A DNA stretch of 32,000 nucleotides from Paramaledivibacter caminithermalis DSM 15212 (GTDB taxonomy: Bacteria > Bacillota > Clostridia > Peptostreptococcales > Caminicellaceae). This document shows positions 1 to 32,000 of this stretch, piece after piece. Both the position numbers and the translations under genes were made by a program. The notes under the pieces are model-generated. The model had not been told where the DNA came from. It did not search any database and worked only from the letters and a program-made list of their open reading frames with translations. The stretch spans positions 104,802 to 136,801 of the forward strand of contig NZ_FRAG01000005.1 in the NCBI RefSeq assembly GCF_900142245.1, written 5' to 3'. How positions within the stretch are numbered: the first letter of the stretch is position 1; each line of letters opens with the position of its first letter.

Positions 1-710
1 CTGTAGATTTTTTGGAGGATATAGGATTAGAGTTTTATAAAATAGCTTCCTTTGAGGTTATAGATATACCTTTAATTAAATACGTGGCATCAAAGGGCAA
101 GCCAATTATTATGTCTACTGGAATGGCTACACTTAAAGAAATAAAAGAGGCAGTAAATGTTATAAAAGGACAAGGAAATAATAATCTATGTTTATTAAAG
201 TGTTCCAGTGCATACCCAGCAATTCCTGACGATATGAATTTAAAAACCATAAATAATCTAAAAGAAATCTTTAATATACCTATTGGACTTTCCGATCATT
301 CCATGGGTTTTATTGGTGCGGTAACAGCAGTAGCTTTAGGTGCTAAGGTTATTGAAAAACATTTTTGTTTGAGTAGAGAAATAAAAACTCCTGATTCTTC
401 TTTTTCAATGGAACCAGATGAATTTAAAGAAATGGTTAAAAATATTAGATTAGCTGAAAGGGCTATAGGAAAGGTTAATTATGATATATCTCCTAATGAA
501 GAGGTAAGTAGGAAACATAGAAAATCTATATTTATTGTAAAAGATATAAAAAAAGGGGAAAAATTTACTGAGGAAAATATTAGAGTCATAAGACCTGCTC
601 AAGGGCTATTGCCTAAGTATTATGATGATATTCTAGGAAAATATGCTTCAATGGATATTGAAAGGGGTACGCCTTTAGATTGGGATATGATTTTAAATAA
701 TAATCAATAA
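1..710 (+). CDS. pseI: Nonulosonic acid synthase, NeuB/PseI family, 5'-truncated by the window edge; probably pseudaminic acid synthase
   Basis: The frame is open back to base 3 (VDFLEDIGLEFYKIASFE). NeuB-type motifs are present (KPIIMSTGMAT, LLKCSSAYP, GLSDHS), as is a C-terminal SAF-like domain (IFIVKDIKKGEKFTEENIRVIRP). pseH- and pseG-like genes lie next to it. Confidence 0.8.
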   Translation, partial: VDFLEDIGLEFYKIASFEVIDIPLIKYVASKGKPIIMSTGMATLKEIKEAVNVIKGQGNNNLCLLKCSSAYPAIPDDMNLKTINNLKEIFNIPIGLSDHSMGFIGAVTAVALGAKVIEKHFCLSREIKTPDSSFSMEPDEFKEMVKNIRLAERAIGKVNYDISPNEEVSRKHRKSIFIVKDIKKGEKFTEENIRVIRPAQGLLPKYYDDILGKYASMDIERGTPLDWDMILNNNQ

Positions 711-772
711 GTTGATCTGCAAAACAGAAAATTTTATTTATTAGTTTGGCAGATTGATTAAAAATTAAAAAG

Positions 773-1375
773 GTGATGCTTATGAATAAAAAAATAACAT
801 TCATTGATATCACGAAAAGTGATAATGATATAAAGCAGCAATTAAGGTATTGGAGAAATCAAGAATTTATAAGAAAAAATATGTTTAATCAGGATATTAT
901 ATCAAAGGAAGACCATGAAAAATTTCTTAGAAAATTAGAGGAAGATGATTCCACTAAGGTATTTTTAACCTTTTATGATAATAGACCATTTGGAGTTTTG
1001 AACTATCATTTAAGAGAAGAAGACAGTTTAGAGTTTGGGTATTATCTGATAGACGAAAAGCATATAAGTAGTGGATTGGGTGCTGTATTGGAATATGTTT
1101 TACTAAATCATGCTTTTTATAATTTAAAAGTCAAAAAAGTATATTGTAGGACATTGACATATAATAAGAAGGTTATTAATTTACACAAAAAGTTTGGTTT
1201 TATTGTCCAAAAGACATTAAAAAATATTATCAAAAGAGATGGCAAGTCTTTAGATGCGTGTATGCAGGTGATTTATCCCGAGATATGGGAGAAGCAAAGG
1301 ACAAAAATTAAAAAGATAATTAAATATATAATTCCTTTAGATGATATTGGTATATTAAAGGTGGAGGGAAAATAA
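773..1375 (+). CDS. pseH: GNAT N-acetyltransferase, PseH-like (UDP-4-amino-4,6-dideoxy-N-acetyl-beta-L-altrosamine N-acetyltransferase family)
   Basis: About 200 aa with PseH-like N-terminal pattern (FIDITKSD..LRYWRNQEFIRKNM..HEKFL) and a GNAT core. Sits between pseI and pseG. Start is ambiguous (GTG 773, ATG 776 or ATG 782); ATG 782 has the best spacing to the AAAAGG at 767-772. Confidence 0.7.
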   Translation: MMLMNKKITFIDITKSDNDIKQQLRYWRNQEFIRKNMFNQDIISKEDHEKFLRKLEEDDSTKVFLTFYDNRPFGVLNYHLREEDSLEFGYYLIDEKHISSGLGAVLEYVLLNHAFYNLKVKKVYCRTLTYNKKVINLHKKFGFIVQKTLKNIIKRDGKSLDACMQVIYPEIWEKQRTKIKKIIKYIIPLDDIGILKVEGK

Positions 1376-1590
1376 TGGATAAGCTACTAGAGATTTTTTC
1401 AGATATTTTAGAAATAGATATACACGAAGATGATTTAGAGCTAACAAAAGAAGAAATTGAAGAATGGGATTCTCTTGCCCAAATTCAAATTATTGCAGAG
1501 ATAGAAGAACAATTTGGAGTAAGTATTCCCTTTGAAGAGATAGAAACAATTAATAAATTAGGAGATTTTTTAAAATATATTGGAAAGTAA
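1375..1590 (+). CDS. Acyl/peptidyl carrier protein (71 aa)
   Basis: Small acidic protein with a phosphopantetheine-attachment-like motif (EEWDSLAQIQII). Its start overlaps the pseH stop (TAATG at 1373-1377). It lies directly upstream of the FkbH-like gene. Confidence 0.75.
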   Translation: MDKLLEIFSDILEIDIHEDDLELTKEEIEEWDSLAQIQIIAEIEEQFGVSIPFEEIETINKLGDFLKYIGK

Positions 1591-1605
1591 ACTGGAGTGA
1601 TAGAT

Positions 1606-3258
1606 ATGAAAATTTCACTGCTTTCAAACATAAATATAGATTTACTTGCAAAAAAACTAAGAAGGGATTATGAAGTTTATAAGCCTGAAGGATATGGGGT
1701 TTGGGTTCAGGAGATGTTAAATAAAAACTCTGGACTAAATAATTATAATCCTGATATAGTTTTTATCCTTCTTGATGGAGATGAGCTTATCAATAAGGAC
1801 TTAGATATTGTATACATTAGAAAAGAGATAGATACTAATATAGGATATATTGAAAACTATATAAAGAATAATATTAAGACCCATGTATTTGTAAATAATT
1901 TAGATTTATCTATTAATAAAGTACAAAGTATAAAGGATATTAGGGTAGAAAGAATAATACAAAGTTATTGGTACGAAAAGCTATGGGATTTAAATAATAA
2001 GTATGGAAATTTTTATATATTTGATATAAAGACATTGATTGAGTCCATTGGTAGAAATGAGTTTTATTCTAAAAAATTATGGTATCTTGGGGGAATAAAG
2101 TTTTCTTCCAAAGGCGATAAGCTTATTAAAAAAGAAATTGATAGGTGTGTAGGGGCTTTTAAAGGGCAGAGAAAGAAGTGTCTAATATTAGATTTAGATA
2201 ATACCCTATGGGGTGGGATAATAGGTGAAGATGGGATGGATAGAATTATCCTATCGGAACATAAAGAGGGAGCCAGATATAAGGATTTTCAAAAGAGGCT
2301 TAAAGAAATAAAGAACACAGGTGTAATTTTAGCGGTAGTATCTAAAAATAATTATGATGATGCTTTAGAAGTATTTAAAAATCATAAGCATATGATTTTA
2401 AATGAAGAAGATTTTGTTTTGATGAAGATAAACTGGAAGTCAAAGGCAGAGAATATTAGAGAAATAGCTGAAGAGTTAAATATTGGACTGGATTCATTGG
2501 TATTTATTGATGATAATCCCGTTGAAAGGGAAAGCATCAAATCACAAATACCAGAGGTAGTTGTTCCAGAGTTTCCCGATGATACGGCTGAACTTGAGAA
2601 ATTTATAATAGATATTTATAATGATTATTTTTTAAGTATTAAAGCTACCGAAGAAGATAAGAAAAAAACGAATATGTATAAGCAGAATTTTAATAGGGAA
2701 AAGGAAATGAAAAGCACAGCTTCCTTTGAAGAATTTTTAAAAAATCTTAATACAAAGATTAAAATTTGGAAGGCAAAGGAAGATGATATTGAGAGAGCAG
2801 CACAATTAACTCAGAAAACAAATCAATTTAATTTGACCACTAAAAGATACTTAGAATCTGACATAGACAGATTTATTAGTTCCGATAAATACGATGTTTA
2901 TATAGCCTCTATAGAAGATAAATTTGGAGATAATGGTAAGGTTTCTTTGATTATAATAGAAAAAAATGATGATAAGACAGTCAAGATAGATACATTTTTA
3001 ATGAGTTGTAGAGTTATGGGAAGATTTATAGAAGAACAGATTATAGATTTTATTGAAGATAAATACAAGAGAAAAGGTTATGAGAAAATAATCTCTTACT
3101 ATTATCCAACAAGAAAAAATAAACCTGTAGAGACCTTATTTGAAGACTTAGGATATATTTTAGTTGACAAAGATAAATATGGGAATAAAAGTTATGAGCT
3201 TTTATTAGATAAAATTAATAATGAAAGAAAAAAATATGGAGAGCTGATGGAATTATGA
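1606..3258 (+). CDS. FkbH-like HAD-superfamily (subfamily IIIC) protein with a C-terminal GNAT-like half
   Basis: HAD motif I LDLDNTLWGGIIGEDG, later VFIDDNP, and a C-terminal TQKTNQFNLTTKRY...FLMSCRVMGR typical of FkbH-domain proteins. The ORF opens at GTG 1597, but ATG 1606 follows the SD GGAGTGAT (1594-1601). Confidence 0.8.
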   Translation: MKISLLSNINIDLLAKKLRRDYEVYKPEGYGVWVQEMLNKNSGLNNYNPDIVFILLDGDELINKDLDIVYIRKEIDTNIGYIENYIKNNIKTHVFVNNLDLSINKVQSIKDIRVERIIQSYWYEKLWDLNNKYGNFYIFDIKTLIESIGRNEFYSKKLWYLGGIKFSSKGDKLIKKEIDRCVGAFKGQRKKCLILDLDNTLWGGIIGEDGMDRIILSEHKEGARYKDFQKRLKEIKNTGVILAVVSKNNYDDALEVFKNHKHMILNEEDFVLMKINWKSKAENIREIAEELNIGLDSLVFIDDNPVERESIKSQIPEVVVPEFPDDTAELEKFIIDIYNDYFLSIKATEEDKKKTNMYKQNFNREKEMKSTASFEEFLKNLNTKIKIWKAKEDDIERAAQLTQKTNQFNLTTKRYLESDIDRFISSDKYDVYIASIEDKFGDNGKVSLIIIEKNDDKTVKIDTFLMSCRVMGRFIEEQIIDFIEDKYKRKGYEKIISYYYPTRKNKPVETLFEDLGYILVDKDKYGNKSYELLLDKINNERKKYGELMEL

Positions 3259-3644
3259 AAATACATCATATAGGTTATGCGGTGAAAGATATTGATTTTT
3301 CTATCAATCAGTTTAAAAAAATAGGATATAAAATGCATAAAGACAAAGTTATAGATGATAATAGAAAAGTAATTATTCAATTTATGAAAAATAATAGCTA
3401 CATGATAGAGTTAATTTCACCATTAGATAAAGATTCACCAATAAACAATATTATAAAAAAAGTAGGTAGTGGGCCTTATCATATTTGTTATGAGACAAAT
3501 GATATTGAGAAAGAAATAGATATTTTATTGAAAGATAAATATATATTGATTGAAAAGCCAAGTAAAGCCATTGCAATAGAAAATAGGATAGTAGCTTTTT
3601 TATTTAATAAGGATATAGGTATCATAGAACTAGTTGAAATTTAG
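3255..3644 (+). CDS. VOC (glyoxalase/bleomycin-resistance/methylmalonyl-CoA-epimerase-like) family protein
   Basis: 129 aa. N-terminal MKIHHIGYAVKDID and a mid-protein GPYHICYE resemble the paired beta-alpha-beta-beta-beta metal-binding modules of VOC/epimerase proteins. ATGA start/stop overlap with the FkbH gene. Confidence 0.6.
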   Translation: MKIHHIGYAVKDIDFSINQFKKIGYKMHKDKVIDDNRKVIIQFMKNNSYMIELISPLDKDSPINNIIKKVGSGPYHICYETNDIEKEIDILLKDKYILIEKPSKAIAIENRIVAFLFNKDIGIIELVEI

Positions 3645-3649
3645 TTTAT

Positions 3650-4768
3650 ATGAGTAAGAGAAAGGAGAAAAGAGAAAGGAGAAAAGCCTTTTCTCTGTTA
3701 TATACGATGTATAATATTTTATTCAGGGTAGATGGTTCATCTAATATAGGCATGGGGCATGTCATGAGAAGTCTTACAATAGCTAAAGAGTTTAGAAAAA
3801 TGAATTGCAACGTAGTATTTATTTCTAAATATAAGGAAGGCGTAGAAAAAATCCTTGAAGAAGATTTTAATGTAATAAAGTTAAGGAATGGTATACATTT
3901 AAAAGGATATGACTATGGAGAAGAAAGTGAACTAAAGGCTGAACTAGAAGAGTTACAGAAAATATTTAACAATTATTCCTATATAGATTTATTTTTGGTG
4001 GATAGCTACAATGTAACAGATAATTATTTTTTAGAAATAAAAAAATATGTTAATAGGCTAGCTTATATAGATGATATCAATAAATTTTGTAAGCATATTG
4101 ACATACTTATCAATGGAAATATTACTGCTAATGACATGGGATATAAGAAATATAGAGAAGATCAATTATTGTTTTTAGGAACAAAATATAATTTGATAAG
4201 AGACGAGTTTAAAAATCTACCTAAGAGAAGTGTAAACGATGATGTAAGAAAAGTTATGATAACAACTGGTGGAGCTGATCCTTATAATATGAGTATAAAG
4301 CTATTAGATATACTGCTAAAAAGTGAAAAATCAAGGAATTTGCAGTATTATGTAGTGTTGGGAAAAGGCTTTAAGAATAAAGAAAAGCTAAAAGATTTTA
4401 GTAAAAAATATGCTAATGTAGTTTTAAAAGAAAATGTTAAATATATGTCTAAAATAATGCTAGAATGTGATGTGGCAATATCAGCAGGTGGTGGAACCTT
4501 ATATGAATTGTGTTCATGTGGAACACCTACTATAGCCTTTATAGTAGCAGAAAATCAAGAAAAATTAGTTGATAAGCTCAGTAGGTTAAAATACATAAAA
4601 TCCATCGGATGGTATGATGAAATTACAAAAAATAAATTAATTTCAGTTTTTAATAAACTTTGCAGAGATAAAGATGCAAGAAAAGATATGTCTTCTAGGG
4701 GGCAATTTCTTGTAGATGGGCTAGGTGGCAGTAGAATCACCAAGGAAATTATAAATTCCTTAACTTAG
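3650..4768 (+). CDS. pseG: PseG-like UDP-2,4-diacetamido-2,4,6-trideoxy-beta-L-altropyranose hydrolase (GT-B fold)
   Basis: FRVDGSSNIGMGHVMRSLTIA is the typical PseG N-terminus, and a GT28-like C-terminal half is present (ITTGGADP, AISAGGGTLYEL). The true start may be ATG 3707 (MYNILFRVDG); the basic 19-aa extension from 3650 is unusual for this family. Confidence 0.75.
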   Translation: MSKRKEKRERRKAFSLLYTMYNILFRVDGSSNIGMGHVMRSLTIAKEFRKMNCNVVFISKYKEGVEKILEEDFNVIKLRNGIHLKGYDYGEESELKAELEELQKIFNNYSYIDLFLVDSYNVTDNYFLEIKKYVNRLAYIDDINKFCKHIDILINGNITANDMGYKKYREDQLLFLGTKYNLIRDEFKNLPKRSVNDDVRKVMITTGGADPYNMSIKLLDILLKSEKSRNLQYYVVLGKGFKNKEKLKDFSKKYANVVLKENVKYMSKIMLECDVAISAGGGTLYELCSCGTPTIAFIVAENQEKLVDKLSRLKYIKSIGWYDEITKNKLISVFNKLCRDKDARKDMSSRGQFLVDGLGGSRITKEIINSLT

Positions 4769-4820
4769 ATGAAATATTGTTTTTTTAGCTATAAATTACG
4801 ATATTTTTTATATACATATT

Positions 4821-4847
4821 TAAACTTTTTATTTGTTCCACCGATAT
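4821..4847 (+). promoter_or_regulatory. Sigma-D (sigma-28/FliA) type promoter for flaG-fliD-fliS
   Basis: TAAA (4821-4824), 15-nt spacer, ACCGATAT (4840-4847). This matches the Bacillus sigma-D consensus TAAA-N15-GCCGATAT. It lies 40 nt upstream of the flaG ATG. Confidence 0.7.
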
Positions 4848-4886
4848 ATATTATAGGAATACATTTAATAGGACGGAGGTATTATT

Positions 4887-5261
4887 ATGAGAATTGAAGG
4901 CATAACAAGTGTTTTTGCTAACCAATCAATAAATAGTATTATAGATATGAATAATGTAGATGCAGTAGACAGTGCCAGACAATTGAGAAGCAGCGAAAAT
5001 AATGGAAGCAGCAGGAGAGAAGAAGATATACCACTGTCAGAAAAAACAATTAAGGAAGCAGTTGATAAAGCCAATAAAAAGTTGGTATTAGCCGATAGAA
5101 AATTTGAACTTAGCATAAATGATGAGACTAATGATATAATAGTAAAGGTAATAAATAAAGAAACCGATGAAGTAGTAAGAGAAATACCATCTGAAAAGAT
5201 ATTGGATATGGTTGCAAAGATGATGGAGCTTGCAGGGCTATTTGTGGATGAAAGAAGATAG
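4887..5261 (+). CDS. flaG: Flagellar protein FlaG
   Basis: 124 aa. The C-terminal LSINDETNDIIVKVINKETDEVVREIPSEKILDMVAKM is the FlaG-family signature. RBS GGACGGAGG. Position upstream of fliD. Confidence 0.85.
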   Translation: MRIEGITSVFANQSINSIIDMNNVDAVDSARQLRSSENNGSSRREEDIPLSEKTIKEAVDKANKKLVLADRKFELSINDETNDIIVKVINKETDEVVREIPSEKILDMVAKMMELAGLFVDERR

Positions 5262-5279
5262 CTTAGGGGGGGATACTAT

Positions 5280-6830
5280 ATGAGTATGAATCTAACTAGA
5301 ATAACAGGTATGTATTCTGGATTTGATACGGATCAATTAGTAAAGGATTTAATAAAAGCTGAAAGTATAAAGGTAGATAAAATAAAGCAAGACAAGATAT
5401 ATACCGAATGGCAGCAGGAAGCCTATAGGGATATTATTAACGAGATTAGGGCATTTAAGGATGAATATTTTAGCTATACAAAACCAGAAACTAACTTTAG
5501 ATCAACATCCTCTTTTGTTGGATATGAAGCAAATATGAAAGACGAAAGTAATAATTATTACCTAGATGTTGGCGTTACTTCAGCTTCTGTTACAGGGAAT
5601 TATACCATAACAGATATAACCTTATCTGAAAGTGCTATTAAACAAGGTAATAATACCTTTCTATTAGGAAACTCTGATCTTGATAAAACATTGGAAGAAC
5701 TAGGATATGTAGATGGAGTTGAGTTTACTATAGAAGCAACAAATGCCGCTGGAGAGACAAAGAGTGATACTATAGCCCTTACGAAGGATAAAAAATTGCG
5801 AGATGTACTATCAGAGGTGAACAGTAGAGATTTAGATGTAGAAATGTATTATGATGAGATAAAAAACAGTGTGATAATTAAAACAGATGATACTGGTAGC
5901 ACTGCTTCACTTTCAAACATAAAGGATACTGGTGGAGCAGGAGACTTAATTGCTGACTTAGGATTGGTTATTGATAAAGGTATCGATGCCCCTATTACAG
6001 GAGTAGATGCCAAAGTAAAAATAACAGATGATAGTGGTGCTTCAAAAGAAGTATCTAGTTCAAATAATTCTGTTACAGTAAATGGAGTAACCTTAGATTT
6101 AAAACAGAATTTAACTGGAGGAAACATAGAATTCAGTGTGTCATCTAATGCTGATGGTATTGTTGATAATATAAAGGGATTTGTTAATAAGTATAATGAA
6201 TTGATAGAAAAAATTAATACGGAATTAACTGAAAAAAAATATCGTGATTTTAAGCCATTAACAGAGGATCAAAAGAAGGAGCTTACTGAAGATGAGGTGA
6301 AGAAATGGGAAGAAAAAGCGAAAAGTGGCTTGCTAAAGAATGACAGCATCCTTGGGAGTATGCTTAGAAATATGAGAAGCATATTATATGATTCAGTAGA
6401 TGGCATGGCTTTATATGACATTGGAATTACTACAAGTTCCGATTATAAGGATAAAGGTAAGCTTATTATTGATGAAGAAAAGCTAAAAAAAGCTATACAG
6501 GATAAGCCTAATCAAGTAGCCAATTTATTTTCTAAGGAGGATGAGGGATTAGCAAATAAGCTGTATGATGTTATTGAAGACAATATATCCACTAGAACCG
6601 ATTCTTATGGTAGAAAAGGTCTGCTTCTAGAGAAGGCTGGAATTGAAGGAGATAGGACGGCTGAGGACAACCTTTTAAGTGATAAAATTAAGGGATACGA
6701 AGATAGGATAACAGAATTATTACAAGATTTAAATGATAAAGAAAACTATTATTATACAATGTTTGCAAAAATGGAAAAAGCGCTAGCGAAAATGAATTCG
6801 CAATCATCCTTCTTTATGGGTCAAATGTAA
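5280..6830 (+). CDS. fliD: Flagellar filament capping protein FliD
   Basis: 516 aa. N-terminal RITGMYSGFDTDQLVKDLIKAE and C-terminal coiled coil (YYYTMFAKMEKALAKMNSQSSF) are typical of FliD. flaG-fliD-fliS synteny. Confidence 0.9.
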   Translation: MSMNLTRITGMYSGFDTDQLVKDLIKAESIKVDKIKQDKIYTEWQQEAYRDIINEIRAFKDEYFSYTKPETNFRSTSSFVGYEANMKDESNNYYLDVGVTSASVTGNYTITDITLSESAIKQGNNTFLLGNSDLDKTLEELGYVDGVEFTIEATNAAGETKSDTIALTKDKKLRDVLSEVNSRDLDVEMYYDEIKNSVIIKTDDTGSTASLSNIKDTGGAGDLIADLGLVIDKGIDAPITGVDAKVKITDDSGASKEVSSSNNSVTVNGVTLDLKQNLTGGNIEFSVSSNADGIVDNIKGFVNKYNELIEKINTELTEKKYRDFKPLTEDQKKELTEDEVKKWEEKAKSGLLKNDSILGSMLRNMRSILYDSVDGMALYDIGITTSSDYKDKGKLIIDEEKLKKAIQDKPNQVANLFSKEDEGLANKLYDVIEDNISTRTDSYGRKGLLLEKAGIEGDRTAEDNLLSDKIKGYEDRITELLQDLNDKENYYYTMFAKMEKALAKMNSQSSFFMGQM

Positions 6831-6862
6831 AAAATGTTGTGCAAATTTTAGGGGGTAAAATA

Positions 6863-7243
6863 ATGGGATTACAAAATCCTTATCAGAAATATAAGCAAAA
6901 TTCTATTATGACAGCAACTCCTCAGGAGTTGGTATTATTACTTTATAATGGAGCTATGAAATTTTTAAAGCAAGCTATATTGCATTTGGAAAACAAGGAT
7001 ATACCAAAAGCCCATAGTGCAATAATAAGGGTTCAGAACATAACCTTGGAATTTATGGCTACAGTAGATAGGAATTATGAAGTCGGTGAAAATTTATACA
7101 ACCTATATGATTATATGTATAATAGGCTAATACAGGCTAATATTTCAAAGGAAGCTAAGATGTTGCAAGAAGTATATGATATGTATAAAGAGCTTAGGGA
7201 TACCTGGGAGGAAGCTATGAAGATAGCTAAGAAAGGAAAATAG
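6863..7243 (+). CDS. fliS: Flagellar export chaperone FliS
   Basis: NPYQKYKQNSIMTATPQELVLLLYNGAMKFL is the FliS N-terminus. ATG 6863 follows RBS AGGGGG (6850-6855); the ORF-track start at 6839 is an upstream GTG. Confidence 0.9.
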   Translation: MGLQNPYQKYKQNSIMTATPQELVLLLYNGAMKFLKQAILHLENKDIPKAHSAIIRVQNITLEFMATVDRNYEVGENLYNLYDYMYNRLIQANISKEAKMLQEVYDMYKELRDTWEEAMKIAKKGK

Positions 7244-7244
7244 T

Positions 7245-7712
7245 ATGGATAAAGATTGTGAAATCTTTAAAATGATGAATGGATTATTAGAGGATAAATT
7301 AGACCTCTTAAATCAAATATATGATCTTACAATATTGCAATATGAAAAAATTGAAGAGGATAGTATCGAAAAGCTTCTAAGTCTTATAAATAGTAAGCAA
7401 ATCAGAATAGAGAAAATAAAAAATATTGATACTAGGTATTCTGATATATTAGAAAAGAATTTTGGGAAAAAACTTTGCCAACTAAATTTAAAGGATAATT
7501 TAATTTTAAGGCTTAAGGATAAAGAAGATAAAACTAAGGAATTAGCAGCGAAGATTTATGAAATAGAACAGAATAATAAGCATATATTAATAAAAAAAAT
7601 GGATGAAGTAAAGAGACAGTTAAAAGGCTGTAAAACGGGCAAAAAAGTAACATCTGGTTATTATAAAATACCAACACAAGCTGGAGGATATTTTATTGAT
7701 AAAAAAAGCTAA
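7245..7712 (+). CDS. Helical FlgN/FliT-like protein, putative flagellar chaperone (tentative)
   Basis: 155 aa, predicted all-helical and K/E/L/I-rich. It occupies the position that fliT holds after fliS in Bacillus. Shares architecture with the ORF at 7987-8478. Confidence 0.4.
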   Translation: MDKDCEIFKMMNGLLEDKLDLLNQIYDLTILQYEKIEEDSIEKLLSLINSKQIRIEKIKNIDTRYSDILEKNFGKKLCQLNLKDNLILRLKDKEDKTKELAAKIYEIEQNNKHILIKKMDEVKRQLKGCKTGKKVTSGYYKIPTQAGGYFIDKKS

Positions 7713-7738
7713 AAACCTTGATTGGAGTGATGGCATTT

Positions 7739-7933
7739 ATGGGAATAAGTTCTTTTCAAACAGAAAATCTCCAAAGTCTCCAAAGTACCTTGAGTATAGC
7801 TGCTATAGATATGGCAATAGGGCAAGATGCACAATCTATGACTGCAATGGTAGAGGATATGGAACAGATTTCTAAGGCTTTAGAAAGATCAGTAACTCCT
7901 CACAAGGGCGGTAGTATTGACATTAAGCTTTAA
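7739..7933 (+). CDS. YjfB-like putative motility protein
   Basis: Small protein ending SVTPHKGGSIDIKL, with an internal ...AIDMAIGQDAQSMTAMVEDM. This resembles the YjfB_motility family (...HPxLGxxIDIKA end). The ORF opens at TTG 7718; ATG 7730 or 7739 follow the SD GGAGTGAT (7724-7731). Confidence 0.6.
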   Translation: MGISSFQTENLQSLQSTLSIAAIDMAIGQDAQSMTAMVEDMEQISKALERSVTPHKGGSIDIKL

Positions 7934-7939
7934 GCTATA

Positions 7940-7967
7940 AAGCAAGTAGGGCTTCCTACTTGCTTTT
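7940..7967 (+). terminator. Rho-independent terminator after the yjfB-like gene
   Basis: Perfect 11-bp stem AAGCAAGTAGG / CCTACTTGCTT, 4-nt loop GCTT, followed by a run of T. Confidence 0.75.
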
Positions 7968-7986
7968 AGCATATATAATAAAAAGA

Positions 7987-8478
7987 ATGGATGATAGAAT
8001 GTCTAGCAAAGAACTTATAGATAAATTAATTGAAATAAGTAAAAACAAATACAGATATTTAAATATAATTTTAGGTATTCAAAAAAACCTCAGTATATAT
8101 ATTAAGGAAGAAAAAATACAAAATATCCTGAGACAAATTGACCTTAATGATAGATATATGTCAAAAGTCCAAGGATTTGATAGGGATTTTTATAGTCTTT
8201 TTAACAAGTTAAAGTCTAATCTTGGAATAGATAGTATCGATAAAATTGATGTAAAAAAATATCCACAATTAAAAGAATTAAAAAAAATTGTTGTTGAAAT
8301 TTTAAAACTAGATGAAGAAATAAGGATTATTGAGAATCAAAATATTAAAATAATAAAAAAGGACAAGGGTGAAATAAGTAATAAATTAAGGGGAATAAAG
8401 CAGGGAACAAATGCTGATAAAGCCTATAAGACTCAAAAAAATCTTCTCAAAGGAACATCATTCAATAAGAAAAAGTGA
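7987..8478 (+). CDS. Helical FlgN-like hypothetical protein, paralog-like to 7245-7712
   Basis: The ORF opens at TTG 7960 inside the upstream terminator stem, so ATG 7987 or 7999 is more plausible. C-terminal ...ISNKLRGIKQGTNADKAYK parallels ...VKRQLKGCKTGKKVTSGYYK of the upstream protein. Confidence 0.45.
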   Translation: MDDRMSSKELIDKLIEISKNKYRYLNIILGIQKNLSIYIKEEKIQNILRQIDLNDRYMSKVQGFDRDFYSLFNKLKSNLGIDSIDKIDVKKYPQLKELKKIVVEILKLDEEIRIIENQNIKIIKKDKGEISNKLRGIKQGTNADKAYKTQKNLLKGTSFNKKK

Positions 8479-8558
8479 TATTATATTCTTCATTCTTCTC
8501 CTCACTATTCTCTCAAATTAAATTATATGATAAAATGATATAAAAAAGGGGTGAGAGC

Positions 8559-9062
8559 ATGGAGAATATTGAAAATCTATTAAAACAAATATTAGAAAAT
8601 CAAAATAAAATGGGAGATAGGTTTGATAGCCTAGAGAACAGGTTAGATAACCTAGAGAACAGGTTAGATAACCTAGAAAACAGATTTGACAATCTAGAGA
8701 ACAGGTTAGATAACCTAGAAAACAGATTTGACAATCTAGAGAGCAGATTAGATAACCTAGAAAACAGGTTAGATAGCTTAGAGAAAAACCAGCAAGCTAT
8801 GGAAAAAAGACTAACTAAAATAGAAGTTTTACAAGAAAAAATGGTAAAGAATTTAGAACTCTTAGCAGAAGGGCATGATAATATACTAGAAACTATTGAA
8901 AGAAAAGATGAGGAAATAAGATATGAATTTAATGAAAAGTTCATAGAAATAGAGGCTGCAATTATGAATCTATCTAGTGATATTCGCTTTATGGAGAAAA
9001 AAGGGTATGAAAATGAGAAGGAACTATTCAAATTAAAAGAAAACTTAAGGCTTGCAAGATAA
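8559..9062 (+). CDS. Coiled-coil protein with 8 tandem heptads (NRLDNLE), unknown function
   Basis: Good RBS (AAAAGGGGTGAGAGC-ATG). Charged helical composition, no signal peptide or TM segment. The antisense ORF 8600-9199 has S/F/L-rich shadow composition. Confidence 0.8.
   Translation: MENIENLLKQILENQNKMGDRFDSLENRLDNLENRLDNLENRFDNLENRLDNLENRFDNLESRLDNLENRLDSLEKNQQAMEKRLTKIEVLQEKMVKNLELLAEGHDNILETIERKDEEIRYEFNEKFIEIEAAIMNLSSDIRFMEKKGYENEKELFKLKENLRLAR
8616..8783 (+). repeat. 8 x 21-bp in-frame tandem repeat (consensus AACAGGTTAGATAACCTAGAG)
   Basis: Units start at 8616, 8637, 8658, 8679, 8700, 8721, 8742 and 8763. They encode DRFDSLE, NRLDNLE x2, NRFDNLE, NRLDNLE, NRFDNLE, SRLDNLE and NRLDSLE. 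Confidence 0.95.
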
Positions 9063-9076
9063 ATATTTTTATTTGT

Positions 9077-9104
9077 GGAGAAAAAAATTCTTCTTTTTTT
9101 TTTT
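9077..9104 (+). terminator. Probable rho-independent terminator
   Basis: GGAGAA / TTCTTC stem (one G-U pair), A5 loop, then an 11-nt T run (9094-9104). Confidence 0.5.
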
Positions 9105-9242
9105 GGATTTTTCCCCCTTTTACTATTTAATACTGCATAATTATTATCCAAAAAATTTGCATATTCAAACAAAATTTTTAAAATATAGCTTGTACACAAA
9201 AAGTTAACACATTATTAACAGTCTAATGTGAGTAAAATGCAC

Positions 9243-9470
9243 TTATCAACAAAATTATCCACATTATCCACAGAAAATTTAAATTTTACCGACAAACATG
9301 TGGAAAAATAAGCTTGTCTAATAAACTTGTAGACAAAGGAATAAATCTTTAAAATCTGTAAATTCTGATAAAAACAAGGCACATCATAGCTTTTAGATTA
9401 AATAGTATTTTTCTACTAAAAATGACTTTAAATAAGATAAATGTAACAGCATATTATAAGATGTGGATAA
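9243..9470. promoter_or_regulatory. DnaA-box cluster 1
   Basis: Perfect TTATCCACA at 9255-9263 and 9264-9272 (abutting). Perfect TGTGGATAA at 9462-9470. One-mismatch boxes at 9243-9251 (TTATCAACA) and 9299-9307 (TGTGGAAAA), with outliers at 9074-9082 (TGTGGAGAA) and 9144-9152 (TTATCCAAA). Confidence 0.65.
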
Positions 9471-9621
9471 AATAATAAATAAATTGCAGAAAAAGAAAAA
9501 GATAATTGTGTTTTAGACAAATTTATATGGGTAAAATATAATATATAGACAAGCTTTTATTTGCTAAAATTGTTATACAAGATATAATTTACAAGACAAT
9601 TGAATATTATATATTTATATA

Positions 9622-9740
9622 AGAAACTTGCATAATTAACACTGATAATTTTGAAATACAATATGTAGATAGCTTTCTTGACTCTCTCTACTACATTTTG
9701 TACCCTAAAATTCTTTAAATGTATTATGCAATTTCCTCAT
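9622..9740 (-). repeat. Family-3 structured ~120-nt element, copy I (reverse orientation)
   Basis: The reverse complement aligns without indels to 18488-18608 and 31839-31959 (...TTGCATAATAC.TTTAAA.AATTTTGG.GTACAAAATGTAGTAGAGAGAGTCAAGAAAGCTATCTACATATTGTATTTCAAAATTAT.AGTGTTAATTATGCAAGTTTCT). Confidence 0.85.
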
Positions 9741-9866
9741 ATAATATAAATTAAAATTTATTTTACTATAACATCTAATCCCAGTAAATAATATACTAGA
9801 GATAATTATTTAGGAGTTAAAAATTTTAACTCCATTAAACATATATATTGGAAGGAGCTGAAGCTT

Positions 9867-10394
9867 ATGAGAGTAAAAGTAAGTGGAAGAAATTTGGAGG
9901 TTACAGATGCATTAAAGGATACCTTAATTGCTAAACTAGAGAGGTTTGGAAAATATTTCAAGGATGATATTGAGGCTAAAGCTACCTTAAGTGTTGAAAA
10001 GAATAGACAAATCATAGAGATAACAATACCATTAAATGGAAGTATATTAAGGGCAGAGGAAGCAACAATAGATATGTATACATCTATTGATAAAGCAGTT
10101 GATAAGCTATATAAGCAAATGGAAAAGCATAAAACTAAGCTTCAAAAAAGATATTATGGACATGATACTATTAGATTTGAAAACATACCAGACAGGAGGG
10201 AAGAAGAAGAGGAACATAAAATTGTTAAAACAAAAAGATTTGCTATTAAACCTATGGATCCACAGGAAGCAGTACTTCAAATGGACCTATTAGGTCATAA
10301 CTTCTTCGTATTTACTAATGCAGATACAGATGATGTAAATGTTGTATATAAAAGAAAAGACGGACATTATGGTTTAATTGAACCATATATTTAA
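9867..10394 (+). CDS. hpf: Ribosome hibernation promoting factor, long form
   Basis: MRVKVSGRNLEVTDALKD... N-terminal sigma-54-modulation/S30EA domain plus a C-terminal dimerisation domain (KPMDPQEAVLQMDLLGHNFFVFTNADT..VNVVYKRKDGHYGLIEP). RBS GGAAGGAG. Bacillus-like synteny with secA-prfB. Confidence 0.92.
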   Translation: MRVKVSGRNLEVTDALKDTLIAKLERFGKYFKDDIEAKATLSVEKNRQIIEITIPLNGSILRAEEATIDMYTSIDKAVDKLYKQMEKHKTKLQKRYYGHDTIRFENIPDRREEEEEHKIVKTKRFAIKPMDPQEAVLQMDLLGHNFFVFTNADTDDVNVVYKRKDGHYGLIEPYI

Positions 10395-10417
10395 AAAACA
10401 TATATAAAAGATTAATT

Positions 10418-10441
10418 AGGCAGTCACTATGGCTGTCTTTT
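10418..10441 (+). terminator. Possible hpf terminator
   Basis: AGGCAGTC / GGCTGTCT stem with two G-U pairs, loop ACTAT, short T run. Weak. Confidence 0.35.
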
Positions 10442-10460
10442 GTATTTGTATTTTTTTACC

Positions 10461-10566
10461 TATAGGAATTTAAGTAAAGACTTTAATTTATACATGTCCA
10501 AAATGCCCAGAAGCATTGCATATTTGCACATGTATAAATTAAGTTTTACTATGTAAATCCTATATA
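10461..10566 (+). repeat. Family-1 ~105-nt long-hairpin element, copy 1
   Basis: TATAGGAATTTAAGTAAAGACTTTAATTTATACATGT...ACATGTATAAATTAAGTTTTACTATGTAAATCCTATA. The arms are mutually complementary. I count 3 substitutions relative to copy 3 at 20143-20246. Confidence 0.9.
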
Positions 10567-10668
10567 GGGATTTAAGTAAAGACTTTAATTTATACATGTC
10601 CAAAACGCTCAGAAACGCTGCGTATTTGTACATGTATAAATTAAGTTTTACTATGTAAATCCTATATA
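10563..10668 (+). repeat. Family-1 long-hairpin element, copy 2 (tandem, shares TATA with copy 1)
   Basis: Same arms as copy 1. The central stem carries the paired change ATGC/GCAT -> ACGC/GCGT. Confidence 0.9.
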
Positions 10669-10760
10669 GATAAGCAATATTAATATTTAAAATAGGTTTC
10701 AAATAAAATAATGACGCTTCTACATTTTTTCTTTAAAATTTATTATTTTTTCAAAGGATT

Positions 10761-10789
10761 TTGTCAATTAAAATAGAAGTAAATATATT
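10761..10789 (+). promoter_or_regulatory. Candidate sigma-A promoter for the 10907 gene
   Basis: TTGTCA (10761-10766), 17-nt spacer, TATATT (10784-10789). Confidence 0.4.
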
Positions 10790-10906
10790 GGAGTTAATTT
10801 ATTCTTAAGACCTATTAGGAATACTCTAAAGCTTGGAACTTAGAACTTTGAACTTGCAATTTAAAATGCGTCTTTAGGCGTATTTGCCCAGAAAGGAGTT
10901 TTTTCA

Positions 10907-11500
10907 ATGTTTATAGAAGCTGTAATCCTTGGAATAATAATTGGATTAGTCAGAAATGGGAGTATAAGAAATATCAGTATGACTAAGATTAGAGGATGGT
11001 TTTTGATTGTATTAGCCTTTTTGATACAAATATTTTTAATGATTATGCCTAATATTTCTATTGTTAAGATCTATGGAAGATATTTTTATGTAGCATCTTT
11101 AGCTCTAATAATTTTAACATTACTTATAAATCTAAATAAAAAGGGAATGTGGATAATTTTAATAGGAGCCATATTTAATTTTATAGTAATATTTATGAAT
11201 GATTTTAAAATGCCTATATCTCTAGAGGGGCTGAAGCTTGCAGGATTGCAAAATATGATAGATGGAATAAAAAGCGGAGATATAATAAACTATATGCCTC
11301 TTAATGAGGTTGGAAATTGGACAAAGCATCTTGGAAAGTATATTGTTATTCCAAAGCCTTACCCAATGGCTAAAGTTATTAGTGTAGGAGATGTACTCAT
11401 ATCCTTAGGAATTATTATGCTAGTACAAGGGGAAATGCTTAAATCATACTTAACTACTAGGGGCAGAATGATTAGAGTAGGCTATAGACCGAAATTATAA
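10907..11500 (+). CDS. Polytopic membrane protein, DUF5317-like (tentative family call)
   Basis: 197 aa with about 4 hydrophobic helices followed by a soluble C-terminal part. RBS AAAGGAG. The family assignment is from memory of DUF5317 N-termini (MFIEAVILGIIIGLVRNG), not from a search. Confidence 0.6.
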   Translation: MFIEAVILGIIIGLVRNGSIRNISMTKIRGWFLIVLAFLIQIFLMIMPNISIVKIYGRYFYVASLALIILTLLINLNKKGMWIILIGAIFNFIVIFMNDFKMPISLEGLKLAGLQNMIDGIKSGDIINYMPLNEVGNWTKHLGKYIVIPKPYPMAKVISVGDVLISLGIIMLVQGEMLKSYLTTRGRMIRVGYRPKL

Positions 11501-11507
11501 ACTAGAG

Positions 11508-11531
11508 AGGCAGGGATACCTGTCTTTTTTA
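11508..11531 (+). terminator. Rho-independent terminator
   Basis: AGGCAGG / CCTGTCT stem, GATA loop, T6 run. Confidence 0.6.
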
Positions 11532-11652
11532 GTTAGATATGTTAGAATGAGAAATGTTAAAATGTTTATAAGAAGGAATCTAAGGTTTTAAAACCTAAAA
11601 GAAAAGAACGGTCTAAAAAATATACAACATTAAAACATGCAACATTTTAACA
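11532..11652. repeat. Family-2 gene-end module A (oligomer arms around a palindromic core)
   Basis: Left arm GTTAGATATGTTAGAATGAGAAATGTTAAAATGTTTA. Core AGGTTTTAAAACCT (perfect 14-bp palindrome). Right arm ACAACATTAAAACATGCAACATTTTAACA, roughly the inverse of the left arm. Confidence 0.6.
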
Positions 11653-11741
11653 ATACTGTAATAAAAATTTAACCAATAAATTACAAAAGTATATAAATAA
11701 TCATGGAAATTAATGATATAATATATAGTTGAAGAATTTTT

Positions 11742-11847
11742 TATAGATATTCCAGTAAAACAGTTAATTTATACACATAAAAAATCCCCAAAAGCTCTGG
11801 ATATTTTGATATGTATAAATTAAGTTTTACTATGGCAAATCTATATA
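11742..11847 (+). repeat. Family-1 long-hairpin element, copy 4 (diverged)
   Basis: TATAGATATTCCAGTAAAACAGTTAATTTATACACAT...ATATGTATAAATTAAGTTTTACTATGGCAAATCTATA. The hairpin is retained although the centre sequence differs. Confidence 0.7.
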
Positions 11848-11955
11848 ATTGATAGAAAATTATAAACTTAACTTATTATGCTAGTTAATTAAGTTTTCTG
11901 TTTTGAGATAACCTATAGGTTTTAATATTTCATATAAAGCGAAGGGATGAGTAGA

Positions 11956-14646
11956 ATGAGCTTACTTGAGAAGATATTTGGAAGCTTCAATGATAGAGAA
12001 GTAAAACGTCTTATGAAAACAGTTGACGAAATAGAAGCATTAGAACCAGATATGCAGGCTTTATCAAATGAAGAATTAAGAGGAAAGACAGATTATTTTA
12101 AGGATAAATTAAAAAATGGTGCATCTTTAGATGATATATTGCCAGAAGCCTTTGCGGTTGTAAGGGAAGCCGCTGTTAGAACCCTAGGTATGAGACATTA
12201 TAGAGTACAGCTCCTTGGAGGAATAGTTTTGCACCAAGGGCGTATTGCTGAGATGAAGACTGGTGAAGGTAAAACTTTAGTAGCTACACTTCCAGTTTAT
12301 TTAAATGCCCTTGCTGGAAAGGGTGTTCATGTAGTAACTGTAAATGACTATCTTGCAAGCCGTGATAAGGAATGGATGGGAAAAATATATCAGTTTTTAG
12401 GTCTTACAGCCAGTTGTATAGTACATGGACTTTCAACAGAAGAAAGAAGAGAAGCCTATAATGCTGATATAACCTATGGTACGAATAATGAATTTGGTTT
12501 TGATTATCTAAGGGATAATATGGTTATTTATAAAGAGGAAAGAGTGCAAAGAGAATTAAATTATGCTATAGTCGATGAAGTTGATAGTATATTAATAGAT
12601 GAAGCTAGAACACCCCTTATTATTTCAGGTGCAGGTAACAAATCAACCCATCTATATGCTACTGCTGATTCATTTATTAGGACATTAAAAAAGGATGTAG
12701 ATTATACCATAGATGAAAAGGCAAGTTCGGTAGTTTTAACTGATGAGAGTGGTATCCCAAAGGCAGAAAAGTTTTTTGGTATTGAAAATCTTGCTGACCC
12801 TAAAAATATGCAGATTTCTCACCATATAAATCAAGCCCTTAAGGCCCATACACTTATGAAGAAAGATATAAATTATGTTATAAAGGATGGAGAAATAGTT
12901 ATAGTTGATGAATTTACAGGAAGACTTATGTTTGGTAGAAGGTATTCTGATGGACTCCATCAAGCTATAGAAGCAAAGGAAGGGCTTGAAGTTAGAAGGG
13001 AATCTCAGACCCTTGCTACTATTACCCTTCAAAATTATTTTAGGATGTATAATAAGCTTTCAGGTATGACTGGTACAGCTAAAACGGAAGAAGATGAGTT
13101 TAAGCATATTTATGGGATGGATGTAGTAGTAATACCCACTAACAAACCAGTTATTAGGAAGGATTTACCTGATTCAGTATATAGATCATTGGAGGGTAAG
13201 TTTAAATCAGTAATTAGGGAAATAGAAGAAAGGCATAAAACGGGACAGCCAATACTTGTTGGTACAATTTCCATAGAAACCTCGGAGTTTCTAAGTAATC
13301 TTCTTAGAAAAAGAGGTATAAAACATGAAGTGTTAAATGCAAAGCAGCATGAAAGAGAAGCTGAGATAGTTGCCCAAGCAGGACGCTTTGGGGCAGTTAC
13401 CATAGCTACAAATATGGCTGGTAGAGGTACCGATATAGTGTTAGGTGGTAATGCTGAATATACTGCAAAGAATGAGCTTAAGAAAAAAGGTTATGATGAT
13501 TATGTTATTTCCATGGTCACAAGTCTTACTGATACAGATGATGAACAGGTTTTAGAGGCAAGAAAGCTTTACAAATCACTATATAAGGATATTAAAAAGA
13601 TTACAGATAGAGAAGCTGAAAAGGTAAGAGAAGCTGGAGGTCTTCATATACTAGGAACAGAGAGACATGAGTCTAGAAGAATAGATAATCAGCTTAGGGG
13701 TCGTTCTGGCCGTCAGGGAGACCCAGGTTCATCTCAATTTTTTATATCCCTTGAGGATGATCTGATGAGACTATTTGGCAGTGAGAAAATACAAGGAATA
13801 GTTGATAAATTAGGAATGGAAGATGATGAACCTATAGAAGCAAAAATACTTTCAAAATCCATTGAAACTGCTCAGAAGAGAGTTGAAGGTAGAAACTTTA
13901 GCATTAGAAAGCATGTACTCCAATACGATGATGTAATGAATAAACAGAGAGAGATTATATACAATGAAAGGAAGAGGGTTCTTGAAGGTGAAAATTTAAG
14001 GGAGCATATTTTGGGGATGCTTGAACAGATAGTTGATGACTCCATAGAGCTTTATACTGCTGAAGCTAATTATCCCGAAGAATGGGACTTACAGGGACTC
14101 GAAGATTATCTTCACATAATGTTTCTTCCAAAGGGAAGTTTGCAATTTGAAGATATTGAAAAACTTACTAAGGAAGAACTTAGGGAAAGAATACTAAGCA
14201 TAGCAAAGGATATATATGATAAAAAGGAAAAAGAAATTACTAAAGAAAGAATGAGAGAAATAGAGAGGGTTATCCTGCTTAAGGTAGTTGATACTAAGTG
14301 GATTGACCACATAGATGCTATGGACCAGCTAAAGCAGGGTATTGGGCTTAGAGCCATAGGAAATGAAGACCCAGTTAGAGCATATCAAATGGAAGGCTTT
14401 GATATGTTTAACCAAATGACTAGAAGCATCAGAGAGGATACCGTAAGACATATATTAAATGTTACAGTAGAGACAGAAGCTAAACGTGAAAAAGTTGCAA
14501 GAATAACAGACACTTTCGGGGGAGATGGTGTAGCTAATAGAAAACCTAAAACAGTAGTTAGAAAAGAGAAAAAAGTAGGTAGAAATGATCCATGCCCATG
14601 TGGAAGTGGCAAGAAGTATAAGAAGTGTTGTGGGAAGAATGTTTAA
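11956..14646 (+). CDS. secA: Preprotein translocase ATPase SecA
   Basis: MKTGEGKTL Walker [20 protein letters not shown], and a C-terminal zinc motif [14 protein letters not shown]. The ORF opens at ATG 11947, but ATG 11956 (MSLLEKIFG) has better spacing to GAAGGGA. Confidence 0.97.
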
Positions 14647-14765
14647 ATGTTAGAATGTTAGAATGTTAGAATGTTAGAATGTTAGAATGTTAGAATGTTA
14701 TTAAGGTAGGCTATAAGGGTCAAAAAGACCTAAAAGATAGACAGCAAAACATAACATACTAACAT
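14647..14765. repeat. Family-2 module B: 8-bp microsatellite (ATGTTAGA x6 plus a partial unit, 14647-14700), core, inverse arm
   Basis: Perfect units start at 14647, 14655, 14663, 14671, 14679 and 14687, immediately after the secA TAA. Core GGGTCAAAAAGACC (14717-14730). Right arm AACATAACATACTAACAT is roughly the reverse complement of the units. Confidence 0.85.
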
Positions 14766-14788
14766 ATCTTAGTAAAGGATGTGATAAG

Positions 14789-15893
14789 ATGCTTGTGTTA
14801 GAACAAAGTCTATTGGAACTAAATAAACTTGAAGAAGCTATAGATGAATTGAGGGTTTCTCTTTGACATAGATAATCTTCAGAAAGAGGTCAAGGAGCTG
14901 GAGAAAAAAATGATGCAGCCTGGGTTTTGGGATGATCAGGATGAGGCTCAAAAGATACTTCAGACTTCAAAACATCTTAAGAATAAAGTGTCCAATTTTG
15001 AAAAATTGTGTTCAGACTGGGAAGAAATAAAGCTTTTAGCTGAGATAGGAATCGAAGAAAAGGATGCATCCGTTGAAAAGGAAGTTACTAAGGGAATAAA
15101 AGAACTTACGGAAGCTATAGATAAATTAAAAATAGAGACACTTTTAAGTGGTGAATTTGATAAGAATAACGCCATCCTGTCTATTCATTCTGGAGCAGGA
15201 GGGCTGGATGCTCAGGATTGGGCTGAGATGCTTCTAAGGATGTATACTAGGTGGGCAGAAAAGAAAGGCTATAAAATAAAGATTCTAGACATATTACCCG
15301 ATACTGAGGCTGGCATTAAAAGTGTTACCCTCCTTTTAGAAGGCGAAAATGCCTATGGATATCTAAAGGCAGAAAAAGGGGTTCATAGAATAGTCAGGAT
15401 ATCTCCCTTTGATCCATCAGGTAAAAGGCATACTTCCTTTGCCTCTGTTGATGTTATGCCAGAGCTTGATGATAATGTAGATATAGACATCAATCCTGCT
15501 GACCTTAAGATAGATACCTATAGGGCTTCAGGAGCAGGAGGACAGCATGTAAATAAAACAGAATCAGCAGTTCGTATAACCCACATACCTACTGGAATAA
15601 TAGTCCAATGCCAAAATGAGAGATCACAGCATAGTAATAGAAATACAGCTATGAAGATGCTTATTGCAAAATTAATAGAACTAAAGGAAATGGAACAGAA
15701 GGAAAAAATCGAGGATATTAAAGGAGATTATAGTCAAATTGCTTGGGGGAGTCAGATACGGTCCTATGTTTTTCATCCCTACAATTTAGTAAAGGATCAT
15801 AGAACAAATGCTGAGATGGGTAACGTTGGAGCAGTAATGGATGGAGAAATAGATTTGTTTATTGATGAATATTTAAAACAAAGGAACATGTAA
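14789..15893 (+). CDS. prfB: Peptide chain release factor 2, made by a programmed +1 frameshift: join(14789..14863,14865..15893)
   Basis: Frame 0 runs ATG 14789 ... CTT TGA (14861-14866). The +1 frame from GAC 14865 is continuous with the 14910 ORF (45 nt, in frame). RF2 motifs SPF (RISPFD) and GGQ (SGAGGQHVNKT) are present. Confidence 0.93.
14851..14867 (+). promoter_or_regulatory. prfB autoregulatory +1 frameshift site
   Basis: GAGGGTTTCT CTT TGA C: an internal SD-like GAGGG a few nt upstream of the slippery CTT followed by TGA C, as in the classical AGGGGGTATCTTTGAC site. Confidence 0.9.
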
Positions 15894-15901
15894 TAAAAAA
15901 G

Positions 15902-15925
15902 AGCAGGGGGCTAACCTCTGCTTTT
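15902..15925 (+). terminator. Rho-independent terminator after prfB
   Basis: AGCAGGGG / CCTCTGCT stem (one G-U pair), loop GCTAA, then TTTTATTAT. Confidence 0.7.
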
Positions 15926-15941
15926 ATTATGGTATAGAAAT

Positions 15942-16033
15942 GAGATATGTTAGAACGTTTAAAATATTATTAGGGTAAGATAACAAAAGTCAAAAGAATG
16001 ACTTTAACAACATTAAAACACTTGAACATTTTA
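15942..16033. repeat. Family-2 module C
   Basis: Left arm GAGATATGTTAGAACGTTTAAAAT. Core AAAGTCAAAAGAATGACTTT (15986-16005, 7-bp stem). Right arm AACAACATTAAAACACTTGAACATTTTA. Confidence 0.6.
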
Positions 16034-16071
16034 TTATGATATAATAAATCAGAAAGAAAGGAGCGAATATA

Positions 16072-18360
16072 GTGGATTTAATAGTAAAACAAATTGCTGC
16101 GGAGTTTAAATTGAAGGAATCCCAGGTGGCTAACACAATAAAGCTTATAGACGAAGGGAATACTATACCGTTTATTGCAAGGTATAGAAAAGAAATGACA
16201 GGTGCTTTAAGCGATGAAGTGTTAAGGGATCTTAATGAAAGACTTACATATCTAAGAAACCTAGAATCAAGAAAAGAAGAAGTAGTCCGATTAATTGATG
16301 AGCAAGGAAAATTAACTGAGGAGCTAAAAAGAGAAATACTTAGTGCTGAGGTTCTTCAGAGGGTAGAAGATTTATATAGACCCTTCAAACAAAAAAGAAG
16401 AACAAGGGCTACAAAGGCTAAAGAAAAAGGACTAGAACCATTGGCAGAATTAATACTAAGTCAAGAGATAGTTAAAGGAACAATAGAGGAATTGGCAAGG
16501 CCCTTCATTAATGAGGAATTAGAAGTAAACACTATCGAGGATGCAATAGAGGGTGCAAAGGATATAATTGCTGAAATTGTATCGGATAATGCTGAATATA
16601 GAGAAAAAATAAGAAATACGAATTTTAAAGAAGGTATTATTAGCTCTAGGGCTACGGATGAAGATGAAAAGACAGTTTATGAAATGTACTATGATTACAA
16701 TGAAGCCGTCAAAAGTATAGCCAACCACAGAATACTTGCAATAAATAGAGGAGAGAAAGAAAAAAAATTAAAGGTAAAATTAATAAGTCCAGATGAAGAA
16801 ATATTGAGCTACTTGAAAAATAAAATCATACATAATCCTAAAGCTATTACTACTGAAATATTAATACAATCGATAGAAGATTCATATAAAAGACTTATTG
16901 CTCCGTCTATAGAAAGGGAGATAAGAAACAGCCTTACGGAAAGAGCTGAAGAAGAAGCAATAAAGGTATTTGGGAAAAATACAAAGCCGCTATTACTAAT
17001 GCCTCCAGTCAAGAACGTGAGAGTATTAGCTATTGATCCTAGCTATAGAACGGGATGTAAAATTGCTGTATTAGATGAAACTGGTAAGTTACTTGATTAT
17101 ACAACTGTATATCCAAACCCGCCTCAAAACAAGGTGGAAGAATCAAAAAACACTCTGAAAGAACTTATAGAAAAATATGATATTGATATTATTCCTATTG
17201 GAAATGGCACTGCTTCAAGGGAAACGGAGCTAATAGTAGCAGAAATGTTAAGGGAAATAGATAAAGAAGTATACTATACCATTGTCAGTGAAGCAGGAGC
17301 TTCAGTTTATTCAGCATCAAAATTAGCAACAGAAGAATATCCAGATATAGATGTATCTATTAGGGGGGCTATTTCTATAGGTCGCAGGCTTCAGGACCCA
17401 CTTGCAGAACTTGTAAAGATAGATCCTAAAAGCATAGGTGTAGGTCAATATCAGCATGACTTAAATCAAGGTAAATTAGGAGAAACATTAAAGAATGTGG
17501 TAGAAGACTGTGTGAATAGTGTTGGTGTGGATTTAAATACTGCTTCACCTTCTCTACTTAAATATGTATCAGGAATTTCAGCTTCCATTGCAAAGAATAT
17601 AGTTAAATACAGAGAAGAAAATGGAAAATTCACTAATAGAAATCAGCTTAAAAAAGTTAAGCGATTAGGAGACAAGGCATATGAGCAATGTGCTGGTTTT
17701 CTTAGAATTTCAGATGGTGATAATCCTTTAGATAATACAGCTGTTCATCCAGAATCATACGATATTACCATGAAATTCATAGAAAAATTAGGCTATACCC
17801 AAGATGATATTAGAGAAGGTAAGCTTAAGAATATAGAAGATAAGATATTAGAATATGAAATAGAGGATGAAAATAAAATTAATGAAAATAAGCAAAGCAT
17901 GAAAAGTATAAAATCCTTAAAAGGTTTAGCAAACTTTAAACTTGAGAATAATAAAGCAAAACAGGATAAGTCAAAAAATCTCGAAGAAAAACTTGCAAAA
18001 TTAGCCGAAGAATTGGAGGTTGGACTTCCTACATTAAAGGATATAATCAAAGAAATAAAAAAACCAGGCAGAGACCCGAGAGAAGAAATGCCAAAGCCTA
18101 TTTTTAGAAGTGATGTTCTAAAGATGGAGGATTTAAAGCTTGATATGATTATGTCTGGAACTGTAAGGAATGTAGTGGATTTCGGTGCATTCGTAGATAT
18201 AGGAGTTAAACAAGATGGTCTTGTTCATATATCTGAATTAAGCAACAAGTTTGTAAAGAGTCCAATGGATATAGTTTCAGTTGGTGATGAAGTTAAGGTT
18301 AAGATTATTGGATTAGATATAGAGAGAGGGAAGATATCCTTAAGCATGAAACAGGTTTAA
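16072..18360 (+). CDS. tex: Tex-like transcription accessory protein (YqgF/RuvC-like, HhH and S1 domains)
   Basis: IPFIARYRKEMTG N-terminus and a C-terminal S1 domain (GTVRNVVDFGAFVDIGVKQDGLVHISEL). GTG start after AAAGGAGCG. Confidence 0.92.
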   Translation: MDLIVKQIAAEFKLKESQVANTIKLIDEGNTIPFIARYRKEMTGALSDEVLRDLNERLTYLRNLESRKEEVVRLIDEQGKLTEELKREILSAEVLQRVEDLYRPFKQKRRTRATKAKEKGLEPLAELILSQEIVKGTIEELARPFINEELEVNTIEDAIEGAKDIIAEIVSDNAEYREKIRNTNFKEGIISSRATDEDEKTVYEMYYDYNEAVKSIANHRILAINRGEKEKKLKVKLISPDEEILSYLKNKIIHNPKAITTEILIQSIEDSYKRLIAPSIEREIRNSLTERAEEEAIKVFGKNTKPLLLMPPVKNVRVLAIDPSYRTGCKIAVLDETGKLLDYTTVYPNPPQNKVEESKNTLKELIEKYDIDIIPIGNGTASRETELIVAEMLREIDKEVYYTIVSEAGASVYSASKLATEEYPDIDVSIRGAISIGRRLQDPLAELVKIDPKSIGVGQYQHDLNQGKLGETLKNVVEDCVNSVGVDLNTASPSLLKYVSGISASIAKNIVKYREENGKFTNRNQLKKVKRLGDKAYEQCAGFLRISDGDNPLDNTAVHPESYDITMKFIEKLGYTQDDIREGKLKNIEDKILEYEIEDENKINENKQSMKSIKSLKGLANFKLENNKAKQDKSKNLEEKLAKLAEELEVGLPTLKDIIKEIKKPGRDPREEMPKPIFRSDVLKMEDLKLDMIMSGTVRNVVDFGAFVDIGVKQDGLVHISELSNKFVKSPMDIVSVGDEVKVKIIGLDIERGKISLSMKQV

Positions 18361-18487
18361 TAAGGAATTTCAAGCAAAACCATTTTAGGGGGAAATTAGC
18401 TTAAAAGTGGAACTTAAAAAAGTTGAACTATTACTAAAAAAGTGTGGAAATATATCTCGAGATATTGTAAAATCTAATTATATATAC

Positions 18488-18608
18488 TTAAGAAAATTTT
18501 ATAATATATTTAAATAATTTTGGAGTGCGAAATGTAGTATAGAGAGTCAAAAAAGCTATCTGCATATCATATTTTAAAATTATTAGTGTTAATTATGCAG
18601 GTTTCTCA
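18488..18608 (+). repeat. Family-3 structured element, copy II, ending 19 nt before the MFS start codon
   Basis: Contains TATAAT (18500-18505), then AATTTTGGAGTGCGAAATGTAGTATAGAGAGTCAAAAAAGCTATCTGCATATCATATTTTAAAATTATTAGTGTTAATTATGCAGGTTTCTCA. I count 12 substitutions and no indels versus copy III over the 93-nt core. Confidence 0.85.
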
Positions 18609-18626
18609 CTTGAAAGGAGAGTTTCA

Positions 18627-19928
18627 ATGTCTCAATTAGATAATACAAAGGTTAAAAGGCTTATGACCTATCGCTATGTTGTATGGGGAGTGCTATCTTT
18701 AGCATACATTATCGTTTTTTTTCATAGACTGGCTGTTGGTGTTGTTAGGGATGAATTAGTAAATACCTTCAATATCACAGGGGCGACCTTTGGTAATCTT
18801 GGGTCAACCTATTTTTATGCATATATGCTTATGCAAATTCCTTCAGGTATGCTGGCGGATTCACTGGGTGCTCGCAAAACAGTAACTGTAGGAACTTTGT
18901 TAGCTGGAATAGGTTCCATAGTTTTTGGCTATGCCCCAACAATCATGTGGGCTTTTTTAGGAAGATTAGTGGTGGGTTTAGGTGTATCTGTTGTTTTTAT
19001 ATCTATCCTTAAAATTCAATCCCAGTGGTTTAAGGAAAGTGAATTTGGAACTATGTCAGGTATAACATCCTTTGTTGGCAATTTAGGTGGTATTTTAGCA
19101 AAAGCTCCCTTGGTAATAATGGTAGGATATTTGACATGGAGAGTGTCATTTGCAGTTATAGGAGTATTATCAATAGTAATTTCAATACTATGCTATGTAT
19201 TAGCCAGAAATACTCCACAGGAAATGGGACTACCATCAATAGCAGAAATAGAAGGAAGGGAAGTAAAAAAATCTTTTAAAAAGAAACCTAATCTCATAAA
19301 GGGATTAATAAAAGTTATTTCTAATTCCAAAACTTGGCCAGGTTTTGTGGTTTTTGCTGGATTTTTTGGAGCATTTGTTACTTTATCAGGGTCTTGGGGA
19401 GAAGCTTATTTAATAGAAGTTTATAATATTCCAAAGGTTAAAGCTGCAAGCTATACAATGACTGCTGTTATTGGATTGGCAGTAGGCAGTATAGTTATTG
19501 GAAAATTTTCTGATAGTATTAAAAAAAGAAAACTACCTATGTTTGTGTTTGGTACTGTATATGTAATAAGTTGGACTATTTTAGTTTTCTTAAATGGTGG
19601 AAAGCCACCCATTGAAATTCTAATGCCTTTATTATTTATGCTAGGATTTACATGTCCTGTTTTTGTATTAGGGTGGGCATGTGCAAAGGAGGTTAATCCT
19701 CCTGAAATAGCAGGTATTTCAACTTCTGTAGTAAATATCGGCGGTTTCTTAGGAGCTGCTATTTTGCCACCGTTATTAGGGAAAGTATTTGATAAGTTCG
19801 CAGGTACTATGTCTCCAGTGGAGCTTTATCATAAAGCTTTTATGTATTCATTTATATCGGCTTTGATAGGTTTTATATTTATATTTCTTATTAAAGAGAC
19901 AAATTGTAGAAATGTTTATAAAGACTAA
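18627..19928 (+). CDS. MFS transporter (12-TM), substrate unknown
   Basis: 433 aa, hydrophobic throughout. MFS motif A-like GMLADSLGARK between TM2 and TM3. RBS GAAAGGAG. Confidence 0.85.
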   Translation: MSQLDNTKVKRLMTYRYVVWGVLSLAYIIVFFHRLAVGVVRDELVNTFNITGATFGNLGSTYFYAYMLMQIPSGMLADSLGARKTVTVGTLLAGIGSIVFGYAPTIMWAFLGRLVVGLGVSVVFISILKIQSQWFKESEFGTMSGITSFVGNLGGILAKAPLVIMVGYLTWRVSFAVIGVLSIVISILCYVLARNTPQEMGLPSIAEIEGREVKKSFKKKPNLIKGLIKVISNSKTWPGFVVFAGFFGAFVTLSGSWGEAYLIEVYNIPKVKAASYTMTAVIGLAVGSIVIGKFSDSIKKRKLPMFVFGTVYVISWTILVFLNGGKPPIEILMPLLFMLGFTCPVFVLGWACAKEVNPPEIAGISTSVVNIGGFLGAAILPPLLGKVFDKFAGTMSPVELYHKAFMYSFISALIGFIFIFLIKETNCRNVYKD

Positions 19929-19997
19929 GAGATGTTGAATGTTTTAATGAGATATGTTAAATGTTATTATTGTATAAAATCCTAAGGTCAAAAGAAT
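19929..19997. repeat. Family-2 module D (left arm and core only)
   Basis: GAGATGTTGAATGTTTTAATGAGATATGTTAAATGTTATT begins right after the MFS TAA. Core AGGTCAAAAGAAT at 19985-19997. Confidence 0.5.
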
Positions 19998-20007
19998 AAT
20001 TTATATG

Positions 20008-20040
20008 GGACTCCTTAAATTAGGAGTCCTAAAATATTTT
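20008..20040 (+). terminator. Probable terminator after the MFS gene
   Basis: Perfect 8-bp stem GGACTCCT / AGGAGTCC, loop TAAATT. The T run is displaced by TAAAATA. Confidence 0.55.
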
Positions 20041-20142
20041 TTTCTTTAAATATATAAAAAAAGTTATATAATAGAAGGAGAACTTAATTTTCACATTGAA
20101 CTAAGATATTGATATCTATATAGTTTTGTATTTAACATTCAA

Positions 20143-20246
20143 TATAGGAATTTAAGTAAAGACTTTAATTTATACATGTCCAAAATGCCCAGAAACATTG
20201 CATATTTGTACATGTATAAATTAAGTTTTACTATGTAAATTCTATA
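20143..20246 (+). repeat. Family-1 long-hairpin element, copy 3
   Basis: Near-identical to 10461-10566. The right arm carries TTGTAC (20206-20211), a 17-nt spacer and TACTAT (20229-20234), pointing at the amidohydrolase gene. Confidence 0.9.
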
Positions 20247-20285
20247 TGTAATAGACTATAAAGTATAACTAGAGGGGGATTATTA

Positions 20286-21452
20286 ATGTTACTTATCAAA
20301 AACGGAAAAGTTTTTACAATGGAAGGCAAGATTTTTGAAAGAGCAAGTATATTAGTTGAGGATGGAAAAATTAAAGAGATAGGAGAAAATATTGTTGCAC
20401 CCCTTGATGCACAGGTTATTGATGCAGAGGGAAGAATAGTAATGCCAGGTTTTATCGATGCCCACTGTCATCTAGGAATGTGGGAGGACTCTATAGGCTT
20501 TGAAGGAGCAGATGGAAATGAAATGACTGACCCAGTTACACCACAGCTTAGGGCTATTGACGGGATAAATCCTTTGGATAGAACCTTTGAGGAAACTAGA
20601 CAGGGCGGTGTAACATGCGCTGCTACTGGTCCAGGTAGTGCCAATGTTATTGGTGGACAATTTGTTGCAATAAAGACCTATGGTGATAGGATAGATGATA
20701 TGATAGTTAAAGAGCCTTTAGCTATGAAATGTGCCTTTGGAGAAAACCCTAAAAGAGTATACAATGAGAAAAAACAATCGCCCATGACTAGAATGGCAAC
20801 AGCAGCAATTCTAAGGGAAACTCTTATGAAGGCTAAGGAATATAAAGATAAGTTGGAAGCTGCTGGAGAAGATGAATCAAAGAAGCCAGCATTAGATGTA
20901 AAAATGGAGGCAATGCTTAAGGTATTAAATGGAGAGATACCATTAAAGGCCCATGCCCATAGGGCAGATGATATTTTAACATCTATAAGAATAGCTAAGG
21001 AATTTGGAGTAAAGTTAACTCTAGAGCATTGTACGGAAGGACATCTAATAGCCCACCATATAAAAAAGGAAGGATTGCCTGCAATAGTTGGGCCAAGCTT
21101 TGGAGAAAGATGTAAATTTGAACTTAAGAATCTTACCTTTGAAACACCAGGAGTTTTAAGTAAAGCAGGAGTTAAGGTTGCTATTATGACTGACCATCCT
21201 GTAATTCCATTACAGCATTTAGGTTTATGTGCAGCTTTAGCCGTTAAGGCAGGCATGGATGAAGAAGAAGCCTTAAAGGCAATTACTATAAATCCTGCGC
21301 AGATTTTAGGAATAGATGATAGAGTAGGTAGCATCAAGGAAGGCAAGGATGCAGACATAGTTATATGGAGTAATCATCCATTTGAAATTAAATCTGAGGT
21401 TTTATATACAATTATTGATGGAAAAGTGGTTTATGAGAACAAAGCCGAATAA
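20286..21452 (+). CDS. Metal-dependent amidohydrolase-superfamily protein
   Basis: GFIDAHCHLG (HxH metal ligands), later HAHRADD, HCTEGH and a C-terminal GKDADIVIW. RBS AGAGGGGGA. Confidence 0.85.
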   Translation: MLLIKNGKVFTMEGKIFERASILVEDGKIKEIGENIVAPLDAQVIDAEGRIVMPGFIDAHCHLGMWEDSIGFEGADGNEMTDPVTPQLRAIDGINPLDRTFEETRQGGVTCAATGPGSANVIGGQFVAIKTYGDRIDDMIVKEPLAMKCAFGENPKRVYNEKKQSPMTRMATAAILRETLMKAKEYKDKLEAAGEDESKKPALDVKMEAMLKVLNGEIPLKAHAHRADDILTSIRIAKEFGVKLTLEHCTEGHLIAHHIKKEGLPAIVGPSFGERCKFELKNLTFETPGVLSKAGVKVAIMTDHPVIPLQHLGLCAALAVKAGMDEEEALKAITINPAQILGIDDRVGSIKEGKDADIVIWSNHPFEIKSEVLYTIIDGKVVYENKAE

Positions 21453-21513
21453 AAAGGCTTTGTTAGTTCCAAGTTGCATGTTGCAAGTTTTTGAGTCATT
21501 CTTTTAGGCTGAA

Positions 21514-21542
21514 AAAGCTATCCATAGACTAGGATAGCTTTT
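21514..21542 (+). terminator. Rho-independent terminator for the amidohydrolase gene, inside module E
   Basis: Perfect 10-bp stem AAAGCTATCC / GGATAGCTTT, loop ATAGACTA, T run. Confidence 0.7.
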
Positions 21543-21603
21543 AGCTAGTTCCTATTAAATTTCTCAAATAGTATAATTTATAAATGAAGAGAAAAAGTGA
21601 CTT

Positions 21604-21657
21604 GGGGACTGACCCAGCTGACACACATGTTTTTAGTGTGTCTGGGGGTCTGTCCCC
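21604..21657 (+). other. GC-rich long hairpin, candidate small RNA or structured element
   Basis: GGGGACTGACCCAGCTGACACAC / GTGTGTCTGGGGGTCTGTCCCC. 18 base pairs in three helical segments (6+5+7), loop ATGTTTTTA. TATAAT lies at 21572-21577 upstream and ATATCATTTTTT downstream. Confidence 0.45.
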
Positions 21658-21835
21658 ATATCATTTTTTGTAGGTTGAAATATATATCTATAGACCCAAA
21701 AGAATAACAAAAATCCTAGAACTTGTAACATAGAACTTGTAACTAACAATCTCCCCTCTTGTCTAGCTTTATAATCTATTGTATTATGGAGATAATATGT
21801 ATTATAAGTAAAGACGTTGAAGGTTGGAGGTTGTA

Positions 21836-22297
21836 GTGTTGAAGAAAATTATTTGTAGAAATGAGGAAGAAACTAAGGAGCTAGGATATAAAATAGGTAA
21901 ACTTTTGGATAAAGGAGATATTGTATGTCTTACAGGTGATTTAGGGGCAGGAAAGACTACCCTAACTAAATCCATAGCTAAAGGCTTGGAGGTTAGGGAG
22001 GATGTTACAAGCCCTACCTTTAACATAATACATGAATACCATGGAAGATTTCCAGTCTATCATTTTGATGTATACAGAATAATGGATATAGATGAAATGT
22101 ATGATATAGGATATGAAGAGTATTTTTATGGTGATGGAGTATGTATAGTAGAATGGGCATCTCAGATAGAAGAATTAATTCCTAAGGAATGTCTATGGAT
22201 AGATATAAAACTAAGTGATAAAATAGATAGTAGAGTTTTTTATATCAAAGGCACAACGAGGCATTATGAAAGTGTTATTGAGGAGTTGATTAGATAA
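21836..22297 (+). CDS. tsaE: tRNA t6A37 biosynthesis ATPase TsaE
   Basis: P-loop GDLGAGKTTLTK and SPTFNIIHEY. The ORF opens at TTG 21824, but GTG 21836 or TTG 21839 follow the SD GGAGG (21826-21830). Confidence 0.9.
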   Translation: MLKKIICRNEEETKELGYKIGKLLDKGDIVCLTGDLGAGKTTLTKSIAKGLEVREDVTSPTFNIIHEYHGRFPVYHFDVYRIMDIDEMYDIGYEEYFYGDGVCIVEWASQIEELIPKECLWIDIKLSDKIDSRVFYIKGTTRHYESVIEELIR

Positions 22298-23025
22298 TGA
22301 ATATATTGGCTATAGATACATCTTCTATTGTTGCCACTGTGGCAGTAATGGATAGGAAAAAATTGCTTGGTGAATATACTATAAATAGTCCCATGACCCA
22401 TTCACAGAAACTCATGCCTATTATAGATGAGCTTCTATCAACCCTTGAATTATCAATGGAGGATATAGAGCTTATAGCAGTATCAAGAGGCCCTGGTTCC
22501 TTTACAGGAATAAGAATAGGCATTGCAACAGTAAAGGGTTTGGCACATGGATGGAATATACCTGTAATAGGAGTTTCAAGTTTAGAAGGCCTTGCATATA
22601 ATATTACATATAGTAAAGAATTAATTTGTCCGATAATGGATGCTAGAAGAAATCAAGTTTATACAGGAGTTTATAAATGGGTTAAGCATAAGCTTGTAGA
22701 CATAATAAAGGAAGCTCCATCAAGTATAGATAAACTCATTGATGAACTTAAGCAAAGACAAGAGAAAGTTATTTTTCTCGGAGATGGATTAGGCAGATAT
22801 AAAGATGATATTATTAGCAGCTTAGGAGAAAAAGCAGTGTTTGCTCCTCAATACGTAAATATGCAGAGGGCTTCCTCCATAGCACAGCTTGCTCTTGATA
22901 AAATAAATGGAGGGCAATCAAAACCTGAAAATTATTTAAACATCACTCCAGTTTATTTAAGAAAGTCTGAAGCCGAAAGACAATATGAAGAAAAAATGAA
23001 AAGGTGCAGTGAAATTAATGAGTAA
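22297..23025 (+). CDS. tsaB: tRNA t6A37 biosynthesis protein TsaB
   Basis: MNILAIDTSS..., GPGSFTGIRIG. ATGA-type overlap with the tsaE stop. Confidence 0.9.
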   Translation: MNILAIDTSSIVATVAVMDRKKLLGEYTINSPMTHSQKLMPIIDELLSTLELSMEDIELIAVSRGPGSFTGIRIGIATVKGLAHGWNIPVIGVSSLEGLAYNITYSKELICPIMDARRNQVYTGVYKWVKHKLVDIIKEAPSSIDKLIDELKQRQEKVIFLGDGLGRYKDDIISSLGEKAVFAPQYVNMQRASSIAQLALDKINGGQSKPENYLNITPVYLRKSEAERQYEEKMKRCSEINE

Positions 23026-23461
23026 TATTACTGTTAGAGAAATGACTCTAGATGATATTGATTCAGTCATAGAAATTGAAAATAGCAGCTTTCTTACTCC
23101 TTGGACTAGGGAGTCCTTTGAAAAGGAAATAAGAAATAATCAGCTGGCAAAATACCTAGTAATAGAGTATGAAAATCAGATAGTAGGCTATGGTGGCATG
23201 TGGATTATAATAGATGAAGCACATATTACAAACATAGCAATACACAAGGATTTTAGAAATAAAAAATTAGGAAGTTTTTTAGTTGAATCCATGATAGAAT
23301 ATGCAGAAAGCTTAAGAATATATAGGATGACTTTAGAGGTTCGGGAAAGTAATATTGCTGCTCAAGGGCTTTATATGAAATTAGGCTTTAAACCCTGTGG
23401 GAAAAGACCAAAGTACTATCATGACAATAATGAAGATGCTATTATTATGTGGAGAGGCTAG
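23018..23461 (+). CDS. rimI: Ribosomal-protein-alanine N-acetyltransferase RimI (GNAT)
   Basis: GNAT core HITNIAIHKDFRNKKLGSFLV. tsaE-tsaB-rimI synteny. ATG 23018 is preferred over GTG 23009 on RBS spacing. Confidence 0.85.
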   Translation: MSNITVREMTLDDIDSVIEIENSSFLTPWTRESFEKEIRNNQLAKYLVIEYENQIVGYGGMWIIIDEAHITNIAIHKDFRNKKLGSFLVESMIEYAESLRIYRMTLEVRESNIAAQGLYMKLGFKPCGKRPKYYHDNNEDAIIMWRG

Positions 23462-23473
23462 AGCCTCTTTTTT
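23451..23473 (+). terminator. Rho-independent terminator overlapping the rimI stop codon
   Basis: AGAGGC / GCCTCT stem with loop TAGA (which contains the TAG stop), then a T6 run. Confidence 0.7.
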
Positions 23474-23494
23474 CATGGGAAGGTTTTGAGGGAT

Positions 23495-23548
23495 GAGGTT
23501 AAGGTTGAGATTAAGATTGAGACTAAAATTAAGATTAAGAATTAGGGT
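23495..23548. repeat. Degenerate hexamer tandem array, 9 units of (A/G)AG(A/G)TT
   Basis: GAGGTT AAGGTT GAGATT AAGATT GAGACT AAAATT AAGATT AAGAAT TAGGGT, followed by GGGTCATAAATTTT (core-like). Confidence 0.8.
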
Positions 23549-23795
23549 CATAAATTTTGAGTAAAAATAAAGAAAAAAGCCCAAAGCTAATATTATTTTT
23601 AAGATTCTTTTAATATTATTATGACTAAAGTTAATATATAATTGAGTATGGAAGAATTATTCACATGGTTCTAGAAGTTATTGATTAGCCTCTGAGTTTG
23701 TTTAGCTATAAGATTTGTTGAAGTATTCTAAAACTAGGCATTTTTTTGTTGGGAAAATTTAAAAAATATGAAAATATGAAGGGATTTTTATATAG

Positions 23796-23824
23796 TTGTC
23801 GTTTATAGTATTTAGAATTAAAAT
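23796..23824 (+). promoter_or_regulatory. Candidate sigma-A promoter for the efflux operon
   Basis: TTGTCG (23796-23801), 17-nt spacer, TAAAAT (23819-23824), about 34 nt upstream of ATG 23858. Confidence 0.4.
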
Positions 23825-23857
23825 CTATATGAAGCATACTAGATTAGGAGGGTAAAA

Positions 23858-25126
23858 ATGCGTAAATTTAAAAAGAAAAATATACTTATTATTTCAGCTG
23901 TATTAATAGTTGTAGCCTTTATTTCATTAGCTACGGTAAATGCCATGAGGTTAAAGGAACAAGGGGGATTACCTGTCAAAACCACTAGTATTTTAAAGCA
24001 GGACATCGAATCCAATATTTTTGCAAGTGGAACAATTGTCTCCAAGGAAGAAAGAGAAATTACATCAGATTTATCGGGTAAGGTGAGGGAAGTATTGGTA
24101 GAAGAAGGAATGAAGGTAAAAAAAGGAGATCTACTTGCTAAGCTTGACTCCGATGAACTAGAATATAATTTAAAGCAAAGTGAAATAAAGCTAGAGGTAG
24201 CTAAGGATAAGCTGAATCAGCTTAGAAAAGAAAATATGTCAACATTGGAAACAGAATATAAAAATACTCAAATTAGATATAAGGATGCAAAGAAAAAGTA
24301 TGAAGATAAAAAAGCTCTTTTTGAAGCTGGAGCCATAAGTGAAAACGAGCTAGAACAAGCAAAAAGTGATATGCAGACAGCTTATAATGATTATACTTTG
24401 GCAAAGAAAAAATATGAGGATGCTGATGTTCTAGGAGAAATAAGGATACAGGAAAAAGAAGTAAGGGCCATGGAACTTGAAATAGAAAAAATTAAATCAG
24501 ATATAAAAAAGACAAATATAATCAGTCCTATAGATGGAACTGTTATAGAAGTCAATATTTCAGAGCTATCTATTATTGCAGCAAATACATTAATGTTTAA
24601 AATTCAAGATACAGAGAATTTAGAGGTAATTACTAATATAAGTGAATATGATGTTGGGAAAGTAAAAATCGGGCAAACCGTTAATGTAACCAGCGATGGG
24701 GCAGAAAACAAGGAATATAAAGGAACAGTAGCATATATATCACCAAATGCAGTAGTGGAAAAGAATGGTCAAGGAACAGAGACAGTTGTGAAGGTTAAAG
24801 TAGATATCAATAGTAAGAATACACAATTCAAGCCAAACTTTTCTGCAAATGTAGAAATAAATACTGCAAATAAAAAAGATGTCTTGGTAGTACCATATGA
24901 AGCCATATATGCTGATAAGGATGGCACTAAATGTATTTACATTGTAGAAGATAATAAAGCCAAAAAATGTGTTATAAATACGGGAATAGAAGGGGACATG
25001 GTGACTGAAATAATTGGTGATGGTTTAAAGGAAAATGACTTAGTTATATTAAATCCTACAGAAAAAATCAAGGATGGTATGGATGTTAAAGTTAATAAAG
25101 GAATACAAGGTAAGAAAGGAAATTAA
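23858..25126 (+). CDS. Efflux periplasmic adaptor (HlyD/MacA-type membrane fusion protein)
   Basis: N-terminal TM anchor, long coiled-coil hairpin, barrel-sandwich and beta-barrel C-terminal region ([12 protein letters not shown]). Precedes MacB-type ABC genes. Confidence 0.85.
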
Positions 25127-25127
25127 T

Positions 25128-25817
25128 ATGATTAAGATTGAAAACCTTTGGAAAATTTATAGTAATGGAAATATCAAGGTTGAGGCTCTCAAGGGAGTAG
25201 ACCTTAAAATAGAAGAAGGAGAATTTGTGTCCATTATGGGACCATCAGGTTCTGGAAAGTCTACTATGATGAATATACTGGGGTGCCTTGACAAACCTAC
25301 TAAGGGTAAATATGAGCTTGATAATGCTAAGATTGAAGAATTAAACGAATTAGAATTAGCAAAGATTAGAAATAAAAAGATAGGTTTTGTTTTTCAATCC
25401 TTTAATTTATTACCAAGAACATCTGCATATAAAAATGTAGAATTACCTATGCTTTATGCCAATGTTAACTTTAAAGAGAGGCATGACAGGGCATTAGAAG
25501 CTTTAAAAAAGGTAGGGCTTGGAGATAGAATCCATCATAAGCCAAATGAACTTTCTGGAGGTCAAAAACAAAGGGTAGCTATTGCAAGGGCGTTAGTTAA
25601 CAGTCCAGCTGTTATCTTAGCCGATGAGCCTACGGGGAATCTTGATTCTAAGTCTAGTGATGAAATAATGGATATTTTTAAGAAGCTGAACGAAGAAGGA
25701 GCTACTATTGTAATAGTAACCCATGAACCTGATATAGCACAAAAAACAAAGAGAATTGTTGTTTTTAAAGATGGTGAAATAGTTGAGGATACAAAAGCTC
25801 TAAGTTCTAAGCCATAA
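25128..25817 (+). CDS. ABC transporter ATP-binding protein, MacB/LolD/FtsE-like
   Basis: Walker [10 protein letters not shown], signature [15 protein letters not shown], Walker [15 protein letters not shown] 25128 lies 1 nt after the adaptor stop; the 25074 start is an overlap artefact. Confidence 0.92.
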
Positions 25818-25906
25818 GTTTAAAAGCTAGGCTCATGACTTATGAGAAGAATGAAGGATAAAGAAAATATGCTACAAGTTTTTCGCTTAACAAAGGAGTT
25901 GATAAG

Positions 25907-27124
25907 GTGAACTTTATTGAGAGTATAAAGGTGGCCATCAGTGCTATATGGGTAAATAAGATGAGGTCTTTGCTTACAATGCTTGGTATAATAATAGGTA
26001 TATCATCTGTTATAGCTGTAGTCGCATTGGGACAAGGGAGTAAAAACATGATGAATAAAGAGTTTGAAAGCTTTGGTGTCAATAGAGCAGCTATATGGCA
26101 TAATTGGAGGAAGAACCCCACATCAAAGGATTATATGAATCATGAAGATTTAAAGGCATTAAGAAGGGCTTTTGAAAAGGAAATTTCAGCTATGTCCCAT
26201 TATTTTGATACTACGGGTGAGATAGTAGCTGGCAAGGAAAAGAAAAGTGTTTATATATATGGAGTGGAACATGAATATAATAATATTGATAAGAAAGAAA
26301 TTATTAAGGGTAGATATTTAGTTGAAGGAGATATTAAGGCTAAGAGGAATGTGGTTGTTATTGATGAGGAATTAGCATTGGATATCTTTGGTAGAACCAA
26401 TGTTTTAGGAGAAAGAATTATTGTAAATACTAGAACAAATAGTATTTCTCCAGTTATAGTTGGTATATATAAAAATAAAAAATCACTGTTTTCTGGAGGC
26501 TTTGGTGGAAATAGTCCCAAATATCTTTACTTACCAGTATCAACAGTAGAAAAGATGTTTGGTGTTGGAGATAGAGTATATATGGTGGAAATGAATCTAA
26601 AACAAGGTGTTAATATTGAAGAAACCTTAAATAAGATGATAAAATTGTTAGAAAGACGTCATGGAAATGCTGGTAAGGATAAATATAGAAGCTATAATGC
26701 CGAAAGTGAAATGGAATCAGTTAATAAGATAACAAGTGTGATGACCATGGTTGTGGGAGCAATAGCAGCTATTTCATTATTGGTTGGAGGAATAGGTGTT
26801 ATGAACATCATGTTGGTATCGGTTACAGAAAGAACTAGGGAAATTGGTATTAGAAAGGCTATTGGGGCTAGACATAGAGATATTCTTTTACAGTTTTTGG
26901 TTGAGGCAGTTATTATCTCAGGAATTGGAGGAATGATTGGAACGATTTTAGGAATAGGATTTTCCTACATTATATCAAACTTCATAAAAATACCACCTAC
27001 TGTCTCTCCTATGACGATACTGATTGCCTGGGTTTTCTCAGCAGGGGTAGGAATTTTCTTCGGAATTTATCCTGCAAACAAGGCTGCAAAGCTTGATCCA
27101 ATAGAAGCCTTGAGGTATGAGTAG
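25907..27124 (+). CDS. ABC transporter permease, MacB-type (periplasmic MacB_PCD plus FtsX domain)
   Basis: N-terminal TM, ~220-aa extracytoplasmic domain, C-terminal FtsX-like 3-TM bundle (ERTREIGIRKAIGA). GTG start after AAAGGAG. Confidence 0.88.
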   Translation: MNFIESIKVAISAIWVNKMRSLLTMLGIIIGISSVIAVVALGQGSKNMMNKEFESFGVNRAAIWHNWRKNPTSKDYMNHEDLKALRRAFEKEISAMSHYFDTTGEIVAGKEKKSVYIYGVEHEYNNIDKKEIIKGRYLVEGDIKAKRNVVVIDEELALDIFGRTNVLGERIIVNTRTNSISPVIVGIYKNKKSLFSGGFGGNSPKYLYLPVSTVEKMFGVGDRVYMVEMNLKQGVNIEETLNKMIKLLERRHGNAGKDKYRSYNAESEMESVNKITSVMTMVVGAIAAISLLVGGIGVMNIMLVSVTERTREIGIRKAIGARHRDILLQFLVEAVIISGIGGMIGTILGIGFSYIISNFIKIPPTVSPMTILIAWVFSAGVGIFFGIYPANKAAKLDPIEALRYE

Positions 27125-27150
27125 AAAATGAGTAAAAGGAGGAATATTCA

Positions 27151-27858
27151 ATGAGTGATGATGGTTTTATTAATACTCAGTTTGAAGAAGATAATGAGGA
27201 ATCGAAGTTGTCTTTTTTTCAGAGGTTTGTAAATGTATTTGTAAATCCTATTAAGGTTATGGAGGACATTTCCATAAAACCAACTTTACTATTTGCTATA
27301 TTACCTACATTATTAGTATTTACTTTGTTAAATGTATTAAAAATTGATTTGCTAAAGGAATTCACCCTCCAGCAGATGGAGCTAAATCCAAATTCAGTAG
27401 AGATACCTGAAGAAATTATGATGACTACAGTATATATTGCTTCAATAAGTGCTTCCATTATGCCTATAATCATGGCACTGTTTAAAGGATTAATTTCCCA
27501 TGGCATTACAAGGTTATTTGATGGTAAAGGGGATATAAAGCAAAGTTTATCGGTTATATTTTTTTCATATTTCATAGTAATGTTGGGGGAGATTATTAAG
27601 ACAATAATATGCTTATTAACACAAAGTTATTTTGTTACCATATCTTTAGCTTCTGTTATACCAAATTTAGAATTTAATACACCTTTATACAATTTAATGA
27701 CACAGTTTGATATATTTATTTTATGGTATTTGATAGTTTCAATGATAGGAATTAGTGTTGTTCATAGGATTAGTAAAGGAAAGGCTGCAGTAGCAGTATT
27801 TGGTCCTTGGAGTATTTTAATTGTATATCATGTAGTGTTAGCTATTATTATGCAGTAA
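27151..27858 (+). CDS. Yip1-domain-like polytopic membrane protein
   Basis: 235 aa with a soluble acidic N-terminus followed by about 5 TM helices. FVNVFVNPIKVMEDI resembles Yip1-family N-termini. RBS AAAGGAGG. Confidence 0.55.
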   Translation: MSDDGFINTQFEEDNEESKLSFFQRFVNVFVNPIKVMEDISIKPTLLFAILPTLLVFTLLNVLKIDLLKEFTLQQMELNPNSVEIPEEIMMTTVYIASISASIMPIIMALFKGLISHGITRLFDGKGDIKQSLSVIFFSYFIVMLGEIIKTIICLLTQSYFVTISLASVIPNLEFNTPLYNLMTQFDIFILWYLIVSMIGISVVHRISKGKAAVAVFGPWSILIVYHVVLAIIMQ

Positions 27859-28087
27859 AAAAAGGATTCATAGGGACAGTGGGGAACTGAGGGAAATATA
27901 ATATCAAAGGAAAATGTGATATGGGAAACGATATATTTGATTCAAATTTTTATCATTTGGTCAATGTATCTATTCTTATATCACATTTTCTTATGTATTA
28001 CTAAAATTTGTGGTTATATAAATAATAGTAGTATATAATATAAAAATATAGAATGAAATTAGCTGAAAATTAAAGGAGAAAGGAAAA

Positions 28088-29122
28088 ATGGAAAAAAAAT
28101 TAATAATTTTAGCACTGGAATCGAGTTGTGATGAAACATCGGCTGCTGTCCTAAAGAATGGCAGGGAGGTACTTTCAAATATTGTATCTTCTCAAATAGA
28201 TTTACATAAGAAGTTTGGAGGAGTAGTACCAGAGGTTGCATCAAGGAAGCATGTAGAAAATATTAGTTATGTTATCGATGAAGCCCTTGATAAAGCTAAT
28301 GTTAGCTTTAAGGATATAGATTTAATAGGTGTAACCTATGGACCAGGTCTTGTTGGAGCTTTACTTGTGGGTTTGTCAACTGCTAAGGCTTTGGCATATT
28401 CATTAGATAAACCCCTTGTAGGAGTAAATCATATTGAGGGACATATTTATGCAAATTTTATTGAACATAAGAATTTAGAACCTCCATTTATTTGTCTAAT
28501 AGTGTCAGGAGGGCATACTCACTTAGTATATATGAAGGATTATGGAGTATATGAGGTTCTTGGAAAAACTAGAGACGATGCAGCTGGAGAAGCCTTTGAT
28601 AAGGTTGCAAGGGCAATAGGCTTGGGATATCCTGGAGGGCCTATAATCGATAAACTCTCCAAGAAAGGAAATAAGAATGCAATTAATTTTCCTAGAACCT
28701 ACTTGGAAAATGATAGCCTTGACTTTAGTTTTAGCGGATTAAAATCTGCTGTTTTAAATTATCTTAACAATTCAAAAATGAAGGGAATTTCGATAATCAA
28801 GGAAGATGTAGCAGCAAGCTTTCAACAAGCCGTTATTGATGTTTTAGTAGACAAGACAATATTAGCTGCTAAAAGATGTGGAGTTGATACAATCGTCATA
28901 GCAGGTGGAGTAGCTGCTAATAGTGGACTAAGGCAATTGCTCAAAGAAAGAACCGAGAAGAATAACTTTAAATTAATGTTTCCCCCAATATCTCTATGTA
29001 CAGATAATGCTGCTATGATAGGCTGTGCAGCATATTATGATTATATAAATGGGTATTCAGCGGATATGTACTTAAATGCTATACCAAATTTAAAGATTGG
29101 TCAAAAATATGAAAGAATCTAG
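28088..29122 (+). CDS. tsaD: tRNA N6-adenosine threonylcarbamoyltransferase TsaD (Gcp/Kae1 family)
   Basis: [48 protein letters not shown]. Confidence 0.95.
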
Positions 29123-29169
29123 AGTATTAATAATTGAGGTGAAAATGGTAAACAATAACTACTTCATAA

Positions 29170-29209
29170 AACCTACTTATGTAAACCATAAGCAGGTTTT
29201 TTCTTTTTT
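29170..29209 (+). terminator. Rho-independent terminator after tsaD
   Basis: 12-bp stem AACCTACTTATG / CATAAGCAGGTT (one mismatch), loop TAAAC, then TTTTTTCTTTTTT. Confidence 0.8.
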
Positions 29210-29332
29210 ATCCACAATTAACACAATATATGTGGATAAAAATGTGGAAAATGTTAATAAATCATGGAAAACGGGTTTTTGCTAATAAAAATGTGGATTG
29301 TTTTGTGAATAATGTGGAAAATATGTGGATAT
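29208..29332. promoter_or_regulatory. DnaA-box cluster 2, in the tsaD(gcp)-ABC-F(ydiF) gap
   Basis: Perfect TTATCCACA at 29208-29216 and perfect TGTGGATAA at 29231-29239. One-mismatch boxes at 29243-29251, 29304-29312, 29313-29321 and 29324-29332. A two-mismatch box at 29292-29300. Confidence 0.75.
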
Positions 29333-29475
29333 CAATGTATATAATAGCCCTTACTTAATTTATATGAAACTACTTAAGAAAATATGACTAAAAAATAAGG
29401 TAAACATAATATTTATAGAGATTAATCATGCTGTAAAAACCTTTCTCCTTTTCCTATCTCCTTTAACCTTTTTTA

Positions 29476-29506
29476 AAGTAAAAAAGTCTGGAAATAAATC
29501 CAGACT
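29476..29506 (-). terminator. Rho-independent terminator for acpP (minus strand)
   Basis: AGTCTGGA / TCCAGACT 8-bp stem (29485-29506) overlapping the TAG stop. On the minus strand it is followed by UUUUUACUUU. Confidence 0.75.
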
Positions 29507-29735
29507 AAATTCTTTCTTCTACATATCTAACTATATCACCAATATTTTTGAAGTCTTCAGCGTCTTCATCAGGAATTTCAATGTCAAATTCATCTTCGAT
29601 GGCCATTATAACTTCTACTGCATCTAAAGAATCAGCTTCAAGGTCATTCATTAGGGAAGTATCCATAGTGATCTCAGTTCCTTCGTCTAAACCTAATTGT
29701 TCAATAATTAATTCTTTAATTTTATCCAATACCAT
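29505..29735 (-). CDS. acpP: Acyl carrier protein, AcpP-type
   Basis: 76 aa. [29 protein letters not shown] matches the canonical AcpP DSLD site and helix II/III. RBS AAAGGAGG. Confidence 0.9.
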
Positions 29736-29812
29736 TAGTTTTCCTCCTTTTAGATAATTTTTATCATTTATTGTAGTCTTTCTTTAAATTATCATATTAA
29801 TAATCTATTACT

Positions 29813-29840
29813 ATTATACTTAAAATTTTATGATTGTCTA
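29813..29840 (-). promoter_or_regulatory. Candidate sigma-A promoter for acpP (minus strand)
   Basis: Read on the minus strand: TAGACA (29840-29835), 16-nt spacer, TATAAT (29818-29813). Confidence 0.45.
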
Positions 29841-29848
29841 GAAGAATT

Positions 29849-31759
29849 TTATATTTTTTCTTCCCATTGGCTGTATAAATTCTCTAATTCACGCTTTATA
29901 TTTTCATATTCATTATGGAGCTGTTTACTTTTATCGGGATTGGCATAAACATCCTTATCACACATTAAATGCTCTAATTCATTTAACCTAGTTTCAAAAT
30001 CCAATATCTTATCTTCAAGTTCTTTTATCATCTGCTTATGTTTCTTCTTTTCAGCTTCTTCTATCTTTTTACGTTTTTTTTCTTCTTTAAGCTTAGTTTT
30101 TGTTATAGTTTCAGAGTTTTTATCATCAGTAGATTGTTCCAGCTGTTTTTTCTTTTCTATATAATAATCATAGTTGCCTAAGTATTCTTTAATACCATCC
30201 TGAGAAATTTCTAGTATTTTTGTGGCTATTTTGTTTAGAAAATATCTATCATGGGATATTGTAAAAATAGTACCATCATACTCTAATAATGCATCTTCTA
30301 ATACTTCCTTTGAAGGTAAATCTAAGTGATTCGTAGGTTCATCCAGTAATATGAAGTTGGCACTGGAAAGCATAAGCTTTAAAAGAGATAAGCGGCTTTT
30401 TTCTCCACCACTTAAGTTTCCTACTTCTTTAAAAACATCATCTCCTGTAAAAAGAAAGGCAGCTAAGAGATTTCTAGCTTCTGGAATAGAGATTTTAGGG
30501 TTTTCATTACATATTTCATCTATAAGATTATTATTGGGATTTAAATTTTCTTGCTCCTGATCATAATATCCTATAAAAACGTTGTGACCTAAAACAATAT
30601 CTCCACTATCATAATTTAGCTTATTTAACAATATTTTAAACAAAGTAGTTTTACCTATACCATTTGGACCAATTAAAGCTACCCTTTCATTTCTGTATAT
30701 ATTAAAGCTTATATTTTGGAACAGAGTTTGATTATCAAAGGATTTAGATAAAGCATTAACCTTTAAAACTTCCCTGCCGCTTTTTTCCTTTGACTGAAAT
30801 TTGATTTGTGTCCTGTGATTATTAATAATGGGTTTATCTAAAACATTAATTTTTTCTAAACGTCTTTCCCTGCTTTTGGCACGATTTGCTAATTTTTCAG
30901 TGCCATGCTGCTTAAATCTTCTTATTATTTCCTCTTGCTTAGCTATTTCCTTTTGCTGTTGTAGATACTGCTTCATTTGCTGCTTATACATGCTTTTCTT
31001 ATAATCTATATATTTTGTATAGCTTCCTTCAAACTGAACGATATTTTTGTTTTCAATTTCAAAAACTTTATTAGATATTTGATCTAAAAAATACCTGTCG
31101 TGGGATATTACTAAAAGAGTTCCAGAATAATTTTTAAGAAAGCCTTCTAGCCAGTTGATTGCATCGATGTCCAAATGATTTGTTGGTTCATCTAAAAGCA
31201 AAATATTGGGTTTTTGAAGTAGAAGCTTAGCAATATTGAGCCTAGATTTTTGTCCACCACTGAGCTTCATGATTTCCTTTTCAAAGTCTTCATCACTAAA
31301 ACCCAGCCCCTTAAGAACGCCTCTAATTTCACTTTTATAACCATATCCATTTTTATTGTTAAATTCATCCAGAAGATTAGAATAGAGGTTCATTAGATTT
31401 TTAAATTCATTACCTTCATGATTTGTTGTTTTTGATATTTGATATTCAAGGTTTCTAATTTTTTTTTCCATCTCGATTATATCTTCGAAAACTGTTAGAC
31501 ATTCTTCAAAAATTGTTTTTTCATTATCAAAACTTAAGTTTTGTTTTAAATACCCTATATTCAAATCCTTAGAAATATATATATTTCCCTTATCATAAGA
31601 ACTTTGATTAGTTAAAATTCTAAAAAGGGTGGATTTTCCAGTACCATTCTTACCAATTAAACCTACTTTGTCCCCAATATTTATAGTGAAAGAAATATCT
31701 TCCAATATTAAATCAATTCCAAAGGATTTAGTAACATTATTACATGAAATTGCTATCAT
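29849..31759 (-). CDS. ABC-F family ATPase (YdiF/Uup-like, two ABC cassettes, no TM domain)
   Basis: Cassette 1: GKNGTGKST, LSGGQKSRLNIA, LLLDEPTNHLD. Cassette 2: GPNGIGKTT, LSGGEKSRLSL, ILLDEPTNHLD. Lysine-rich linker and C-terminal coiled coil. Convergent with tsaD, as ydiF is in B. subtilis. Confidence 0.92.
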   Translation of the reverse strand: MIAISCNNVTKSFGIDLILEDISFTINIGDKVGLIGKNGTGKSTLFRILTNQSSYDKGNIYISKDLNIGYLKQNLSFDNEKTIFEECLTVFEDIIEMEKKIRNLEYQISKTTNHEGNEFKNLMNLYSNLLDEFNNKNGYGYKSEIRGVLKGLGFSDEDFEKEIMKLSGGQKSRLNIAKLLLQKPNILLLDEPTNHLDIDAINWLEGFLKNYSGTLLVISHDRYFLDQISNKVFEIENKNIVQFEGSYTKYIDYKKSMYKQQMKQYLQQQKEIAKQEEIIRRFKQHGTEKLANRAKSRERRLEKINVLDKPIINNHRTQIKFQSKEKSGREVLKVNALSKSFDNQTLFQNISFNIYRNERVALIGPNGIGKTTLFKILLNKLNYDSGDIVLGHNVFIGYYDQEQENLNPNNNLIDEICNENPKISIPEARNLLAAFLFTGDDVFKEVGNLSGGEKSRLSLLKLMLSSANFILLDEPTNHLDLPSKEVLEDALLEYDGTIFTISHDRYFLNKIATKILEISQDGIKEYLGNYDYYIEKKKQLEQSTDDKNSETITKTKLKEEKKRKKIEEAEKKKHKQMIKELEDKILDFETRLNELEHLMCDKDVYANPDKSKQLHNEYENIKRELENLYSQWEEKI

Positions 31760-31838
31760 TTTGTTGCCTCCTAAATCTTCTTTGCATATAAATTATTTTA
31801 TCATAAAGATAAGTAACTTAATAATATATTTTTAAAAG

Positions 31839-31959
31839 GTGAGAAAATTGCATAATACGTTTAAAAAATTTTGGAGTACAAAATGTGGTGGAGAGAGTCA
31901 AGGAAGCTATCTACATATTGTATTTCAAAATTATTAGTGTTAATTATGCAAGTTTCTCA
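31839..31959 (+). repeat. Family-3 structured element, copy III
   Basis: GAGAAAATTGCATAATACGTTTAAAAAATTTTGGAGTACAAAATGTGGTGGAGAGAGTCAAGGAAGCTATCTACATATTGTATTTCAAAATTATTAGTGTTAATTATGCAAGTTTCTCA. Divergent from the ABC-F gene; whatever lies downstream is beyond the window. Confidence 0.85.
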
Positions 31960-32000
31960 GGTAAAAATATTAAAGCAACCCACCAATCTGGTTTCTATCA

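What the first reader, a model, noticed from the sequence alone, without database searches (positions are those of the whole stretch)
773..4768. FkbH / carrier protein / VOC module wedged inside a pseudaminic-acid gene set
pseI, a PseH-like GNAT and a PseG-like hydrolase are the standard late Pse genes. Three translationally coupled genes sit between pseH and pseG (TAATG overlap at 1373-1377, ATGA overlap at 3255-3258). They are a 71-aa carrier protein with a DSL serine, an FkbH-type HAD-IIIC protein (LDLDNTLWGG) with a GNAT-like C-terminal half, and a 129-aa VOC/epimerase-like protein. FkbH enzymes are known to load a glycerate-derived C3 unit from 1,3-bisphosphoglycerate onto a dedicated ACP. 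None of the dehydrogenase or O-methyltransferase partners of methoxymalonyl-ACP pathways are visible here. Inference: the flagellin nonulosonate in this organism is acylated with a glyceroyl-type group delivered as acyl-ACP instead of acetyl-CoA, possibly by the PseH-like GNAT or by the GNAT-like half of the FkbH protein. Glyceroyl-type decorations of flagellin nonulosonates are reported in Campylobacter, but as far as I know an ACP-dependent route has not been characterised.
Basis: partly seen in the sequence, partly recalled or inferred. Interest (0 to 1): 0.6.

Follow-up and report, generated by a model that had tools for sequence, protein, structure and literature searches.

The report
Carrier-protein acyl branch of pseudaminic acid
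In the flagellin-sugar gene island of a Clostridia bacterium, the step that normally acetylates the sugar pseudaminic acid sits next to a small carrier-protein system that probably supplies a three-carbon glycerate unit instead; this would explain 'glyceroyl' forms of the sugar, but none of these enzymes has been tested.

Summary
Observation confirmed. pseI-pseH-ACP-FkbH-VOC-pseG lie overlapping or closely spaced inside a flagellar glycosylation island. Flagellin, Maf and PseB/C lie upstream; flaG-fliD-fliS lie downstream.

The 550-aa protein passes the FkbH model. It keeps the HAD motifs and both cysteines shared with polyketide-type FkbH. Its 'GNAT-like half' is the family's own transfer domain.

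Added here:
1. This PseH is the only one in the genome and falls in a separate, well-supported clade. Five of its 8 nearest representative clusters are followed directly by a carrier-protein gene, and one more has acyl-activating genes nearby. None of 3 distant PseH controls or 3 canonical clostridial PseH loci has either.
2. The VOC subfamily occurs in 6 of 300 sampled Clostridia genomes and abuts FkbH in all 6. Its closest solved structure is labelled glyoxalase I.

Best reading (0.55): glyceryl-ACP is made from 1,3-bisphosphoglycerate, adjusted at C2 by the VOC, and transferred by the PseH variant to N4 of the UDP-sugar. That gives Pse5Ac7Gra on flagellin. No step has been tested biochemically.

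The scan noted the same idea in at least 40 other genomes, and Campylobacter cj1302 is a published FkbH-domain gene. Verdict: a new variant of known kinds, moderately interesting.

The parts
3..710 (+). pseI, 3' part. The gene starts 352 bases upstream of the window, at G000:C118:104450.
   Evidence: The full-length protein (L093:320-1381) scores 492.8 bits on TIGR03586 PseI, cut-off 340.25. The window part scores 322.8 bits.
782..1375 (+). PseH-type GNAT of the carrier-protein-associated clade (open from GTG 773; ATG 782 follows a GGTGA). Predicted acyl-ACP : UDP-4-amino-4,6-dideoxy-beta-L-AltNAc N-acyltransferase.
   Evidence: TIGR03585 102.6 bits against cut-off 93.1. It is the only PseH over the cut-off in the genome. 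It is 44-48% identical to PseH genes that abut ACP-FkbH but about 25% identical to canonical clostridial PseH. It has ISSGLG in place of F/Y-R-G-x-G-L-G, and a C-terminal extension of about 20 aa with an invariant I-G. Clade support is 99/94.
1375..1590 (+). Dedicated 71-aa acyl carrier protein. The phosphopantetheine serine S33 is encoded at 1471-1473.
   Evidence: PF00550 E 3e-10. W-D-S is invariant in 7 orthologues. The start overlaps the pseH stop (TAATG).
1606..3258 (+). FkbH-like loader, 550 aa. It has an N-terminal domain (residues 1-190), a HAD-IIIC phosphatase core (DLDNT at 196-200, codons 2191-2205) and a C-terminal GNAT-fold transfer domain with invariant Cys468 (codon 3007-3009).
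   Evidence: TIGR01686 331.2 bits against cut-off 146.65. Invariant motifs are listed. The AF2 model has pLDDT 85.9. Foldseek matches 3slr for the N-terminal and HAD parts and GNAT acetyltransferases for the C-terminal ~170 residues.
3255..3644 (+). 129-aa metal-dependent VOC enzyme that partners FkbH. Predicted to act at C2 of the 2-hydroxyacyl-S-ACP, most likely as an epimerase.
   Evidence: PF13669 E 3e-19. Ligand positions H5, E52, H76 and E125 are invariant in 14 relatives. It is 52% identical to PDB 3hdp/2qh0. The subfamily was found in 6 of 300 Clostridia genomes and abuts FkbH in all 6. ATGA overlap with the FkbH gene.
3650..4768 (+). pseG (UDP-sugar hydrolase). The TIGR03590 match begins at residue 22, so the true start may lie later.
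   Evidence: TIGR03590 231.8 bits against cut-off 153.55.
4887..7243 (+). flaG, fliD and fliS: the downstream border of the flagellar glycosylation island (context).
   Evidence: Pfam FlaG, FliD_N/FliD_C and FliS.

Best explanation
The three inserted genes, together with the PseH variant, form an acyl-carrier branch of the pseudaminic acid pathway.

Inferred from family:
- The FkbH-like enzyme takes 1,3-bisphosphoglycerate.
- It forms a phosphoglyceryl thioester on a conserved cysteine.
- Its HAD domain removes the 3-phosphate.
- Its GNAT-fold domain passes the glyceryl group to the phosphopantetheine arm of the 71-aa ACP.

Inferred, weakest step:
- The VOC enzyme binds this 2-hydroxyacyl thioester through its metal. 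It acts at C2, most likely by epimerising D- to L-glyceryl-ACP.

Inferred from comparative genomics:
- The PseH variant is the only PseH in the genome. It uses glyceryl-ACP instead of acetyl-CoA to acylate N4 of UDP-4-amino-4,6-dideoxy-beta-L-AltNAc.

PseG, PseI and the cytidylyltransferase then give CMP-Pse5Ac7Gra. N4 of the hexose becomes N7 of the nonulosonate. The Maf-type transferase puts the sugar on the 253-aa flagellin.

Shown here: gene identities, motifs, synteny, clade structure and co-occurrence. Not shown: any enzymatic step or the glycan mass.
For: 1. FkbH membership: 331 bits against a cut-off of 146.65. The DxDxT, S-x-N, K and DD motifs, the TNQxN motif and both cysteines (C192; C468 in LMSCRVMGR) are shared with two polyketide-context FkbH. 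One is in a Streptomyces canus 3-hydroxyacyl-CoA dehydrogenase / ACP / acyl-CoA dehydrogenase / FkbH cassette, L092. The other is in a B. thuringiensis NRPS/PKS cluster, L091. The OzmB mechanism is described in PMC9057759.

2. ACP pairing: an ACP gene lies beside FkbH in 71 of 80 loci from very diverse bacteria and archaea.

3. The same order, pseI-pseH-ACP-FkbH-VOC-pseG, occurs in a Thermotogaceae MAG (L003), an Acetivibrio MAG (L004) and two other Clostridia genomes (G063, G232). It also occurs in a metagenomic contig that carries Maf (L121).

4. There is a single PseH in G000, and also in G063 and G232. This enzyme must therefore carry out the N4-acylation.

5. PseH subtype. Linked PseH are 44-48% identical to ours while their PseI are 54-72% identical. 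Unlinked PseH are 25-27% identical, or give no BLAST hit, while their PseI are 58-69% identical.

6. Independent sample chosen by PseH similarity only. Among the 8 representative clusters with E<1e-30:
- 5 are followed directly by a carrier-protein gene: P0361, P0362, P0364, P0366 and P0368.
- 1 sits by AMP-ligase/LuxE/LuxC genes.
- 3 of 3 more distant PseH have no carrier gene.
- The two groups split with 99/94 support.

7. VOC: it abuts FkbH in 6 of 6 Clostridia genomes that have the subfamily. Metal ligands are invariant. In the 80 loci it co-occurs with N-acyltransferases (LbH 10, PseH 3) and never with MaoC-SDR fusions.

8. Flagellin context: flagellin, Maf (PseD-like) and PseB lie upstream on the same strand.

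9. Glyceroyl-type N-acyl Pse exists. T. forsythia makes Pse5Am7Gra with the glyceroyl at N7 (PMC5378307). C. jejuni makes a di-O-methylglyceroyl Pse with oxonium m/z 391 against 317 (PMC3068675). By my arithmetic, 391 = 317 - 42 + 116, which means an acetyl group is replaced. C. jejuni cj1302 is an FkbH-domain gene in that locus (PMC7099621).

10. Complex prediction of PseH with ACP gave weak support only: score 0.33, best control 0.01.
- The mark was reached by 58 of 80 solved complexes and 2 of 110 mismatched pairs.
- At scores of 0.60 or under it was reached by only 7 of those 80, and by both mismatches that passed.
- The runs agree in at least 88% of contacts, and the partner's pLDDT is at least 82.
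- My own alignments were used.
Against: No step is shown biochemically, and no glycan mass is known for this organism.

The PseH still passes the equivalog model built on acetyl-CoA enzymes and keeps the G-x-G loop, so a change of donor is inferred rather than seen.

The carrier-associated clade was assembled by similarity to the query. Several of its contigs end just after the ACP gene, so the loader there is unknown. Two members (P0363, P0367) show no carrier gene in the DNA available.

The VOC's closest solved relative is labelled glyoxalase I, and no epimerase activity on acyl-ACP is documented.

An SDR, an aldo-keto reductase, an FkbM-type methyltransferase and radical-SAM enzymes upstream could change the acyl group or the sugar further.

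Sporomusa (L005) has ACP-FkbH-VOC with a canonical PseH plus an AAC(3)-like enzyme. The module therefore does not always work through a PseH variant.

The complex prediction is only weak.
Confidence: 0.55

Rival explanations
1. The loader and the PseH variant are the same, but the group delivered is not glyceroyl. The VOC removes the C2 proton and the 3-hydroxyl leaves, giving pyruvoyl-ACP. A reductase, such as the FabG-like SDR six genes upstream, then makes lactyl-ACP. Flagellin would carry Pse5Ac7Lac or a related C3 acyl group.
For: FkbH loci elsewhere often carry MaoC-dehydratase/SDR fusions (5 of 80 loci) or separate SDRs (21 of 80). VOC and MaoC-SDR never occur together in the 80 loci, as expected of alternative processing enzymes. 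Earlier notes of this scan read MaoC-SDR cassettes as lactyl-ACP makers. A FabG-like SDR lies in the same island. VOC chemistry proceeds through a metal-bound enolate or enediolate, which could also drive beta-elimination (established knowledge of the superfamily).
Against: The SDR is not adjacent to the module. A similar SDR, and an aldo-keto reductase, occur in pse clusters that have no FkbH (G288 and G125). No SDR is seen in the 14-kb Acetivibrio locus that has the same pseI-to-pseG order. Most VOC-containing loci have no SDR nearby (15 of 20). No VOC dehydratase acting on acyl thioesters is known to me.
Confidence: 0.17
2. The PseH is an ordinary acetyl-CoA enzyme, and the acyl-ACP is used elsewhere. 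It might O-acylate pseudaminic acid, or acylate another sugar of a larger flagellin glycan encoded by the same island.
For: The PseH passes the PseH equivalog model. The island also encodes several glycosyltransferases, GDP-mannose dehydratase, a fucose-synthase-like enzyme and UDP-galactopyranose mutase, so the glycan may hold more than one sugar. FkbH-ACP modules serve other transferases elsewhere: LbH in 20-21 loci, MBOAT in 17 and KAS III-like in 9 of 80.
Against: No other candidate acyltransferase (LbH, MBOAT, AAC(3)-like or KAS III-like) was found in the 60 kb examined. pseH and the ACP gene are translationally coupled. The PseH clade, sampled independently of FkbH, is followed by carrier-protein genes in 5 of 8 cases, with different loaders.
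Confidence: 0.15
3. The VOC is a true glyoxalase I and the FkbH-like protein is only a phosphatase. The three genes would then be passengers unrelated to the glycan.
For: The closest solved structures (3hdp, 2qh0; 52% identity) are named glyoxalase I and lactoylglutathione lyase. A Ni-activated glyoxalase I from C. acetobutylicum with the same Pfam domain, PF13669, has been reported (PMC3826101).
Against: The VOC subfamily is rare (6 of 300 Clostridia genomes) and always abuts FkbH, so it is not a housekeeping enzyme. It scores 28 bits on the glyoxalase I model against a cut-off of 120. FkbH keeps both cysteines and the GNAT-fold transfer domain, and has its own ACP in 71 of 80 loci. Start and stop codons overlap within the pse operon.
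Confidence: 0.03

Closest known systems
FkbH / OzmB-type glyceryl-ACP loaders with their ACP (methoxymalonyl-ACP, hydroxymalonyl-ACP and tetronate pathways of polyketide synthesis)
   Same: The FkbH domain is well over the model cut-off. The HAD motifs, the TNQxN motif, the LMSCRVM(G/S)R cysteine motif and the GNAT-fold C-terminal domain are shared, and a dedicated small ACP lies next door. The expected chemistry is 1,3-bisphosphoglycerate to glyceryl-S-enzyme to glyceryl-ACP (PMC9057759).
   Different: There is an extra N-terminal domain of about 190 aa (as in PDB 3slr) and two insertions in the HAD part. There is no FkbK, FkbI or FkbG partner and no PKS or NRPS. The neighbours are sugar-pathway genes, and the acyl group is predicted to end on an amino sugar rather than in a polyketide.
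Canonical PseH (C. jejuni, PDB 4xpk/4xpl): acetyl-CoA-dependent N4-acetyltransferase of the pseudaminic acid pathway
   Same: It passes TIGR03585, has a GNAT fold, sits in the same place in a pse operon and is the only copy in the genome.
   Different: It belongs to a separate clade (99/94 support), about 25% identical to canonical clostridial PseH. The basic F/Y-R-G-K/R stretch before the G-L-G loop is replaced by I-S-S. It has a C-terminal extension of about 20 aa. A carrier-protein gene follows it directly.
C. jejuni NCTC 11168 flagellar glycosylation genes around cj1295-cj1304 (di-O-methylglyceroyl pseudaminic acid)
   Same: This is a flagellin Pse locus that holds an FkbH-domain gene (cj1302) and a gene annotated as an epimerase (cj1301) (PMC7099621). 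The product carries a glycerate-derived acyl group, and its mass fits replacement of an acetyl group (PMC3068675, my arithmetic).
   Different: I could not fetch the Campylobacter DNA, so the comparison rests on papers, earlier scan notes and my memory of the annotation (acpP2, acpP3, fabH2, a methyltransferase). That locus needs Cj1295. From memory it belongs with the AAC(3)-like/DUF4910 type I saw in Sporomusa L005 and in L122. The window has none of those genes.
Tannerella forsythia Pse5Am7Gra (N7-glyceroyl pseudaminic acid on S-layer glycan)
   Same: The predicted product has the same modification at the same nitrogen, the one set by the PseH step.
   Different: [quoted passage not shown] I could not test whether T. 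forsythia has an FkbH-ACP-VOC set. Several Bacteroidales MAGs do (L038, L050, L059).
Aeromonas group II polar-flagellin glycosylation islands
   Same: pseH is followed by an ACP gene and acyl-activating genes: 3-oxoacyl-ACP reductase, AMP-dependent synthetase, luxE and luxC (PMC7874193). Relatives of this window's PseH show the same arrangement (L124, L127).
   Different: The loader is an adenylating enzyme, not FkbH. The authors read those genes as fatty-acid channelling.
C. acetobutylicum Ni/Co glyoxalase I (PDB entries named Glyoxalase-I, 3hdp, and lactoylglutathione lyase, 2qh0) and methylmalonyl-CoA epimerase
   Same: 52% identity to 3hdp/2qh0. The best Pfam domain is the same, PF13669. 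The His/Glu/His/Glu ligand set is kept. Both known enzymes act next to a thioester carbonyl through a metal-bound enolate or enediolate.
   Different: It scores below the cut-offs of both the glyoxalase I and the epimerase models. It is strictly linked to FkbH. The link between the two PDB entries and the published C. acetobutylicum enzyme is from my memory, because the paper (PMC3207458) is not held.

Membership tests
FkbH family (TIGR01686; glyceryl-ACP loaders) | FkbH-domain profile over the curated cut-off | tested here: met
   331.2 bits against cut-off 146.65, residues 193-520. It is the only copy in the genome.
FkbH family (TIGR01686; glyceryl-ACP loaders) | HAD phosphatase motifs (DxDxT, S/T, K, DD) | tested here: met
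   D196, D198, T200, S246, N248, K280, D302 and D303 are invariant in 14 relatives and shared with two polyketide-context FkbH.
FkbH family (TIGR01686; glyceryl-ACP loaders) | Cysteine that carries the (phospho)glyceryl thioester, in a C-terminal transfer domain | tested here: inconclusive
   Cys192 and Cys468 are both invariant and shared with polyketide-type FkbH. The C-terminal ~170 residues have a GNAT fold. I could not confirm from a paper which cysteine is catalytic.
FkbH family (TIGR01686; glyceryl-ACP loaders) | Dedicated ACP encoded next door | tested here: met
   The ACP gene ends 15 nt upstream. An ACP is adjacent in 71 of 80 loci.
FkbH family (TIGR01686; glyceryl-ACP loaders) | Loads glycerate from 1,3-bisphosphoglycerate | not testable with these tools
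   Needs an enzyme assay with intact-mass read-out of the ACP.
Methoxymalonyl-ACP pathway (FkbG-K) | 3-hydroxyacyl-CoA-dehydrogenase-type (FkbK), acyl-CoA-dehydrogenase-type (FkbI) and O-methyltransferase (FkbG) partners | tested here: not met
   None was found among the ORFs of about 60 kb around the module. Compare the complete cassette in L092.
PseH (TIGR03585) | Profile over the cut-off and a place in a pse operon | tested here: met
   102.6 bits against cut-off 93.1, between pseI and pseG. It is the sole copy over the cut-off in the genome.
PseH (TIGR03585) | Acetyl-CoA as the acyl donor | not testable with these tools
   Indirect signs point to a different donor: a separate clade, an altered loop before G-L-G, a C-terminal extension, and carrier-protein genes directly downstream in 5 of 8 nearest clusters.
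Pseudaminic acid pathway (PseB, C, H, G, I, F) | All six steps encoded | tested here: met
   - PseC: 521 bits (cut-off 423.5).
- PseG: 231.8 bits (cut-off 153.55).
- PseI: 492.8 bits (cut-off 340.25).
- PseH: 102.6 bits (cut-off 93.1).
- PseB-like: best hit 336.5 bits, below the cut-off of 407.75.
- Cytidylyltransferase: KdsB/SpsF-like, with only a weak match to PseF.
 PseB and PseF are therefore assigned by best hit and context only.
Methylmalonyl-CoA epimerase (TIGR03081) | Profile over the cut-off | tested here: not met
   69.2 bits against cut-off 114.95. It is a VOC relative, not a member.
Glyoxalase I (TIGR00068 / NF050074) | Profile over the cut-off | tested here: not met
   28.1 bits against cut-off 120, and 16.2 against 165. 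It is nevertheless 52% identical to PDB chains named glyoxalase I.
VOC metalloenzymes | Four metal ligands on paired beta-alpha-beta-beta-beta modules | tested here: met
   H5, E52, H76 and E125 are invariant in 14 relatives.

The most novel reading that the evidence does not exclude
The PseH variant defines a family of sugar N-acyltransferases that take their acyl group from a carrier protein rather than from CoA. They work with interchangeable loaders: FkbH for glycerate, or adenylating enzymes for other acids. The FkbH-coupled VOC is a previously unrecognised 2-hydroxyacyl-ACP epimerase or isomerase. The only 'Gram-positive glyoxalase I' with a solved structure would then be a member of this family, assayed on a surrogate substrate.
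Probability: 0.3. Interest if true: 0.65.

Novelty: new variant of a known kind. Interest (0 to 1): 0.5.

Why it matters
Nonulosonic acids on flagella and S-layers shape motility, autoagglutination, phage binding and immune recognition. Their N-acyl groups are what vary between strains.

The genetic basis of the N-glyceroyl group was still called elusive for Tannerella forsythia in 2018. The Campylobacter genes around cj1302 have no assigned chemistry.

A four-gene set with a clear, cheap in vitro test would give that basis. The test is ACP mass shifts of +88 Da, then transfer to a UDP-amino sugar. It would also allow glycan prediction from genomes. The PseH clade marker, together with the type of loader, predicts which acyl group is made. 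It would assign a role to a widespread VOC subfamily as well.

This window adds one more clean example rather than a first sighting.

Tried and rejected
- A search for shorter relatives of the FkbH domain, meant to reach canonical ~360-aa FkbH, returned only fragments under 301 aa and was of no use. Canonical FkbH came from a tblastn of plasmids instead.
- I tried to see whether the C. acetobutylicum 'glyoxalase I' gene sits by an FkbH gene:
  - The FkbH locus of that species that I could fetch (L083) has an ACP but no VOC within 10 kb.
  - Its genome is not held for searching.
  - The 3hdp sequence was not among the 120 VOC hits listed.
  - The original paper is not held.
  - The question stays open.
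- I could not reach Campylobacter or Tannerella genomes with the scans left. The two organisms with known glyceroyl-type Pse were therefore compared through papers only.
- Methoxymalonyl- or hydroxymalonyl-ACP was considered and rejected because there are no FkbK- or FkbI-type genes.
- The GNAT-like half of FkbH as the sugar N-acyltransferase was considered and judged unlikely, because it is conserved in polyketide FkbH, which have no sugar substrate.
- The upstream SDR and aldo-keto reductase as parts of the module were judged unlikely. Similar genes sit in pse clusters without FkbH, and none is seen in the Acetivibrio locus.
- Promoter-like sites in 1-5400 are no more frequent than in shuffles, so nothing is claimed about promoters.

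Full report
**What is there.**
The window opens inside pseI and runs on the + strand through six genes.
- A PseH-type GNAT: 782-1375, 102.6 bits on TIGR03585 (cut-off 93.1).
- A 71-aa ACP: 1375-1590.
- A 550-aa FkbH-like protein: 1606-3258, 331 bits on TIGR01686 (cut-off 146.65).
- A 129-aa VOC protein: 3255-3644.
- PseG: 3650-4768, 231.8 bits.
- The full PseI scores 492.8 bits.

TAATG joins pseH and the ACP gene, with GGTGGAGGG just upstream. There are 15 nt with a GGAG before the FkbH ATG. ATGA joins FkbH and VOC. There are 5 nt before pseG. No terminator-like site lies in 1-5400.

**Surroundings.**
The window is G000:C118:104802-136801. Upstream on the same strand lie, in order:
- flgK, flgL, fliW, a 253-aa flagellin and a 623-aa Maf/PseD-like transferase
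- a GDP-mannose pyrophosphorylase and a PseB-like dehydratase (336.5 bits, best hit, below the cut-off)
- two B12-radical-SAM enzymes, GDP-mannose dehydratase, a fucose-synthase-like enzyme and an FkbM-type methyltransferase
- three glycosyltransferases and UDP-galactopyranose mutase
- a FabG-like SDR, a cytidylyltransferase and an aldo-keto reductase
- PseC (521 bits) and an RmlB/LegB-like dehydratase

Downstream come flaG, fliD, fliS and flgN. The module therefore sits in a flagellar glycosylation island of about 35 kb with a complete pse set, and flagellin is the evident target. None of the upstream redox or methyl enzymes is of the FkbK, FkbI or FkbG type.

**The loader.**
Fourteen relatives share the DLDNT motif, S246/N248, K280, D302/D303, a TNQFN motif and LMSCRVMGR with Cys468. 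I fetched two FkbH genes in polyketide context. One lies in a Streptomyces canus cassette of 3-hydroxyacyl-CoA dehydrogenase, ACP, acyl-CoA dehydrogenase and FkbH. The other lies in a B. thuringiensis NRPS/PKS cluster. They share all these motifs and both cysteines, C192 and C468, with the window's protein.

An AlphaFold model (pLDDT 85.9) matches PDB 3slr over the N-terminal and HAD parts. That entry is the N-terminal part of B. fragilis BF1531, of unassigned function. The C-terminal ~170 residues match GNAT acetyltransferases. Its simplest role is the transfer from enzyme cysteine to ACP described for OzmB (PMC9057759). What sets the glycan-type proteins apart is the extra ~190-aa N-terminal domain and two insertions.

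**Distribution.**
The 550-aa form is very common.
- In 80 loci from bacteria and archaea an ACP gene is adjacent in 71.
- The other recurrent neighbours are SDRs (some fused to MaoC dehydratase), hexapeptide N-acyltransferases, VOC proteins, MBOAT acyltransferases, KAS III-like enzymes, sugar aminotransferases and glycosyltransferases.
- FkbH plus ACP thus looks like a general acyl-donor module for glycan tailoring that is plugged into different transferases.
- In a sample of 300 Clostridia genomes, FkbH domains occur in 35 and PseH over the cut-off in 6. Three of those six PseH genes abut ACP-FkbH.

**The transferase.**
G000, G063 and G232 each have a single PseH, so it must perform the N4-acylation that PseG and PseI depend on.
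- PseH genes that abut ACP-FkbH are 44-48% identical to the window's, while their PseI are 54-72% identical.
- PseH genes of FkbH-free clostridial pse clusters are 25-27% identical, or give no BLAST hit, although their PseI are just as similar at 58-69%.
- The linked group has I/V-S/N-S/G in place of the basic F/Y-R-G-K/R stretch before the G-L-G loop. It also has a C-terminal extension of about 20 residues with an invariant I-G.

For a test that does not use FkbH to pick the sample, I searched 1.84 billion representative proteins with the PseH alone. Only 8 clusters score below 1e-30. Their contigs show the following:
- A carrier-protein gene lies directly downstream in five: P0361, P0362 (followed by FkbH and VOC, with Maf on the contig), P0364 (a partial ORF ending in the W-D-S-L motif), P0366, and P0368 (an unannotated 103-aa protein with a DSL motif, then an SDR and an AMP-ligase).
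- AMP-ligase, LuxE and LuxC lie next to the sixth.
- AAC(3)-like plus DUF4910 lie next to the seventh.
- No carrier gene lies near the eighth.
- Three more distant PseH have none.

A maximum-likelihood tree splits the carrier-associated group from canonical PseH with 99/94 support. The clade was gathered by similarity, so the informative result is the neighbour label, not the clade. Published Aeromonas islands likewise place an ACP and acyl-activating genes right after pseH (PMC7874193).

A complex prediction for PseH with the ACP gave weak support only: score 0.33 against 0.01 for the best control. The mark was reached by 58 of 80 solved complexes and 2 of 110 mismatched pairs. At scores of 0.60 or under it was reached by only 7 of those 80, and by both mismatches that passed. 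The runs agree in at least 88% of contacts, and the partner's pLDDT is at least 82.

**The VOC.**
- It keeps the four ligand positions H5, E52, H76 and E125.
- It scores below the cut-offs of both the methylmalonyl-CoA epimerase and the glyoxalase I models.
- It is 52% identical to PDB 3hdp/2qh0, named glyoxalase I and lactoylglutathione lyase.
- I recall these as the C. acetobutylicum enzyme. A paper notes that this enzyme (AAK80149) has PF13669 and only 22% identity to E. coli glyoxalase I (PMC3826101).
- The subfamily is rare: 6 of 300 Clostridia genomes have it, and it abuts FkbH in all six.
- In the 80 loci it goes with N-acyltransferases and KAS III-like genes, almost never with MBOAT, and never with MaoC-SDR fusions.

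Glyoxalase I makes a 2-hydroxyacyl thioester, and the epimerase inverts the carbon next to a thioester. Both act through a metal-bound enolate or enediolate. Glyceryl-S-ACP is a 2-hydroxyacyl thioester. I therefore propose that the VOC acts at its C2. Epimerisation is the most likely reaction and beta-elimination towards pyruvoyl or lactyl is the alternative. This is the least supported step.

**Two architectures.**
Sporomusa (L005) has a canonical PseH. After ACP-FkbH-VOC it carries an AAC(3)-like N-acyltransferase, a DUF4910/DUF2172 protein and a methyltransferase. L122 shows part of the same set. From papers and earlier scan notes this resembles the Campylobacter cj1295-cj1304 region. The window belongs to the simpler type, in which a PseH variant itself appears to take the carrier-borne acyl group.

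**Comparison with what is known.**
- N-glyceroyl Pse is established chemically. T. forsythia makes Pse5Am7Gra with the group on N7, the nitrogen set by the PseH step (PMC5378307). Its gene is still 'elusive' (PMC6120980).
- C. jejuni 11168 makes di-O-methylglyceroyl Pse. The oxonium ions are m/z 391 against 317 (PMC3068675), which by my arithmetic fits replacement of one acetyl group.
- cj1302 is a recognised FkbH-domain gene in that locus (PMC7099621).
- Searches for FkbH together with pseudaminic acid, flagellin glycosylation or polysaccharide found no characterisation of the route. The library lacks most subscription journals.
- This scan has already noted the same idea in at least 40 other genomes, including an Acetivibrio island with the same gene set. 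I treated those notes as leads only.

**Verdict.**
The module is best described as an acyl-carrier branch of the pseudaminic acid pathway.

It combines two known kinds, FkbH/ACP glyceryl loading and PseH N-acylation, in a way that has not been tested biochemically. The points added here are the carrier-associated PseH clade and the strict FkbH-VOC linkage.

Interest is moderate. A specialist would find the module plausible rather than startling. It does make the origin of glyceroyl-type nonulosonates directly testable.

Noticed in passing
window 3255-3644; PDB 3hdp/2qh0: The only solved close relatives of the FkbH-coupled VOC are deposited as glyoxalase I / lactoylglutathione lyase (52% identity). 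If they belong to this FkbH-linked subfamily, their physiological substrate may be an acyl-ACP rather than a glutathione hemithioacetal.
   Followed up: partly
L124:294-5591 and L127:5001-7954: Close relatives of this PseH sit beside other acyl-activating sets, either AMP-ligase/LuxE/LuxC or carrier protein/SDR/AMP-ligase. This suggests that one transferase clade is served by interchangeable loaders. The 103-aa protein of L127 (5587-5898) has a DSL motif but no Pfam hit.
   Followed up: partly
L039, L041, L049, L052, L053, L056, L063, L065, L067, L068, L072, L073, L075, L077 and others: In 17 of 80 loci, FkbH-ACP lies next to an MBOAT membrane acyltransferase. This is a Dlt-like arrangement that would esterify an extracellular polymer. 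It almost never includes the VOC (1 locus).
   Followed up: no
L005:9753-15301: Sporomusa aerivorans has pseCFGHI with a canonical PseH, followed by ACP, FkbH, VOC, an AAC(3)-like N-acyltransferase, DUF4910/DUF2172 and a methyltransferase. This is a second architecture that resembles the Campylobacter locus.
   Followed up: partly
L001:1-15081 (G000:C118:84802-99882): The island also encodes two B12-binding radical-SAM enzymes, an FkbM-type methyltransferase (557 aa), GDP-mannose 4,6-dehydratase, a fucose-synthase-like enzyme, three glycosyltransferases and UDP-galactopyranose mutase. The flagellin glycan may therefore be a methylated heteroglycan and not Pse alone.
   Followed up: no
L001:104-1810 and L001:13452-13943: Two ORFs inside the glycosylation island (568 aa and 163 aa) have no Pfam or NCBIfam match.
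   Followed up: no
L001:18662-19618: An RmlB/LegB-like 4,6-dehydratase sits between pseC and pseI, although a PseB-like gene lies 21 kb upstream. Its orthologue is 76% identical in the Acetivibrio locus and 62% in Clostridium moutaii. It is missing or much less similar (25%) in the FkbH-free pse clusters examined.
   Followed up: no
window 3650-3715: The pseG ORF begins with about 20 mostly basic residues (MSKRKEKRERRK...) ahead of the PseG profile match. The annotated start may be too early.
   Followed up: no
L003:914-1395 and L089:1480-1824: In the Thermotogaceae MAG the PseH reads in two overlapping frames, which may be a frameshift or an assembly error. In genome G294 the VOC match contains two TAA stops.
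   Followed up: no
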